Below are positions 1 to 64,000 of a DNA stretch of 64,000 bases, piece by piece. The notes under the pieces are model-generated. The model was given only the letters and a program-made list of their open reading frames with translations, did no database searches and was not told where the DNA came from. Source of the DNA: an uncultured delta proteobacterium (GTDB taxonomy: Bacteria; Desulfobacterota; Binatia; UBA9968); NCBI GenBank assembly GCA_963816145.1, contig CAWFJP010000004.1, positions 448,001 through 512,000 of the forward strand, in the 5' to 3' direction. Every line of letters begins with the position of its first letter. Position 1 is the stretch's first letter. A program made the translations under genes and the position numbers.

Positions 1-32
1 TGGATGATGTGTCACGTTCGGTTTGGGTTGTG

Positions 33-103
33 CACCACGAAGGACACGAAGATCACGAAGTTCGGAATTTTGATCGTCCGAAATGTTCGTGATTTTCGTG
101 GTG
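33..103. repeat. Inverted element built from 9-bp CACGAAG-type units
   Basis: CACCACGAAGGACACGAAGATCACGAAG (33-60) is mirrored by TTCGTGATTTTCGTGGTG (86-103). Confidence 0.7.
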
Positions 104-227
104 AAAGCCTCTTCACAGTAAGCCGGGATGCATCTTGAATGAAGACCAGCGACAGAGTCAAAGCGGTTTGTTTTCTTTTCTCGTCACCCTCCAGGATACT
201 GTATCGCAATGCGCAAAGGCCCCACAT

Positions 228-311
228 CTGTCATCCCGAGCGCAGCGAGGGATCTCGTGTTTCCAGCCACAATCGAAGCAGAGATTCCTCGGCTTGGCCT
301 CGGAATGACAG
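228..311. repeat. Palindromic miniature element (CIR/RPE-like)
   Basis: Nested inverted repeats CTGTCATCCCGAG...GAGGGATCTC...GAGATTCCTC...CTCGGAATGACAG. Confidence 0.8.
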
Positions 312-342
312 TTGCGACAAAGTCTCGACGAGGAGGGAGACG

Positions 343-1458
343 ATGAACTCGAGGGTGGTCAAGATTCGAAGGGCCCTCACCCCCGCCCTCTCCCGCTTTG
401 CGGGCGAGGGGGCAAGAGGTTTAGGGCGCGGCAGTCGGCGTTTGGCCGTGTTGCTTATCTTATTGATGGTGGTGCCGCTAAGAACTTTCGCTGCGGAGCT
501 ACGAACCGTCACTGTGCTTTCCTATCCCGACCGGCCGGCGAAGCTGCCGCTGTGGCTGGCGCAGGACGCGGGGATTTTCAAAAAGTACGGACTCGCCGTT
601 GAAATCAAAACGCCCAACTCGGGCGAGGCGATCGCCGAAGGCGCGCGCGACAATGCGGCGGACATCTACGTCGCCACGGCCAACTGGATGGTGTCGGCCG
701 TCGGCGACGGGGCGGATTTGATGTTCTTCGCCAATACCGGCTACAGCGTGCTCAAGCTATTATCACATCCATCGATTACGCGGCCCGAACAATTGCGCGG
801 CAAGCGGGTCGGCACCGGCGAAGCGGGAAGCTCGCAGGACCGGATTACGCGCGAGACCTTGCGCCGGCTCGGTCTCGATGCCGACAAAGACGTTACGCTG
901 GTGCCGTTCGGCAGCCGGAGTATTCAACGGCTGAACGCGCTGGTCAAAGGCGAGATCGATGCGACCACTAGCAACGAAGACAATATCTTCGACCTCGAAA
1001 GGCGCGGTGAGATCGACAAGGTTCGCGTTCTGGCCGACAACGACAGCTTGAAACTGTTCATCGGCGCGGGTGTCGACTTCGCCGTCACACGTAAGCTGCT
1101 GGTTAGCTCGCGCGACACGGTGAAAAAATTCGTCCAGGCGCTCAGCGAAGCGATCGCGCTGGCGCGGCGCGACCGCGCGGCGGCGGACCGAATTTATTCG
1201 AAGTATCTGAAAGTCAGCGATCCGGTGTTGCTCGAATTTATGTACCGCACCTATGTCCAGCACGCGATCCCCGAGCAGCCGTTCCCTAAATTGGACAACG
1301 TCGCGCTGGGCATCGCCGAGTTCGCTGCCAAGCCTGGGCTGAAGGGGAAATCCGCGGAGATGCTCACCGATATGTCGTTGGTGCGAGAGCTGGAGCGGGA
1401 CGGATTCTTCAACCGTTCTGACCAGGCCAAACCAGCCCACGGCGATCGCCCTGAATAA
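343..1458 (+). CDS. ABC transporter substrate-binding protein, NMT1/THI5/SsuA-like
   Basis: AGGAGG RBS before ATG 343; hydrophobic signal ending TFAA; LPLWLAQDAGIFKKYGL and LRGKRVG motifs. Confidence 0.85.
   Translation: MNSRVVKIRRALTPALSRFAGEGARGLGRGSRRLAVLLILLMVVPLRTFAAELRTVTVLSYPDRPAKLPLWLAQDAGIFKKYGLAVEIKTPNSGEAIAEGARDNAADIYVATANWMVSAVGDGADLMFFANTGYSVLKLLSHPSITRPEQLRGKRVGTGEAGSSQDRITRETLRRLGLDADKDVTLVPFGSRSIQRLNALVKGEIDATTSNEDNIFDLERRGEIDKVRVLADNDSLKLFIGAGVDFAVTRKLLVSSRDTVKKFVQALSEAIALARRDRAAADRIYSKYLKVSDPVLLEFMYRTYVQHAIPEQPFPKLDNVALGIAEFAAKPGLKGKSAEMLTDMSLVRELERDGFFNRSDQAKPAHGDRPE
374..412. repeat. CCCTCACCCC-type palindromic repeat inside the 5' end of the binding-protein gene
   Basis: CCCTCACCCCCGCCCTCTCCCGCTTTGCGGGCGAGGGG; same family as 19454-19540. 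Confidence 0.7.
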
Positions 1459-1807
1459 ATCTGATACTGATCAGTCTTCCAAATAAGATCGCCGCATATC
1501 GAGTTCCGTAACTCGATGACGCTGGAAGTCAGCGGGCGCACTGTTGCAATGCGGTATGTTAAAAGCGTGCATGTGGAATGCACGCCATAACCCTTGGGCG
1601 CGTCGGCACCCTTCAGCCTTGACGATAAAGAGGCTTTGCGCGGTCGCAGTTTTCGCTGCCAGGTTTTAGCAAGACTCCATTGATAGCGTAGCGCGGTTGG
1701 CTAGACCGCGCGCGTTGCCTGCGCGCGGTCGTAGTATTGATTTCTAGTGCGAGAGTGATTTTTATTTCATCTTAATTCCGACCGGTCGGTAAAACCGGAA
1801 CGAGATG

Positions 1808-2503
1808 CTAAAAGCGCTCCTTGGTTGAACTATCCTGCGCCGCGTTCTGGAGCGGTTTCAACCGGCGCTCAACGGCATCCCAGTTGATATTTGCGAAAAA
1901 CGCATCGATATACTTCGGGCGTTCGCTCGGCTGAAAGTCGAGCAAATAGGCGTGCTCCCAGACGTCCATCACCAGCACCGGCGTAAAACCGGCGATATTG
2001 CCGATTTCATGCGACGATATCCAGTGATTGCTCACGTGGCCGCGCTGGGGGTCTTGAAAGCAAATGACCCAGCCGACGCCGCGCATTTTACCCTTGGCGA
2101 CGAAATCCGCCTGCCAATTCTGATAACTGCCGAAACTGGACTGGGCGGCTTGCAGAAATATCGATTTGCCGTGGGGATCGCTGGAGCCGAATTTTTTCAG
2201 GTTGGCGAAATAATACTCGTGCAAAATCATGCCATTGTATTCAAACCCCAGGCGGCGAGTGAGCTCCGAATAAATATCGAAGTCGGCGCTTTCGACGCGA
2301 CCGTTTCTGGTGTACTCCGACAGACGCTCGTTGAGCTGGTTGGTTTGCTTTACGTAACCTTCGTAAAGCTTGAAATGCATTTCGAGGGTGCGATCGGATA
2401 TACTTTGCAGTCCGCTTAAGTTGAAGGTCTTGATCGGATACACGCGATCTTCGAGGGCTTCGAGATTGCCGGCTTTTTTTGCGTCCAGTTTACTGTTCAT
2501 CAT
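1808..2503 (-). CDS. Fe/Mn superoxide dismutase (ChrC-like subgroup)
   Basis: DVWEHAY signature; His ligands in EMHFKLY and NGMILHEYYF; GGAGG RBS. Confidence 0.9.
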   Translation of the reverse strand: MMNSKLDAKKAGNLEALEDRVYPIKTFNLSGLQSISDRTLEMHFKLYEGYVKQTNQLNERLSEYTRNGRVESADFDIYSELTRRLGFEYNGMILHEYYFANLKKFGSSDPHGKSIFLQAAQSSFGSYQNWQADFVAKGKMRGVGWVICFQDPQRGHVSNHWISSHEIGNIAGFTPVLVMDVWEHAYLLDFQPSERPKYIDAFFANINWDAVERRLKPLQNAAQDSSTKERF

Positions 2504-2562
2504 TTCCTCCTGGTTCTAAGGTTATTGTTGCTGCTATCGAACACATTCGCATAAGTTTATCT

Positions 2563-3039
2563 CTAGCTGATCTGCTGAGCGGTGCTCTCCCAATGTAGGA
2601 GCCGGCTTACCGGACGGCCTTGGGAGATCTCCAAGTCTTTGATTTCCTTGGTGCGGTCGCCAAAGCTAGCCTTCACGTCGTACTTGCCTTGGGGCAGTTC
2701 GACATAAAGCCATGGACCCGCGGTGGTGGTCCTCAAGATCTGCTTGCCATGCTGGTCGTCGACCGTAACCTTGACGTCGCTCAGGTAACCGCCATGGCGG
2801 TCGGCAAACTCTAGCTTAAGATCGTAACCCTGGGCCATCTTAAGCATCCGCGCGCGTTCTTCCTGTCCGACGCCGCCCGACATGAAGGCTGTGCCCTCCG
2901 GCGACTTCTCAGTGTCGATGCCGCTGGAAATTGACTGGGCACAAAGCGGCAATGGTTGTGCAAGCAGCAGCGCGAGCGGCAAGCCGGCCAGAGACACGAC
3001 ACGAGCTTTTTTTGCCGAGTTTACGAAAAACTTATCCAT
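2563..3039 (-). CDS. Secreted carboxypeptidase-regulatory-like domain protein
   Basis: Signal peptide; FMSGGVG..ER and GPWLYVELPQGKYDVKA motifs. Confidence 0.75.
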   Translation of the reverse strand: MDKFFVNSAKKARVVSLAGLPLALLLAQPLPLCAQSISSGIDTEKSPEGTAFMSGGVGQEERARMLKMAQGYDLKLEFADRHGGYLSDVKVTVDDQHGKQILRTTTAGPWLYVELPQGKYDVKASFGDRTKEIKDLEISQGRPVSRLLHWESTAQQIS

Positions 3040-3155
3040 CGTCGTTGCTCCTTCTTTGGCGAAATTTTGGAACCAATGTTATAGGCGTTTCATTTCCCTG
3101 CGGGTCAACGCTAGAGCAAATTTTCTAGAGTTGTGATTTGTAATCATATCGTGAC

Positions 3156-3170
3156 GCAACTCCGATGCCA
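3156..3170 (-). promoter_or_regulatory. Sigma54 (-24/-12) promoter for the 3039 gene and probably the SOD gene
   Basis: Minus strand TGGCATCGGAGTTGC has exact GG-N10-GC spacing. Confidence 0.65.
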
Positions 3171-3699
3171 GCGAGGCGAAAGCGACGGCTGCGCGCGGCC
3201 AAAAACAATCGCCAGAAATTCTCCACTCTAACGGATGATGCAGGTGATCCGGCTCGATACGAGATGAATCAGCGCACGAGCGTGCGCGGTCTAACCGTGA
3301 CAAAAAGGTGTGACACGTGAGGCGCGATGGTCATAATCTGAAGTGCCCATTAGCGACCGTGCGTTTTTGGGTTGCGCGCCTTACTCATACGTTCGGCGCC
3401 ACACTTTTGTCGAGGTCGGTCATTTGGCGCGGCCATCCCGCGTGATGGGGGGCGAGCGGGTCGCGGTACTTTCGGAGGGTGTTCCCAAGCGCACCCTACC
3501 GGAGCGTACAATTGCGACCAACGCGTGGAAGGGATTTCTTGCCTCCGCGAGCTGGTCCAAGGCGATATTCGGCCGTATCTTCGGCGTACATCACCAATCC
3601 TCTCGAGAAGAATCGCGCCACCGGCGTTTTGCAGCCTTGGCCATTAACAGGCTTTGCACAGTTGAAGCTTTGGATTCCAGATGTTAGAAAGATCCCCGT

Positions 3700-3776
3700 G
3701 GTCGCATAGCTCAGTTGGTTAGAGCGCGCGCCTCACATGCGCGAGGTCGTAGGTTCAAGTCCTACTGCGACCACCA
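3700..3776 (+). tRNA. tRNA-Val(CAC)
   Basis: Acceptor stem GGTCGCA/TGCGACC, D-arm GCTC/GAGC, anticodon arm CGCGC-CTCACAT-GCGCG, T-loop TTCAAGT, encoded CCA. Confidence 0.97.
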
Positions 3777-3856
3777 TCATTCCTGTTTCGCAGTTTCTTT
3801 TAGCTCCGATCATAAGATCTCGCTCTTTTGCACGGTTCCTTTGGGCACCCGCGCGG

Positions 3857-4210
3857 TTACCCATGGGCTGACTTGGCGATTAATTCGAGAACAGCTTCAT
3901 TGGTAAATGGTTTACCGAGGAGCGGTATGCCCAGCTTGACCGCTTGCTCGTCGAGTGAACGATCGGCAAAAGCGGAAATCAAAATTATCTTGGCGGCGGG
4001 GAATTGTTCCTTCAGTCCTTCTGCCAACTTGGTACCGGGAATCCTCGGCATGCGCACGTCGATGATGAAAAGCTCATAATAGTTTCGCTGCGCCAGCTTG
4101 AATGCCTCCAGTGCGCGGCTTGCCCAATCGACCTCATGGCCCCGAGAGGCCAATAGCTCCGCGAGTAACTGGCAAAATCTTCTATCGTCATCAACGACCA
4201 AAATTTGCAT
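3857..4210 (-). CDS. Single-domain response regulator (receiver)
   Basis: ILVVDDD, IIDVRMP, SA and KPF motifs. Confidence 0.9.
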   Translation of the reverse strand: MQILVVDDDRRFCQLLAELLASRGHEVDWASRALEAFKLAQRNYYELFIIDVRMPRIPGTKLAEGLKEQFPAAKIILISAFADRSLDEQAVKLGIPLLGKPFTNEAVLELIAKSAHG

Positions 4211-4333
4211 AGCGTTTGCGGTCTCATTCAGGCAAACCGAGTCGGCGCGGCAAATTGAAACGTCGCTGTCGCTGCGGTCGTATCGAGCGGTTCGGCGCGG
4301 TCGATGGACTGAAGAGTTGCCCGCGGTTAGACA

Positions 4334-4744
4334 TCAGTGGAAAATGTGGTCCCCAGGGTGCCAATGGCTGGCATCGCTATCTTGCCAGTCTTGGAAAAGC
4401 GCCACTAGCAAGACGCCGCCGCCGATGGCCAAGTTGTTCCACGCGGCCGTCCTTAAATTAAAATAGCTGTATAAAAACGGATTGATCAGTGTCAGGAACC
4501 CGAGGGCGGTGACGAACCAATCGGCGAAGGCAATTTCACCCTCGCGCCGGGCCAGCAAACGACAAAGTGAAAAAGTTGCGATGCCGAAACCGAGTAACAA
4601 ATCTTCCCATAGGACTTTGAGGATTGTGTGGCTTAGAAGCACAAGGACAAAGGGCGACGTCATCAACCACAGGCCTAAGAACATATTCAGCCAGATGGCT
4701 CGCTTCAAATCGATCACCTCCAATACATCTTCGCAGTGAATCAT
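4334..4744 (-). CDS. SPW-repeat membrane protein
   Basis: LGLWLMTSPF and GFLTLINPF repeats; four hydrophobic segments; AAWNN motif. Confidence 0.75.
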   Translation of the reverse strand: MIHCEDVLEVIDLKRAIWLNMFLGLWLMTSPFVLVLLSHTILKVLWEDLLLGFGIATFSLCRLLARREGEIAFADWFVTALGFLTLINPFLYSYFNLRTAAWNNLAIGGGVLLVALFQDWQDSDASHWHPGDHIFH

Positions 4745-4769
4745 TTAATTGCAACAATAATGCTAGCGC

Positions 4770-4784
4770 GCAAGGTTAATGCCA
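4770..4784 (-). promoter_or_regulatory. Sigma54 promoter for the SPW gene
   Basis: Minus strand TGGCATTAACCTTGC, GG-N10-GC. Confidence 0.65.
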
Positions 4785-4835
4785 TGGATAGATCGATTTT
4801 TCGCTGACGCTTCCCGTGATTTTCCGGATGTGCTC

Positions 4836-4869
4836 GGCAAAATTGCCTCAGGTGTAGCGCAATTTTGCC
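4836..4869. promoter_or_regulatory. Tandem palindromic sites, putative enhancer-binding-protein operators
   Basis: GGCAAAATTGCC (4836-4847) and CGCAATTTTGCC (4858-4869), 22 bp apart, between divergent sigma54 motifs. Confidence 0.5.
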
Positions 4870-4954
4870 ACAGCTTGTGTGACCGCAATACCCAGCTCGC
4901 CAAATTCCTACACTCGCGACGGCGCATAAATTGATCAGATCAATATTCTCTAAA

Positions 4955-4969
4955 CGGCGCGATGTTTGC
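4955..4969 (+). promoter_or_regulatory. Sigma54 promoter, probably for the 5248 gene
   Basis: CGGCGCGATGTTTGC, GG-N10-GC. Confidence 0.5.
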
Positions 4970-5247
4970 TTTTGGAAGCTTCCGGAGCCGGACGTAGGGA
5001 ATAGATGATCTCGGCTAAGCGCTGTTGTCGTCGGAAAATGTTTGCGAAGTTGTCGGACCCGATGCCGACTACATTAGAAAAAATTTGCAGCGTTGGCGCG
5101 GGGGAGCAAACGCAAGCCCGCTAATCGTTTGTTTTATGTCCTCGGACCCAGGACAGGGCACGGAGGGTCGCAAAATCAACTACCTGACATCCACACAGAC
5201 GTCGTCATAAGAGTGACGGAATCGCATTAAGGATCATGGAGGTAGAT

Positions 5248-5964
5248 ATGCAGCACAAGAGAATTTTGATCGTGGCGTTGTTGATGTTTTCACTGGCCGG
5301 CGCGAAGGACCTGCTGGCATATGAAGGCGGTAGTGTCAGCAACGGCGGTACGATCGAGGGCGTGGTTAAATTCAAGGGGACCGCTCCCCCGCCAAAGAAA
5401 ATTCAAGTCTCGAAGGACACGGCCGTCTGCGGCAAAACGGCTAAAACGGACGAAACAGTTGTCGTCAACAACGGCGATATCGAGAATGCAGTGGTATCGA
5501 TTGACAATATTGAGAAGGGCAAGCCGATGACGCCGACGGTCATCAAGTTGGATCAGAAGGACTGCGACTATCACCCTCACGTGCTGGCGTTCCCAGCCGG
5601 ATCGACGGTGGAAGTGATAAATCCGGATGGCATACTGCACAACATCCATAGCTACAGCAAAGTGAACTCACCGTTTAACTTTGCCCAGCCGAAATTCAAA
5701 AAAACCTTGAGTGTCAAAATCGAAAAACCTGAGGTCATCAACGTCAAATGCGACGTGCACAACTGGATGAATGGCTGGCTGTTTTCGGCGGCAAACCCTT
5801 ATTTTAGCGTGACCGATGCGCACGGCAGCTTTAGGCTTAGCGATGTGCCGCCCGGAACCTACACTCTGACGGTTTGGCACGAAAAATTGGCCCCCTCGAC
5901 GAAAAAAGTTACGGTCAAGGCAGGCCAGGATAGCAAAGTCGATTTCGAGCTCGCTTCAAAGTAA
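5248..5964 (+). CDS. Secreted cupredoxin-like / carboxypeptidase-regulatory-like domain protein
   Basis: GGAGG RBS; signal peptide; HNIH...CDVHNWM resembles a type-1 copper ligand set; VPPGTYTLTVWHE. Confidence 0.75.
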   Translation: MQHKRILIVALLMFSLAGAKDLLAYEGGSVSNGGTIEGVVKFKGTAPPPKKIQVSKDTAVCGKTAKTDETVVVNNGDIENAVVSIDNIEKGKPMTPTVIKLDQKDCDYHPHVLAFPAGSTVEVINPDGILHNIHSYSKVNSPFNFAQPKFKKTLSVKIEKPEVINVKCDVHNWMNGWLFSAANPYFSVTDAHGSFRLSDVPPGTYTLTVWHEKLAPSTKKVTVKAGQDSKVDFELASK

Positions 5965-6573
5965 CAGGCGCCGGCGCGTGACCCCGCGGTTAAAAAAACT
6001 ACGGCGGCGGACTGGGAAAGTTCACGTTCATAAACCTTCCCGGGCGCTGCCGCTGCCTTGGATTGTCGGAGTTCTGGTTTTCCCTCGGCCACGTCCATTC
6101 AATTGAGATTTGCCCGAGAAATGTTTCCAGCGCTTCGGGCGGCCACGAATTCCTGCGTCACCGATCATATAAGGTCTGTATTGCTCGGGATTGCGAATCT
6201 GCTTGTACCGGTTTAGCGGTGCGCGATGGTTTGCAATATTCGCAAGAGTCCCAGTGAACCAAGACAACCGGCTGCGTTTACGAGATGAGTGTAATTCAAG
6301 CTTGCGAAAACGTTCCAGCGGCGATGCCAAGCTATCGTCGTTCTGTTCCGAAGCGAGCGCGGCAAGCGTCTACTCGCACATCTGCAAAATAATCGAGCAG
6401 CGGATCGGCGCCGTGATTCGACAAGTGTCGCTCGTCTAGACCATTCCTAATCGACGCCACTTCTGCCGTGGTGCGTCGAACCGCCGCGGGGCAATTGACA
6501 GTATCGGGGTGGCGTATTACTTCCTAGACGATAACGATTGACACTATGCCGATCGCCGATCTACGTCGTCGTC

Positions 6574-6861
6574 ATGAAAAAGAGCAAAAAAGTTACCCTT
6601 GCGGATTTACCCTACATCAGCCGCGGCACGCCCGCTGGCGAGTGGTTTCGACGCCATTGGCTGGTCGTCGGCACGAGCCGCGAACTGCGCGACGTTCCCC
6701 AAGCGGTCAAAGTGCTCGGCGAAGAGCCGGTGCTGTTTCGCGATGACCGGGGCCGCATCGGTTTGCTCGGGCTCCATTGTCCCCATCGTGGCACGTCGTT
6801 GGACTATGGCGATATCGAAGACGGCGGCATTCGCTGTCCCTATCATGGCTGGTTGTTCGAC
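6574..6861 (+). pseudogene. Truncated 5' copy of the Rieske oxygenase gene at 10010
   Basis: 6637-6861 matches 10076-10300 with 3 mismatches; carries CPHRG/CPYHGW but no catalytic domain. Confidence 0.9.
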
Positions 6862-7112
6862 CTAGGCGGTCATTCACTTGCAGCCACCCGGGTTATCTCT
6901 TGGTCATCAGCCAATTCCAGTTAGAAATACCGCTGCAATCCTTGTTTCAATCTCCCACGGTGGCCGAGATGGCGGTCATCATCATACAGAACCGAACGAA
7001 GCGGGCAAGCAACGCCGAGCCAGCGGGGATGTTGCGCGATGTGGAGGCGATGATCGAGGATGTAGCGCAGCGCCATGTGGACGAAATCAATGTGACCGTC
7101 TCGAAGAAGTAG
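6856..7112 (+). pseudogene. C-terminal remnant of a peptidyl-carrier (PCP) domain
   Basis: FDLGGHSLAATRVIS, then after a frameshift FQLEIPLQSLFQSPTVAEMA; paralogous to the end of the 7452 gene. Confidence 0.8.
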
Positions 7113-7412
7113 CTTGACGGGTTCAGCCAATTGTCGGCGTAGGATCTTCGAAGAAAATCGATTACAAGTAGCACCACGGTTATTGTTGGATCGGTATCGG
7201 TGATCGGGCCTTTTTCTCCATCCGCAAGCCGGGATTGACCTGTTTCCTCTTAGTAACAAATCTTGCAGATTTATCCGTTGCCGCTTTCAATCCCATGATG
7301 GATGTTTGTCTTGTTTTTCTCGACTTACCATGATTCTTCCGGATCCCTTTAACTCGGATCGGCACAACACAAGACATCTAGTCGGTGATCAGGCCATTTC
7401 ATGGTCATCTCG

Positions 7413-7442
7413 TTGACGCCTCGTTTGCTGGACGTGTAGAAT
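7413..7442 (+). promoter_or_regulatory. Sigma70-type promoter
   Basis: TTGACG-N18-TAGAAT ending 10 nt before ATG 7452. Confidence 0.5.
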
Positions 7443-7451
7443 GAAGTAGAT

Positions 7452-9386
7452 ATGAGCGAGTCCATCCGAAGTGATTCAAACCTGCCGCCGGAGCAGCTGG
7501 CCATCCGGGCAAAGTGTTTTCACCCGACGGGCAGGTTTGAAGTATTCTCAGAAGAAGAGATCGAGCAATCGATTCCCGAGCGGTTTGAAAAAATCGTTCG
7601 TGAGCATCCCGGGCGATTGGCGGTTAAAGCAAGGGCTTGTTCATTAACTTATGCTGCTCTGAATCACGCGGCAAACCAGATAGCTCACGCGATCTTGATT
7701 CACCAGGGGAAGGCGGAGGAAAGTATCGGATGTTTGTTAAGCCCCGGAGCCGCTCGGCCCGCGGCAATGCTCGGAGTATTCAAGGCCGGGAAGATCTACG
7801 TTTTTTTGAATCCATCCTTTCCCGAAGCAAGAATAAAATTTATGTTGAGAGATTCGCAGTCAACGGTGATCTTGACCGACAATGACCATCTCTCCATGGC
7901 GAAGGGATTCGTCGAGGATGGGGTACGATTGATAAATGTTGATGATCTCGATTCACGTCTCTCCATAAAAAACCCAGGTGTCATCATATCGCCGACTGCG
8001 TATGCCTGGATCAGCTACACTTCCGGCTCCACCGGACAACCGAAGGGCGTCGTCCAAAATCATCGCAACTTGCTTCATTTATTCATGACACAAACCAACG
8101 ATCTTCAGATCTGCTCGGAGGACAGGCTTTTGACGCTGACTTCCTCAGCTGGAGAATTGCTTTTAGCGGTGCTCAACGGTGCATCCGTCTTTCCGGTGAA
8201 CATTCAAAAGGAAGGACTGGCTGGGCTAAGCGACTGGTTGATGCAAGAAGAAATTACCGTTTACAATTCGGTTCCGTCGATTTTCCGCCAATTCGCGAAG
8301 AGTCTGCGCGGCGATGAGAGTTTTCCAAAGCTTCGCTTGATCAGATTCACCGGCGAAGCGCTCTATCGAGCGGACGTAGATTTATACAAGAAATATTTTT
8401 GTGAAAGCTGCATTGTCGTCAACCGGTTGTCGAGCAATGAAGTCCCCGCATTCAGACAATACTTCATCAATCACTCAACCGTGCTCACTGATAGCGTTGT
8501 ACCAGTCGGCTATGCCATCGGGGGTTATGATGTCCTGTTAATAGGCGCCGACGGCCAAGAAGTAGGTATCAACGAAATCGGCGAGATTGCCGTCAAGAGC
8601 CGTCATCTCGCTCCGGGATATTGGCGCAATCCAGATTTAACTCAGGCTAAGTTCTCGTCGGCCGCGAAAGATAAAGAACGCCGTATCTTCAGTACAGGAG
8701 ACATGGGCCGCATGAACCCGGACGGATGTCTTGTCTATCTGGGCCGCCAAGATTTTCAAGTCAAAATTCGGGGCAATCGAATTGAAATCTCTGAAATTGA
8801 ATCAGCGCTGATAGAACTCGAAAGTGTCAAAGAGGCGGTTGTCGTCGCGCGTGACCATAGCGGTGGCGAGAAGCGTCTTGTCGCATATGTAGTGCCAGCA
8901 ACACAACCCGAACCGACTGTGACTGCCCTTCGGAAGCAATTGGCGGAGAAACTTCCCCAATACATGATTCCGTCTGTATTCGTGTCCCTAGATGCGCTGC
9001 CGGTAATCGGTACCGGTAAGGTGAACCGTCAAGCCCTTCCTGAGCCTGAGCAGTGCCGGCCCAGTCTGGACTCGGAGTTTACTATGCCTAGGAGTCCGGT
9101 TGAAGAAATCCTGGTGCAGATTTGGGCCGATATCTTGTCGCTGGATCGAGTCGGCATCCACGATAACTTTTTCGATCTCGGAGGAGACTCGCTGACAGCG
9201 ACACAGGTAGTTACGCAACTCGTCAAACACTTCCAGTTAGAGATTCCACTCCGATATTTGTTTGAATCTCCCACGGTATCCGAGATGGCAGAGGTGATAA
9301 CCGAGTATCAAGGGAAACAACTTAGCAAGGACGATTTGGAAAGTATTTTGGCCGAACTTGAATCTCTGCCGGATCAAAAAGCTTAA
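7452..9386 (+). CDS. Stand-alone NRPS-like adenylation + PCP didomain protein
   Basis: YTSGSTGQPKG, FSTGDMG, GRQDFQVKIRGNRIE, GKVNRQAL; PCP motif FFDLGGDSL; no condensation domain. Confidence 0.92.
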   Translation: MSESIRSDSNLPPEQLAIRAKCFHPTGRFEVFSEEEIEQSIPERFEKIVREHPGRLAVKARACSLTYAALNHAANQIAHAILIHQGKAEESIGCLLSPGAARPAAMLGVFKAGKIYVFLNPSFPEARIKFMLRDSQSTVILTDNDHLSMAKGFVEDGVRLINVDDLDSRLSIKNPGVIISPTAYAWISYTSGSTGQPKGVVQNHRNLLHLFMTQTNDLQICSEDRLLTLTSSAGELLLAVLNGASVFPVNIQKEGLAGLSDWLMQEEITVYNSVPSIFRQFAKSLRGDESFPKLRLIRFTGEALYRADVDLYKKYFCESCIVVNRLSSNEVPAFRQYFINHSTVLTDSVVPVGYAIGGYDVLLIGADGQEVGINEIGEIAVKSRHLAPGYWRNPDLTQAKFSSAAKDKERRIFSTGDMGRMNPDGCLVYLGRQDFQVKIRGNRIEISEIESALIELESVKEAVVVARDHSGGEKRLVAYVVPATQPEPTVTALRKQLAEKLPQYMIPSVFVSLDALPVIGTGKVNRQALPEPEQCRPSLDSEFTMPRSPVEEILVQIWADILSLDRVGIHDNFFDLGGDSLTATQVVTQLVKHFQLEIPLRYLFESPTVSEMAEVITEYQGKQLSKDDLESILAELESLPDQKA

Positions 9387-10009
9387 CGGTTTCTCAACAA
9401 AGGTGGCCAAGCTGAGTCTAAGACCTGAATTGGCTGTGAGTATTTGGCTATGGGTCAAATACTGCATTGCTCCCGTCCGATACCGAACCAAGACGTTATT
9501 TGAGATTTGACTTAGCTGGCAGTCACCGTCGGACCTCCGGCCATTGTTAATGCTCTTGCGATCGAACTGTCTTGTCCTCCAACCTGATCCCGGCTTCGCG
9601 CCTTTTGTCCGTGAGTGAGGTCAGACAACCGTCTGATAAGTCCAACGATTTAACCTCGAGTTTTCGATTCACGGGATTTTATTGTAGGGTCGACGTGGAG
9701 GCTTGGGAACGATTGCTATCGCACTCCAGCAACCGCTGAGTGACTAAGCGCGGCGTGGGAAAACAGCAAGATTAGATGCAATTGTCATGATTCCGAGTGC
9801 GTTTCAAATTTCCGCGCTGGGCATGATGACACTGTGTTGGGCGCCAGAGGGTCGGCACTCCGACCTCCATAACTTGGGTAGCGAGAAGGTAATGCTAAGG
9901 GTTGGTTCTCTTCACTGTCTCACTGCGACCACCATTTCAAAATGTTACCCTCGGCTCGCGAATCCGTCAGTTAACCGACGAACGTGGCCGTCATTTCTGG
10001 ATCATCACC

Positions 10010-11221
10010 GTGACTAAACGGCCGAAAAAGCTTGCGCTCGCCGATCTACCCTATGTAGGCCGCGGCACGCCATCCGGCGAGTGGTTTCGACGCCATTGGC
10101 TGGTCGTCGGCACGAGCCGCGAACTGCGCGACATTCCCCAAGCGGTCAAAGTGCTCGGCGAAGAGCTGGTGCTGTTTCGCGATGACCGGGGCCGCATCGG
10201 TTTGCTCGGGCTCCATTGTCCCCATCGTGGCACGTCGTTGGAATATGGCGATATCGAAGACGGCGGCATTCGCTGTCCCTATCATGGCTGGTTGTTCGAC
10301 GTCGGCGGCCAATGTTTGGCGATGCCGGCTGAGCCGGCGGAACGCGGCTTTGCCGGCAAGGTTCGCCATTTATCCTACCCGGTTCAAGAACAAGGCGGAC
10401 TACTATTCGCTTTTCTCGGACCGGAAGCAGAAACGCCGCCGTTGCCGCGTTACTTGCCTTTGGTCAGCACGGATGGCCAACGCTCCCTCGAAGCGACCCG
10501 ATTGTACAACTACAATTGGTTCAACTTCATCGAAAACGGCGCCGACCCGGCGCATTTTTCGATTCTTCATCGCGCCGATCCCAACGACGGCACCTGGCGC
10601 AGTTGGTTCTTCAACTTTCGCGATATTCCGCCGTTCGACGCCGTCGAAATGCCCTACGGCATGAAAGTGATCTCGCGCAAACCGGGGCCGACCGCCGATA
10701 CCGAATATGTCGACGAAAAAAGTTTCGCCTTGCCGGCGATTTTGCAGATCGGCGACACCGAGTTCACCCATTTCAATCAGCCGCGCGAAGCGCTCGCCGC
10801 CGGCTCGCACAACGCGCACCTGATGTTCGTGACTCCCAACGACGACGCTAGTTTTACCCTGTACACGGTGAATCACTATACCGGACCGGACCAAGAATTT
10901 TTCGCCAAGCTGGCGCCGAGCCGCCGGGTGCAGGCGCCGCTGGAGAAGAAGTCCTATGACCGGCGGGAATTTTCTCCCTTTCGCGGCAATGTCCGCACCG
11001 AAGACATCGCTTGCCAGGCGACGCAGAAATTATTGGGTCAGCGCGGCGAGCAACTGGCCACGTCGGATCGCGGCGTGATCCTGCTGCGCAAGCTGATACT
11101 CAACGATATTGAAGCCGTGCGCCGCAATGGCAAGCCGCGCGCCTTAACCAACGCGCAACAGCATGACGGTCTGGTCACGATCGATTCTTTCACCGGCGTG
11201 CGCGTCAAAGGGGTAAGCTAA
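10010..11221 (+). CDS. Rieske non-heme iron oxygenase alpha subunit (phthalate 4,5-dioxygenase/LigXa-like)
   Basis: CPHRG...CPYHGW; ENGADPAHFSILH iron motif; SDRGVILLRK. Confidence 0.92.
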   Translation: MTKRPKKLALADLPYVGRGTPSGEWFRRHWLVVGTSRELRDIPQAVKVLGEELVLFRDDRGRIGLLGLHCPHRGTSLEYGDIEDGGIRCPYHGWLFDVGGQCLAMPAEPAERGFAGKVRHLSYPVQEQGGLLFAFLGPEAETPPLPRYLPLVSTDGQRSLEATRLYNYNWFNFIENGADPAHFSILHRADPNDGTWRSWFFNFRDIPPFDAVEMPYGMKVISRKPGPTADTEYVDEKSFALPAILQIGDTEFTHFNQPREALAAGSHNAHLMFVTPNDDASFTLYTVNHYTGPDQEFFAKLAPSRRVQAPLEKKSYDRREFSPFRGNVRTEDIACQATQKLLGQRGEQLATSDRGVILLRKLILNDIEAVRRNGKPRALTNAQQHDGLVTIDSFTGVRVKGVS

Positions 11222-11224
11222 ATT

Positions 11225-12382
11225 ATGATCTCTCGAGTGCCCCAAAGCCGGAGTTCGCGACAAAATACAACCGTCATTCCGGGCACGTTGGCGCGATCCC
11301 CGCTTTCGCGAGGAAGCGCGACCCGGAATCCAGGAATCTCGCGAATCTGGATGCCGGCTTTCGCCGGCATGACGATCCGAAGATTTTCGATTTGCCTTGT
11401 GGATATCCGGGCTAGAGTTCTCGCAGTGATGATTTTTGTTGCGGTGAGCGCCATGGCGAGTACGCTTGCCGCGGCGCCGCTACGTATCGCGTACAGCGCC
11501 ATCAGCGGTGCCATGTCGACTTTGTGGGTGGCGCAGGACGCCGGCTACTTCAAGCGCGAGGGTTTGGATACCGAGCTGCTTTACATCGGCGGAGGTACCT
11601 TACTGATTCAATCGATGCTGAGCGGCGATGTGCCGTTTGCCTATGGGCCGTCGGTGCCGGTGATCAACGCGACGCTGCGCGGTTCGGACTTGGTGCTGAT
11701 CGGCAACACCGGCAACAGTTTGGTTTTCTCTATCATGTCGCGTCCCGAGATCAAGCAGCCGGCGCAACTGCGCGGCAAGAAAGTCGGTGTAACTCGATTG
11801 GGCGGTTCCACCGACTGGGCATTGGATGCGGCGCTCAAACAGTGGGGCATCGAGCGCAGCCAGCTTAACGTCATTCAAACCGGCGGCATGCCGGAAGGTT
11901 TGGCAGCACTCACCGCCGGGGCGCTCGACGCAGTGGTATTGTCACCGCCAAGTAATTTCCGCGCCGCCAACGCGGGCATGCATGAATTGGAAGACGTCGG
12001 TCAACTGAAAATCGTTTTTCCCAACACGCCGCTGTCGTCGACGCGTTCTTTCATGCGCGCCAACCGCGACATGAGCCTGCGCTTCATGCGCGGCTTTACC
12101 CAGGGGTTGCAGCGGCTGCGCACGGACAAAGAGTTCAGCATGAAAGTCTTGTCCAAGTACACCAAGGTGACCGACAGCGAAACATTGGCGCAGCTCCAGC
12201 AAACCTACGGTGTGCGTTACAGCGGCGAGCGGATTCCCTATGTGCGGCCGGAGAGCATCGACGAGATCCTCCGGCGCACGCCCGGCAAAGAGGCGCGCGA
12301 GGCGAAGTCAGCGGACTTCATCGACAACAGCCTGCTGCAAGAGTTGGATAAATCGGGCTGGTTCAAAACTTTAGGACGATGA
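11225..12382 (+). CDS. ABC substrate-binding protein, NMT1/THI5-like (start uncertain, may be ~11426)
   Basis: Signal ending TLAAA; LWVAQDAGYFKREGL; LRGKKVGVTRLGGSTD. Confidence 0.85.
   Translation: MISRVPQSRSSRQNTTVIPGTLARSPLSRGSATRNPGISRIWMPAFAGMTIRRFSICLVDIRARVLAVMIFVAVSAMASTLAAAPLRIAYSAISGAMSTLWVAQDAGYFKREGLDTELLYIGGGTLLIQSMLSGDVPFAYGPSVPVINATLRGSDLVLIGNTGNSLVFSIMSRPEIKQPAQLRGKKVGVTRLGGSTDWALDAALKQWGIERSQLNVIQTGGMPEGLAALTAGALDAVVLSPPSNFRAANAGMHELEDVGQLKIVFPNTPLSSTRSFMRANRDMSLRFMRGFTQGLQRLRTDKEFSMKVLSKYTKVTDSETLAQLQQTYGVRYSGERIPYVRPESIDEILRRTPGKEAREAKSADFIDNSLLQELDKSGWFKTLGR
11272..11374. repeat. CGTCAT...ATGACG palindromic element, in frame in the binding-protein ORF
   Basis: CGTCATTCCGGG...CCCGGAATCCAG...CTGGATGCCGGCTTTCGCCGGCATGACG. 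Confidence 0.8.
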
Positions 12383-12500
12383 GGCTATACCAAATCGCTC
12401 GCGGGGTTCGGACCCCGCTCGTGACCAAAGGGGATGCTCGCCCCCTTTGGAAACCCAATTCAATGGTTCTCGCCGCAAGCGGCGAGGTTAATGGTAATCT

Positions 12501-13385
12501 ATGCGGGTAGTAGTCACCGGCGGGTCGGGGCGGTTGGGTCAGTATGTGGTTCGGGAGTTGTTTACCCATGCGCACCAAGTGTCGTCGCTTGACTGCGTCA
12601 AACCGCGAGAGTGCCCGGCGCCGACTTACACCGTCGACCTGAGCAAATTCAAATCGCTGCTCGACCATTTCAAAAATGCCGATGCGGTGGTTCACCTGGC
12701 GCGCATTCGCTTTCCCTACACCGAAACCGGTTTCGATGCCGCAACGCAGAAGTGGCAGTTTGCCGATCCCGCCGGCGATGCCGAGCGCTTCAACCAAAAC
12801 CTGGCGATCACCAACAATGTTCTAACGGCTGCAGAAGCTGCCGGCGTAAAGAAAGTAATTTGCGGTTCGAGCCTGGCGGTTTATGGACTCTACTATCCGT
12901 CGACCGAACTACTGCCGGATTATTTGCCGGTCGACGAAGCGCATCCGCTGCGGCCGCAAGACCCTTACGGACTCACCAAATTGATCGGTGAAAAGCTCGG
13001 TGACGCCTTGAGTCAAAAAAGCACCGTCGCGGTGACGAGTCTACGCTTTTCGGGAATCTATACCGAAGCGCATCGGTCAATGCTGCTCGGGCGTAAGAAA
13101 AACCCGCTGGCGCGCGGCACCGGCGCGTTGTGGAGTTACATCGATGCGCGTGACGCGGCGCGCGCCTGCCGGGTAGCTCTAGAAGCCGATTTGCCGGGCC
13201 ATCAGATTTTCAATATTGCCGCGCCGAACAGCCTGGTGGATATTCCCACCCGTGAGCTGGTCGTTCGGTATCTGCCGCAGGTGAGCGATTTACGCGCCGG
13301 CTTGGACGGCAATTGCAGCGGATATAGTGTAACTAAAGCGAAAAATGCTTTAGGCTTCGAGGCGAAATTGTCACTGGTGGATTGA
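12501..13385 (+). CDS. NAD(P)-dependent epimerase/dehydratase (extended SDR)
   Basis: TGGSGRLG Rossmann motif; YGLTK catalytic YxxxK. Confidence 0.9.
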   Translation: MRVVVTGGSGRLGQYVVRELFTHAHQVSSLDCVKPRECPAPTYTVDLSKFKSLLDHFKNADAVVHLARIRFPYTETGFDAATQKWQFADPAGDAERFNQNLAITNNVLTAAEAAGVKKVICGSSLAVYGLYYPSTELLPDYLPVDEAHPLRPQDPYGLTKLIGEKLGDALSQKSTVAVTSLRFSGIYTEAHRSMLLGRKKNPLARGTGALWSYIDARDAARACRVALEADLPGHQIFNIAAPNSLVDIPTRELVVRYLPQVSDLRAGLDGNCSGYSVTKAKNALGFEAKLSLVD

Positions 13386-13405
13386 TTGCGTGATGCGTGA
13401 CTCAG

Positions 13406-13542
13406 CCGTCATTCCCGTGCAAACGGGAATCCAGACCCATCATCCACCTGGATACCGTTCTTCAACGGTATGACGGACGCTGTCCGTTACCTGGATGCCG
13501 GCCGGAGTTTATCCTGAGTGGCATCGAAGGGCCGGCATGACG
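13406..13542. repeat. One and a half CGTCAT...ATGACG palindromic elements
   Basis: CCGTCATTCCCGTGCAAACGGGAATCCAG...CTGGATACCG...CGGTATGACGG followed by CTGGATGCCGGCC...GGCCGGCATGACG. Confidence 0.8.
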
Positions 13543-13605
13543 AATGAAGACATAAGCGATAAAATCTGACAGCAACCGAATGCGCAGCGGGAGCGACGAA
13601 TCATC

Positions 13606-14982
13606 ATGATGGACCTAAGGGAATTCCTCAAAGTTTTAGAAGAAGAGCACGAACTGCAAAAGATCAAAGCCGAGGTCGATCCCAAGCATGAGCTCGGCGC
13701 GATCTGCAAGATTCATAATGAAAAGCCCAACAGTCCGGCGCTGCTGTTCGAGAACGTCAAGGGCCATACGATTCCGGTGGTCGGCCAATTGCTCGCCAGC
13801 GATCGGCGCGTCGCTTTGGCGCTCGGTCTGCCCCAGAAGAACGTCTTTGACGAAACCGTGCGCCGTGCCAACAAACCGATTTCAACCCGGCTAGTGCCGA
13901 AGGGGCCATGCCAGGAAGTGGTTCACGAAGGAAACGATGTCGACCTGAGCAAACTGCCGCTCTGCACCAACAACCCGCGCGACGGTGGTCCATACATTAC
14001 CGCCGGGCATGTCATCATCAGAGATCCCGAGTTCGGCAATAATCTGGCGATTTACCGGATGATGCTGGTCTCGAAGAACGAGGTCACCATCCGCTTCACC
14101 CCCGGGCACGACGGCCACGACTTCATCAGGAACGCCGAGAAGCGCGGCCAGAAGAAATTCGAAGTTGCGGTCTGCATCGGCGTGCCGCCGGCAGTCTATG
14201 TCGCGTCCCAGTTCGAGCCGCGGGCGGGCGTTTATGAATTGGAGATTGCGGGCGGTCTGGCTGGCGAAGCTGTGGATGTCGTCGAGTGCCGGACCATCGA
14301 TTTGGAAGTTCCCGCGCTGGCGGAAATCGTTCTCGAAGGCGAGTTGACGATCCCCGCTAAAACCGGTGACGAAGGTCCTTTCGGTGAGTTCTGCGGCTAC
14401 ACGACCCAACAAGTGCCCGGCGAGCGAATCATGAGGATCAAGGCGATCACCCACCGGCGCAATCCGGTCTATCACAACATCTGGCTCGGCAAGCCGCCGC
14501 ACGAACATCTTTACGTCGATGCCTTGACCTATGCGGTGGCGGCCTACCAGGAACTCAAGCCGGCTTATCCGGCGTTGAAAAAAGCCTATGCACCGCCCTG
14601 GGGCGTTTCCATCGTGTTGCTTTTGCAGCTGGAAAAACGCCTCATGCGTCCGGGCATCGTCGACAATATCCTGGCGGCTTCGCTTTATACCCGCAGCGGA
14701 AAATGGAAACATGTTTTCGTCGTCGACGAAGACATCGTCATGGAAGATCCCAATGAAGTCTTGTGGGCGTTGACGACGCGGTTTCAACCGGCGACCGATA
14801 TGTTTATCATTCCGCGCGGCATCACCAGCTCGCTCGAACCGTCGGCCACCGTCGACGGGCTGACGTCGAAGATGATGCTCGACTTGACGCGCAAGGCCAA
14901 TTTTCGCGGCGAAGTCGCCGAGCCGACGGAGGGTATGCGAGACATGGTTTTGCAGAAGTGGAAGGAGTATGGATTTAAATAA
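13606..14982 (+). CDS. UbiD-family (prFMN-dependent) decarboxylase
   Basis: DLREFL start; DGGPYIT; IYRM; EGPFGEFCGY; VDED...VLWALTTR. Confidence 0.92.
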   Translation: MMDLREFLKVLEEEHELQKIKAEVDPKHELGAICKIHNEKPNSPALLFENVKGHTIPVVGQLLASDRRVALALGLPQKNVFDETVRRANKPISTRLVPKGPCQEVVHEGNDVDLSKLPLCTNNPRDGGPYITAGHVIIRDPEFGNNLAIYRMMLVSKNEVTIRFTPGHDGHDFIRNAEKRGQKKFEVAVCIGVPPAVYVASQFEPRAGVYELEIAGGLAGEAVDVVECRTIDLEVPALAEIVLEGELTIPAKTGDEGPFGEFCGYTTQQVPGERIMRIKAITHRRNPVYHNIWLGKPPHEHLYVDALTYAVAAYQELKPAYPALKKAYAPPWGVSIVLLLQLEKRLMRPGIVDNILAASLYTRSGKWKHVFVVDEDIVMEDPNEVLWALTTRFQPATDMFIIPRGITSSLEPSATVDGLTSKMMLDLTRKANFRGEVAEPTEGMRDMVLQKWKEYGFK

Positions 14983-15049
14983 TCCACTGAGCATGTTCAA
15001 GCCGTTCAAAACGTTCAAGCCGTCTCGGACATAGGAAAAGGATTCCACC

Positions 15050-16282
15050 GTGAAGACCGGGAGTAAAAGAAAGACACGGAAAATTTCGGTTGCCGATATC
15101 CCGCACGTCGGGCCCGGAACCCCAGCCGGTGAGTGGTTTCGCCGCTATTGGCTGGTGGTCGGCACGGTGCAGGAACTGTACGACATTCCCCAAGCGGTCA
15201 AAATTCTCGGCGAGGAGCTGGTGTTGTTTCGCGATCCCAACGGCCAAATCGGTTTGCTTGGCGAGCATTGTCCACACCGCGGTTCCTCGCTCGAGTATGG
15301 AGATATCGAAGATGGCGGTTTGCGCTGCCCGTATCATGGCTGGCTCTTCGATGTTCACGGCCGCTGTCTGGAAATGCCGGCGGAGCCCAAGGACAGCAAG
15401 TTCTGCCAGAAGGTCAAGCATCTTGCCTATCCGGTGCGCGAGTTGGGCGGGCTGATCTTTGCTTACATGGGACCGGACCAAGCCAAACCGCCACCGCTGC
15501 CGCAATATGCGCCACTACTCGAACGCGGCGGCCAGCGCCAGGTCGAGCCGGTGCGCCACGCCGATTACAATTGGTTCAATTTTTTTGAAAACTCCGCCGA
15601 CCCGGCGCATGTTTGCGTGCTTCATCGCCACGCCGGTTACGGCCAGCAGTCGTGGGGCGATCATTTCTTTAGTTATACCGACATGCCGAACGTCGATTTC
15701 GTCGAAATGGATTACGGCATGAAAGTCGTGATGACCAAGCCCGGGCCGCGGCCGGGAACCGAGTTCGTCGACGAGATGAGTCTGGCGCTGCCGAGCATTG
15801 TGCAGGTGGGCGACACCGAGTTCGTCCATGCCAAGATGGACGCCGCGGCGCTGATTAACGAAGGCTCGCGTTGCGAGCACTGGATGTTCGTCACGCCCAA
15901 CGACGACGACCACTTCATGTTGTTCACCGCCGATAATTACCGGGGGCCGGTGGAAAGTTTCTTCGACAAACTCAAAGCCCTGCGCGCCCAGGAAATGCCG
16001 ATCCAGGAAGTGAAGCCCTACGACAAGCGCAAATACATGCCGTACAAAGGCAACGTGCGTAAGGAAGACATCATGACGCAGGGCACTCAGGGTCTGTTGG
16101 GCGAGCGTCAGGAACAGCTTGGAGTTTCGGATCGCGGCGTCATCAAGTTTCGCAAGATTGTCTTGGACGCCATTGAAACGGCACTGCAAGGCGGCACGCC
16201 AACAGGTTTGCTGCCGAGAGATCCGGCGACGGGCATCACCCGTTTGGATACGGCGGTGGGAGTTAGACCGAAAGCTAATTGA
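15050..16282 (+). CDS. Rieske non-heme iron oxygenase alpha subunit
   Basis: CPHRG/CPYHGW; ENSADPAHVCVLH; paralog of the 10010 gene. Confidence 0.92.
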   Translation: MKTGSKRKTRKISVADIPHVGPGTPAGEWFRRYWLVVGTVQELYDIPQAVKILGEELVLFRDPNGQIGLLGEHCPHRGSSLEYGDIEDGGLRCPYHGWLFDVHGRCLEMPAEPKDSKFCQKVKHLAYPVRELGGLIFAYMGPDQAKPPPLPQYAPLLERGGQRQVEPVRHADYNWFNFFENSADPAHVCVLHRHAGYGQQSWGDHFFSYTDMPNVDFVEMDYGMKVVMTKPGPRPGTEFVDEMSLALPSIVQVGDTEFVHAKMDAAALINEGSRCEHWMFVTPNDDDHFMLFTADNYRGPVESFFDKLKALRAQEMPIQEVKPYDKRKYMPYKGNVRKEDIMTQGTQGLLGERQEQLGVSDRGVIKFRKIVLDAIETALQGGTPTGLLPRDPATGITRLDTAVGVRPKAN

Positions 16283-16344
16283 GAATTGATAATGGAGAAT
16301 TGATAATTTCGGAACTGGGTGCTGGCGCGAAAACAGGAGGAATC

Positions 16345-17235
16345 ATGATTCGTGGAGTTCTATTACCGATTATCACACCGTTCGATGACAAGGTTCGCGT
16401 CGATGAGCAGATGATGCGCCAGTTGGTCGATTTTCACATCAAGGCGGGAGTGCAGGGTTTGTTCGTTCTTGGCTCGACCGGCCAGGGGCCGGCGATGACT
16501 ACGGAGGAGCGCAAGCAGACCGCGGCGGCGGCGTTGGATCAGACGAAGAAGCGGGTGCCGGTGGTGATCCACGTCGGCACCGCCGACGCTGGCAGCGCGG
16601 TGGAGCTGGCGGTGCATGCGGCTGAGCATGGCGCCGATGCGGTGGCAATCGTGCCGCCGTATTATTATTCCGACCACACCGAGTTCGAAATCATGGCGCA
16701 TTACAAAGCGGTGCATAACGCGATGCCGCTGCCGATTTATATTTACGAGAATCCAAAATACTCCGGCATCTCGATCCCACCAGGCTTCGCGGTGCGGATG
16801 AAAGAACAAGTGCCGGCGTTGAAAGGCATCAAAGTCGCGTACGGCCAAGGCGCGCTGCTCGAATATGTCCGTTTAATGCCCGACGTTTCGGTCTTTACCG
16901 GCAATGCCGATCTGTTCGGCCTGGTGCCCTTTGGCGTCGCCGGCATGATCAATCCACCGACCAGCTTCGCACCGGAGATCTGCGTCGACTTGTTCAAAAA
17001 GCTCGATAGCAAAGACTACGCTGGCGCCGTCGAAGCACAGAAGAAGGTCGATAACGCGGCGCGGATCGTCGCAGCGCGCTTGCGCAAATGGGGCCGGGTG
17101 CCGTTGCAGGAAGTCTATCGTATGCGCGGTTTCGCGGTGAAGCGTTTTCCCAAGTGGGAGACCGAGCAGATGCCCAAGGATGAGATCGTCAAACTGGAAC
17201 GCGAGCTGCGTGACAACGGCATTCTCGGTCAGTGA
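16345..17235 (+). CDS. DHDPS/NAL-family class I aldolase
   Basis: GGAGG RBS; GSTGQG; PPYY; IYIYENP; Schiff-base Lys in GIKVA. Confidence 0.88.
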   Translation: MIRGVLLPIITPFDDKVRVDEQMMRQLVDFHIKAGVQGLFVLGSTGQGPAMTTEERKQTAAAALDQTKKRVPVVIHVGTADAGSAVELAVHAAEHGADAVAIVPPYYYSDHTEFEIMAHYKAVHNAMPLPIYIYENPKYSGISIPPGFAVRMKEQVPALKGIKVAYGQGALLEYVRLMPDVSVFTGNADLFGLVPFGVAGMINPPTSFAPEICVDLFKKLDSKDYAGAVEAQKKVDNAARIVAARLRKWGRVPLQEVYRMRGFAVKRFPKWETEQMPKDEIVKLERELRDNGILGQ

Positions 17236-17247
17236 GGCGAGCGAAAG

Positions 17248-17754
17248 TTGACTCCCGAAGCTGCCAACAAAGTAGTCGACGGCCTCAAGCAAGCCGGCAT
17301 CGATTTCGTCGCCTATCTTCCCGAAACGCGCTTGAGCGAAATACTGCCGGTGCTGAAGGCGGACGACGCGTTCATGCTAGTGCCCGTGGCGAGCGAAGCG
17401 GAGGCGGTCGGCATCGCCGCCGGCGCGTCCCTCGGCGGCAAGCAACCGGCGCTGTACATGGAAGGCACCGGCTTGTTTGTCTCGTCGTACAATCTGCTCA
17501 CCCTCGGTGAGCGCTACGGCGTGCCGATGTTGCTGCTGATCAGTTATATCGGCAGCATGGATGACCGGCGCAGCACCTTTCTTTACTCGCACTATGGCAC
17601 GCATATGGTGCCGCAACTCGAGGCGCTGGGAATCCAGTACGAGATTGTCAAAGACGCTAACAATATTGGGACCAACGTTAAGAACGCGGTGCGGCTGATG
17701 CATGGGTTGAAGCAGCCGGTGGCTCTGCTGTTTACCGGCGAGTTTACGATTTAA
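17248..17754 (+). CDS. ThDP enzyme Pyr-domain subunit (sulfopyruvate decarboxylase alpha, ComD-like)
   Basis: LKQAGIDFVAYLPE; SEAEAVGIAAGA; PVALL C-terminus; ~170 aa. Confidence 0.8.
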   Translation: MTPEAANKVVDGLKQAGIDFVAYLPETRLSEILPVLKADDAFMLVPVASEAEAVGIAAGASLGGKQPALYMEGTGLFVSSYNLLTLGERYGVPMLLLISYIGSMDDRRSTFLYSHYGTHMVPQLEALGIQYEIVKDANNIGTNVKNAVRLMHGLKQPVALLFTGEFTI

Positions 17755-17798
17755 GAAGGTAAGGGGTGAAGGGTTAGGGGTAAGGAGTTCAGATCAAG

Positions 17799-18782
17799 AT
17801 GAAGAATCTTGTTGGCAAAATTGTTGTGTATGCTCGGCTTTTGTCTGGTTGTCGGGCACTGATCGTACCGACTCCCGCCCTCGCGCAGAAGATCAACATC
17901 GCGGTCTCCAACCCCGATATGTCTTTTCTCAGCGGCGGTGTGGCCAAGTTCAAGGGCTTTTTCAAAGAAGAAGGTTTGGACGCGGAACTGGTGCAAATCA
18001 CCGCCAATGTTTCGATTGCCGCGTTGGCCAGCGGCAATATCGATTACAATCTGATCCTGCAATCGGTCGTGACCGGAAACTTGCGCGGCTTGCCGATCAA
18101 GGTCGCGGGCATTTTGATCGAGCGGCCCAACCATGTCGTCGTCGTCAATCCGAAAATCACCCGCTTCGCCGATCTCAAAGGGAAAAAGATCGCGGTGAGT
18201 TCCTTCGGCTCGGCGACCGATATTTTGGCGCGGCTGACGGTAGAACATTTCAAGCTCAACCCCAATAAAGACGTTCAGTTCGTCGCCGCGGGCGGCGGCT
18301 CCGGCCGGCTGGCCCAATTGGAGTCCGGCCTGGTCGACGCTGCGGTAGTAGCGCCGCCGTCAGACGCGCTGGCGGAAGCGCGCGGTTTCAAGAGTTTGGT
18401 GCGGACGCGGGATATCTTGCTTTTTCCGGTGAACGGCGTCGGCCTGCATGAACAGAAGCTCAAGAACAATCGCAGCGAAGTGAAGCGCGTGCTGCGGGCG
18501 TTGCTCAAGGCGAACCGGTTCATTCTCGACGACAAGAAGGGCGCCATCGATGTTCTGCAGCGTTGGGGTCGCACGTCGTTGGCGGTCGCCGAACAGGGCT
18601 ATGCTTCGTCCGCATCCAATTACAGCCGCAATTTGCTAGCGCCGCGGGATGCGCTGGAGAAAGTCATCGAGAGCACGAAGCTCAATATCGACGTTAAGCG
18701 CGAAGTACCGCTCGGCGATGTTTTCGATTTCAGTTTGGTGCGGGAAATTCTCAGAGAAATGGGCGAGTCTCCCAAAGAATAG
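17799..18782 (+). CDS. ABC substrate-binding protein, NMT1/THI5-like
   Basis: Signal ending ALA; KGFFKEEGLD; DLKGKKIAVSSFGSATD. Confidence 0.85.
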   Translation: MKNLVGKIVVYARLLSGCRALIVPTPALAQKINIAVSNPDMSFLSGGVAKFKGFFKEEGLDAELVQITANVSIAALASGNIDYNLILQSVVTGNLRGLPIKVAGILIERPNHVVVVNPKITRFADLKGKKIAVSSFGSATDILARLTVEHFKLNPNKDVQFVAAGGGSGRLAQLESGLVDAAVVAPPSDALAEARGFKSLVRTRDILLFPVNGVGLHEQKLKNNRSEVKRVLRALLKANRFILDDKKGAIDVLQRWGRTSLAVAEQGYASSASNYSRNLLAPRDALEKVIESTKLNIDVKREVPLGDVFDFSLVREILREMGESPKE

Positions 18783-18788
18783 ATTGCT

Positions 18789-19388
18789 ATGCAGCGCTTT
18801 GAATGTTTGGAACAGCTTGCGCCGTTGATTTCGGATCAACTCGTCGTCACGTCATTGAGCGGGCAGCGGGTTGAGTGGGGGCAGTTATCCAAACATGACG
18901 GCAACCTGCTGCTCGGGTCCATGGGCAATGCGCTGGCGGTGGGATTGGGACTGGCGCTGGCGCTGCCGAAAAGAAAGGTGATCGTGCTCGAATCGGACGG
19001 CAGTCTGCTGCTGTCGCTCTATAACTTGCCCACCGTCGCCAACATGAATCCGGCCAATCTCGCGGTTTTCGTTTTCGACAACCAGGCCTACAGCGGCACC
19101 AAGATCAGCGAGCCCACCGCAACGGCGGGCAAGACGGATTTAGCGGGCATGGCGCGCAGCGCGGGCATCGAACACGCAGTGACTGTGCGCGATGTGGCGT
19201 CGTTTAAGAGCGAAGCCGCCGGAGCGATCGGCGAAGCCGGCCTTAGATTCGTCGTCGCCAAAGTCGAAGAGAGCCGTGGCCATCGGCGCATCGAGCGGAC
19301 CAATGTCGATTTGCTCGAAAATAAATATAGTTTCGTTCGCTATCTGGAGCGGACGGAAGCTAAGTCGATATTCAGGGGCCGTGGCTAA
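18789..19388 (+). CDS. ThDP enzyme PP-domain subunit (ComE-like)
   Basis: GSMG..LAVGLGLAL; ESDGS-X-DN variant of the GDG...NN motif; TDLAGMA. Confidence 0.8.
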   Translation: MQRFECLEQLAPLISDQLVVTSLSGQRVEWGQLSKHDGNLLLGSMGNALAVGLGLALALPKRKVIVLESDGSLLLSLYNLPTVANMNPANLAVFVFDNQAYSGTKISEPTATAGKTDLAGMARSAGIEHAVTVRDVASFKSEAAGAIGEAGLRFVVAKVEESRGHRRIERTNVDLLENKYSFVRYLERTEAKSIFRGRG

Positions 19389-19453
19389 GAGTCTGACAGT
19401 TTTGGTGGTTCTGACCAAGCGCCGATAAGCAAATAGTTCCGTTGCCGTCCGGT

Positions 19454-19540
19454 CCCTTCTCCTCGTGCGGGAGAAGGTTAGGATGAGGGGAATTAAATCA
19501 AGCACCCTCACCTCTGTCCTCTCCCGTCGAGGGAGAGGAG
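19454..19540. repeat. CCCTC-type inverted palindromic doublet
   Basis: CCCTTCTCCTCGTGCGGGAGAAGGTTAGGATGAGGG...CCCTCACCTCTGTCCTCTCCCGTCGAGGGAGAGGAG. Confidence 0.75.
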
Positions 19541-19605
19541 GTAAGATTTGGTCGAGTGGGACAGTGAAGTAAAGGCGACCTTAGACGCCATTATTTTCAT
19601 TCACG

Positions 19606-21885
19606 ATGATAAAAAACACAGCGAAGCGAGTGATCGGCATCCCGACCACCAGATCCGAAGGCCGGGAGAAAGTCTCGGGCGCGGCGATCTATGCGACCGA
19701 CGTGGTACTTCCTAACATGCTCTGGGCCAAGGCGCTGCGCAGTCCGATTCCCTACGGACGCATTCGGAAAATCAATGCCAGTAAAGCGCTCGCCCTGCCG
19801 GGTGTTCATGCCGTGGTGACCGGTGCCGGTGTCAAAGGCCAGCTCATCGGCCGAAAAATCTACGACATGCCGGTGCTTCCCGACGAGGTCGTGCGCTTTA
19901 TCGGTGAGAAAGTCGCGGTGGTCGCGGCGGAGAACGAGGAGATCGCCGAGGCCGCGACGGAATTGATCGAGGTTGAATACGACGAGCTGGAACCGTTGCT
20001 CGATCCCCTTGAAGCCATCCAGCCCAGCGCGACCCTGCTGCATCCCAACGTGCGACTCTATCGCGGCTTGCTGCACGAAATAAAAGCACCGAGCAACATT
20101 TTCGTCGATCTGACTTGGACCAAGGGCGATGTCGAAGCGGGCTTCCGCGATGCCGACTTAATCGTCGAAAACACTTTCACCACTCAACCGATGCATCAGG
20201 CTTACATCGAGCCGCACTCTTGCGTCGTGCAGGCGCATAGCTCGGGTGGCGCCGATGTTTGGGCCTGTTCCAAAGTTCCCTTTGCCTTGCGCGAGCAAAT
20301 GGCGACGGCGTTGCGCCGGCCGGCCGGCGATTTTCTCATGCATCCCTGTTACATCGGCGGCTGCTTCGGCGGCAAGGGCGACTTCATGGATGTGCCGGTG
20401 TGCTACTTGCTCTCACTTAAGAGCGGCCGCCCGGTGAAGATGGTGATGGATTATTCTGAGGAATTCACCGCCGGCAATCCGCGCCATGCCGCGGTGATTA
20501 AAGTAAAAACCGGCGTGAAGAAGGACGGCCGACTGGTTGCGCACCGCATGGACTATGTGTACGACAGCGGTGCCTACGGCGCTTTCAAACCGCAAGGTTA
20601 TTTGGTGGGCCCCAAGGAAGCGGCGGGGCCGTACAAGATCCCCAATATCTATATCAACGAGAAAATCGTCTACACTAACAAAATCCCCTGCGGCCATATG
20701 CGCGCGCCGGGCGAACCGCAAGGCTTTTTCGCCAATGAATCGCAGATGGATTTGGTGGCGCGGCGGCTGGGTGTGGACCCGATTGCGTTCCGCCGGAAAA
20801 ATCTCATGCACTCCGGTGATGTCTCGCCCATCGGTCATGTGGTGCCGCATATCAAGAGCGACGAAACCTTAGCGCAAGCGATGACGGCATCGGGGTACAA
20901 CAAGCCCAAACGGAGAAATCTCGGCCGCGGTTTGGCGCTGGCGCAGTGGCTGCCGCTAGGGGGCGAAGGGCATGCCTTCGTAACGGTTGATGCGGATGGT
21001 GAAGTCGCGGTTTCGACCGCAATGGTCGATCAGGGGGCCGGCACCTACACGGCGATGCGCCAGATTGTCGCCAACGAGTTGCAAGTACCGGTGGACCGCG
21101 TTCGATTCCATATTCTCAATACCAGTGCCGTCGCCGCGGATACCGGCGTCGGCGCCAGCCGGGCGACGCGGATTTTCGGTAATTCAACCTATGCCGCAGC
21201 GCTGCAAGTCAAAGCGAAGTTGCTGCAAGGCGCGAGCGCGATACTCGGGGTGCCGGCGGATGAGCTTTGGTTGACCGGCGCCGGCGCCATACGAAACCGC
21301 GCTGGCATGGAAGTCTCTTACGCCGCTATCGTTGCAAGTCTCGGTGGTTCGATTCGCTGCGAGGGTTCGTACAAAAATTTCGATAACGGCCCGGAAGCCG
21401 CGCTGGTCGCGCAAGTTGCCGAAGTCGAGGTCGACCGTGAGACGGGAGAGGTGATGTTGAAACACTTCACGACTGCCCATAGCACCGGTACGATCATCAA
21501 TCCGCTGATGCATCAAGGGCAGATTGACGGCGGGGTTGTGACGGCGATCGGTTATGCGCTGATGGAACAACTAGTTATAGAACAGGGCAAAGTTACGACG
21601 ACCAACTTCGGTGAGAGCAAGATCCCGTCGATTCGCGATATTCCACCGCTAAAAACGGTCATCCAGGAGTTCCCCGTCGGCAACGGTCCATATGGGGGAA
21701 TGAGCATCGGCGAGCCGCCCGTATTGGTCGCCGCCGCGGCGATCGCTAACGCGGTGCAGGACGCTGTCGGCGTGCGCATCTACGACTTGCCGATTACGGC
21801 GGAGAAGGTGCTGCGGGCGTTGAAAGAAGCTTCGGATTCGGAAACTTACCGCAAAGAGCGCAAAGAACGCAAAAAGAATAACTGA
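19606..21885 (+). CDS. Xanthine dehydrogenase/CoxL-family molybdopterin-binding subunit
   Basis: LRSPIPYG; AYIEPH; GGCFGGK; MRAPG; GQIDGG; IGEP..AAAAIANAV; LPITAEK. Confidence 0.92.
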   Translation: MIKNTAKRVIGIPTTRSEGREKVSGAAIYATDVVLPNMLWAKALRSPIPYGRIRKINASKALALPGVHAVVTGAGVKGQLIGRKIYDMPVLPDEVVRFIGEKVAVVAAENEEIAEAATELIEVEYDELEPLLDPLEAIQPSATLLHPNVRLYRGLLHEIKAPSNIFVDLTWTKGDVEAGFRDADLIVENTFTTQPMHQAYIEPHSCVVQAHSSGGADVWACSKVPFALREQMATALRRPAGDFLMHPCYIGGCFGGKGDFMDVPVCYLLSLKSGRPVKMVMDYSEEFTAGNPRHAAVIKVKTGVKKDGRLVAHRMDYVYDSGAYGAFKPQGYLVGPKEAAGPYKIPNIYINEKIVYTNKIPCGHMRAPGEPQGFFANESQMDLVARRLGVDPIAFRRKNLMHSGDVSPIGHVVPHIKSDETLAQAMTASGYNKPKRRNLGRGLALAQWLPLGGEGHAFVTVDADGEVAVSTAMVDQGAGTYTAMRQIVANELQVPVDRVRFHILNTSAVAADTGVGASRATRIFGNSTYAAALQVKAKLLQGASAILGVPADELWLTGAGAIRNRAGMEVSYAAIVASLGGSIRCEGSYKNFDNGPEAALVAQVAEVEVDRETGEVMLKHFTTAHSTGTIINPLMHQGQIDGGVVTAIGYALMEQLVIEQGKVTTTNFGESKIPSIRDIPPLKTVIQEFPVGNGPYGGMSIGEPPVLVAAAAIANAVQDAVGVRIYDLPITAEKVLRALKEASDSETYRKERKERKKNN

Positions 21886-21971
21886 TCACTCGGGGGGGGG
21901 GTGAATCCGCCCTGTGCGCTGCGGGTCCAATTGCGCCGGACGGCATTCCCTGCTAATTCAGACTACCAACT

Positions 21972-22478
21972 ATGAGAGACGAACTTGCCAAACGACTCGT
22001 GCAGGGTCTCAAAGACGCGGGGATCAATTTCGTCACCTATTTGCCGGAGACGCGATTGAGCCAGATCGTGCCGCTGATCCGCGACGATCCCGATATGGAG
22101 CTGATTGGGGTTGCCAACGAATCCGAGGCGATCACTATTGCCGCCGGAGCGACGCTCGGCGGCAAGCAGGCCGCCGTGTACATGGAAAACACCGGCATCT
22201 TCACGTCTTGTTACCCTCTGGTAACGGTGGGCAAGCAATTGGGCGTGCCGCTTTTGTTGGTCATTGCTTACCTCGGCGGTGTGCCGGATTGGCGCAACAG
22301 TTTTCTCTACGCGACCATCGGCAAGCATTCGATCCCGGTGCTGGATGGAGTCGGTATCGACCATTCATTGATCGAGGATGGCGACAAGCTTGAGCTCAAG
22401 ATCAAAGACGCGGTGCGCGCCGCCAATTCTTTGCGCAGTCCCTACGCGCTGCTTTTCGCCGGGGAGTTTTCCGAATGA
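21972..22478 (+). CDS. Second ComD-like ThDP alpha subunit
   Basis: YLPETRLS; NESEAITIAAGA; paralog of the 17248 gene. Confidence 0.8.
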   Translation: MRDELAKRLVQGLKDAGINFVTYLPETRLSQIVPLIRDDPDMELIGVANESEAITIAAGATLGGKQAAVYMENTGIFTSCYPLVTVGKQLGVPLLLVIAYLGGVPDWRNSFLYATIGKHSIPVLDGVGIDHSLIEDGDKLELKIKDAVRAANSLRSPYALLFAGEFSE

Positions 22479-23077
22479 TTCGTTACGAATGTCTGCAGCT
22501 GCTGGCCAGTAAAATGACCGATCAATTGGTCGTAACCTCGCAAAGCGGCCAGCGCATCGAGTGGTCGCATTTGTCGCGCCATGAGGGCAACCTCTTGGTC
22601 GGCATGATGGGTTGCGCCATTGGCGTCGCCACCGGGCTGGCGCTAGCCCTGCCGCATCGCAAAGTGATCGCCCTCGACTCTGACGGCAGCGTGCTGCTGT
22701 CGCTGTTCAATCTCGCGACGTTGGGCAATTTGCAGCCGAAGAATCTGGTCGTTTATGTCTTCGACAACGGCGTCTACAGCGGCAGCCGCATCAGCTACCC
22801 GACCGCGACCTCCGGAAACACGGACTTGGCTGCCATGGCGCAGGGAGCCGGAATCAAGAATGCATGCACGATCCGGGATTTCCAAGATTTCAAAATGGCG
22901 GGTGTCGACGCCTTGAGCAAAAACGAATTGAGCTTCTTTGTCTGCAAAGTCGAGGAGAGCTTGCTGCACCGCGAAATTCCCCGTCCCAACACCGATCTCG
23001 CCGAGAACAAATACACCTTCGTGCGTTACTTGGAACGCACGGAAGAAAGAACTATTCCGTTCATCGGACGCGGTTGA
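22475..23077 (+). CDS. Second ComE-like ThDP beta subunit
   Basis: GMMG; DSDGS...DNG; paralog of the 18789 gene; ATGA overlap with the alpha gene. Confidence 0.8.
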   Translation: MIRYECLQLLASKMTDQLVVTSQSGQRIEWSHLSRHEGNLLVGMMGCAIGVATGLALALPHRKVIALDSDGSVLLSLFNLATLGNLQPKNLVVYVFDNGVYSGSRISYPTATSGNTDLAAMAQGAGIKNACTIRDFQDFKMAGVDALSKNELSFFVCKVEESLLHREIPRPNTDLAENKYTFVRYLERTEERTIPFIGRG

Positions 23078-23128
23078 TTCGATGTTGGGGAAAAGATGAA
23101 CCTCGTCATGTTGGGCAAATTCCGAATT

Positions 23129-23197
23129 CGTCATACCGGCGAAAGCCGGTATCCATCCCTCATCCCCGCCTGGATTCCGGCGTGCGCCGGAATAACG
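23129..23197. repeat. CGTCAT-type palindromic element
   Basis: CGTCATACCGGCGAAAGCCGGTATCCA...TGGATTCCGGCGTGCGCCGGAATAACG. Confidence 0.8.
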
Positions 23198-23282
23198 GTA
23201 AGACGAGGGAATTCGAGTCGAAGCGATAATACCGATTGCTGGAAGGCGGCGGGCAATTCGTTGCGGAATCTAGGAGACCATC

Positions 23283-24308
23283 ATGCAAATAGTTTTTGCT
23301 TTGTTGATGTTTGCCATCACGTTCGCGGTCCATAATCCTTGGCCCGTCAATGCTCAGGACTACAAGGACAAGACGTTGACGATCATCGTCGGTTACTCGC
23401 CGGGCGGCTCCTTCGATCTCTATGCGCGAGTGCTGGCGCGCTACATCGGCCGTTACCTGCCGGGAAACCCGACGCGCATCGTCGAGAACATGACCGGCGC
23501 CGGCGGCATGATCGCCGCCAATCATCTCTACAATCGGGTGAAGCCCGACGGGTTGACCATCGGCGCGTGGGCATCGCCCTTGGTGCTGCAGCAGATTATG
23601 GGCAATGAAGCGGCGCAGTTTGACGGCCGACGCTTCGGTTATCTGGGCATTCCGTCCGAGTACGATACCGTTTGCACCTTCAATCAGAAGAGCGGCATCA
23701 GCAAAATGGACGACTGGGTCAATGCCAAACGGCCGCAAAAGATTTCCACCATCGGCCCGGGAACCAGCACTTCGGATATTCCCAAGCTTCTCAAAGCCGC
23801 GCTGAATCTGCCGATGGACGTGATCGACGGCTACAAAGGCGGCGCCGACGCGCGCCTCGCGGTGGAGTCCGGCGAAGTCGACGGTTACTGCGGCTCATGG
23901 GGAACCGTGGAGACGGTGTGGCGCAGCGCCTACGAGAGCAAGAAAATCATTCCGGTCCTGCAAGCGACGCTGAAGCCCAATCCCAAATACAAACAGATTC
24001 CGGTGGCGATGAATTTTGCGAAGACCGACGAGTCGCGCGAACTGCTGAAGATCGCCGACGATGTGCACGGCGCGCAATTCCCCTTCTCCGTGCCGCCGGG
24101 AATGGCTAAGGATCGTTTAGATCTGTTGCAAAAAGCGTTTCTGCAAACCTTCAAAGATCGAGACCTGATCGCTGAAGCAAAAAGAGCGCAGCTCGACATC
24201 GGTCCGGTGGATGGACCGACGATCACGAAAACCCTCTCAGGCCTGTACGATCTCAAACCGGCGACGGTGGCGCGGTTGAAGGAAATTCTGTTGCCGAAGA
24301 AGAAATAA
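23283..24308 (+). CDS. Tripartite tricarboxylate transporter substrate-binding protein (TctC/Bug)
   Basis: IVGYSPGGSFDLYAR; ENMTGAGG; KPDGLT; GYKGG..RLAVESGEVDG. Confidence 0.9.
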   Translation: MQIVFALLMFAITFAVHNPWPVNAQDYKDKTLTIIVGYSPGGSFDLYARVLARYIGRYLPGNPTRIVENMTGAGGMIAANHLYNRVKPDGLTIGAWASPLVLQQIMGNEAAQFDGRRFGYLGIPSEYDTVCTFNQKSGISKMDDWVNAKRPQKISTIGPGTSTSDIPKLLKAALNLPMDVIDGYKGGADARLAVESGEVDGYCGSWGTVETVWRSAYESKKIIPVLQATLKPNPKYKQIPVAMNFAKTDESRELLKIADDVHGAQFPFSVPPGMAKDRLDLLQKAFLQTFKDRDLIAEAKRAQLDIGPVDGPTITKTLSGLYDLKPATVARLKEILLPKKK

Positions 24309-24319
24309 AAAACGAGTCG

Positions 24320-24460
24320 GTGATCGTGGCCCGTGATCGTCTGCGCCTGACCGCTGAAGCCGTGCGGCCGATTCCCGACACCGAAGGCGCTGGAAATATC
24401 CCGTGGACGCAGGTCGCGGATGCGTCGCTGGTGGAAGAAGTGCTGCGGAGGAACCGCTGG
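24320..24460 (+). pseudogene. Possible C-terminal remnant of a binding-protein gene
   Basis: IPWTQVADASLVEEVLR resembles the 'D.SLV.EL' tails of the NMT1-type proteins in this window. Confidence 0.35.
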
Positions 24461-24568
24461 CGTCGAAGACGCTTCGGTATCATTCCCACTACGTTAATCC
24501 TATCTGACAGGCGAGCTCGTCAGCGAATTAGTGGCGAACTCTTGTCGATCTTGTAGCTCATGTTGGCC

Positions 24569-25660
24569 CTATGGTTTGATCAACGCCTTTACCGGATACA
24601 ATCCCGGAATCTCGCCGCCGACCGCACGGATACACTTTTCTGTTTCATCGAGCGGAAAGGTGTGGGTGACCATTTGCTGGACGGGGAATTTACTGGCTTG
24701 GACGGCGTTCATGGCGATCTCGGTGGCGTCGTTGTCGGTGGTGAAGGCGCCTTGGAAGCGGATTTGCCGGCGCACGATCAGGTTCACATTCAACGGCACG
24801 TCGACGCCGTCGCGGGTCAGACCGCCGACGACGAGGGTGCCGAGGGTGCGGACGCACTCGACCGATGTGCGGATCGCTTGGACGTTGCCGGAAACATCGA
24901 CGGCGACGTCGACCAGTTCGCCGTCGGTTTCGCTGCGAATCACTTCAAGGACATTTTCTTTTTCGACATTGATTATTCGGGTCGCGCCGAATTTTTTGGC
25001 GACTTCCAAGCGTTCGGCGTCGCGGTTCATGCCGGTGACGAAGATTTTGGCGGCGCCGGTGGTTTTCGCCGCGAACGTGCAAGCCAGCCCTTGTTGACCG
25101 GGCCCCTGAATCAGCACGCTATCGCCCATCTTGACGCCACCCTGGCGCACTGCCCATTGAAATCCGTTGGCCATCACCGCGCCAATAAGAACCGCGGCTT
25201 CCGGCGGCAGATCGTTACTGACTTTGGTGACTAGGATCTCCGGCACAAGATACAGATAGTCGGCAAAGCCGCCAAATAGATGGGGCGGGTTGGCGCAGGT
25301 GGTCTGACCGCCGTAACCAATGCGTGACTTGCAAAAACGCGCGGCGCCGCGCCGGCAGTGGCCGCAACGGCCGCAGCCCTTGGCGCCTTTCATGATGATC
25401 CGGTCGCCTTCTTTGATGCCGTGAATCGCCGCCGCTTCCTTGCCGAGTTTTTCGACCCGCCCCAAAATCTCATGGCCGAGAATGAGCGGATAAGGCAAGC
25501 CGTTTTTGCCGCCATGCAGATACTTGAAATCCGAACCGCAGACGCCGCCCATTTCGACTTTAACCAGACCGCCGTCAGGCGGAATTTCGGGAATAGGATA
25601 CTCCCTGATTTCCAGTTTGTCGGGTGCCAATAATGTCGCTCCGCGGCTGGTTGCTGCCAT
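24569..25660 (-). CDS. Zinc-binding alcohol dehydrogenase (MDR family)
   Basis: GVCGSD; GHEILG; CGRCGHC..G....C structural Zn site; GPGQQG. Confidence 0.92.
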   Translation of the reverse strand: MAATSRGATLLAPDKLEIREYPIPEIPPDGGLVKVEMGGVCGSDFKYLHGGKNGLPYPLILGHEILGRVEKLGKEAAAIHGIKEGDRIIMKGAKGCGRCGHCRRGAARFCKSRIGYGGQTTCANPPHLFGGFADYLYLVPEILVTKVSNDLPPEAAVLIGAVMANGFQWAVRQGGVKMGDSVLIQGPGQQGLACTFAAKTTGAAKIFVTGMNRDAERLEVAKKFGATRIINVEKENVLEVIRSETDGELVDVAVDVSGNVQAIRTSVECVRTLGTLVVGGLTRDGVDVPLNVNLIVRRQIRFQGAFTTDNDATEIAMNAVQASKFPVQQMVTHTFPLDETEKCIRAVGGEIPGLYPVKALIKP

Positions 25661-25955
25661 GGTTTACCTCCGACCTGTCGAGTAATAGTTACGGCAGCAG
25701 TTGTCCAAACGTCAAGTCAAAAAATGACGAATAGTGGCGCGCCTGTTGGAAAGAGAAATAAGATTTACACCCTGAAGAACACCGAGTTCGGAGTCCGGGC
25801 TTGTTCCCGGGCGCCTTTGCGTTTTGCGTGAGACTTCCCTTATCTTCGTTGGTACGATGCAATGTCGACTTGCTTGACAGGGGTAGAACTTTGCTTGTAG
25901 ACCATTTCACATACTGAGCATTTCCCAACCTGTCGGGGTGATGGAGGAAAATCTT

Positions 25956-26915
25956 ATGGCAGAGATCGTTATCGGTATTGGCACGTCGCATAGTCCGCAG
26001 TTGAGCATTCGCGCGAAGGACTGGGCGAAGTTGCTTGGGGACAAAGACAAAACCGATCCGCGGCTTGACTATCAAGCGTTATTACAGAAGGCCAAACCCG
26101 GCTTAGACAAGGAGTTGACCGAAGATAAGTTTCGCGAGCGGGACGAGGCTTGCCTGGCGGGAATTGAAGTCTTGGGCGATGCCCTCAAGGCGGCCAAGCC
26201 GGATGTCGTTGTGGTCTTCGGCGACGATCAGCAGGAACAGTTTCACGACGATAATATGCCGATGTTCGCGATCTATCACGGCAAGGGATTGCCCGTGGTG
26301 AAGCATAACAATTTGCGTCCAGCCGCATGGAAAGATGCTGAGGAAAAGGGCTGGGCCGAAACTGCGCCGGAGTATGAAGCGGCTTCGGATCTTGCCGATC
26401 ACTTGATTCGCGCCCTCACAGATGCCGAATTCGACATTACGCGCTGCAACAAGCTGCGCGCCGAGATCGGCGTCGGCCATGCGTTTAGTTTTCTCTATCG
26501 CCGCGTGCTGCCGGGAAGCAAGGTGCCGATGGTTCCGGTGATGGTCAACACTTACTATCCGCCCAACCAGCCGACGCCCAAGCGCTGTTACGCCTTCGGC
26601 CAGGCGGTGCGCAAAGCAATCGAGACTTGGGATAGCAACAAGCGCGTGGCGGTCTTGGCGTCGGGCGGATTGAGCCACGTGGTCATCGACGAAGAAATCG
26701 ACGCAATGGTGATCGACGGGCTGAAAAACAAGAAACCGGAAGTGCTGTTTCAGTTGCCGCGGAAGAAATTGCACGGCGGCACGTCGGAGATCTTGAACTG
26801 GGTGGCCCTCGCCGGCGCGATGGAAAATCGCGATCTGAAATATCTGGAATATGTCACGACCTATCGCTCGCCTGCCGCCACCGGCTGCGGCATGGGCTTC
26901 GCCTATTGGCAATAA
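25956..26915 (+). CDS. LigB-family extradiol ring-cleavage dioxygenase (DesZ/gallate-like)
   Basis: GTSHSP; GDDQ.E.F; GHAF; ASGGLSH; GTSEILNW. Confidence 0.88.
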   Translation: MAEIVIGIGTSHSPQLSIRAKDWAKLLGDKDKTDPRLDYQALLQKAKPGLDKELTEDKFRERDEACLAGIEVLGDALKAAKPDVVVVFGDDQQEQFHDDNMPMFAIYHGKGLPVVKHNNLRPAAWKDAEEKGWAETAPEYEAASDLADHLIRALTDAEFDITRCNKLRAEIGVGHAFSFLYRRVLPGSKVPMVPVMVNTYYPPNQPTPKRCYAFGQAVRKAIETWDSNKRVAVLASGGLSHVVIDEEIDAMVIDGLKNKKPEVLFQLPRKKLHGGTSEILNWVALAGAMENRDLKYLEYVTTYRSPAATGCGMGFAYWQ

Positions 26916-27002
26916 TCGCTCAAGGTTCCAGGTTCAAAGTTCAAGGTTGATGCGGATTGAAGAATTATACTGGATGAACTGCACTTGGTGACTGGAGTTT
27001 TA

Positions 27003-27665
27003 ATGGCCCGTGAACCGATAATCGAGAGGTTGATGAAGCTCGACACCTGCGCGGTGTCGGATGCGCTGGACAGTTTGAACCTCAAAGGGGCGACCTGGGG
27101 TGTAAGGCCGCAGTGGCAGTGTCCGAAGATCGCCGGCCGGGCGGTGACGATGAAGATCAAGCCGGCCGGCTTGCAGCAGCCGACGCAGCACTTGGGCACC
27201 GCGCCGATTGAAGCGGCGCAGCCGGGCGATGTCATTGTCATCGATAATGGCGGCAAGTTGGAATTTTCCTGCTGGGGCGGTTTGCTGGCGCTCTCGGCCA
27301 AGCTCAAAGGCGTGAGCGGTGTGGTGATCGACGGCGCCTCGCGCGACATCGACGAAGCGCGCGAGGTGGAGTTCCCGGTTTATGCCCGCGGCGTGGTGCC
27401 GATGACGGCGCGCAATCGGGTGGTGCAGGAATCCTACAATCAAGAAATTCAGTTCGCCGGCGTGCAGTGTCGTCCAGGCGATTTGGTCCTCGCCGATGGC
27501 AGCGGCATCATCATTATTCCCAAGGAGAAAGAGGAAGAGGTGGTTAGCGCCGCCGAGGGGATTTACGCCAAGGAACAAGAAATGGCGGCCGGCATACGTA
27601 AGGGCTATTCCGGTTTGGAAATGTTGGAGAAGCTCGGTTACGAGCAGATGCTCAACAAGAAGTAA
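27003..27665 (+). CDS. RraA/HMG-CHA aldolase family (LigK-like)
   Basis: VSDALD; AGRAVT; WGGLL; GVVIDGASRD; PGDLVLADGSG. Confidence 0.88.
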   Translation: MAREPIIERLMKLDTCAVSDALDSLNLKGATWGVRPQWQCPKIAGRAVTMKIKPAGLQQPTQHLGTAPIEAAQPGDVIVIDNGGKLEFSCWGGLLALSAKLKGVSGVVIDGASRDIDEAREVEFPVYARGVVPMTARNRVVQESYNQEIQFAGVQCRPGDLVLADGSGIIIIPKEKEEEVVSAAEGIYAKEQEMAAGIRKGYSGLEMLEKLGYEQMLNKK

Positions 27666-27761
27666 GCGCGAAAATTTAATAAATGGAATTTGATACGGCT
27701 CGAAGATGCAGGATCGAAGATTGAAGATTGACATAATTCACGCACGTTGTGACGATCGAAT

Positions 27762-28949
27762 ATGTTGACCCATGAAGAAAATACCCTGTTGACGCAAGTT
27801 GGCCGGGGCACGCCCGGTGGTGAATTGTTGCGGCGCTATTGGCACCCAGTGGCGGCAGCCGCTGAGTTGACCGATGAAAGGCCGATTCGCGCCGTCAAGA
27901 TTCTCGGCGAGGAGTTGGTGGTTTACCGTGACAAGAAGGGTAACTACGGTTTGGTCGGCGAACATTGCCCGCATCGTTTGGCTTCGCTCGCCTACGGCCG
28001 GGTCGATGGAGCCGGCATTCGCTGCCCTTATCATGGCTGGAAGTTCGACGGCGCAGGCAATTGTCTTGAGCAACCGGCGGAACCTGCCGACAGCACTTTC
28101 AAAGATCGCATCAAGCATGTCGCCTATCCGGTCCAATATTTGGGCGGCTTGATTTACGCCTACCTCGGTCCCGCCCCCGCGCCTCTGCTGCCGCGTTGGG
28201 ACGTTTTGGTTTGGGAACATGGCCGGCGCTGGATCGTCAAAGAGTCGGTGATCGAATGCAATTGGCTCCAGCCGATGGAGAATTCCGTCGACCCGTCGCA
28301 TTTGTTCTGGCTCCACGGCGATACGGCGCACCTGGCGCCGCGAGTAAAAAAATATTCCGAACGGCACGAGTTCATCCGATTCGAATATGGAATCAAGAAG
28401 CGCCGCACGACGTTAGCGCTCGCCACCGGCAGCAAGCCGGAAGTCGACGAGCATCCGTTGTTATTTCCCTCGGTGCTGCGCCATGTCGCGCCCGCCGACG
28501 AGGGCAAGTCCGTGCGGCACAATTTGCAGATTCGCGTGCCGGTCGACGACCATCATACGCAAGTATTTCGTGTTAACTTTGTCCCGTCGGAAAGCGAGCG
28601 CTCGCCGGCCGAGGCGCCGGTACCGTTTCGATTCACGCCGCTCAAAACCGCGCCGCGCGAGTACCGCATGGACATGGTATCGGCGCAGGATTCGATGGCG
28701 TGGGAAACACAGGGTCCGCTAACCGACCGTGCGACCGAGCATTTGGGCGTCGGTGATGAGGGGATTATCGAGTTCCGTAAACTCCTCAAAGAGCAGATCG
28801 AACGGGTTCAGCAGGGGTTCGATCCGATCGGCGTGATCCGCGACCCGGCGAAAAACCAGGTAATCGATCTTGGCGTGATCAATGAACGCATCGGGCTCCA
28901 CCCTCTATCATCCACTCAAGCCCCGCCCCCGCAAGTGGCATCCGAATAA
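27762..28949 (+). CDS. Rieske non-heme iron oxygenase alpha subunit (LigXa-like)
   Basis: MLTHEEN..LTQVGRGTP; CPHR/CPYHGW; ENSVDPSHLFWLH; QDSMAWETQG. Confidence 0.92.
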   Translation: MLTHEENTLLTQVGRGTPGGELLRRYWHPVAAAAELTDERPIRAVKILGEELVVYRDKKGNYGLVGEHCPHRLASLAYGRVDGAGIRCPYHGWKFDGAGNCLEQPAEPADSTFKDRIKHVAYPVQYLGGLIYAYLGPAPAPLLPRWDVLVWEHGRRWIVKESVIECNWLQPMENSVDPSHLFWLHGDTAHLAPRVKKYSERHEFIRFEYGIKKRRTTLALATGSKPEVDEHPLLFPSVLRHVAPADEGKSVRHNLQIRVPVDDHHTQVFRVNFVPSESERSPAEAPVPFRFTPLKTAPREYRMDMVSAQDSMAWETQGPLTDRATEHLGVGDEGIIEFRKLLKEQIERVQQGFDPIGVIRDPAKNQVIDLGVINERIGLHPLSSTQAPPPQVASE

Positions 28950-29297
28950 CATCTCGGATTCGCTCAATCTCTTCTGCCAGCATACCCCAGTTTGGTCGCT
29001 TACCCACGTTAGTTTTATTCATCTCTTAGGTTAGATGGGCGCCCTCCACGCCGCCCAATCGTTAACACCTAAAAATTCCATACTTAATCTAACATATTGA
29101 TTTTGCAGGATTATTTTAAAAATAGTCTTGCGCAGTGGGGGGCTTGTTGGTTAATATTCGGTCCTATGTTGGGACGGCGGACGCAGTGTGTGACATGGGC
29201 TACAGCAAGACTTGCGCTGGTGGTGTTAAAGATCGACGAAGACGCGGGAATCAAAGCCGGCAAAAACAATATCGCATCGTAGCACAGGAGTAAGGTC

Positions 29298-30464
29298 ATG
29301 CTAACGAGAGAAGAAAACGAATCGTTGACTCGGGTGGGACCGGGGACTCCGGCTGGAGAGTTGTTGCGGCGTTATTGGCTGCCCGTGGGCGTGGCTAGCG
29401 AGCTGACTGCTGAGAACCCAACCCAGGTGGTGCGTATACTAGGCGAGACCTTGGTATTGTTTCGCGATAAGAGCGGCAACGTCGGTTTGCTCGAAGAGCG
29501 TTGTCCCCATCGCGGTGTGTCGCTGTCCTATGGCCGTGTAGAAGCGCGCGGCATCGCGTGTGCCTATCATGGATGGCTTTTCAACACTAAGGGTAATTGT
29601 CTGGAAACCCCGGCTGAGCCGTGCGGAAGCAAATTCCATCTCACCGTCAAACAACGATCCTATCCGGTGCAAAAACTCGTCGGCCTCTACTGGGCTTATC
29701 TCGGCCCACTGCCGGCGCCGCTGATCGCCAACTTCGACGTATGGTTCAGAAAGGATGGCCGCCGGAAGATATTCATCCAGCCGCAACTCGACGCCAACTG
29801 GTTTCAGCCCATGGAAAATTCCATGGATCCGGCGCATTTGCAGATTCTTCACCAGGAAACCGCGGGGCGCGGCCGCGAAATCAAAGACAGCACTCGCGGG
29901 CTCACCGACGACGTGGCGGAATTCGACTTTTATGAGGTTCCTTACGGCTTGATGAAGCGGCGCACCTATAAAAACGGCATGATCGACGAACATCCGGTCA
30001 TCTTTCCCAACATTTTGCGCCAGGGTAACGTCGGCCAGATCCGCGTGCCGATTGACGATACCCATACCAAAATTTATTTCGTGCGTTTTTATCCCAGCGA
30101 GAACGGCGAGATTGTCGAGGACGACGAGCCGCCGGTGGAATACATCAAGTCTTACAAGAATCCTCCCGACGCCATGCATCCCTTCACCCGATTCCGCATG
30201 GACGCGGTACAGGCGCAGGATCACATGGCGTGGGAAACCCAGGGGCCGATTTACGATCGCACCAACGAGCGGCTCACCACTTCAGACCGCGGCGTGATCC
30301 TGCTGCGCGCGGTGATGTTTCGCGAAATGAAAAAAGTAAAGCAAGGTCTAGATCCGATGGGGGTGGTGCGTGACCCGGCGAACAATCCGTTCATCGATAC
30401 TCACTTGCTGGAATCGATAAGACTGGGCGACTACGACCGCTCACCGCTCGCAGTTAACCAATAG
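29298..30464 (+). CDS. Rieske non-heme iron oxygenase alpha subunit (LigXa-like)
   Basis: CPHRG/CAYHGW; ENSMDPAHLQILH; QDHMAWETQG. Confidence 0.92.
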   Translation: MLTREENESLTRVGPGTPAGELLRRYWLPVGVASELTAENPTQVVRILGETLVLFRDKSGNVGLLEERCPHRGVSLSYGRVEARGIACAYHGWLFNTKGNCLETPAEPCGSKFHLTVKQRSYPVQKLVGLYWAYLGPLPAPLIANFDVWFRKDGRRKIFIQPQLDANWFQPMENSMDPAHLQILHQETAGRGREIKDSTRGLTDDVAEFDFYEVPYGLMKRRTYKNGMIDEHPVIFPNILRQGNVGQIRVPIDDTHTKIYFVRFYPSENGEIVEDDEPPVEYIKSYKNPPDAMHPFTRFRMDAVQAQDHMAWETQGPIYDRTNERLTTSDRGVILLRAVMFREMKKVKQGLDPMGVVRDPANNPFIDTHLLESIRLGDYDRSPLAVNQ

Positions 30465-30481
30465 CAGCGGGCTTCGCCCGG

Positions 30482-30520
30482 CGCGCCCCTCTGTTGCCTC
30501 CGGAGGGGCGCGTTTTCTTT
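30482..30520 (+). terminator. Rho-independent terminator
   Basis: 10-bp stem CGCGCCCCTC/GAGGGGCGCG followed by TTTTCTTT. Confidence 0.75.
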
Positions 30521-30643
30521 CTGCCTTTAACTCACTTCTACCCGGTCTAGATCATCTATTCGCTTGCCTTAGTCGGTGCGCGAGAATATGATTCTGGCGC
30601 TTTCCCGATAATTCATTGCCGAACATCGAGTGAGGAAATTCAT

Positions 30644-31378
30644 ATGGCCGACCTATCGAAACTTCGCGAGCTGGTGGCGCAATCCTGCCGGATGCTGGGA
30701 AAACTTAACTTAACCAAGGAACCGAGCGGCCATGTCAGCGCACGGGTGCCCGGCGAAGACAAAGTGCTGATTAAAGCGCGCGGGCCCGAAGAATCGGGAC
30801 TGCGCTTTGTCAGACCGCGCGATATCATCAGCGTCGATTTCAACGGCAAGAAAGTCGCGGGTGACGACGGCCTCGACGTGCCCCAGGAAGTTTTCATTCA
30901 CACCTGGCTTTACAAGACTCGCCCCGATGTCGAATGCGTCGTTCATGTGCATCCGCTGACTGTCGTGTTATTTACCATCTGCGATAAACCGATTCAGCCG
31001 ATTTACGGCGCGTATGATCCCTCGGGTTTGCGTTTGATCGTCGAAGGTTTGGCGACCTATCCGCGCAGTATTACGGTTTCCAACGAGAAGCTTGGTGAAG
31101 AGTTCGCCAAGGCGATGGGTGACAAACCGGCTTGCCTCATGCGCGGCCACGGTATTACCAGCGCCGGTCCCAACGTGCAGGAGGCGACGTTGACAGCGAT
31201 CAAGTTAAACGACGCGGCGACGGTCAACTATCAGGCTAGTCTGCTCGGCACGCCACGGCCGATTCCCCAGGAAGACATCGACATCATGGTCGGAAAATCG
31301 CGCGGCGCCGGTAACAAATCCGTGCATGCCAACTCCAACTGGCGCTACTACTGCAAGTTGCTGGACGAGGAGTTTTAG
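30644..31378 (+). CDS. Class II aldolase/adducin-family protein
   Basis: GHVSAR; EVFIH; VVHVHP; LMRGHG. Confidence 0.9.
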   Translation: MADLSKLRELVAQSCRMLGKLNLTKEPSGHVSARVPGEDKVLIKARGPEESGLRFVRPRDIISVDFNGKKVAGDDGLDVPQEVFIHTWLYKTRPDVECVVHVHPLTVVLFTICDKPIQPIYGAYDPSGLRLIVEGLATYPRSITVSNEKLGEEFAKAMGDKPACLMRGHGITSAGPNVQEATLTAIKLNDAATVNYQASLLGTPRPIPQEDIDIMVGKSRGAGNKSVHANSNWRYYCKLLDEEF

Positions 31379-31477
31379 ATCCGGTCGTTCAATACGTTCA
31401 AATAGTTCAAGCCGTTCAAATCGTTTTGGATCGCCTAATGTCGATTCTTGCGCTTCATTAGTTTTGCATTTTCGCAG

Positions 31478-32569
31478 ATGAGCGCTCTTGTCCTTGAGTT
31501 TCGCGATGTGGTCAAACGCTTCGGCGCGGTCAATGCCGTCGACGGCGTGAGTTTTACCATCGAACGGGGCGAGATTTTCACACTGCTTGGGCCGTCGGGC
31601 TGTGGCAAGACGACCACGTTGCGATTGGTTGCTGGACTAGAAGAGCCCGACAATGGTGAAATCTTCATCTCCGGCAAGCCGGTCGCGGTCGCCGCGCGTG
31701 GAATCTTTTTACCACCGGAAAAGCGCCAATTGGGCATGGTGTTTCAGTCCTATGCGATCTGGCCGCATCTGTCGGTTTTCGAGAATGTGGCGTTTCCCCT
31801 GCGCGTGCGACGGGAGTCGAATCAAACCGTCCGCCAGCGGGTCGCGCATGCGCTTGAAATCGTCGGTCTAGGCGGTTTCGCCGAGCGCGGTGCGACTCAG
31901 CTCTCCGGCGGCCAGCAGCAGCGAGTTGCGCTAGCGCGGGCGCTGGTCTACGAGCCGGAGATTCTTTTGCTCGACGAGCCGCTGTCCAATCTTGACGCCA
32001 AATTGCGCGAGCAGATGCGCGTTGAGATTCGCGCGTTGCAAAAGAAGCTTGGACTAACCGTTCTCTACGTCACCCATGATCAGGCTGAAGCGATGACTCT
32101 ATCGGACCGCATCGCGCTGGTGCATCGCGGCCGATTCGAGCAAGTGGGTACGCCGGAGGAAGTTTACGAGAAGCCGCTGACTGAATTTGCTGCTGGGTTT
32201 TTGGGACGGATGGTCAGTTTCGCGGGAAAAATTTCAAAGAGTCATTCGCGTTGCTGGTTTGAGCTTGATGGCCATAGCACTCAAACTTCAGTGCCGGCTG
32301 CATTAGTGGCGGCGTTTAGTGACGGTGCGTCAATTCATTTGCAGACTCGTCCGGAGGACCTCGAGATTTTACCTAACGGAGAGCTGCTACCCTATCAAAT
32401 GGTTGCGACGGTCGATCAGGTCGCCTACCTCGGCGAGAGTTTCGAATATCATGTGCGAGCAAGCGGAGTTCCCTTCGTTCTAACCGCTGGGAAAAAACAC
32501 CGATATCAGGCCGGCGATACGATTCGCCTGGCGCTCGACCCATCCCGAATCAATTTTCGCGCAGCGTGA
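31478..32569 (+). CDS. ABC transporter ATP-binding protein (FbpC/PotA-like)
   Basis: GPSGCGKT; LSGGQQQR; LLLDEP; C-terminal TOBE-like region. Confidence 0.95.
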   Translation: MSALVLEFRDVVKRFGAVNAVDGVSFTIERGEIFTLLGPSGCGKTTTLRLVAGLEEPDNGEIFISGKPVAVAARGIFLPPEKRQLGMVFQSYAIWPHLSVFENVAFPLRVRRESNQTVRQRVAHALEIVGLGGFAERGATQLSGGQQQRVALARALVYEPEILLLDEPLSNLDAKLREQMRVEIRALQKKLGLTVLYVTHDQAEAMTLSDRIALVHRGRFEQVGTPEEVYEKPLTEFAAGFLGRMVSFAGKISKSHSRCWFELDGHSTQTSVPAALVAAFSDGASIHLQTRPEDLEILPNGELLPYQMVATVDQVAYLGESFEYHVRASGVPFVLTAGKKHRYQAGDTIRLALDPSRINFRAA

Positions 32570-32575
32570 GCGACG

Positions 32576-34306
32576 ATGTCACGCGCAGCTACCACAACCA
32601 TGCCTCGCTCGCGCCGATTTCATCTGCGGCCGATTCGCTTGGCCGAATTCTCATTTTTGGTCTTCCTCGCTGTTGTCATGGGGCTGCCGTTGCTGTTCTT
32701 GCTTACCGGCAGTTTCAACTTGAGCGCGCCGGGAAAGCCTGCTGTTTACGGCGTCGATAATTGGCTTCGTGCCTTTACCGACAGCGGCACCCTGAGCGCT
32801 TTGTCGATGAGCTTCACGCTCTCGGTGGTCCGGCTGATTCCCGCGATGATTATTTCGGTGTCGTTCGCATGGTTGATCGCCCGCACCGATATGCCTGGCG
32901 GCAAGTTTATCGAATCGGTCTGTTGGATCGCCTACTTCGTGCCGGATTTTCCCCTGGTGCTGGCATGGATACTACTGCTCGACCCCACCTTCGGTTTTCT
33001 CAACAGCGTCGCCAAGAGTTTGCCCGGAGTCGAGGGCAGCATATTCAATCCCTACGGCTTCTGGGGCATCGTTTGGGTGCACACTTCCACCGGGGGGATT
33101 TGGTTCAAGGTGATGTTGCTGGTGCCGGTGTTTCGCCGGTTAGGCGCGACTCTCGAAGAGGCGGCGCGAGTGGCCGGCGCCAACACTGCGACGATGCTCT
33201 GGCGCATCACGCTGCCGGTTTTGGCGCCGATGATTTTGGCCGTGTCGGTGCTGAGTTTTATCCGCGGCCTGCAATCTTTCAACACCGAACTGTTGCTCGG
33301 CACGCCGGCGGGGATCTACGTCTACTCGACGAAAATTTACGACTTCCTCCAGCGTGAACCGCGGGCTTACGGCGAAGCGACGGCGTTGGGATCGGTGTTT
33401 TTGCTCGTGCTGGCGGTGCTGTTGTTTTTCTACTGGAAGTTTTTGAGCGGCGGCAAAAAATTCACCGTGGTCACCGGCCAGGGTTTTTCGACCCTGCGGG
33501 TGAAGTTGGGAAAGTGGCGCTACGTCGCGTTTGCCGGCTGCCTGCTCTACGTCGCCGTGACCATGCTTTTGCCGCTGACGTTTCTCGTGATCGGCTCGTT
33601 CATGCGCCGTTATGGCTTTTTCAATATCACATCGCCGTTTACCTTGAATCATTGGCACAGCATGCTCAGCGATCCGATCTTTTTGGTCGCGCTCAAGAAT
33701 AGTTTGATCATCGCCAGCACGACGGCCATCGGCGGTGTCTTGCTCTATTCTGCGTTGGCCTATTTACTGGTTTCGCGGCGCACGATTACGGCGCCATTGT
33801 TGGAGAGTCTCTGTTGGATCCCCCATGTGTTGCCGGGAATTCTCTTGAGTCTCGGCGTGCTCTGGCTGTTTCTGGCGACCCCGCTGCGATTTTTCCTTTA
33901 CGGCAGCGTTTGGGGAATCGCGGCGGCGCTGATTTTGGCGGACAGTCCGGTGACGACTCAGGCGTTCAAGGCCGGTCTGCTGCAACTGGGCGCGGAGCTA
34001 GAAGAGTCAGCGCGGGTGAGCGGCGCCTCGTGGCGCTATACTTACCGGCGCGTGCTCTTACCGTTGTTAGCTCCAATCGCGGCGGCGGTCGGTCTGATGA
34101 ATTTCGGCAGCGCCTTGACCAGCATCAGTACACCTGTGCTACTTTACAGCCACGAGTCGCGGCCGTTGGCGATCCTGCTGCTTGAATATAGCTTCACCGG
34201 CGAACTGGAGCGGGCTGCGGCACTGGGCTTGCTGATCACGGCGATCATCGGAACGATGATGCTGGTGGGGCGGAAATTGGGCTTGCACTTAGCGGGGAGC
34301 GAGTGA
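32576..34306 (+). CDS. ABC transporter permease (FbpB-like, fused double domain)
   Basis: Two EAA loops (LEEAARVAGA, LEESARVSGA); about 12 TM segments. Confidence 0.93.
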   Translation: MSRAATTTMPRSRRFHLRPIRLAEFSFLVFLAVVMGLPLLFLLTGSFNLSAPGKPAVYGVDNWLRAFTDSGTLSALSMSFTLSVVRLIPAMIISVSFAWLIARTDMPGGKFIESVCWIAYFVPDFPLVLAWILLLDPTFGFLNSVAKSLPGVEGSIFNPYGFWGIVWVHTSTGGIWFKVMLLVPVFRRLGATLEEAARVAGANTATMLWRITLPVLAPMILAVSVLSFIRGLQSFNTELLLGTPAGIYVYSTKIYDFLQREPRAYGEATALGSVFLLVLAVLLFFYWKFLSGGKKFTVVTGQGFSTLRVKLGKWRYVAFAGCLLYVAVTMLLPLTFLVIGSFMRRYGFFNITSPFTLNHWHSMLSDPIFLVALKNSLIIASTTAIGGVLLYSALAYLLVSRRTITAPLLESLCWIPHVLPGILLSLGVLWLFLATPLRFFLYGSVWGIAAALILADSPVTTQAFKAGLLQLGAELEESARVSGASWRYTYRRVLLPLLAPIAAAVGLMNFGSALTSISTPVLLYSHESRPLAILLLEYSFTGELERAAALGLLITAIIGTMMLVGRKLGLHLAGSE

Positions 34307-35430
34307 TGCGATTAATTGCTGGATGGAAAAGAGTTTGGCTGATCGGCGCATTCGTGCTCGGGTTCGTGTGCGTCGCGGCCACTGAGTTGCGGGCGCAGAC
34401 CAAGGCCAGCGATAAAGAATGGGTCGCCGTCGTCGAGGCGGCAAAGAAGGAAGGCAAAGTCGTGGTTGCCGGCTCGCCCGATCCGGTGATGCGCAATGAC
34501 ATCATTCCAAAATTCACCGCCCGCTTCGGCATCCCCGTGGAGTTTGTCGCCGGCCGATCGAGCCAGATTGTCTCGCGAGTCGAGACCGAGCGTGCAGCCG
34601 GAATTTATAGCATTGACGTCTTTCTCGCCGGTCCGGACACCTCTGCCAACGAGCTTTATAACGACAAGATGATCGACCCGCTCAAACCGTTGCTGGTGAT
34701 GCCGGAAGTCGCCGACGGCTCGAAGTGGAAGAGCGGAAAAGTTTGGTTTGTCGACCCGCAGGAGCAGTTCATCGTCCGGGCATTCAGCAGTGTCGCGACT
34801 CTGCTGTTCATCAACACTGAACATGTCAAACCCGATGAGTTGCGCCAGATGAAGGATCTGCTCAATCCCAAATGGCGCGGCAAGATTTCCACCGAAGATC
34901 CCACGACCACCGGTGCCGGCGCCAACAAGGCTGCTCGGTTTTATGTGCAAATCGGCGAGGAGTTCGTGAAAAATCTTTACATCGATCAGAAGAGCGTGCG
35001 CACCCGCGAGCGGCGGCAGATGACCGACTGGTTGGCGCGCGGCACACAGCCGATCTGTCTAGACTGCCGGGAAGACGATGTTCGGCCGCTCCTCAAAGAC
35101 GGTTTCAAGATACTTGAAATATTCGAGATCGCCGGTGCCGGGCCGACGATCAACGGTTCGCCGTGGATGCTCTCGTTGGCCAACAAGGCGCCGCACCCGA
35201 AGGCGGCACAGGTGTTTGCCAATTGGATTCTCGCCAAGGAAGGTTTGGAAACCTATGCCAGGGGCTATGGATCGGCGACGCTGCGCACCGATGTCGACGA
35301 ATCATTCCTCAACCCCGGCAATGTGCCCAAGAAGGGCGTGAAGTATTTCGACGACACCGATTGGAAGTGGATCGTTGGCGGCAGGCATGAGAATCGCGAC
35401 AAGGTTTGGAAGCTTTTGAAGGCGCGCTAG
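34303..35430 (+). CDS. Extracellular solute-binding protein (FbpA/AfuA-like)
   Basis: Signal peptide; AAKKEGKVVV; DLLNPKWRGKI; APHPKAA. Confidence 0.9.
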   Translation: MMRLIAGWKRVWLIGAFVLGFVCVAATELRAQTKASDKEWVAVVEAAKKEGKVVVAGSPDPVMRNDIIPKFTARFGIPVEFVAGRSSQIVSRVETERAAGIYSIDVFLAGPDTSANELYNDKMIDPLKPLLVMPEVADGSKWKSGKVWFVDPQEQFIVRAFSSVATLLFINTEHVKPDELRQMKDLLNPKWRGKISTEDPTTTGAGANKAARFYVQIGEEFVKNLYIDQKSVRTRERRQMTDWLARGTQPICLDCREDDVRPLLKDGFKILEIFEIAGAGPTINGSPWMLSLANKAPHPKAAQVFANWILAKEGLETYARGYGSATLRTDVDESFLNPGNVPKKGVKYFDDTDWKWIVGGRHENRDKVWKLLKAR

Positions 35431-35528
35431 GCGCGCCGTTCCAATCGTTCCAGGGGTTCCAAACGTTTCAGGAGTCAAAAATAATTTAATGGGTTTAAAT
35501 CGGTTTAACGAAGAAAGGTAGACACTTC

Positions 35529-36461
35529 ATGGCTAAGAAAATCAGAATCTTTTACCGCGCGCCGAGTCACGTGCCGTTGTGGAAGGTGATGGAAGAGTGC
35601 GGCTTTTTGAACAAACATGGACTTGAAATGGAGATGGGGTCCCTCGAAGGCCAGCGCAAACGTGCCGCCGAAGGTTTGAAGGCTGGAGATCTCGACGTGG
35701 TCTCGGGCAATCACCACAATCTGTACGCGCGCAAGGCGCTCTACGGCGATCCTTATGTTCACATCGCCCAGAGTAATAATTCCTGGCGCGAAAACTTCTT
35801 GGTCTGCGGCAAAGGCGTCAACGGCCTGCAAGATCTCAAAGGAAAAAAAGTGGTGATGGACGACTTCGACGGCCACACCGGTCTCAATGTCTGGCTCTAC
35901 CTGCGCCAGCATGGTTTGGAAGAAGGACGAGATGTCGAACTGGTGGAGAATGGCAAGAAGGGTACCGAGCGGGCGCGAGAGGTCGTGGAAGGAAAATACG
36001 ACGCCAGCTTCATCCGCGCCGTGGATCGACTGCGCGCGCTAAAGTTCGGCGCCAAGATCATCGAGCTGCCGTCGATGGCGATGATCGAAGGCGTGACGCT
36101 GACGACGACCACCACCTACGTGCAGAGTCATGAGGAGGAATGCCGAGCGTTGATCATGGCTTTGGTCGACGGCATCCACTTCTACAAGACCAACAAAGCC
36201 GACACTTTGAAGATCGTGCAACAACACTGCTCGGAGCTGCTCAAGATGCACGGCGACGAGGAGTGGAATTGCTTTTACGAGAACCAAGCCGAGTCCTTGG
36301 AGAGCGCGCCCTACCCATCCATCGAAGCGATTCAAAACGTTTTCGCCTTGGGCGTAAAACGCAATCCTGAGATCAAAGAGTTCAATCCGCTGGTACTGTG
36401 GGATCTCCACTACGTCAAGGAGATCGACGATAGCGGATATATCCGCAAGCTTTATAGCTAG
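35529..36461 (+). CDS. NMT1/THI5-like binding-fold protein without a signal peptide
   Basis: PLWKVMEECGFLNKHGL; DLKGKK; DDSGYIRKLY tail; in-frame TAA at 35496 rules out an upstream signal peptide. Confidence 0.8.
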   Translation: MAKKIRIFYRAPSHVPLWKVMEECGFLNKHGLEMEMGSLEGQRKRAAEGLKAGDLDVVSGNHHNLYARKALYGDPYVHIAQSNNSWRENFLVCGKGVNGLQDLKGKKVVMDDFDGHTGLNVWLYLRQHGLEEGRDVELVENGKKGTERAREVVEGKYDASFIRAVDRLRALKFGAKIIELPSMAMIEGVTLTTTTTYVQSHEEECRALIMALVDGIHFYKTNKADTLKIVQQHCSELLKMHGDEEWNCFYENQAESLESAPYPSIEAIQNVFALGVKRNPEIKEFNPLVLWDLHYVKEIDDSGYIRKLYS

Positions 36462-36493
36462 CTTCATTAATTCCATTCCGTTCGATTAGGCAA

Positions 36494-36530
36494 CGACGGG
36501 TAGCCGGGAATCGTTACCGGCTACCCGTCG
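36494..36530. terminator. Strong hairpin between convergent genes, probable terminator
   Basis: Perfect 14-bp stem CGACGGGTAGCCGG/CCGGCTACCCGTCG. Confidence 0.65.
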
Positions 36531-36679
36531 TGATTTATCTGTGCAGTGCACGCGATGCATATTTTGCCCTATTACGTCGACCACTGAAAATTTCCGCCCG
36601 TCAGTATGCGATTGTAATTCCAGTTGTGCTGCGCCATCGCGGTTGCGGCCCGGTGCGGGCTGAGGCGACCGCCAGACTG

Positions 36680-38398
36680 TTAGCTAAAATTGCTGGGCCG
36701 AAATTTACTGCGGGAGATAACGCTTCCGGTCGTCGAACCGACGTAGGGGCAGGTAGCGGCAAAGAATTTGGCTTCCTGAGTTTTATCTGCAAACCTGATC
36801 AGTGTGATCCCCTTGCCGGCGTCAACCGGCTGGGCAAGAAACTTGTTTGGGAATTGACTCTCGACCCAAGCGCGAAATAGATCGGGATATTTCCCGGTCG
36901 CTTGATTAAAACAATTGGCACAGCTCAGGAAATAGAAAACCGAAACCTCGCGCAGAGCCGGCTCCACCGCTCTGGACATATACTCCAAATTTCCCGGGAT
37001 GAGCCAAGAATAGGTTAATGGTATCATGTTCGAAGTGTTGGACAGCGCCCCCGTGCCATAGAGAGGAGCGAGCACAACACTCGGCGGTACTCCCCCCTTG
37101 GTCCGAAGATCTTCTTCGACAAACCCGGAACGAAATAGAATCGCCGGGTTGTTGTCCCGGCGGGCAAGTATATCTAAACAAGCCGATGCTTGGCGCCAAT
37201 TTTGAAACCCGGTAGTGCTAAAAGTTTCATAGGCCCGAAAATTCATCGCAAAAGCCATACCGGTAAAAAGCAGCCAATACGATAGAGGTATGACCACTAT
37301 CCTTCGTGGCGTCCACTCAAAGGCGGTTGCTGCAATTATGACCGCCGGGACTGACAATGGTATCATATAGCGCCGCTCGAGGAGATTTACGCCTAAGCCA
37401 CCGAGTATCTCTAAAAGCGCGATCGGTACGATCAACGAGATCCAGAAAAGCCGCAGGGTGTGCTGTTGCAATCCCGATATCGGGGCAATTCGCGCGGTGA
37501 CGGTATAGACCAGTCCCGCGATGATAAAGGGACCGGCGAGTTCAAAAAAAGCCAGGTAATTCGGATCCCCAATCCACGACAGTTCCGCGCGGCGCGACCA
37601 GAGCTGAGCCAACTGGGGCAGCGCCCACGCCACTAAAAGCAATTGGACTCCGATGTCTGTTACAAATTGGCGTGGCGCGTAGCGAGCTCGCAATGGCGGC
37701 AAACAGAAATAGGCTATTGCCACTCCGAGAGCGGCCAGCGCGAGCAAATAGTGCGTGCTGAAGAGCCCGGCCCCACCGGCAATAAACAACCATCGTCCCC
37801 TGTGGTCGGCGAATTGGGTCGAACGGATGAAGCCATAAAAAAGAGTTGCGGTCATGAACAGAGCTAACGCATAGGGCCTGGCATCCGCATTCACTTTTGC
37901 CATGGTTGGCGAGAGCCAAAGTAAGCTAGCCGCAGTTATCCCTATGCGCCGGTTGCCAACTAGTGTCCCGAGTAAATAGACTTCACAGACAGTGGCGAAA
38001 CCGAAGAACAAAGAGGGCAGCCGCAGTGTAATTTCCGAAACTCCAAACACTTGTTTAAACGCCCATACGATCAGGTAATAAAATGGGCTCTGTCCTTGGA
38101 ATGAAAAGGCGCGCTGGATCACCTGACGCAGGTCGCCGTCGATCGTCCATAGGGTGCCAAACTCATCCAACCAGAGACTGCGGTCAAATCCATAAATGCT
38201 GAAAACAAGGCCGAGCACGCCGCTCGCTGCGGCGAAGATGAGAAGCGGAAGAGATATTGTCGCAGAGCTCGGGCGTTCGGGATTCTGAGATTGTTTTTTG
38301 AATCTCGGGCGACTGGCGATCCAAAGTGCTAAAAGAATTGCGACGACGCCGAGGACCATGAAAGGTATGATCAGAAATGCCATCATCTGGTTGTTCAC
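36680..38398 (-). CDS. GT-C (family 39/PMT-like) membrane glycosyltransferase
   Basis: SLWLDE; PFYY; LRLPSL; ARPYAL; many TM helices. Confidence 0.85.
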   Translation of the reverse strand: MNNQMMAFLIIPFMVLGVVAILLALWIASRPRFKKQSQNPERPSSATISLPLLIFAAASGVLGLVFSIYGFDRSLWLDEFGTLWTIDGDLRQVIQRAFSFQGQSPFYYLIVWAFKQVFGVSEITLRLPSLFFGFATVCEVYLLGTLVGNRRIGITAASLLWLSPTMAKVNADARPYALALFMTATLFYGFIRSTQFADHRGRWLFIAGGAGLFSTHYLLALAALGVAIAYFCLPPLRARYAPRQFVTDIGVQLLLVAWALPQLAQLWSRRAELSWIGDPNYLAFFELAGPFIIAGLVYTVTARIAPISGLQQHTLRLFWISLIVPIALLEILGGLGVNLLERRYMIPLSVPAVIIAATAFEWTPRRIVVIPLSYWLLFTGMAFAMNFRAYETFSTTGFQNWRQASACLDILARRDNNPAILFRSGFVEEDLRTKGGVPPSVVLAPLYGTGALSNTSNMIPLTYSWLIPGNLEYMSRAVEPALREVSVFYFLSCANCFNQATGKYPDLFRAWVESQFPNKFLAQPVDAGKGITLIRFADKTQEAKFFAATCPYVGSTTGSVISRSKFRPSNFS

Positions 38399-38690
38399 CG
38401 ATTCGCGGCCCTGACGGGGTGTGCGTCAAATAGTCTAACATCGTCCACCGAGAACGGGAAGAAAGTTTTTCGCAGCTGAAGGATCGCATTTTTGAGTAGG
38501 GACCGCGCATGCGGGCTCCGGAACGGTGGTCTAAAGGTTGCCAGATGATTTCCGCTATCTGTCCTTCCAGTGTATAGTAAGCGATAAGATTTTAACCAAC
38601 TATCAGCAGACTGACCGACCATTGATATTGAACGGCCATTGTCCGTCTCCCAGCCGGTTACGTCATGCACACTCCAAGGCCGACTCTTGG

Positions 38691-39602
38691 GTGGTGATTC
38701 GTGTTGGTGTCGCGATGGTTTTAGTTTTTCTCATCCTTGTAGATTCGCTTTGGGCCCATCCGGCTAGCCCGGTTCTAGTCGGCGCCGGCGATATCGCTAG
38801 CTGCGATATCGATCGAGCGGAGGCGACTGCAAAGCTACTGGATAAGATTGCTGGGACCGTGTTTACCGCGGGAGATCACGCATACCCTGGTGGGACCGAG
38901 CAACAATTCTCTCGGTGCTATCATCGCTCTTGGGGCAGGCATCGTGAGCGAACCCGGCCATCACCGGGGAATCATGATTATGAGACCGACCAGGCGGTAC
39001 CGTACTTCAAATACTTTGGCGCCAACGCGGGCCCATCTGGGCGTGGCTATTACAGCTACAAACTAGGTGCTTGGCGTATTTTTTCGCTCGACAGCAATAC
39101 CAATGCCCGCTTTTGGGGAGCGGCGCAGGAGCAATGGCTGATCCAGGAACTCGCTGCTTACCATGCCGATTGCACCCTGGCGTACTGGCATCATCCGCTG
39201 TTTAGTTCGAGCACGACCCATGGCAACCAGCTCCACATGCGGCGGCTGTTCAAAATTCTGCATGCCTACGGAACTGACGTGGTGATTGCCGGCCACGACC
39301 ATACTTACGAACGCTTCGCGCCGCAGAATTCCGAGGGTCGAGCCGATCCGCTCGGCATCCGTCAGTTTGTCGTCGGTACCGGTGGCGAGAAGTTCTACGA
39401 CTTCGGCCCCGCGCGTCCCAACAGCGAAGCGCGCAATGCCGCCGATCATGGTGTGCTCAAGTTGACGCTCTATCCCCAGGGCTACGATTGGGAATTTGTG
39501 CCGGTTGCCGGCGGGAAATTCCGCGATAGCGGCAGCGGCAAGTGCTCGGCGCCGTTGTCGTTCAAAGGCGCGTTAGAAACAAAATCGACTTTCGTGACGT
39601 GA
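38691..39602 (+). CDS. Secreted metallophosphoesterase (start approximate)
   Basis: AGDIA; GDHAY; PGNHDY; WHHP; GHDH motifs. Confidence 0.88.
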   Translation: MVIRVGVAMVLVFLILVDSLWAHPASPVLVGAGDIASCDIDRAEATAKLLDKIAGTVFTAGDHAYPGGTEQQFSRCYHRSWGRHRERTRPSPGNHDYETDQAVPYFKYFGANAGPSGRGYYSYKLGAWRIFSLDSNTNARFWGAAQEQWLIQELAAYHADCTLAYWHHPLFSSSTTHGNQLHMRRLFKILHAYGTDVVIAGHDHTYERFAPQNSEGRADPLGIRQFVVGTGGEKFYDFGPARPNSEARNAADHGVLKLTLYPQGYDWEFVPVAGGKFRDSGSGKCSAPLSFKGALETKSTFVT

Positions 39603-39606
39603 ATCC

Positions 39607-41076
39607 ATGGAAGAAGTGCGCATCGTCGATACGACTCTGCGGGACGGCGACATTAGCCTGTGGGCTTACGGCATGACGACGGGGATGATGTTGCCGGCGC
39701 TGCGTCCCATGGACGAAGCGGGTTTCGACTCGATGGAGTTTTTCCTGAGCCTGCGCTTCAAAAAGTTCGTCCGCGAGCACAAGGAAGATCCTTGGGATTG
39801 GCTGCGCCTGGGCACCAAAGAGATCAAGAAAACTCGGCTGCGTTATCACGGCGGTTTGCACAGCGGCTTTGAGTTCATTCCCGAATGCATCCGGCGCCTG
39901 GTGATTTCGACCGTCGCCAAGTACGGCATCGATCTGACGCGCACGTCCAATGCGTGGAATAATTTCGCGCTGCTCGGCAACGAAGCCATTGAACTGAAGA
40001 AGCTCGGTATGGACACGGTGATGAATTTGATTTACGCGATCTCGCCGCGCCACACCGACGAGTACTACGCCCAGAAGGCGCGCGATGCCGCGAAGCTTAA
40101 GCCCTACCGGCTTTGCTTCAAAGATGTCGGCGGCATGCTGACGCCGGAGCGCACGCGCACGCTGGTGCGACTGATCAAACAAAATATCGGCGATGTTCCG
40201 CTTGAGTTTCACGCCCACTGCAACAACGGCTTGGCGCCTTTCAATTTGCTCGAAGCGGTCAAGGAAGGCGTGCGCATCGTGCACACGGCGATTCCACCGC
40301 TGGCCAATGGTTCGTCGCAACCGTCAATCTTCAACGTCGTCAGGAATCTGCGCGCTTTGGGTTACCAGCCGGTGGTCAATACCTCGGTGTTACTGCCGGT
40401 TCAGGAGCACTTCTCACGCATCGCCGAGCTGGAAAACCTCCCCACGGGCGCGCCGCGGGAATACGATCAAGCTTGGTACGGCCATCAGGTGCCGGGCGGG
40501 ATGATTTCCAACCTGCGCCACCAATTGAAGGTTATGGGCACGGAGGAAAAACTTGCCGCAGTGCTCGACGAGATCACCCAGGTGCGCGCTGAGCTTGGCT
40601 ATCCGATCATGGTCACGCCCTTCGCCCAATTCGTCGGCAGCCAAGCGGCGATCAACGTGATTGTCGGGGAGCGCTACAAAGAAGCGACCGATCCGGTGAT
40701 TCAATATGCACTGGGCCTGTGGGGCAAGGAGGGCGCCGATTACATGGACCCGGACGTGAAAGCGAAGATCCTCGACCGCCCGCGCGCCCGGGAAATCGCC
40801 AAAATGGAACACCCCGAGCCGAGTCTAGCCGAGGTGCGCAAGCAATACGGTGGCGCCCACTTATCCGACGAAGACTTGTTGTTGCGCTATTACGCCGGGC
40901 CCGAGTTCGTTGACGCACTTAAGACAGCACCGCCGCGGAAGGAGTATCTCAGTCCGCGTAAACCTTTGGTGCGGTTGATCGAAGAACTCGGAAAGAAAAA
41001 ACTCAGCCACGTTTACATCCGCAAGGATGGCATTACGCTCACCTTGGGTCGAAGGAATAGAACTCAGCCAGCATGA
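39607..41076 (+). CDS. Pyruvate carboxylase/oxaloacetate decarboxylase carboxyltransferase subunit without a biotinyl domain
   Basis: DTTLRDG; EDPWDWLR; CFKDVGG; HAHC; HQVPGGMISN; GYPIMVTP; no EAMKM motif. Confidence 0.88.
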   Translation: MEEVRIVDTTLRDGDISLWAYGMTTGMMLPALRPMDEAGFDSMEFFLSLRFKKFVREHKEDPWDWLRLGTKEIKKTRLRYHGGLHSGFEFIPECIRRLVISTVAKYGIDLTRTSNAWNNFALLGNEAIELKKLGMDTVMNLIYAISPRHTDEYYAQKARDAAKLKPYRLCFKDVGGMLTPERTRTLVRLIKQNIGDVPLEFHAHCNNGLAPFNLLEAVKEGVRIVHTAIPPLANGSSQPSIFNVVRNLRALGYQPVVNTSVLLPVQEHFSRIAELENLPTGAPREYDQAWYGHQVPGGMISNLRHQLKVMGTEEKLAAVLDEITQVRAELGYPIMVTPFAQFVGSQAAINVIVGERYKEATDPVIQYALGLWGKEGADYMDPDVKAKILDRPRAREIAKMEHPEPSLAEVRKQYGGAHLSDEDLLLRYYAGPEFVDALKTAPPRKEYLSPRKPLVRLIEELGKKKLSHVYIRKDGITLTLGRRNRTQPA

Positions 41077-41264
41077 ATCTGCGCTATGGATCGCTGTGCG
41101 CCCAGTTAGCAGGATTGGCGCCGGCCTGGGTTGACGCTCAGCCACTATTGGCTTCCAGGCTCTCATAATACGTTGCTTTTTCGATTAAATAATGGTCGAT
41201 CGCGGTTCGTGTCACGAGTAGCAGTAAACCTTAACCAATCATCAACATCGTGAGGAGTGCAAGG

Positions 41265-41724
41265 ATGAAATCTCCCAAGATGTTGTGCTTGGAGTACTTG
41301 GGCTAGCGGTTTTGGCGGGTTGCGCCACAGGCGGCTCCGGCTCAGGACGGTATTGGTCACGTTATGCAAACAATCCGGCATGAAAATCGATTCCCTGAAA
41401 ATTTCGCCCGACCCCATTGCTCAAGGGCAGCAGATTAGTAATTGGCGCGTGGTCGTTCAAGCTGATACCGATGGAGAACGCGCCACGTCCCTGCAGGTCC
41501 AAGAGCAACCGTCGAATTTCACCGTCGCTAACACGCGGGTTTACAGGTTCCGTCCCGGTTTGAACGAGGTCACAGTGCAACCGGATATTCGCTACCGCTT
41601 TAGCCAGGCACAGCATTGTTTTGTTGTCATCGCCGATATTGAGGAAATCCCGCGCGCAAACGATGCGACGAAAAAGTTCTGTGCGCAAAAGCAGGGTAAT
41701 GGCTGGACGATGGCCGGTCGCTAA
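41265..41724 (+). pseudogene. Frameshifted putative lipoprotein gene
   Basis: ATG 41265, lipobox VLGLAVLAGC (41285-41323) and the mature body (QSGMKIDSL...GWTMAGR) lie in three different frames. Confidence 0.4.
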
Positions 41725-41903
41725 CACAGCGACAGGAGCCGAGGTGGTACGCTAGCGTTCGCAACCGCGTGATGCGTTCCGCTCCGGCTATTTGATTCGA
41801 TACCGTATTTGCGACTTACGACCTATCACGGATCAACGAGAATTCATTGGAAACATCACTTCGACCTTGCTGCCTTGCAGTGTCTCGTCGACGTCTCTAG
41901 CTA

Positions 41904-43397
41904 TCACAATCCCGTCGTGCTCGCCGGTGGCCGGCGGTGGTGCGTCGCTTGTTCGTAGGCGTAGGCGTACTTGATCAGGTTGCCGTCGTCGTAGGGGCGG
42001 CCGATGAAGCAGAGCCCCGCCGGCAAATTGTCCCGCGTGAAGCCCGCCGGTACCGTGATCGTCGGCACATAAACCAAAAAAGTATTCAGATGCGGCGCGC
42101 CTTTCTGATCTGTGAACGGCGGTGCGATGCCGTCTTTGATCAAGGTCGGTTGATGCTCGACGGACTTGTAGACTATAGCGTCAAGTCTATAGTCGGCCAT
42201 GACTTTCAAGAAGTTGGTCGTAAGCTCGTCCTGGGCGCGCAGACTCTCGTAGTGTTTGGTTGCGTCGGGATTGCGCTTGAAGCGTTCCTGCGAACGTTTG
42301 ACGACTTTGGGGAAGTCCGGGTGCTGGGTCGCTTCCTGCGGCGTTTTGAACGGTGAGTTGGCGCTGCGGCTATAATAGTTTTTAAACGATTCTGCGGTTT
42401 CGCCGGGAGCGCCGGAGCGTTTGGCGAGTAATTCTTTGATCTTTGGAATTACGATCGGGTCGATAACCTCAGCGCCAGCCGCCTTCAGTTCGCTCAGCGC
42501 TTTGTCGAACACTTCTTGAATTTTTTTGAAATCTTCCGACTCCGGTTCGGAATTCAAACCGATGGACTCGCGCAATACCCCCAAACGCGCGCCTTTGAGA
42601 CCATCCTTATTCAAAAACTTGGTGAAGGTGTCGGGGGTATTGCCGACGCCGCGGGCGGTAATCGGATCTTCGGGATCGTAGCCGGCCATGCTGTCCAGCA
42701 GGATCGCCAAGTCCTTTACCGTGCGCGCCATCGGGCCCAAAGAGCCGAACACTTCCGGCCAGCAACCGTAGACGCCGCCGCGGCTGACGATACCCGCGGA
42801 CGGGCGCATGCCGGTGATGCAGTTCCAAGTTGATGGTCGGCGGATCGACGCTAAGCCTTCCTGGCCGACTGCGACCGTCGAGTAGTTCGCCGCTACCGCC
42901 GCTGCCGAGCCGCCGGAGGAGCCGCCGACGGTCCGTTCGGTGTCATAGGGGTTGCGCGTCGAGCCGAACAGCGAGCCGTGGGTGTCGCCGCCGCCGAGCT
43001 CGCCCAAGGTCGCTTTGCCGAGAATCACCGCGCCGGCATTTTTCAATTTTTCGGCAACGAACGAATCGCGATCGGGATAGTAGTCCTTGAATAACAGCGA
43101 CCCCAATGTTGTCGGCATACCTTTGACATCGGCCTGATCTTTGACGATCACAGGAATGCCGTGCAGCGGTCCGACCGGGCCGGAGGATTTGTACGCTCCG
43201 TCAAGTTTGTCGGCATCTTTCAAGGCATCGACGTTGACCGTGATCATCGCGTTGATGTTCGGCCCTTTTTTGTCGAAGGCTTCGATACGATCCAAATAAG
43301 CTTGCACCACTTGGCGGCAGGTGAGTTGGCCGGCTTTGTAACCGGCGTGAATGTCGTCGATGGTCGCTTCGACGGGATTGAAATTGATTCGAGCCAT
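41904..43397 (-). CDS. Amidase signature family protein
   Basis: AAGGAG RBS; GPLHGIPVIVKD; GGSSGGSAAA; ASIRRP. Confidence 0.92.
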   Translation of the reverse strand: MARINFNPVEATIDDIHAGYKAGQLTCRQVVQAYLDRIEAFDKKGPNINAMITVNVDALKDADKLDGAYKSSGPVGPLHGIPVIVKDQADVKGMPTTLGSLLFKDYYPDRDSFVAEKLKNAGAVILGKATLGELGGGDTHGSLFGSTRNPYDTERTVGGSSGGSAAAVAANYSTVAVGQEGLASIRRPSTWNCITGMRPSAGIVSRGGVYGCWPEVFGSLGPMARTVKDLAILLDSMAGYDPEDPITARGVGNTPDTFTKFLNKDGLKGARLGVLRESIGLNSEPESEDFKKIQEVFDKALSELKAAGAEVIDPIVIPKIKELLAKRSGAPGETAESFKNYYSRSANSPFKTPQEATQHPDFPKVVKRSQERFKRNPDATKHYESLRAQDELTTNFLKVMADYRLDAIVYKSVEHQPTLIKDGIAPPFTDQKGAPHLNTFLVYVPTITVPAGFTRDNLPAGLCFIGRPYDDGNLIKYAYAYEQATHHRRPPASTTGL

Positions 43398-43577
43398 GTT
43401 TTGTCTCCTTGTGATAGATCTAAATATTGAACTGGGACGGCAATGTCCAGGGCCAATAGGCGGAAGGCTCGAGGCGCGAGTCCGGAGAGGGGCGCATAAT
43501 GCCGCGCGCCCGATGGTTGAAAGATATTGTCGGTCGTGATTATTCGAATAGGATAATTTTGTGGCGCAACGACGAAT

Positions 43578-44753
43578 ATGGCTGTGATGTCTCGACGGGT
43601 TGCCGGATTCGGCACGACGATATTCGCTGATGTCAACGCTCTGGCGGCGAAGCATGGCGCGGTGAATCTCGGCCAGGGGGCGCCGGATTTCGACGGACCG
43701 CCGGAAGTGTTGGCGGCGGCGGTCAAAGCTGTCAATAGCGCGCTCAATCAATACGCGCCGGGCATCGGGATGGCGCCGGTGCGCCTGGCGATCGCCCAGC
43801 ATGCCCAGCGCTTCTACAACCAGCAGTTGAACCCTGACACCGAAGTGCTGGTGACCTCTGGCGCCACCGAAGCGATGTTTGCGGCGATTTTCGGATTGAC
43901 CGATCCCGGCGACGAGGTGATCGTTTTCGAGCCGGTGTACGATACCTATGTGCCGAACCTGGTCATGGCCGGCGTGTCGCCGCGCTATGTGCCGCTACGC
44001 GGCGATAGCTGGTGCTTCGATGCCGACGAACTGGCCAAGGCGTTCAATGCGCGGACCAAGGCGATCGTCATCAACACGCCGCATAATCCCACCGGCAAAG
44101 TCTTTTCGCACGACGAATTGCGGACCATCGCCGAATTGTGCCTGAAGCATAACGTCGTCGCTATCACCGATGAAGTGTATGAGCATATTCTTTACGACGA
44201 CGCGAGTCATGTGCGCCTGGCGACGCTTCCCGGCATGGCAGAACGCACCTTGACCATCAGCAGCCTGGGCAAGACTTTTAGCGTCACCGGTTGGAAGATC
44301 GGCTGGGCCATGGGGCCGGCGGCATTGGTGCACGCGGTCAACCAGGCGCACCAGTTCATCACTTATGCGGTGGCGTCGCCGCTGCAGGCCGCGGCGGCGA
44401 CGGCGCTCAATATGCCGTTGGCCTTTTTCGAAGATTTGCAGGCTAGCTATCAATCGCGGCGCGATCGCCTGCTCGAAGTCCTGCGCCGCGCCGGCTTCAA
44501 GGTTTTCAAACCGCAAGGCAGCTACTTCATCATGATCGATTGGCGCGGCGTGGCGCCGCGTCAAGTCCAAGACGACATGCAGTTCACCCGCTGGCTGATT
44601 CAGGAGATCGGCGTCGCTTGCATTCCGGCAAGCCCGTTTTACCAGGAATCAGATAAACACTTGGGCAAATACTTTGCCAGGTTTGCCGTTTGCAAGAAGG
44701 ATGAAACCCTGGACGCTGCCGCGGAGCGATTTGCCAAGCTTGGGGAAATATGA
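43578..44753 (+). CDS. PLP-dependent class I/II aminotransferase (YbdL/DapC-like)
   Basis: NLGQGAPDF; NTPHNPTG; DEVY; SLGKTFSVTGWKIG. Confidence 0.93.
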   Translation: MAVMSRRVAGFGTTIFADVNALAAKHGAVNLGQGAPDFDGPPEVLAAAVKAVNSALNQYAPGIGMAPVRLAIAQHAQRFYNQQLNPDTEVLVTSGATEAMFAAIFGLTDPGDEVIVFEPVYDTYVPNLVMAGVSPRYVPLRGDSWCFDADELAKAFNARTKAIVINTPHNPTGKVFSHDELRTIAELCLKHNVVAITDEVYEHILYDDASHVRLATLPGMAERTLTISSLGKTFSVTGWKIGWAMGPAALVHAVNQAHQFITYAVASPLQAAAATALNMPLAFFEDLQASYQSRRDRLLEVLRRAGFKVFKPQGSYFIMIDWRGVAPRQVQDDMQFTRWLIQEIGVACIPASPFYQESDKHLGKYFARFAVCKKDETLDAAAERFAKLGEI

Positions 44754-44786
44754 GATTGCACATGAACAATACAGCGAGGTGACGAG

Positions 44787-45353
44787 ATGAAATTAATTCG
44801 CGTGGCGATTTTGCCGATTCTGATTATCGCGGTGATCCAAACTCCTGTTCAATCTCAGGAATCGATTCCCTATGTGCCCACCACCATGCCGGTGGTGGGG
44901 AAGATGCTGGAGCTGGCGTCGGTTTCCAAGGACGATCTGGTTTACGACATGGGGTGCGGCGATGGGCGGATCTTGATCATGGCGGCGAAAAAATACGGCG
45001 CGCGCGGCGTCGGCATCGACCTCGACCCGGTGCGCATCGCCGAAGCCAAGAAAATTGCCGAAGAGGAAGGCGTCAGCCATCTGGTCGAATTCCGCGCCGA
45101 GGACGGCACCAAGACCGATATCTCCAAGGCGACGGTGGTGACGCTCTACATGTTCAAATGGTTCAACAACGCGATCCGACCCAAATTGCAAAAGCTCCCG
45201 CCGGGCTCGCGCGTGGTCGCCCATGATTTCGATATCGACGACTGGAAGCCGACGGATATAGTTTATTTGGATTCCGAGAAAAACGGCCACGAAGGCATCG
45301 AGCGGCCGCACACGCTTTATTTGTGGCTCGTCGGCGCCGAGCAGAAGCCGTAA
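44787..45353 (+). CDS. Class I SAM-dependent methyltransferase with an N-terminal signal-like segment
   Basis: PYVPT; YDMGCGDGRI; ATVVTLY. Confidence 0.88.
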   Translation: MKLIRVAILPILIIAVIQTPVQSQESIPYVPTTMPVVGKMLELASVSKDDLVYDMGCGDGRILIMAAKKYGARGVGIDLDPVRIAEAKKIAEEEGVSHLVEFRAEDGTKTDISKATVVTLYMFKWFNNAIRPKLQKLPPGSRVVAHDFDIDDWKPTDIVYLDSEKNGHEGIERPHTLYLWLVGAEQKP

Positions 45354-45446
45354 CCACGCGCAAAAGACAGCCTTGATCGCTTGCAACATTTCAAGCTATG
45401 CCGGTCGGTTCGGCGCAGCCAGCAACCTAACTCTTCCTCGCGGCGG

Positions 45447-46472
45447 TCAATTCTTCCAGAAGATCTCCATATATTGTTTATTGATCTCGTCGAAGCGCGC
45501 CATCATCTTCGGGTTAACCGGATGGAGGCGATAGCCGGCGGTTTTTTTGCGCAGCTCCGATTCGACGCTGGGATTGGCGGGGTAGCTGCCGATAACATTG
45601 GCGGCGAGACTCTGGCCCTCCTGCGACAGCAAGAAATCGACGAACAGCTTGGCGGCGTTGGGATGGCGGGCGTGGGCGTAGACGCCGAGCAGGTGGGTCG
45701 ATGCCGGAATCGGATTTCTGCCTGGCACCCATTCGATGGGCGCGCCGGCTTTTTGGATTTTCACAAAAGTCTCTAGATAAGTGTTGGCCAACACCGGGAA
45801 CTCGCCGGCCGCAAGCAGTTGGGTCAGGAGATTTTTGTTCTCGCGCATGTAGAGGTCTTTGGCGGCGAGTTTTTTCATGAAAGCGAGCCCTTCGGTGTCG
45901 CCCATGATCTCCAACATCACCGCCATCCAGGAGCTGTCGCGGTAGTCCATGGCGATCTGCTTGGGGCGCCAGCGCGGCTGCAGCAAATCTTCGTATCTTT
46001 TCGGCGCAATATCCGGCGCAACCAGCTTGGTGTTGTAGGCCATGCCTTGAACGCCCAAGTGGAGAATATTCCAGTAGCCGTCGGCATCTTTGAGCGTGTC
46101 GGGATATTTGGCGCGCTCCGGCGAGTCGTATTTCATGATGAGTTTGGCGCGGGTGAGCTCGTTCCAGATGGTAAACGTCGCGCTGATCACGTCGGCTTCA
46201 TGTTGCTGGGTGCGCGCTTCCAGTTGAATTTTCGGCAGAAGCTTCTGTGTGTTAGCGCGGTAAAGCGAGGTGTCGATGAACGGATACTTTTTCTTGAACT
46301 CGGCAAGCAGAGCGGTGGCGTTTTCCGTCAGCATGCTGACATAGGCGACCAGCTTGCCTTCCTTCTTCGCCGCGTCGACGATCTTGGGGTCGGCGGCTGC
46401 GACCACACCGACGCACACCAGGGGCAACGCCAAAAAAGCAAAAACCAATAGTTGGCGCAGCAATGGGCTCAT
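45447..46472 (-). CDS. Extracellular solute-binding protein (FbpA/AfuA-like)
   Basis: Signal peptide; AAKKEGKL; YNTKLV; ARHPNAAKLF..FLLS. Confidence 0.88.
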   Translation of the reverse strand: MSPLLRQLLVFAFLALPLVCVGVVAAADPKIVDAAKKEGKLVAYVSMLTENATALLAEFKKKYPFIDTSLYRANTQKLLPKIQLEARTQQHEADVISATFTIWNELTRAKLIMKYDSPERAKYPDTLKDADGYWNILHLGVQGMAYNTKLVAPDIAPKRYEDLLQPRWRPKQIAMDYRDSSWMAVMLEIMGDTEGLAFMKKLAAKDLYMRENKNLLTQLLAAGEFPVLANTYLETFVKIQKAGAPIEWVPGRNPIPASTHLLGVYAHARHPNAAKLFVDFLLSQEGQSLAANVIGSYPANPSVESELRKKTAGYRLHPVNPKMMARFDEINKQYMEIFWKN

Positions 46473-46646
46473 GAGCGCTCCCTCACAAGAACTATTTTTT
46501 CGCACGTAACTTCTACAGCAAAGAACGATCGGCCATTTGGCTGGCGCTTGGGGGGGGTAACGAACGTCAGCGTTCATGCGGCGATTCTTTAGCCGATGGC
46601 GCGGAACTGTCAAGGCGAAAAATAGCTTTTGGCTGCAACCGCCGCT

Positions 46647-47951
46647 CTAGCGGATCAGGCGGGCGCGTGGCAGGGCCAGATAGATGCCCAGCATGCTGAG
46701 GGCGCCGGCCAGACTGAGCGATGCCGTCGCCCACTGGGCACCGACCCAGGAGGCCAGAGCACCGATCAGGATGCCGCCGGCGAGCAGGATCACATGGGTC
46801 ATGTGATAGAGCGCCATGGTGCGGCCGCGAAACTCCTTGGGCGAGTAAGTTTGGATGACGGTCTGTGCCAGGGCGTGGGAGGTGACATGGACGATGCCGA
46901 CCAAGCCCATGAGCACCACCGATAACTTGAACCAGGGCGAGACCGCGAAGGCGGCGATGATGACGCCATAGATCGTCACACCGATGAGCATGATGTTGAC
47001 CCGCGGCACGCGGTCGCCGAACGATGCGATCAAGACTGAGCTGAACAATGCGCCGATGCCCATGGCGCTCAGCAGCAGTCCTTGCCCGGTGGCGCCGACA
47101 TGAAGCACGTCGCGGGCAAAGACCGGCAACAGGGTCATAAACGGAATGATAAAGATCGACGAGCAGATGACGATTAGCAAGCTGGCGCGCACCGCCTCGT
47201 TGCGCCAGCTGAATTTCCAACCTTCGATGATGCTCCGGCCGAAGGATTCGTCGTGGCCATGTTTGCCGCCGGTGGTCTGCGCCGGGTTCTGGCCGGCGCG
47301 CAACTGCCAGGTCCAAATGGTGGCAAGAAAATAGCAAAGCGCTTGTGCGGTATAGGCACCGCCGGTGCCGACCAACGCGATCAGAAAACCGGCGACCGCC
47401 GGGCCGGCGCTGCGGGCGACGTTGAAGACAATCGAATTTAAGCCGATGGCGTTGGTGATATGGGCCGTCGGCACGGCGTCGCCGACCATGGCGGCGCGCG
47501 CCGGCTGTTGAAACGCCTGGACCACCGACATGCCGAACGCCGTGAGATAAACATGCCAGGGTTCGATACGCCCGGCAAAGATCAATATAGCGACGACGAC
47601 GTAGAGCAGGCCGTCGACAATCTGGGCGACGAGAATTTGATTCTTGCGCGAGTAGCGATCGGCGGCGCTCCCCGCCACGGGTGACAGCAAAAGTATCGGA
47701 ATCGCCTGGACACCGCGTACCAGACCCAACTGCAGTGTCGAGTTGGTCAGCTCGTAGAGCAACCAGCCGCGTGCCACTTGATCCATCCAGGTGGCGAGCG
47801 AAGCGAAGATCTGCCCGAACCAGATCAAACGGTACTCGCGATAATGCAGCGCCTCGAATATGCGCAGTCCGCCGAGTAAGCCAAGCCAGCCGCGTGGCTG
47901 GGCGGCCTCGATCGCGGCCTCTGCCGGCGACGCTGGGGTTTCGTCGCTCAT
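46647..47951 (-). CDS. MFS transporter (MFS_3/DHA3-like)
   Basis: GSAADRYSRK; FQQPAR; 12 TM segments; FRGRTMALY. Confidence 0.9.
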   Translation of the reverse strand: MSDETPASPAEAAIEAAQPRGWLGLLGGLRIFEALHYREYRLIWFGQIFASLATWMDQVARGWLLYELTNSTLQLGLVRGVQAIPILLLSPVAGSAADRYSRKNQILVAQIVDGLLYVVVAILIFAGRIEPWHVYLTAFGMSVVQAFQQPARAAMVGDAVPTAHITNAIGLNSIVFNVARSAGPAVAGFLIALVGTGGAYTAQALCYFLATIWTWQLRAGQNPAQTTGGKHGHDESFGRSIIEGWKFSWRNEAVRASLLIVICSSIFIIPFMTLLPVFARDVLHVGATGQGLLLSAMGIGALFSSVLIASFGDRVPRVNIMLIGVTIYGVIIAAFAVSPWFKLSVVLMGLVGIVHVTSHALAQTVIQTYSPKEFRGRTMALYHMTHVILLAGGILIGALASWVGAQWATASLSLAGALSMLGIYLALPRARLIR

Positions 47952-48058
47952 ACCAGAAATTCCAATCGGGCGAGGTTACAGCCAAACGGCCGCCTTCCAT
48001 TGATATCGACCTTGCTGGGGTTCATTCGCCGCACTGTCGTTCGCCGATGGTCGCCGAA

Positions 48059-49741
48059 TTACGCCCGCGTCAACTGCCGGTACTTGATGCGGTGCGGCCG
48101 GTCGGCGTCGGCGCCCATACGCGCTTTGCGGTCGGCCTCGTAGTCCGAATAGTTGCCGTCAAACCAAATGATTTTGCTGTCGCCTTCGAAGGCGAGGATG
48201 TGGGTCGCGATGCGGTCGAGAAACCAGCGGTCATGGGAGATCACCACAGCGCAGCCGGCGAAGTTCTCCAGCGCTTCTTCGAGGGCGCGAAGGGTGTTGA
48301 CATCCAAGTCGTTGGTCGGTTCATCGAGCAGGATGACGTTGGCGCCTTCCTTCAACATCTTGGCCAGGTGCACGCGGTTGCGCTCGCCGCCGGACAGACC
48401 GCCGACTTTTTTCTGTTGGTCACTGCCGGAGAAATTGAAGCGCGCCACATAGGCGCGCGAATTGACCTCGCGGTTGCCAATCTTCAGCAAATCGGCGCCG
48501 CCGGAGATTTCCTCCCAGATCGATTTGTCCGGATCGAGGGTGCGGCTTTGATCGACGTACGCCAGCACCACGGTATCACCGATGCGGATCTTGCCGCTGT
48601 CGGGTTTCTCTTGCCCGGTGATCATGCGAAACAGCGTCGTCTTGCCGGCGCCGTTGGGGCCAATGACGCCGACGATGCCACCCGGCGGCAGCTTGAAGGT
48701 CATGCCATCGATCAGCAGGTGATCGCCGTAGGCTTTGCTGACATTTTCCGCTTCGATGACGACATTGCCGAGCCGCGGTCCCGGCGGAATCGGGATTTCT
48801 AAATCTTCGCGCTGCTTCTGCGACTCCTGATCGAGCAGCGCTTCATAGGCGGTGATGCGCGCTTTGCCCTTGGATTGGCGCGCTTTCGGCGACATGCGGA
48901 TCCATTCAAGTTCGCGCTGCAACGTCTTCTGCCGTTCGCTTTCGGACTTTTCCTGTTGCCGCAATCGTTCCTGTTTCTGCTCCAGCCATGACGTGTAGTT
49001 GCCTTTGAACGGGATACCCTGGCCGCGATCGAGCTCGAGAATCCAGCCGGCGACGTTGTCGAGGAAGTATCTGTCATGGGTGACCGCGATGACCGTGCCG
49101 GCATAACTCTGCAAATGATGTTCGAGCCAGGCCACCGACTCAGCGTCGAGATGATTGGTCGGTTCGTCGAGGAGCAAAATATCCGGCTTCTGCAACAGCA
49201 AGCGGCACAAGGCGACGCGGCGGCGTTCGCCGCCGGACAAGATCTTCACCGGCGTGTCCGAAGGCGGACAGCGCAGCGCATCCATCGCCATCTCCAGCCG
49301 CGCGTCGAGGTCCCAGGCATCTAGATGGTCGAGCTTCTCTTGCACCTCGCCCTGCCGTTCGAGCAGTTTGTTCATGTCGTCGTCGGACATTTCCTCGGCG
49401 AACTTGGCGTTGATCTCCTCGAATTCCTTCAACAGATTAACGGTTTCCTGCACCGCTTCCTCGACCACTTCGCGCACGGTGCGCGCATCGTCGACCAACG
49501 GCTCCTGCTGCAGGTAGCCGACGGTATAGCCCGGCGACAGCACGGCTTCGCCGTTAAACTCCTTGTCGACGCCGGCCATGATCTTAAGCAACGACGACTT
49601 GCCCGAGCCGTTCAAACCGATGACACCGATCTTGGCGCCGTAGAAATAGGAGAGATAAATATCTTTCAGCACGGCGCGCTTGTCGTAATTCTTGCCGACG
49701 CCGACCATCGAATAGATAATTTTGTTGGGTTCGGTTGCCAT
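48059..49741 (-). CDS. ettA: Energy-dependent translational throttle protein EttA (ABC-F)
   Basis: Two ABC domains; [15 protein letters not shown]; [19 protein letters not shown] linker; PHRIKYR C-terminus. Confidence 0.96.
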
Positions 49742-49795
49742 GGATTGAAACGATTACCTCGCGTGCGAATTTGTTAAGAATTTGGCTTCAATACT

Positions 49796-49870
49796 ATTCA
49801 CCACGGAGGCGCTTAGGGCGCGGAGTTTCGAAGAACAAACCTCTACGAATTCTCTGTCTCTGCGGTGAAT
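49796..49870. repeat. Inverted CACCACGGAG/CTCTGCGGTG-type intergenic element
   Basis: ATTCACCACGGAG...CTCTGCGGTGAAT ends. Confidence 0.55.
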
Positions 49871-50019
49871 AATTCTTTAAAAGAAGTAGTTGGACTTCGC
49901 TAAAGCTAACCTGTCGGGTCTCATTCTGCAACAAAGCGGTAAAATCGCGAAATCGTGATTGACCTAATTTCCGGACCAGAGATATGCTTGCTGCCAGATA
50001 TGCAGAAAGGAGCTTGAGT

Positions 50020-50784
50020 ATGGCGGCAAATCATTCGGTTCACGCGATGATGGTGGGGATGAGCGAGAGCTGGTGGCGTTCGGGAATCATGCCTTGTTTG
50101 CGCAGCGATCTGGATCGCGAGAAACCGGTGGCGTACATATTCTGGCTCATCGAAGGACCGAACGGACCGGTAATCGTCGACACGGGTTACCATCCCGATT
50201 ATGTCGCATCCGAGTGGGCGCAAGGAAAACAGTTCGTCGAGCCGCCGAAACTGCTTTCTGAGGTCGGCATCAAGTCCGACGAGATCAAGACTGTCATCGT
50301 GACGCATTTTCACCAAGATCATTTCACCGGCTTCGACTATTTTCCCAACGCCAAGTTTGTCATCCAGCGCGCCGAGCTGGAGTTCTGGACCGGACCCTAT
50401 ATGCGCCACGACGTGTTGGACAAACAGATACGCCCCAAAGTTCGCCCAGGGTTGGAGCGACTGAAACAAGAAGACCGGATTCAGTTGATCGATGGAGATG
50501 TCGAACTCTACCCTGGGCTAGAGCTGATCAAAGCCGGTGGCCATACTCCTGGCTCACAGATGATCTCACTCCAAACCGCAAGGGGCAAAGCCGTCCTTTG
50601 CGGCGACATCGCCTACACATTCAAAAACATCCGCGATCATCACCCGGTGGGCTGGTACTACGACCTGGGCGACACGGTCGCCGCGCTCGACCGGGCTATT
50701 TCAACCGCAGCGCGACCGGATTTGGCCTTTCCAAATCATGATGCGGAGATCATGCAGGGGAAGCGGGTGGTGCGGGTTATTTGA
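50020..50784 (+). CDS. N-acyl homoserine lactonase-family metallo-beta-lactamase-fold hydrolase
   Basis: VDTG; THFHQDH; GGHTPGSQ; CGD; PNHD. Confidence 0.88.
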   Translation: MAANHSVHAMMVGMSESWWRSGIMPCLRSDLDREKPVAYIFWLIEGPNGPVIVDTGYHPDYVASEWAQGKQFVEPPKLLSEVGIKSDEIKTVIVTHFHQDHFTGFDYFPNAKFVIQRAELEFWTGPYMRHDVLDKQIRPKVRPGLERLKQEDRIQLIDGDVELYPGLELIKAGGHTPGSQMISLQTARGKAVLCGDIAYTFKNIRDHHPVGWYYDLGDTVAALDRAISTAARPDLAFPNHDAEIMQGKRVVRVI

Positions 50785-50893
50785 ACAGGTTGGAGTTCCG
50801 ACGATTGATCGGATAGTTGGAAGAGGGCGCAAGAAAGTCGAGTTGTCAAAGGGCTTCCCGTGGTTCCTGCCCCGATTTATGGCTGGACCTGTT

Positions 50894-51139
50894 TTAACTT
50901 TGTATGGCGCCGCAATGTTTGCATTCGCGCGCGGCGAGTCTGACTCGTTTGTAGCATTTCGAACAAATTTTGGTCGAAGCAAACCAATAGATCATCGCGC
51001 CAGCAATTATTAACGTGACACCGGGCAACGTTGTCCCGGCACTCGCTCCCAGCACGGAACCGATCACGCAGCCAACGACGGTAATCATCACGCCGAGACA
51101 AAAAATTAGACGACCGAAGAGACTGGCTAGCACATGCAT
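50894..51139 (-). CDS. Small two-TM protein with a C-terminal zinc ribbon
   Basis: Two hydrophobic segments, then CSKC...CKHCG. Confidence 0.65.
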   Translation of the reverse strand: MHVLASLFGRLIFCLGVMITVVGCVIGSVLGASAGTTLPGVTLIIAGAMIYWFASTKICSKCYKRVRLAARECKHCGAIQS

Positions 51140-51490
51140 ACTATTAATTTCTCTGTTCTACAGCCGCTTTCGGCCAAGCACCCGCCCACCGATGGTGGTG
51201 GTAAATTTAGGCGCGGTGAACTGCCACGCAGATTAAAGCCCCAGCCAGTGGTTTCAACATGCCCGCTAGAGTCAATACCACACCACATGAACTAAGCCCA
51301 ATCGCGTGCTTTTCGACGTGCGCGGATTGCTGGGTGTAACTCGCTTTAAATCGTTACACATGGCCGACGAAGAGTTCTTCCAATGCTATTGCACCGCCGA
51401 GCATAGCTCTTGTTCAGGGCGGTGGGATCGGATAGAGCGAGAACATGCCGATTGCGGCTAACAGCACCCATGCATTAGGAGGGCTTCATA

Positions 51491-52483
51491 ATGAATCGAC
51501 GAAATCGATGGACCGTCTTCTTCACGCTGTTAATGACATTGACGCCGCGCCTGCCGAATGCTGAAGCAAAAAGCTACATTGCCTATATCTCTGATTCGAC
51601 CAACTCCTCGGTAATTTATTGGATCGCCAAAGAAGCGGGTCTCTTCAAAAAACATGATCTCGATCTCGACACGATTTTCATCAATGGCAGTGTGCGCGGG
51701 ATTCAAAGCCTGATCGCCGGCGATCTCGGCTACAGCGGCGCGGTCGGCACCGCGGTGATCAACGCCAAGCTCGCCGGCGCAGACATCGCAATCATCCAGA
51801 GCCAGATGAATACCTTGCCTTATTTCATTATCGGCAATGCGAGCATCCGTTCACCGGAGATGCTCAAAGGGCGAGCGGCGGCGGTGCATATTCCTGGCAC
51901 TTCCGCAGATTTCGCCATGCGATTGGCACTTACCAAAGCCGGCATCAACTACAAAGACATCAAAGCGATCACGGTCGGCGGCGCGCCCGCCCGGCTCGCC
52001 GCGGTCGCTCAGGGGCAGGCGGATTTTACCGTGGTCACCGACGGGGAACGAATCCAGGGTGAAAAGATGGGCATGAGGGTCATCATCGACATGGCAAAAC
52101 TAAACGTGCCGTTTCAGTTCAACTGCAGCGTCACCACCCGCAAGAAGATCCGCGAAGAGCCGGATGAAGTGCGCCGCCTGGTCTGGACTATGGCGGAATC
52201 GATTCACTTTTTTAAGACCCGCAAAGAAGAATCGATCAGGATCATGGCCAAATACACCCGCGGGCTGCCGCGCGAGGTCTTGGAAGGCGCTCATTCCGCT
52301 AATTCCGAGCTGCTTGTCAATGACACTTATCCGACGGTCGAGGGGCTGAAGCAAACGCTGGAGGTGCAAGCCTTGACCGATCCGCGGGCGGCGAAAGTTA
52401 AAGCGGACGAGATGGTGGAGCTGCGCTTTGTCGACGAATTGAGAAAAAGTGGCTTTATCGACAAGCTCTACGGGCGAAAATAG
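51491..52483 (+). CDS. ABC substrate-binding protein, NMT1/THI5-like
   Basis: GGAGG RBS; signal ending AEA; WIAKEAGLFKKHDL; SGFIDKLY tail. Confidence 0.87.
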   Translation: MNRRNRWTVFFTLLMTLTPRLPNAEAKSYIAYISDSTNSSVIYWIAKEAGLFKKHDLDLDTIFINGSVRGIQSLIAGDLGYSGAVGTAVINAKLAGADIAIIQSQMNTLPYFIIGNASIRSPEMLKGRAAAVHIPGTSADFAMRLALTKAGINYKDIKAITVGGAPARLAAVAQGQADFTVVTDGERIQGEKMGMRVIIDMAKLNVPFQFNCSVTTRKKIREEPDEVRRLVWTMAESIHFFKTRKEESIRIMAKYTRGLPREVLEGAHSANSELLVNDTYPTVEGLKQTLEVQALTDPRAAKVKADEMVELRFVDELRKSGFIDKLYGRK

Positions 52484-52517
52484 TTGCCCCGGACCGGCTC
52501 GAAATCAATGCAACAAT

Positions 52518-52541
52518 TAAGTCAATACGCATGCCTATCCC
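52518..52541. repeat. Copy of the ~25-bp REP-like site
   Basis: TAAGTCAATACGCATGCCT-ATCCC aligns with 59808-59832. Confidence 0.6.
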
Positions 52542-52967
52542 ATCGCTGACCGAGTTTGTTGATTGTCTAGCATGTCGAGGTTTAAAACTTTTAGGCTCAC
52601 TCGTTCAACTAGAAAATAATGTCTTTCAAATCGTCAGCGTCGTGTTGCCCGAGGAATCGTAAGAATCGCACTGGTAATGAATGAACAAAGAAAGTTCTCT
52701 TATATAAGTTGACCTGGTTATCTCTCCAAGAAATGCGGCGCTATCGCTATGTGCTAATTCCGCTGGTAGACCCTGGTTCTCTCTACCCCTCTGAGACCCT
52801 GGCTCTTTGACGGTTCTCGGACTGGCTATACACCGCTCTACTTTATGACTGTTATAGCTGGCCCAGTTTCCCTGATAACATTATGACTTGAAGAGCCGTT
52901 TTGACGTGTGGAAACATTAAGAACGAGGTATGATTCTCAAAAAATTTACGGGCATTAGACGAATTCT

Positions 52968-55895
52968 ATGGGAAATTTTGCGACACCCAGCACGGTCAGT
53001 TCAACGTTCAATCTAATCGAGCGGGTCCGGACGGAATGTCGCGACCATCCGAAGGCGGTCGCCATCGAGTCGGGAAACTGCCGAGTAACCTACGCTGACC
53101 TGGGTCATCAAATTGACTCTATTGTGGCCATGATGCGAAAGTCATCTTGCGCGCCAGGCGAAGTGATCGCCGTCATGGTCGCGGACCGGGCGGCCCTCAT
53201 CGCCGTTATGCTCGGTGTGCTACAAGAGGGCTGTGTCTTTGTGCCGCTAAACGACGACGCGCCGGCCGAGCGGCTGCGCCGTGTCATTAGATGGCTCCAA
53301 CCGAAGCTGGTTCTGACCACCGAATTACAGCAGTCAACTGTCAAAGGTCTTGTCGCGAGCCTCGGTGAGGCAACTTCGGTACTGACGGTTCCGTGTGCTG
53401 TTGAGAAGACACCCGATGAGGAAGCGGCACGGACTCCCGTGGCTTCTCCGACCGAGATCTTCGTGCCGACCGCTAACGCACCCTCCTACGTATATTTTAC
53501 TTCCGGCTCCACCGGTCAGCCGAAAGGTATCGCCGGAACTTTGACCAGCCTGGCCAAACGTATTGCCTGGGAGATCGATGCCTTTCAGATCCCGCGCGGT
53601 TTTCGCGTGAGCCAGCTAATCACCGCGACGTTTGACCCATGGTTTAGGGATATCTTTGTTCCGCTTTGCGCAGGGGGCACCATTTGCATACCGCCGGATC
53701 GACCGGCTCGACTGAGTCCAGAATCGCTTCTCGAATGGCTCCGCGATGCGAAGATCAATCTCATGCATTGCGGCCCGACACTATTTAACACAATGGTCAG
53801 CACGCCACCCCGGATCCGAAGGCTTCCGGATTTGCGCCAAGTCTTACTCTCCGGCGAGTTTTTGCATGTCTCGCTGGTATCTCGCTGGCGGCGGCGTTTC
53901 GGCTCGGAGACACAACTCGTTAACCTCTACGGTCCCACTGAAGCGACCATGGCGCAGTTCCACCACATCGTCGAGGCGGCGGACTTGAAGCGTGACTTCA
54001 TTCCCATCGGGCGAGCGCTGCCGGACGTGGATATCCTGCTCCTAGACGAACAAGGCAAACCTTGCGCGCCCGGCCAAATGGGCGAGATTTTAATCGGTGG
54101 CCCGACTTTAAGTTTGGGTTATTTTCGCGATGACGAGGAGACCCGCAAAGCGTTTGTCGAAATGGCGATGCCGGATGGTGATCGGAAGCTTTTTTACCGC
54201 AGCGGCGATGTCGGCGTGGAATTCGCCGGCGGAATGTATCGGCTCTTAGGGCGTCGGGACGATCAAGTAAAAATTCGCGGTGTCCGGGTTGAACCGCGAG
54301 AGGTGGAAGATGCGCTTATAGGTTATCCGCTTGTCGCGGCTTGCGCGGTAACGGTACATAGATGTGGAGAAGGCGAGTCCACGCTCGTTGCCTACGTCGT
54401 GCCGGAAACGGAATATCCACCGGCAATTCCCGAGATGCGAGCCTACCTCCGCGAGCGTTTGCCGTTAGAGTCCGTTCCGGCAAAAATCGTGTTGGTCAAC
54501 CAACTCCCCGTCACAGACACTGGCAAAATCGATCGGCGCAGGTTGCCCGAGCCGGGGCAGATGCTGCAGGAATCAGAGGATCACGGCACCGCACCGCGCA
54601 ATCTGTTGGAATCCGCGCTGGCGGAATACTGGTGCGAAATTCTTGGCTTGCCGCGCGTCGGTGTCCATGATCACTTTCTGGACCTGGGAGGGCACTCGCT
54701 GAGTGCAATGCGCTTAATCAACAGAGTCCGCTCGGACCAAGGCATTGGACTGTCGGTGGTGGATATTTTAAATAACCCTACCGTCGCAAAGCTAGCGGTG
54801 CGAATTGAGGCTCTCACCGCTACCGAGGAGAGAACGCCGAACATTGCCATAGGCACTGCAGCGCCGCGTTTACCAAATCTCTTGACTGCCACGACTACTC
54901 AGACGCCTCCAGATTTGGAGAGCGACTTTGCCTGCCCTGAAAAACCGTCGCCCCTGTTCGGCGCCCGCCATTGCAACCTCGTCCTGTTTCTCGGCGACAG
55001 CGGCGATCGCGACAGCTTTGAAAACGTTCGCCATTGGGTGGAGAAATTCGATCCGACGATTCACGCCGAGATCGTCGAGGATAAGCCCGGTTGGTCGACC
55101 GACCTGCCGAGCCGACCGTCATTGTTCTTTTCACCGGCATTGATCCGCAATCGACCGCGTATTCCCGGTCATATCGCTTGTGGCTTTCCGTTGAGCAAGA
55201 GCGAGGAGTACTTGATTCTAGCCAAGGCTGGTATTGCCGTGCCGCGTTGGGTAGCCCTGCGGGAGAATGAGATGCCCAACCTGAATGGGTTCGGCGAGTA
55301 CGTTGTGCGCAAGCCCGATTACGGCGCCAAAGGTGCCGAGGTGCGCATCGTCAAGCGTGAACGTGTTCGCTGGAAACGCGTGGTCACTTCGGCAGCGGGC
55401 CCAAGTCCCACGTTGCTCGTGCAGGAGTTCATTTACACCGGGCCGTGGCCCGTCAGCTACCGCGTCAATACTCTTTTCGGCCGTGTCCTGTACTGCATAC
55501 GAATTACGGCCAACCACACCCGCCCGGTTCTGCGCGGCGCCAACGACTTCGACGTCCGAGGATCGGGAAATACCGTGTCGATCGTTTCAAATGTGCGCGA
55601 CTCCACGGCTGAGTATTGCGATGACGTTGAGATCATTCGGTTTGGCGAGCAAGCGGCCCGCGCATTTCCTGACTTGCCGATGTTGGGTGTCGATATATTG
55701 AAAGAAGCCGGCGGCGGGCGATTGTTCGTGACCGAGGTCAATGCGCTCGGGCACAATTGGAACTTTGGCAAGGAATTTCGCGACAACTTTGCCCTCGATC
55801 CTGCAAGCCAGTTCGACGGATTACGGAAAGCCGCCTTCGTTCTAGCCGAGCAAACACAGAGCCTTGCGAATCTCGCTCGCAATGCCGATTCGTAA
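52968..55895 (+). CDS. NRPS-like A-PCP protein with a C-terminal ATP-grasp-like domain
   Basis: FTSGSTGQPKG; NLYGPTE; YRSGD; GKIDR; PCP motif FLDLGGHSL; then VRKPDYGAKG, LVQEFI, GVDIL, TEVN. Confidence 0.88.
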   Translation: MGNFATPSTVSSTFNLIERVRTECRDHPKAVAIESGNCRVTYADLGHQIDSIVAMMRKSSCAPGEVIAVMVADRAALIAVMLGVLQEGCVFVPLNDDAPAERLRRVIRWLQPKLVLTTELQQSTVKGLVASLGEATSVLTVPCAVEKTPDEEAARTPVASPTEIFVPTANAPSYVYFTSGSTGQPKGIAGTLTSLAKRIAWEIDAFQIPRGFRVSQLITATFDPWFRDIFVPLCAGGTICIPPDRPARLSPESLLEWLRDAKINLMHCGPTLFNTMVSTPPRIRRLPDLRQVLLSGEFLHVSLVSRWRRRFGSETQLVNLYGPTEATMAQFHHIVEAADLKRDFIPIGRALPDVDILLLDEQGKPCAPGQMGEILIGGPTLSLGYFRDDEETRKAFVEMAMPDGDRKLFYRSGDVGVEFAGGMYRLLGRRDDQVKIRGVRVEPREVEDALIGYPLVAACAVTVHRCGEGESTLVAYVVPETEYPPAIPEMRAYLRERLPLESVPAKIVLVNQLPVTDTGKIDRRRLPEPGQMLQESEDHGTAPRNLLESALAEYWCEILGLPRVGVHDHFLDLGGHSLSAMRLINRVRSDQGIGLSVVDILNNPTVAKLAVRIEALTATEERTPNIAIGTAAPRLPNLLTATTTQTPPDLESDFACPEKPSPLFGARHCNLVLFLGDSGDRDSFENVRHWVEKFDPTIHAEIVEDKPGWSTDLPSRPSLFFSPALIRNRPRIPGHIACGFPLSKSEEYLILAKAGIAVPRWVALRENEMPNLNGFGEYVVRKPDYGAKGAEVRIVKRERVRWKRVVTSAAGPSPTLLVQEFIYTGPWPVSYRVNTLFGRVLYCIRITANHTRPVLRGANDFDVRGSGNTVSIVSNVRDSTAEYCDDVEIIRFGEQAARAFPDLPMLGVDILKEAGGGRLFVTEVNALGHNWNFGKEFRDNFALDPASQFDGLRKAAFVLAEQTQSLANLARNADS

Positions 55896-56142
55896 ATCGC
55901 TCGCTCTGATTCAAATTGCCATGTCTATTTCTGGCCGTTGGTTTTCTGCCTGGACGGGATCGCATTGAGCGGCGAGAGATAGGATCTCTGCAACTCTGCA
56001 GCGCTGCGGTCAATCCTTTTTTTCTCTTCAGTAGTGCCTTTACTGCGCCAGCTAATTTGCAGTTAAACAATCCCCGGGATCTTAGAAACACGTAATGGAT
56101 AAGCCGGTTTTAACGATCTTGCTGAGCGCTTGCTGTTACTAT

Positions 56143-56690
56143 CCCATCCTTCCCAACTGGCAGGGTAATCGATCTAAAAAACAAATAAAAACAACCCTCA
56201 CAGTTAAAAGGTCTCCACTACATCGGGCATGATTTTGTTAGTGGACCCGTTGGCCGCCGGCAGTGATTCGGGGTGGCGGCTGGGGCGGCAAAGTGAGATT
56301 GAGTTGTTCTAAGAGAAGCTTGTGATCGGTGTCGGGCTCGGTGTAACGGCTAAGAATCAAAGTGCGGCCGTCGGTGGTGGGAAACTTGACATCGAGCATC
56401 TGCAGGGTGGCAAACTTATCGAGCACCGCGCGAGGCGTCAGTCCATCTGCCACAGGCCGTAGCCTGGCCTTGAGCGTGACGTGCAGGCAATAAGAGATAA
56501 ACGCCACAAAGATATGCGCTTCGATGCGAGATTGAAGCTGGTGGTAAATCGGCCGCAATTGAAGATCGTCTTTTAAGTTTTTGAAGGCCGCTTCAATCTC
56601 GACCAGTTGGATGTAGAACTGCCAGAGCTGAGCGGGCTCTCGGCCCGACAGATTGGTCCGTAGCAGATAGCGGCCCTCGCGCCGGCGCTT
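56143..56690 (-). mobile_element. 3' remnant of an IS1634-family element (truncated transposase 56238-~56690)
   Basis: REGRYLLRTNL; IEAAFKNLKDDL.LRPIYHQ...RIEAHIFVAF; the right-end position is approximate. Confidence 0.8.
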
Positions 56691-56863
56691 CTTCGCCCGA
56701 AGTGGCCAAGAATTTCGTCGACAGGGAGACAGCTGTGAGGCTGGGCGCTGCCAATGGTTGCGCGGAAGCTGCTCTATTTCCACTGGCTCCGCTGGCCGAT
56801 CATCTTCGCGCGCACTGGGTTGAGCACGACGTAGCGGCAGACTTCAAGAAAATGGCCGTCCTT
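56680..56863 (-). pseudogene. Fragment of a REP-associated/IS200-like Y1 tyrosine transposase
   Basis: Minus strand reads KDGHFLEVCRYVVLNPVRAKMI...WK*SSFRAT...ILGHFG: the RYxxxNPVRA/W.WSS motif with W changed to a stop. Confidence 0.75.
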
Positions 56864-56868
56864 TTATA

Positions 56869-57297
56869 TTATTGAGTCGGGCGTTCCAACTCAGCTAACC
56901 GGCGACGCAGGTCGCGTTCCTCATTCCATCGTTGAGTCTCATCGCGAACGATCGCCACAATTGCTGAAGTGTGGCTGTCGGACAAATTCACCAGCGCAAC
57001 CGTAAACGCGATGGAAAGCGCGCGCCCGTCTTTGTGCAGAGCCGGCACGCGGAGTACTTCGGCGCCGTAGCGAGTCTCGCCGGTGCGCATTACCTGTCGA
57101 AACCCCTCCCAATGGCGCTCGCGAAAACGCTCGGGAATAATCAGATCGAGCGATTGGTCAATGGCATCTGCGCCCGTGAACCCGAAAATGCGCTCCGCTG
57201 CCGGGTTCCATAAAATGATCTTACCGTCGCTTCCGACCGCAATGATCGCATCACCGGCCGATTGTACAAAAGATTCCAAGTTGATGTTTTGGTACAT
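56869..57297 (-). CDS. Stand-alone PAS-domain protein
   Basis: DAII; WNPAAERIFG; LDLIIPE; HKDG; IVRD. Confidence 0.88.
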   Translation of the reverse strand: MYQNINLESFVQSAGDAIIAVGSDGKIILWNPAAERIFGFTGADAIDQSLDLIIPERFRERHWEGFRQVMRTGETRYGAEVLRVPALHKDGRALSIAFTVALVNLSDSHTSAIVAIVRDETQRWNEERDLRRRLAELERPTQ

Positions 57298-57453
57298 ATC
57301 GTCCCCCCAACTGTTGCTAGCGATATTTGACTAGATGAGCTACCGCGGCGATCAAAAAGTTCTTGAAGTAAGCTTTGTCATTGAGCGGTTTGAATATCCG
57401 TCCGGCGAGTCACATTTGGAAGCCGATAACCTTCTCAGGCGATATCGAGAGCT

Positions 57454-57885
57454 TCAAATGACGGCAATTGTTTGTAACTTGCAGCGTCGAGCGGCCGCCA
57501 GTTGCCGTTCGTCGGCGCTGATGAATGGCAGCAGCGCGTGCACGGACTGTTGGATGACGAGCGCCGAGGCGAGATGGATCGCGTCGAGCGTCCAAACTTG
57601 GTGTTTGACGACGACTTCTTCAGCTTTGGCCAAGACTTGCGGCACGGATTCGACTAGTTGCCAAAACGAGCGGTCGGTTTTGACGCGAGCTATGATCGCA
57701 TTGTAATTCGCTCTAGTGATGTCGCCCTGGCTGTAGCGCCGTTGCACTGCCGAGTGTAATTCGATAGGCGCGATCGCCGAGGAAAGGAATTCATGAGTTG
57801 TGAGAAGCACGCGAACTTGCGCCGAACCTGCTTCTTGTACGTAGTTCTTGACGAGGGCGCTTGTGTCGAAATAGGCCAGGCTCAC
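57454..57885 (-). CDS. vapC: VapC PIN-domain toxin
   Basis: YFDTSALVK; TLDAIHLASA; SADERQ; GTG start overlaps the antitoxin stop. Confidence 0.9.
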   Translation of the reverse strand: MSLAYFDTSALVKNYVQEAGSAQVRVLLTTHEFLSSAIAPIELHSAVQRRYSQGDITRANYNAIIARVKTDRSFWQLVESVPQVLAKAEEVVVKHQVWTLDAIHLASALVIQQSVHALLPFISADERQLAAARRCKLQTIAVI

Positions 57886-58166
57886 CGCTCGTCTCGCTCT
57901 TCGCTGATTGTGCCGGCGAAGGGCTCGCCTTTGATACGAATAGGGGAGCGCCAAGCGAGCATCGGTTTTCCGCTTTTCGGACCGCGCCGCAAGATCCCTT
58001 CGGCTTCCAGGCGGCGCATGACGGCGTCGGCATCATCTTTCGCTGCCAACGGCTTGATCACGGCGATGGGCTTGCCGCGCTCCGTTAAGATCACGTCTTT
58101 GCCGGATTTGACTGCCTTGATCGCTTTGGAAAAGCTCTGATTGGCCTCTCTCAATCCCATACGCAT
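57882..58166 (-). CDS. Phd/YefM-family antitoxin
   Basis: MGLREANQSFSKAI; VILTERGKPIAVI. Confidence 0.9.
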   Translation of the reverse strand: MRMGLREANQSFSKAIKAVKSGKDVILTERGKPIAVIKPLAAKDDADAVMRRLEAEGILRRGPKSGKPMLAWRSPIRIKGEPFAGTISEERDER

Positions 58167-58184
58167 TGGTGTGCCCCAGTAAAC

Positions 58185-58202
58185 TGTAGTGATGTCACTA
58201 CA
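58185..58202. promoter_or_regulatory. Putative toxin-antitoxin autoregulatory operator
   Basis: Perfect palindrome TGTAGTGA-TG-TCACTACA about 20 bp upstream of the antitoxin ATG. Confidence 0.7.
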
Positions 58203-58662
58203 ATATGATGGATGGTGTGAAGTGTCAAGCGCACTTGTTAAAGGTCTGTTGAATACGCCGGCGAACATTAGGAAATATGACGAGATGCGGTGACCGAGTG
58301 CGCATGGCGGTGCGAGTCTGGAGCGTGGAATTGAAGTGATGCGACATGGAAAGTCATATCCTAAAAATCCAATGCCGAATCTGAGTTCCGGGCGAAAATA
58401 ATTGCCAGTGGACACAACCATTAGATCCTCGGGCGCGAGGATGTCTAAGAATATCCGGCCGGAAAGGTAACAGGAGATCAGCGGTCGGTGAAGCCAAATG
58501 AGCCCACCCCGAAGCAAGCCGGCGCAATAACCAAGATTTAGCGGCGATGGCAGCATGCTTCCCCAAAGTGTGTGATGGCAAGACCTGTTCCCTTGCTTGG
58601 CCTCGCTGTCGGAGAGCGATATGGCTCGACATTTTCAGGAATTTCTGCTGAATAATCAGAAC

Positions 58663-59754
58663 ATGGAAGAGACAATCTCAGCGATCGACACGATCACGCT
58701 CCGCATTCCGTTGGACATCTGGGCTCCGGCGCCAATGTCTCAAGGTGTGCCGCGCACGCATGTTGAAAGTCTTTATGTGCGCGTGACGACCCGTAGTGGC
58801 CTAGTGGGTTGGGGGGAGTCATTCGGCACAGCCCGTCCCATGGTCGTCGCAGCGATCGACAACTGGATCAGGCGTCTCGCAGTTGGACAGAGCGCCTCGG
58901 ATGAGCAACTCGTGGCACGCATAGAACGCATGTTGCTTTCATTGAGCCGCTCCGGTCCGCTGGCCCACGCGCTCGCGGGACTCGACATTGCGCTGTGGGA
59001 CATCCGGGGGAAGCTTGCGGGCGTGCCGGTGTCGACGCTCCTGGGCGGCGCCAAGCGAACCCGCGTCGAATGTTATGCCTCGTTGCTGCAATATTCCGGC
59101 AACCCAGAATACATCAAGCGCAACACCGCTCGCGCGCTCGAACGCGGTTATCGCCTGATTAAGCTCCATGAGCGCTCCCCCGAGGCGGTCGCTGCTGCGC
59201 GCGAGGTGACCGGTCCGGACATTCCTCTTATGGTGGATACCAACTGCGCTTGGACTTCGGCCGAAGCCGAAGCGGCGGTCGCGGCGATGGCGCCGTACAA
59301 GCCGTTCTGGGTCGAGGAGCCGATCTATCCTCCGGAGGACTTCGAAGCGCTCGCCAAGCTGCGCACGGTCACCGGCGTACCGATGGGGATCGGCGAGAAC
59401 TCAACCAGTCTGCGCGAGTTTCGCCGAATGGTCACCATCGGCAAGGCTGATTACGTTCAGCCCGCCATGGTCAAGCTGGGCATCACCGCCATGGCGAAAG
59501 TAGCGGCCGAGGTCGAGCAGGCGGGCGCCACCTGCGTGCCGAACGCCTTTTATCTGGGACCGGCTTTTCTCGCGGTGTTGCATTGCCTCGCGGCAAAGGA
59601 AAAAGTTTCGCCCCTCGAACGGATGTTTGCCGACTTCGGCGCTACGCCGTTCGCCAAGACCGTACCTATCATCAACGGCGGGGTTGAAGTCCCGCAAAGC
59701 CCAGGGCTCGGCGCGGACCCGGAAGATGAACTGATTGCACGGTTCAGAGTCTAA
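58663..59754 (+). CDS. Mandelate racemase/muconate lactonizing enzyme family protein
   Basis: GWGES; GLDIALWDI.GK; LMVDTN; WVEEP; GEN; PGLG. Confidence 0.92.
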   Translation: MEETISAIDTITLRIPLDIWAPAPMSQGVPRTHVESLYVRVTTRSGLVGWGESFGTARPMVVAAIDNWIRRLAVGQSASDEQLVARIERMLLSLSRSGPLAHALAGLDIALWDIRGKLAGVPVSTLLGGAKRTRVECYASLLQYSGNPEYIKRNTARALERGYRLIKLHERSPEAVAAAREVTGPDIPLMVDTNCAWTSAEAEAAVAAMAPYKPFWVEEPIYPPEDFEALAKLRTVTGVPMGIGENSTSLREFRRMVTIGKADYVQPAMVKLGITAMAKVAAEVEQAGATCVPNAFYLGPAFLAVLHCLAAKEKVSPLERMFADFGATPFAKTVPIINGGVEVPQSPGLGADPEDELIARFRV

Positions 59755-59807
59755 GTCCGCGCTGTCCAAGTACGGTGTGTCTGCTTCAGCGGGCATTATA
59801 ATATGTA

Positions 59808-59832
59808 TAAGTCAAAACTCAGGCTTGATCCC
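59808..59832. repeat. Copy of the ~25-bp REP-like site (empty intron target)
   Basis: TAAGTCAAAACTCAGGCTTGATCCC matches the reconstructed intron insertion site at 21 of 25 positions. Confidence 0.8.
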
Positions 59833-59855
59833 GCTGCTCTGCTCCACCTATGTCG

Positions 59856-60257
59856 CTACGGCAACCTGATGTTTTCTACGGTGATTCCGAGGGATGGAGC
59901 GCGGGATAGCGGGCCATCGGCTGTGAGCAGCGTTGCATTGGCGATACGCGCAGCGGCGACGTAAAAAGCATCGTACGCACTGACGTTGTTCCGGTGTTGC
60001 CATGCAACTCGGAGAAGTGGCAGATGGGGAATCCGATCGACACTCCAATCCATTAGGTCATCGAGCGCGAGTGAGGCGCGGTGGTCAGAAAGCTCGCCGC
60101 GAAGCACCGCGCGTCTTAGTACCGACATCACTTCGACATCCAACAATTCGGGCGCCAGTAGCGTTGCGTCTTCAAGGATGTCGACCAATTTCAGCCCCAA
60201 CGGCGTTCGCAGCAGATATTCCGTAGCCGCCGACGCATCGATGACGTAACGGCTCAC
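59856..60257 (-). CDS. vapC: VapC PIN-domain toxin
   Basis: YVIDASA; APELLDVEV; SAYDAFYVA; LLTAD. Confidence 0.9.
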   Translation of the reverse strand: MSRYVIDASAATEYLLRTPLGLKLVDILEDATLLAPELLDVEVMSVLRRAVLRGELSDHRASLALDDLMDWSVDRIPHLPLLRVAWQHRNNVSAYDAFYVAAARIANATLLTADGPLSRAPSLGITVENIRLP

Positions 60258-60487
60258 GGCAGATCGTTACCGCGCTGCCGGCGTTCCTCCTCAAGCAGCG
60301 CTGCTGCCGAGGTGCCGAGCGTGGTCGCCGGGCGGGTGGAGAAGCGTTTGTGCCATTCCCGGCGCGCCACTTCCCGCTCGATTGCTTCCAAGACGATATC
60401 GCCAAGCGTGCATTCCTGCTGGCGCGCGTATCGGCGCAGCTGGTTATGCAGCTTTTGCGGTATGTTTTTGACTTGAATATTCGCCAT
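60254..60487 (-). CDS. FitA-like ribbon-helix-helix antitoxin
   Basis: MANIQVKNIPQKLHNQLRRYA; overlaps the vapC start. Confidence 0.85.
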   Translation of the reverse strand: MANIQVKNIPQKLHNQLRRYARQQECTLGDIVLEAIEREVARREWHKRFSTRPATTLGTSAAALLEEERRQRGNDLP

Positions 60488-60626
60488 GTCGGAGATTAGC
60501 ATGCCGCGGGCATGCTGGCAATCGCGAGGTGAAATCGGCCAGCGGATGCTAGCGGGTCAACTGGTGGCGATTACGGACCAGCCACTGTTGCGTGGCGCAA
60601 CAGGCGAAAGTTCAGATGGTAAAGGC

Positions 60627-60887
60627 GCGGCAGAAATAGCGGCCCAGGTGGCATCGGGCGCCACTTGCGTGCCGAATACATTTTATATCGGATCGGCTTT
60701 TCTCGCGGTGCTGCACTGCAAGGTGGCAAAGGAAAATGATTCGCCGCTCGAGCGGATGTTCGCCGACTTCGGCGCGACGCCGTTCGCCAAGACCGTTCCA
60801 GTGATCGACGGCGGAATCGAAGTTCCGCAAGCCCTAGGTCTCGGCGCGAACCCGGACGACGACCTGATTACTCGGTTCAGAGTGTAA
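60627..60887 (+). pseudogene. Diverged 3' fragment duplicate of the mandelate racemase-family gene
   Basis: GATCVPNTFYIGSAFLAVLHC...LITRFRV* parallels 59491-59754; homology continues into the downstream DNA. Confidence 0.88.
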
Positions 60888-60945
60888 GTCCGCTCTGTCC
60901 AAGCACAGCGCCTCCGCTTCCGCGGCCATCGTAATGTGAATAAAT

Positions 60946-62978
60946 GTAGGGTCGAGGACTGGCGCGGTATCTCGTAGGTGAAACCTATCTGTTACCGTCT
61001 CTTTCGTCTGACGGTGCCTCACTAGCTCCACCGTAAACCCGTTTCCAGCCCCCGCCACCTCAAACCGGACGTGACCCTTTCGGTCATCCGGCTTTCCTGC
61101 GTCTGTTCGTCGGCGGCGCTATCTGCCTAGCGCGCTGGAGACACTTTCACCGGCGATCGATAGAAGTACTGGACACGATAATCGTCAACCAGTCCCCATT
61201 CTTTGTAGATCGCCTCGTTACTCCATCTCTTCCAGCCACAGCCAGGGCGGCCTTTCTGTTTCATTGCAAACCGGCGTATCTGCCTCATGATCGCAAAGCG
61301 TATCCAATCAAACGCCCGGCGCGAGTTGCCCACTCGGAAGTAGTGCACCCAGCCCACTATCACAGGCCGGATCTTTTCCAGGACTTCCTTGGTTGAACAA
61401 TGCCGGGAGTATTTCAAGATGTGTCTGACTCGCTTGAGCAGCTCACTCTGCTTCTTTGTCTTCGGGGTCCGCAACACGAACCGCTTGCCGAACCGATTGT
61501 GCGCCGCTCTGAAATCAAATCCCAGAAAACCAAAGCTCGCGCCGCTACCGAAGTCCACCACCTTGGTCTTTTCTTCGTTGATCTCAATCGCCACTTTCTT
61601 CAGCTCTTGGTCCAACCGCTTCTGGATCATCCCCACGTGCGGTTGCCATTGCGGATAACCATCGACCAAAATCACCATGTCATCCGCATAGCGGGTGTAC
61701 ACCACCCGTTCCCATCGCCCTTCTCTTCGCCGCTTGGCCGTTTCTTCTTCCATCGCTTGGTCCAATTCGTTTAAATACAAATTGGCCAATAGCGGTGATA
61801 GCACTCCCCCTTGCGGAACTCCTTTGGCTCCGTTGACCTTCAGGATCTGCTTGACCAGATGAAGGATTTGGGGGTCTTGCACTCTGCGAGCTAGCTTCTG
61901 AAGTAGAAGATGATGGCGAACGTTGTCGAAATAGCTCTTGAGATCAACGTCGAGGACTCGGCTGAGCCCTTGCACCAGCCCGTGAACCACGCGATCGAGC
62001 GCTTGGTGCGCTGTCCGTTTGGGCCGGTACGCAAAAGAACTGGTGTGAAAATCAGCTTCAAAGATCGCCTCCAAGATCAGCTTCACGGCTCCCTGGACCA
62101 CTCGATCTTTGATGGTGGGTATTCCCAACCGGCGCGTCTTGCCATTCCCTTTGGGAATTTCCGCCCGCCGATTCTTGCTCGGCTTGTAACTGCGTGTGAG
62201 AAGTTCTTCGCGTATGGCGCTTAGGAACTTCTCCACGCCGCGGGCCTCGATCAACGCAAAACTTTCCCCATCGATCCCCACCGTCCCATCATTCGCTTTG
62301 GCTTGCTGATACGCCGCTCTTAAGGTCTCCATCTTGATCACGTGAACGTAGAGACCCCAAAACCGCCACTGCTTCTCGGCTTTCGCCTTTCGATATATCC
62401 TTCGCCTCAGTTCTTGCAGATTAACGGAAGACTTTATCATCTCTTCCCTGCCTCACCTTGCGGTCGAAAGAATCAAACCCAGCATGGCCCCTTCGCTCCA
62501 TCCGCATTACCAGACTTCACCGCTACTACGGGCCACTCCGCCATCCTGCTGCCTTCGTCCCCTTTCCTGTCTCCAGTTATAGGGCCGACCTGCTCCGCAG
62601 ATTTCTCCACGGGGCATACAGGACTTCTCCAGTTTCTGTCGTGCCCTTGTGACCGTGTCGCCGCCAATACCCCGCCGGTGTGGAACTATCCCCTATGCCA
62701 GTCTGACATAGCCCATGCTGTCTTCGCCGAATTTTGAGCGGCTCGACCACCGAAAACTAACCCATCCTTAACGAGGCTTGCTCAGCGTTTACTCACGTTG
62801 CAACCCGGTCACTCGCTCATCAGCCCGAAGCTGACTTTGTCGGTAGGCTCCAGCATCTCGATTGCTCTCCATGCTGCTACCCAAGCTAGGCGGCTCCTGG
62901 CTCTTACCGCCGCGGGACTTCCCTCACCTAACTGACAGTTCACCCTATGGTCCACGACAGCTTTTCATCTGGACACGC
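60946..62978 (-). mobile_element. Complete group II intron (IIB-like, AGC triad, long domain VI)
   Basis: Domain V AAGCCGGATGACCGAAAGGGTCACGTCCGGTTT (~61062-61094); 3' end ...CCTCGACCCTAC; 5' end GCGTGTCCAG; both boundaries fixed by alignment to the empty homolog at 59808. Confidence 0.92.
61127..62440 (-). CDS. ltrA: Group II intron reverse transcriptase/maturase (no endonuclease domain)
   Basis: GIDG; IPKGNGKTRRLGIPTIKDRVVQ; GVPQGGVLSPLLANLYL; RYADD; FLGFDF; GWVHYF thumb/X domain; 437 aa. Confidence 0.95.
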   Translation of the reverse strand: MIKSSVNLQELRRRIYRKAKAEKQWRFWGLYVHVIKMETLRAAYQQAKANDGTVGIDGESFALIEARGVEKFLSAIREELLTRSYKPSKNRRAEIPKGNGKTRRLGIPTIKDRVVQGAVKLILEAIFEADFHTSSFAYRPKRTAHQALDRVVHGLVQGLSRVLDVDLKSYFDNVRHHLLLQKLARRVQDPQILHLVKQILKVNGAKGVPQGGVLSPLLANLYLNELDQAMEEETAKRRREGRWERVVYTRYADDMVILVDGYPQWQPHVGMIQKRLDQELKKVAIEINEEKTKVVDFGSGASFGFLGFDFRAAHNRFGKRFVLRTPKTKKQSELLKRVRHILKYSRHCSTKEVLEKIRPVIVGWVHYFRVGNSRRAFDWIRFAIMRQIRRFAMKQKGRPGCGWKRWSNEAIYKEWGLVDDYRVQYFYRSPVKVSPAR

Positions 62979-63286
62979 CAATACTCAGGCCTGACCCCGC
63001 TGTTTGCCGCTGCTTGACCCCCCTCTTGGGCTGTTCGGTCATGCGATCGCGGGGACATCGATAAAGAATCTCTCGAAGTAGGGTTTGCACTTCAAAGGTT
63101 CCAACGATTTGGCTGGTGAGCCACGGTTCAGACAAGAGAAGACTTCCGACCGCGTTTCTGGGCTCGTGACGAGTGTCTCGGTCATAAGTAAGGATGCGAC
63201 CGTTGTTTGCTCTCGAAAGTCGGATTATAAAAATATGCCGCCGTTTCCGAGCTGAGAGTCTAACCCCGGCTCATGCTTTGTGAGCC

Positions 63287-64000
63287 TCAATGAAGTCGAG
63301 TCAGCACATAGAACGAGAAGTTGTCGGATGAATCCTGTTCGCCGACCTGAATTTCATTCAATGTCTCAGATATGATCATGATTGCGCGCTTCTGGTTGAG
63401 CATGTCTGTCAACAAAGATGACGAAACAAATGTCGTCGTGATCTCTTTGCGGGTGACGGTAGAATCAACTGCGTGACCGAGAATCTTTCCGTTGTAACTA
63501 ACCCGATACTTTTCGGGGGTTGGGAGGGACGGAGGTTTGCCGAAGAGCGCCTCGCTTAGCCTGAGACCCGAACTCGACACCTCGTAATTTCCCTCGGCAA
63601 CGAACACGTTTCCTTTAATCGTTATTCGAAGTTCACAATTTGGACCTCGCCACCGCCCAACGTGTTCAACTATGTCATCTTGTGCAGCTGCAAGACCATA
63701 TTCTCTATAGAAATCGCTTAAGGGTCTTGCTTTGTCTAACACTACATTTTCCTTATTCTGTTCCTCGATTGGTACGACTTTGATTCTTGCGATCGCGTGG
63801 CCAATATTCTGATGATAATCAGTCATCTTGATTGCCCGATCGCAAATTTCAGTTGCTTCTGCAAGAAACCCTGATTTGATTAGTTTTTGCGCAAGATTAC
63901 TCATCGCTAAGGTTTCCCCAAGGGCCTCAGCTTTTCTATAGGCATCTACAGACTTGCTTGGAAGATCCGACACATCAAATTGGACTCCGAGATTGTTCCA
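63287..64000 (-). CDS. TPR-containing hypothetical protein (5' end outside the window)
   Basis: Frame is open to the window edge, reading WNNLGVQF...AMSNLAQKLI...AEATEIC; lower GC than the core genes. Confidence 0.65.
   Translation of the reverse strand, partial: WNNLGVQFDVSDLPSKSVDAYRKAEALGETLAMSNLAQKLIKSGFLAEATEICDRAIKMTDYHQNIGHAIARIKVVPIEEQNKENVVLDKARPLSDFYREYGLAAAQDDIVEHVGRWRGPNCELRITIKGNVFVAEGNYEVSSSGLRLSEALFGKPPSLPTPEKYRVSYNGKILGHAVDSTVTRKEITTTFVSSSLLTDMLNQKRAIMIISETLNEIQVGEQDSSDNFSFYVLTRLH

Follow-up and report, generated by a model that had tools for sequence, protein, structure and literature searches.

A group II intron lineage probably specialised on the terminal inverted repeats of TIRtrons in uncultivated bacteria

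The DNA analysed here (the window), a stretch of 64,000 nucleotides from an uncultured delta proteobacterium of the Binatia, carries on its minus strand an element that, as judged from its sequence, is a mobile IIB-type group II intron devoid of an endonuclease domain, splitting a short repeat placed next to a truncated fragment of a mandelate racemase-like gene (Table 1). Rfam group-II-D1D4-4 (RF02003) matched the 5′ ribozyme part at 62793-62930(-) with 115.2 bits (gathering score 49), and this part was 83-88% identical to its relatives over ~560 nt. The intact reading frame within the intron encoded a protein of 437 aa with RVT_1 (2.8e-34) and GIIM (6.2e-11) domains, which reached 358 bits against TIGR04416 (cut-off 300) and presented YADD in its translation. 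The domain V-VI model (RF00029) scored 38.4 bits, just below its gathering score of 40, with a match stopping exactly at 60946; the stretch 60946-61100, covering both domains, had a predicted fold of -67.8 kcal/mol (z = -4.97), and ~60 nt of the domain VI region were missing from two relatives (L017 and L020). The AGC triad of domain V, already pointed out in the earlier note on this DNA, was recovered, and such a triad argues against class IIC. The closest named records, from Bradyrhizobium, Bacillus, Wolbachia and Myxococcales, were ~50% identical. Group g2 of PMC3552965 includes introns from Wolbachia, Myxococcus, Sorangium and Bacillus, and it is offered purely as a lead to the placement of the window intron among the endonuclease-less IIB-type classes (D, E, F and g1-g4).

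Table 1. Features of the intron locus and of related sites in the window
Feature	Position	Strand	Basis or remark
TIR-like copy, weak and degenerate (TAAGTCAATACGCATGC...)	52516..52541	(+)	nhmmer E = 0.67
Paralogous stretch A: 3′ end of MR_MLE gene (58597-59754), spacer, TIR	59498..59836	(+)	alignment, Pfam
Uninterrupted TIR (ATAAGTCAAAACTCAGGCTTGATCCCGC), paralogue of the occupied TIR	59807..59834	(+)	nhmmer E = 1.1e-4; alignment
Paralogous stretch B: truncated MR_MLE C-terminal fragment (ORF 60486-60887), spacer, inner TIR	60634..60945	(+)	alignment, Pfam
Occupied TIR, inner part (AATAAAT)	60939..60945	(+)	3′ exon in intron sense
Group II intron, 2033 nt	60946..62978	(-)	Rfam matches, relatives' alignment, exact metagenome skip
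Domain VI region, unusually long (~114 nt), and 3′ end	60946..61059	(-)	fold, relatives
Domain V (AAGCCGGAUGACCGAAAGGGUCACGUCCGGUUU), AGC triad	61062..61094	(-)	domain V-VI model and fold
Reverse transcriptase/maturase ORF, 437 aa, without endonuclease domain	61127..62440	(-)	RVT_1, GIIM, TIGR04416
5′ ribozyme part (domains I-III and start of IV)	62441..62978	(-)	group-II-D1D4-4, relatives' identity
EBS1 hairpin GCCG-CUCAAAAUU-CGGC; EBS1 = loop positions 3-9 (62730-62736)	62726..62742	(-)	stem and loop covariation
Candidate EBS2 segment (UAAGGAUGGG)	62761..62770	(-)	directly 3′ of invariant GAGCAAGCCUCGU; matched pairs in relatives
Occupied TIR, outer part (CAATACTCAGGCCTGACCCCGCTG)	62979..63002	(+)	5′ exon in intron sense

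The window copy starts with GCGUG and ends with CCUAC, so that against the consensus borders GUGYG / AY it shows a C at intron position 2 on the 5′ side and ...CUAC on the 3′ side. Among the 25 other junctions, the start was GUGUG in 23 and GUGCG in L117, with L127b offset by 2 nt, and the alignment of the relatives spanned intron position 3 to position 2033. In a soil metagenome run (X1, labelled 'DNA?'), a 401-nt contig joined 60945 to 62979, skipping exactly 2033 nt, with 0 differences in 289 nt on one side and 2 in 101 nt on the other. This exact skip confirmed the intron boundary despite the GCGUG start and revealed that an intron-free form of the window locus exists.

Removal of the intron rejoined TAAAT to CAATACTCAGGCCTGACCCC, and 21 of the 25 positions of the restored site agreed with TAAGTCAAAACTCAGGCTTGATCCC at 59808, as had been described before; a 19-nt core (≤3 mismatches) was present twice in the window versus 0.06 times expected (100 shuffles). 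This match was embedded in a longer duplication, since 59498-59836 (339 nt) shared 81% identity with 60634-60945 taken together with 62979-63002, the duplicated segment running from the 3′ end of the mandelate racemase-like gene across a 53-nt spacer to the repeat, and stopping 4 nt past the outer end of the latter. The two window sites are therefore paralogues and not independent repeat copies, and they provide no independent support for repeat targeting inside the window itself. The empty target previously seen next to the intron is an uninterrupted site and a paralogous duplicate, and no read evidence was found for an intron at 59812; the further copy proposed at 52518 was TIR-like, but only as a weak match. 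The duplication would suit an explanation in which the flank likeness arose by local gene duplication alone and the intron occupies an ordinary, unique site. Such a coincidence is hardly credible, being contradicted by the ~20 copies of the motif in unrelated flanks of the genome, by its presence on both sides of TIR-associated transposase (TIRYT) genes and by its position as the 5′ exon at 26/26 junctions of the lineage.

The split flank belongs to a dispersed motif of ~28 nt, aATAAGT/CAATACTCAGGCctGaCCCc, found in 19-23 copies in the window genome. A 24-mer (≤6 mismatches) had 23 matches genome-wide versus 2-6 in each of five shuffles, nhmmer returned 23 matches with E≤1, 19 of them with E<0.1, in unrelated flanks, and a 17-mer (≤2 mismatches) had 19 copies versus 0 for its reversed control. 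Of 18 further genomes from the genus, 13 also contained the 17-mer. The window genome has a single copy of the intron, though ~20 TIR copies occur there. This motif, earlier described as REP-like, is a repeat of low copy number (~20 per genome) and free of a hairpin: none was consistent among 19 copies (mean z = -0.7 and -0.2), and neither compensatory changes between copies nor a GTAG tag was observed. Lacking a hairpin, the repeat is not a REP, and a palindromic REP was rejected on these three grounds.

The repeat instead resembles the ends of TIRtrons, small units that encode RAYT-like, TIR-associated Y1 tyrosine transposases (TIRYTs), described in the text of Di Nocera et al. (2013, PMC3733652) and assigned to subclass 2.1 in that of Quentin et al. 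(2018, PMC6006769), with a published TIR consensus of GGGGWSAS. In the window genome the TIR starts with GGGGTCAG, which fits this consensus; in the intron 5′ exons, the consensus was exact in 1 of 26 and present with ≤1 mismatch in 13 of 26. The gene G000:C29:1541-2473, placed between inverted copies of the motif, encodes a 310-aa protein with a Y1_Tnp domain (2.7e-16) and a Bac_DnaA_C match just below the Pfam cut-off (30.7 bits, E = 3.2e-7; cut-off 31.5), and scored 65.8 bits against NCBIfam REP_Tyr_transpos, below the cut-off of 80. As in the TIRYTs of the published text, the Y1_Tnp protein presents an HUH motif (HVH) and a catalytic-type tyrosine, with a putative C-terminal DnaA-like helix-turn-helix in addition, and its gene lies between hairpin-free inverted repeats beginning GGGGWSAS; as in the TIRtrons described there, the TIRs also form a moderately abundant dispersed family of single copies and dimers. 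Full-length homologues (72-90% identity) from five other genomes of the genus were flanked by inverted motif copies in 8/8 cases, which upheld the suspected link to RAYT-type Y1 transposases. By these comparisons, the dispersed repeat is the TIR of a TIRtron/TIRYT unit. Among 18 loci of TIRYT paralogues from five other genomes, 12 carried inverted GGGTCAG-type core repeats with variant inner parts, the TIR of L143 being an exception among them that reads GTGTCAGGC. Several of these paralogue variants match intron 5′ exons; for example, the G071 TIR GGGGTCAGGTCTTGAATCTTG matches the exon of L085, whose EBS1 is CAAGAUU. Tandem arrays of TIRtrons were also observed in G014:C8.

Across the bacterial family, 26 distinct 5′ junctions of the intron lineage were found, and by eye all 26 were TIR-like. 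The sequence GGGTCAGGC (≤2 mismatches) was present at about -26..-8 in 21/26 junctions, compared with 1.4% of 20000 random genome positions, so that the homologues were not in unrelated flanks, the outcome that the earlier note had set against its own proposal. The orientation of the intron in the TIR was constant, between ...GTATTG and ACTTAT... when read from the outer GGGG end to the inside. No earlier report of an intron lineage homing into TIRs was found in the literature searched; the word 'intron' occurs 0 times in the main text of PMC3733652, and in that of PMC6006769 it is used only for an IStron.

In two genomes the intron was located within complete TIRtron boundaries. In G065:C140 it spans 415-2447, with the TIRYT start codon 35 nt further on and the downstream TIR uninterrupted, and in G055:C64 the TIR overlapping the stop codon of the TIRYT gene is occupied by an ORF-less intron, the upstream TIR being uninterrupted. 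These arrangements, together with the 339-nt duplicated segment holding both window TIRs and the tandem arrays in G014:C8, would be compatible with the entry of the intron into one or a few TIRs, followed by its passive copying through transposition or duplication of TIRtrons or TIR segments, with no homing involved. Passive copying is nevertheless very unlikely, because the sequence beyond the TIR was different at all 26 junctions, most occupied TIRs were solo copies, the window locus is known without the intron (run X1), and EBS1 varies by copy and fits the local TIR variant, which passive copying would not lead one to expect. It is probable that this mobile, endonuclease-less IIB-type intron belongs to a lineage specialised on the ~28-nt TIRs of TIRtrons and on solo TIRs.

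Exon positions -7..-1 vary among the junctions and covary with the EBS1 loop. The hairpin GCCG-CTCAAAATT-CGGC followed by GAAGAC, which the earlier note had singled out, was found on the minus strand, and its loop CAAAAUU indeed fits the AGUUUUG found at 59808, where one pair is G-U, whereas the AGUAUUG next to the intron brings an additional mismatch (A-A). The window copy forms 6/7 pairs with its own exon, and the IBS1 of the empty TIR is a perfect complement of its EBS1. The EBS1 stem covaries between copies (GCCG/CGGC versus GCCA/UGGC). In 18 readable copies, EBS1 paired with its own exon -1..-7 at a mean of 5.39/7 and with the exons of other copies at 3.61/7, and the observed pairing was reached by 0/5000 permutations, a figure that overstates independence since the copies are kin within one bacterial family. 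Matched pairs of EBS1 and IBS1 include CAAUAC:GUAUUG, CUAAAAG:CUUUUGG, GGUUGU:GCAACU, AGUAAUU:AAUUAUU and CAAGAUU:AGUCUUG, and the fit was poor in 4 of the 18 copies (L115, 2/7; L116, 1/7; L088, 3/7; L084, 5/7, two by G-U, judged poor on inspection). By this covariation, 62730-62736 behaves as EBS1, as predicted. These data demonstrate, at the level of sequence comparison, that the 9-nt EBS1 loop pairs with IBS1, the variable inner stretch of the TIR at -1..-7, that different EBS1 sub-lineages occupy correspondingly different TIR variants and that these variants in turn serve distinct TIRYT paralogues as their TIRs.

An EBS2 had been reported as missing. In the window copy the candidate segment was complementary to neither window site and matched its own exon poorly, but relatives presented plausible EBS2 pairs, such as AAUGUC:GACAUU (L091), AAAGCC:GGCUUU (L087, L094) and AAGAC:GUCUU (L085), with weak statistics (own mean 4.56 versus 4.16 for non-own exons; the observed value reached by 293/5000 permutations). 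Judged by the C at position 2, the single mismatch in its EBS1 pairing and the poor fit of its EBS2, the window copy looks slightly off-target.

A second pairing through EBS2, commonly AAAGCC, may grip the GGCUUU that is conserved in the TIR core, and such a hold would account for the lineage keeping to TIRs while EBS1 drifts. For insertion, the intron would reverse-splice into the TIR strand and, by analogy with other endonuclease-less introns, be reverse-transcribed from a primer supplied by the replication fork. TIRs might be preferred as landing sites because they are non-coding, occur in many copies and travel on a mobile unit. The lack of an endonuclease domain could also be read as reliance on the Y1 transposase, which would expose or nick single-stranded TIR DNA for access or primer, the conserved GGGGTCAG then serving the transposase and not the intron RNA. 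The conserved distal exon -20..-15, outside every proposed EBS pairing, and the action of IS200/IS605 Y1 transposases on single-stranded DNA, as stated in the text of PMC6006769, speak for such assistance. It is highly improbable all the same: TIR function alone explains the conserved core equally well, the proposed outer-end cleavage would fall on the 5′-exon side, the wrong place for a cDNA primer, and TIR orientation showed no bias relative to local GC skew (8 versus 11 of 19 copies). It is likewise unlikely that intron and transposase form a functionally coupled two-component system, in which TIRYT gives single-stranded DNA or primer and TIRtrons carry the intron between genomes. If such coupling is true, an RNA-guided retroelement would be co-diversifying with families of HUH-transposase ends. 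Help of an HUH transposase in retrohoming becomes a directly testable question.

Among the known systems, IIC introns, which use attC sites or terminators (text of PMC4424553), also lack an endonuclease domain and land on a recurring non-coding motif that is present in many copies and belongs to another recombination system. The window intron differs from them in its group-II-D1D4-4 match, AGC triad and normal 7-nt EBS1-IBS1 pairing, and in a hairpin-free target apparently recognised by sequence pairing and not as a stem-loop. Class C was accordingly rejected, with no consistent hairpin in the 5′-exon TIR and D1D4-4 as the best Rfam match. RmInt1 and related class D introns reportedly home into ISRm2011-2-type insertion sequences in Sinorhizobium. 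Similarly to the window lineage, RmInt1 is an endonuclease-less IIB-type intron with another mobile element as its natural home, and its relatives fit their EBS sequences to related targets. Its target is said to lie inside the insertion sequence, whereas here the intron enters a non-coding terminal repeat of 28 nt, which is found as solo copies too, and many TIR variants are tracked in one bacterial family. Mobile elements that insert at Y1-transposase-associated repeats are also known, since the text of Tobes & Pareja (2006, PMC1525189) reports insertion sequences targeting REP elements and a group II intron of Pseudomonas putida KT2440, of which 2/9 copies (22%) are associated with REPs. 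That association is partial and concerns palindromic REPs, in contrast to the 26/26 TIR-like junctions and the RNA-target covariation observed here.

Specific homing sites, terminators and attC sites are the target strategies of bacterial group II introns given in the text of the review PMC4424553. The present lineage would add a fourth flavour, in which the target is the terminal repeat of an element with a Y1 transposase, short, hairpin-free and present in many copies, and is recognised through ordinary EBS-IBS pairing across many repeat variants. Its natural series of matched EBS1/target pairs offers material on intron retargeting. The lineage also connects TIRtrons with endonuclease-less introns, both of them poorly studied, in soil bacteria that are uncultivated. 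Homing into TIRs would also account for the intron fragments and ORF-less mini-introns that lie beside 'IS200-like transposase' genes in the annotation of these genomes.

The intron of the window, which splits one copy of a ~28-nt dispersed repeat (TIR), was recognized as a group II intron by converging criteria (table). Its ORF carried RVT_1 and GIIM but no endonuclease domain in a domain search, preserved an intact frame and the YADD motif, and, with 358 bits, exceeded the 300-bit cut-off of the NCBI group II RT/maturase model. The predicted fold from domain V to the 3′ end was strong (z = –4.97), and the domain VI region was unusually long (~114 nt) and included an extra hairpin; ~60 nt of this region were missing from relatives L017 and L020. 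The alignment of relatives spanned intron positions 3 to 2033, and the domain V-VI match of a permissive scan ended exactly at the last intron nucleotide. All junctions examined, including that of the window, ended in CCUAC, and the 5′ start was GUGUG in 23 of the 25 other junctions, the exceptions being L117, with GUGCG, and L127b, which is shifted by 2 nt. In the window copy, the start is GCGUG, i.e., with a C at intron position 2 (62977); this base was covered by contigs of three public sequencing runs and does not figure among the differences listed. The intron occurs once in its own 7.8-Mb genome (G000). As to class, the review by Zimmerly and Semper (PMC4424553), in its passages on intron classes, describes classes C, D, E, and F as devoid of endonuclease, and relatives with ~50% RT identity share hosts with group g2 in passages of Toro and Martinez-Abarca 2013 (PMC3552965), which is a class lead only.

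Features of the window and of the dispersed repeat
Feature	Position	Strand	Basis or sequence
Group II intron	60946-62978	-	Rfam, ORF, relatives' alignment, contig skip
Group-II-D1D4-4 match	62793-62930		115 bits, cut-off 49 (Rfam)
Domain V-VI model match	60946-61096		38.4 bits, cut-off 40 (permissive Rfam scan)
Domain V	61062-61094	-	AAGCCGGAUGACCGAAAGGGUCACGUCCGGUUU
Domain VI region	60946-61059	-	
Intron ORF	61127-62440		437 aa
EBS1 hairpin	62726-62742		GCCG-CUCAAAAUU-CGGC, then GAAGAC
TIR core			GGGGTCAGGC
Uninterrupted TIR copy (59808 site)	59807-59834		
Mandelate-racemase-like gene (MR_MLE)	58597-59754		
Duplication, first copy	59498-59836		
Duplication, second copy	60634-60945 plus 62979-63002		
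PIN-domain (VapC-like) ORF	59856-60257	-	PF01850, 1.8e-10
82-aa ORF	60254-60502	-	no Pfam match
tRNA gene	3700-3773	+	Rfam, 73.5 bits

The borders were independently proven by a 401-nt contig from run X1, a soil metagenome labelled 'DNA?', which joined 60945 straight to 62979 and skipped exactly 2033 nt; its 289-nt arm was identical to the window, and its 101-nt arm differed at 2 positions. Therefore, the locus also exists without the intron, although in case X1 holds RNA the contig would represent ligated exons. Contigs of the RNA run X18 covered small parts of the window only, with no joint among them.

The repeat NEVERTHELESS is a genuine dispersed element. A 24-mer of one copy, with up to 6 mismatches, had 23 matches in the genome against 2-6 for each of five shuffled versions, and an iterated nhmmer profile revealed 23 copies at E≤1 in G000, 19 of them with E<0.1. 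Its consensus was aAtAAgTCAATACTCAGGCctGaCCCc, and the similarity among copies ended at both borders. When up to 2 mismatches were allowed, the 17-nt core occurred 19 times in G000 (0 for a reversed control); of 18 further genomes from the genus, 13 carried it at 1-20 copies each, the unpublished G005 among them. Copies were clustered in a few regions, some of them as inverted pairs. The earlier note had considered the repeat REP-like. However, when both strands of 19 copies were folded as DNA, no shared hairpin emerged (mean z = –0.7 and –0.2 relative to mononucleotide shuffles), and no compensatory changes were found between copies, so that a REP identity was rejected. Other candidate properties were also discarded: a replication-strand bias of TIR orientation (8/19 on the G-rich and 11/19 on the C-rich strand), paralogy of two 655-aa ORFs adjoining two copies (tblastn returned the self match only), and a promoter role for TTGACT in the motif (by eye, wrong spacing to a –10-like box at the 59808 site). 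In 16 of the 23 copies, a mechanically called ORF on the same strand, 90 aa or longer, ended within 150 nt upstream, a count made without control and including some ORFs that overlap on opposite strands, and taken as a weak hint only. Inverted doublets with starts 65 nt apart and nothing in between were observed at G000:C4:582987-583084, outside the window, and at G004:C4:13115-13196, and are REPIN-like.

The association of the repeat with RAYT-type Y1 transposases, proposed in the earlier note, proved correct in substance. In their description of 'TIRtrons', Di Nocera et al. 2013 (PMC3733652) reported RAYT-like genes ('TIRYTs') placed between hairpin-free inverted repeats that share a GGGGWSAS motif and whose dispersed families occur as single copies, dimers, or groups, and Quentin et al. 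2018 (PMC6006769) treated this arrangement as equivalent to their subclass 2.1, with Bac_DnaA_C or other helix-turn-helix C-termini. The GGGGTCAG of the present repeat matches GGGGWSAS. Moreover, between the two members of an inverted pair in G000:C29, at 1486(-) and 2472(+), lies an ORF of 310 aa that contains GRY and an HVH motif. This ORF matched Y1_Tnp (IS200-like, 2.7e-16) and showed a weak match to the DnaA C-terminal helix-turn-helix (30.7 bits, cut-off 31.5); its best NCBIfam match was the REP-associated tyrosine transposase model (65.8 bits, below the cut-off of 80). The same inverted TIRs bracketed all eight full-length homologues (72-90% identity), from loci of five other genomes of the genus: the start codon came ~30-45 nt after one TIR, the stop codon was overlapped by the second, and the cross-genome similarity of these loci stopped directly after ...CTGACCCC. 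Immediately beyond the left TIR of this intact G000 TIRtron, G000:C29:1263-1473 contains another TIR-like copy, which is degenerate, along with a 5′ TIRYT fragment of 55 codons (96% identity), and a C-terminal TIRYT remnant adjoins another TIR copy at C31:194068-194206. Three full TIRtrons and two partial TIRYT copies, each bounded by inverted TIRs, lie within 10 kb at L132 (G014:C8:235400-245400), which suggests that the TIRtron multiplies locally.

Inside the window, the rejoined intron flanks matched the 59808 site at 21/25 positions, as had been noticed from the sequence. The uninterrupted match is thus present, but the supposed empty target next door is a paralogue within the window, since those 25 nt are the tail of a 339-nt duplication with 81% identity in which the last ~250 nt of the mandelate-racemase-like gene are followed by a 53-nt spacer and then by the repeat; in the second copy, the gene is present as a truncated fragment. 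The duplicated stretch stops 4 nt past the outer TIR end, so that its breakpoint coincides with a transposon-end repeat and the duplication may be a TIR-bounded rearrangement. In the interval that separates the complete gene and its TIR from the truncated paralogue, the PIN-domain ORF and the 82-aa ORF upstream of it, overlapping by 4 nt, likely form a toxin-antitoxin pair. The intron had also been looked for at 59812/59813: no such joint was seen in the contigs of four runs, which tell presence and not absence, and one X1 contig was continuous over 59600-60521.

The siting in TIR-like sequence extended across the lineage. The 5′ exons of the five closest RT homologues (78-86% identity, species-representative genomes) all read ...GGGTCAGGC..GTATTG up to the junction. 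An intron DNA search in 123 genomes of the order retrieved complete as well as fragmentary copies and also several mini-introns lacking the ORF; most of these hits came from other genera of the same family. From 30 rows of 5′ junctions, the window included, 26 were retained after removing L003, L004, and L007 (same records under two ids) and L107 (not a junction). The sequence outside the repeat differed at all 26, and GGGTCAGGC, with up to 2 mismatches, lay between –26 and –8 in 21 of them, against 1.4% of 20000 random positions, so that the homologous introns do not sit in unrelated flanks; the same kind of exon was recognizable by eye in L111, L115, L118, L120, and L121. The 3′ exons were A/T-rich (ACTTATT, ATTTATT, ACCTATT...) and resembled the inner TIR end. 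Mini-introns, in which ~610 nt of 5′ sequence are joined to ~183-310 nt of 3′ sequence, were common in the family (G055:C64, G074:C309, G071:C6, G114:C6, G027:C434, G061:C361, G056:C14, and G054:C403), and those with junctions examined were sited in TIRs as well.

The exon-pairing segments followed these targets. The hairpin reported in the earlier note was found in place, and EBS1 was taken as positions 3-9 of its 9-nt loop, with IBS1 as exon positions –1 to –7, which vary between copies. In the 18 copies with both anchors identified, the expected co-variation was recovered: EBS1 paired at a mean of 5.39/7 positions with its own exon and 3.61/7 with the exons of other copies. The own-exon mean was reached by 0/5000 permutations, a figure that overstates independence because the copies are relatives. 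EBS1:exon pairs included CAAUAC:GUAUUG (L086, L087), CUAAAAG:CUUUUGG (L117), GGUUGU:GCAACU (L119), AGUAAUU:AAUUAUU (L091), and CAAGAUU:AGUCUUG (L085); L084 paired at 5/7, two of them G-U, and L115 (2/7), L116 (1/7), and L088 (3/7) were misfits. In agreement with the original reading, the window EBS1 can pair fully with the GUUUUG variant, one of the pairs being G-U; this variant is present at the 59808 site and in a few TIR copies in other genomes of the genus; with its own exon it has one A-A mismatch.

The invariant AAGCCU in GAGCAAGCCUCGU was discarded as EBS2, since it remains constant while exons vary. The variable segment just 3′ of GAGCAAGCCUCGU looks like a candidate EBS2, with potential pairs AAUGUC:GACAUU, AAAGCC:GGCUUU, and AAGAC:GUCUU at about –14 to –8, and weak statistics (4.56 own vs 4.16 other; 293/5000 permutations reached the observed value). 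In the window copy this segment has a 7-nt insertion, common to L083, and does not match the exon, so the earlier note, which found no EBS2, is fair as regards this copy. Taken together, the C at position 2, the A-A mismatch, and the poor EBS2 suggest that the window copy is an imperfect fit. The commonest candidate, AAAGCC, would pair with the conserved GGCUUU in the core of the TIR, and the lineage could for this reason stay on TIRs while EBS1 changes.

The intron and the TIRtron also meet at the same loci. Five other genomes of the family had 2-18 TIRYT protein matches each, and 12 of 18 TIRYT loci presented inverted repeats with a GGGTCAG-type core and a different inner part (core of L143, GTGTCAGGC); in two of the remaining six, one TIR was split by the intron. 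In G065:C140, a TIRYT gene (311 aa) starts 35 nt after the intron (415-2447), and its downstream TIR is uninterrupted (GGCTTTCGTATTG/CATTAT, the slash marking the junction position). In G055:C64, an ORF-less intron lies inside the TIR overlapping the TIRYT stop codon, so that the frame terminates within the intron's last bases, and the upstream TIR is intact. Several TIRYT-flanking TIR variants were identical to intron 5′ exons: GGGGTCAGACATTTAATTATT/TA in G055 (exons of L091 and L114), GGGGTCAAATCTTTACCTTTG/A in G074 (L111), and GGGGTCAGGTCTTGAATCTTG/C in G071:C1 (L085, on the same contig), the L085 EBS1 being the full complement of AAUCUUG there. A contig of run X2 extended just 20 nt beyond the intron 5′ junction, entirely within TIR sequence, and is therefore not locus-specific and cannot be assigned to the occupied allele of the window; in the same run, the unaligned letters beside the intron 3′ end resemble the TIRYT leader of G000, which supports a probable intron-beside-TIRYT arrangement in an environmental sample too. 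Upstream of the TIRYT gene of L150 (G109:C68), an intron 5′-region fragment, GTCGTGATCCATAGGGTGACTCTCAGG, abuts the outer TIR end, and this TIRtron may have inserted into or beside an intron copy.

Group II introns are well known to home into other mobile elements, as RmInt1 does in ISRm2011-2. Three target specificities of bacterial introns, namely homing sites, terminators, and attC, are distinguished in passages of Zimmerly and Semper (PMC4424553). REP-targeting insertion sequences have been documented, and a P. putida group II intron had only 2/9 copies associated with REPs (PMC1525189). In the literature searched, no report was found of a group II intron lineage specialized on TIRYT/RAYT-associated repeats, and passages of PMC3733652 and PMC6006769 mention no group II introns in TIRs. 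On this basis, we rate the proposed RNA-guided homing itself as ordinary and as apparently new the use of a short multi-copy transposon-end repeat as the target, with an EBS1 that appears to track repeat variants across the lineage.

More distant relatives (~50% RT identity, other phyla) presented no TIR-like exons. By eye, 16 of 39 of them (L009, L013, L018, L020, L021, L029, L030, L033-L037, L039, L041, L048, and L049), from Rickettsia, Spirochaetia, Myxococcales, and other hosts, were placed directly 3′ of a DV-like hairpin, GAGCCGUAUG...ACGGUU/GUGYG, which suggests that these relatives home into the DV/DVI junction of other introns.
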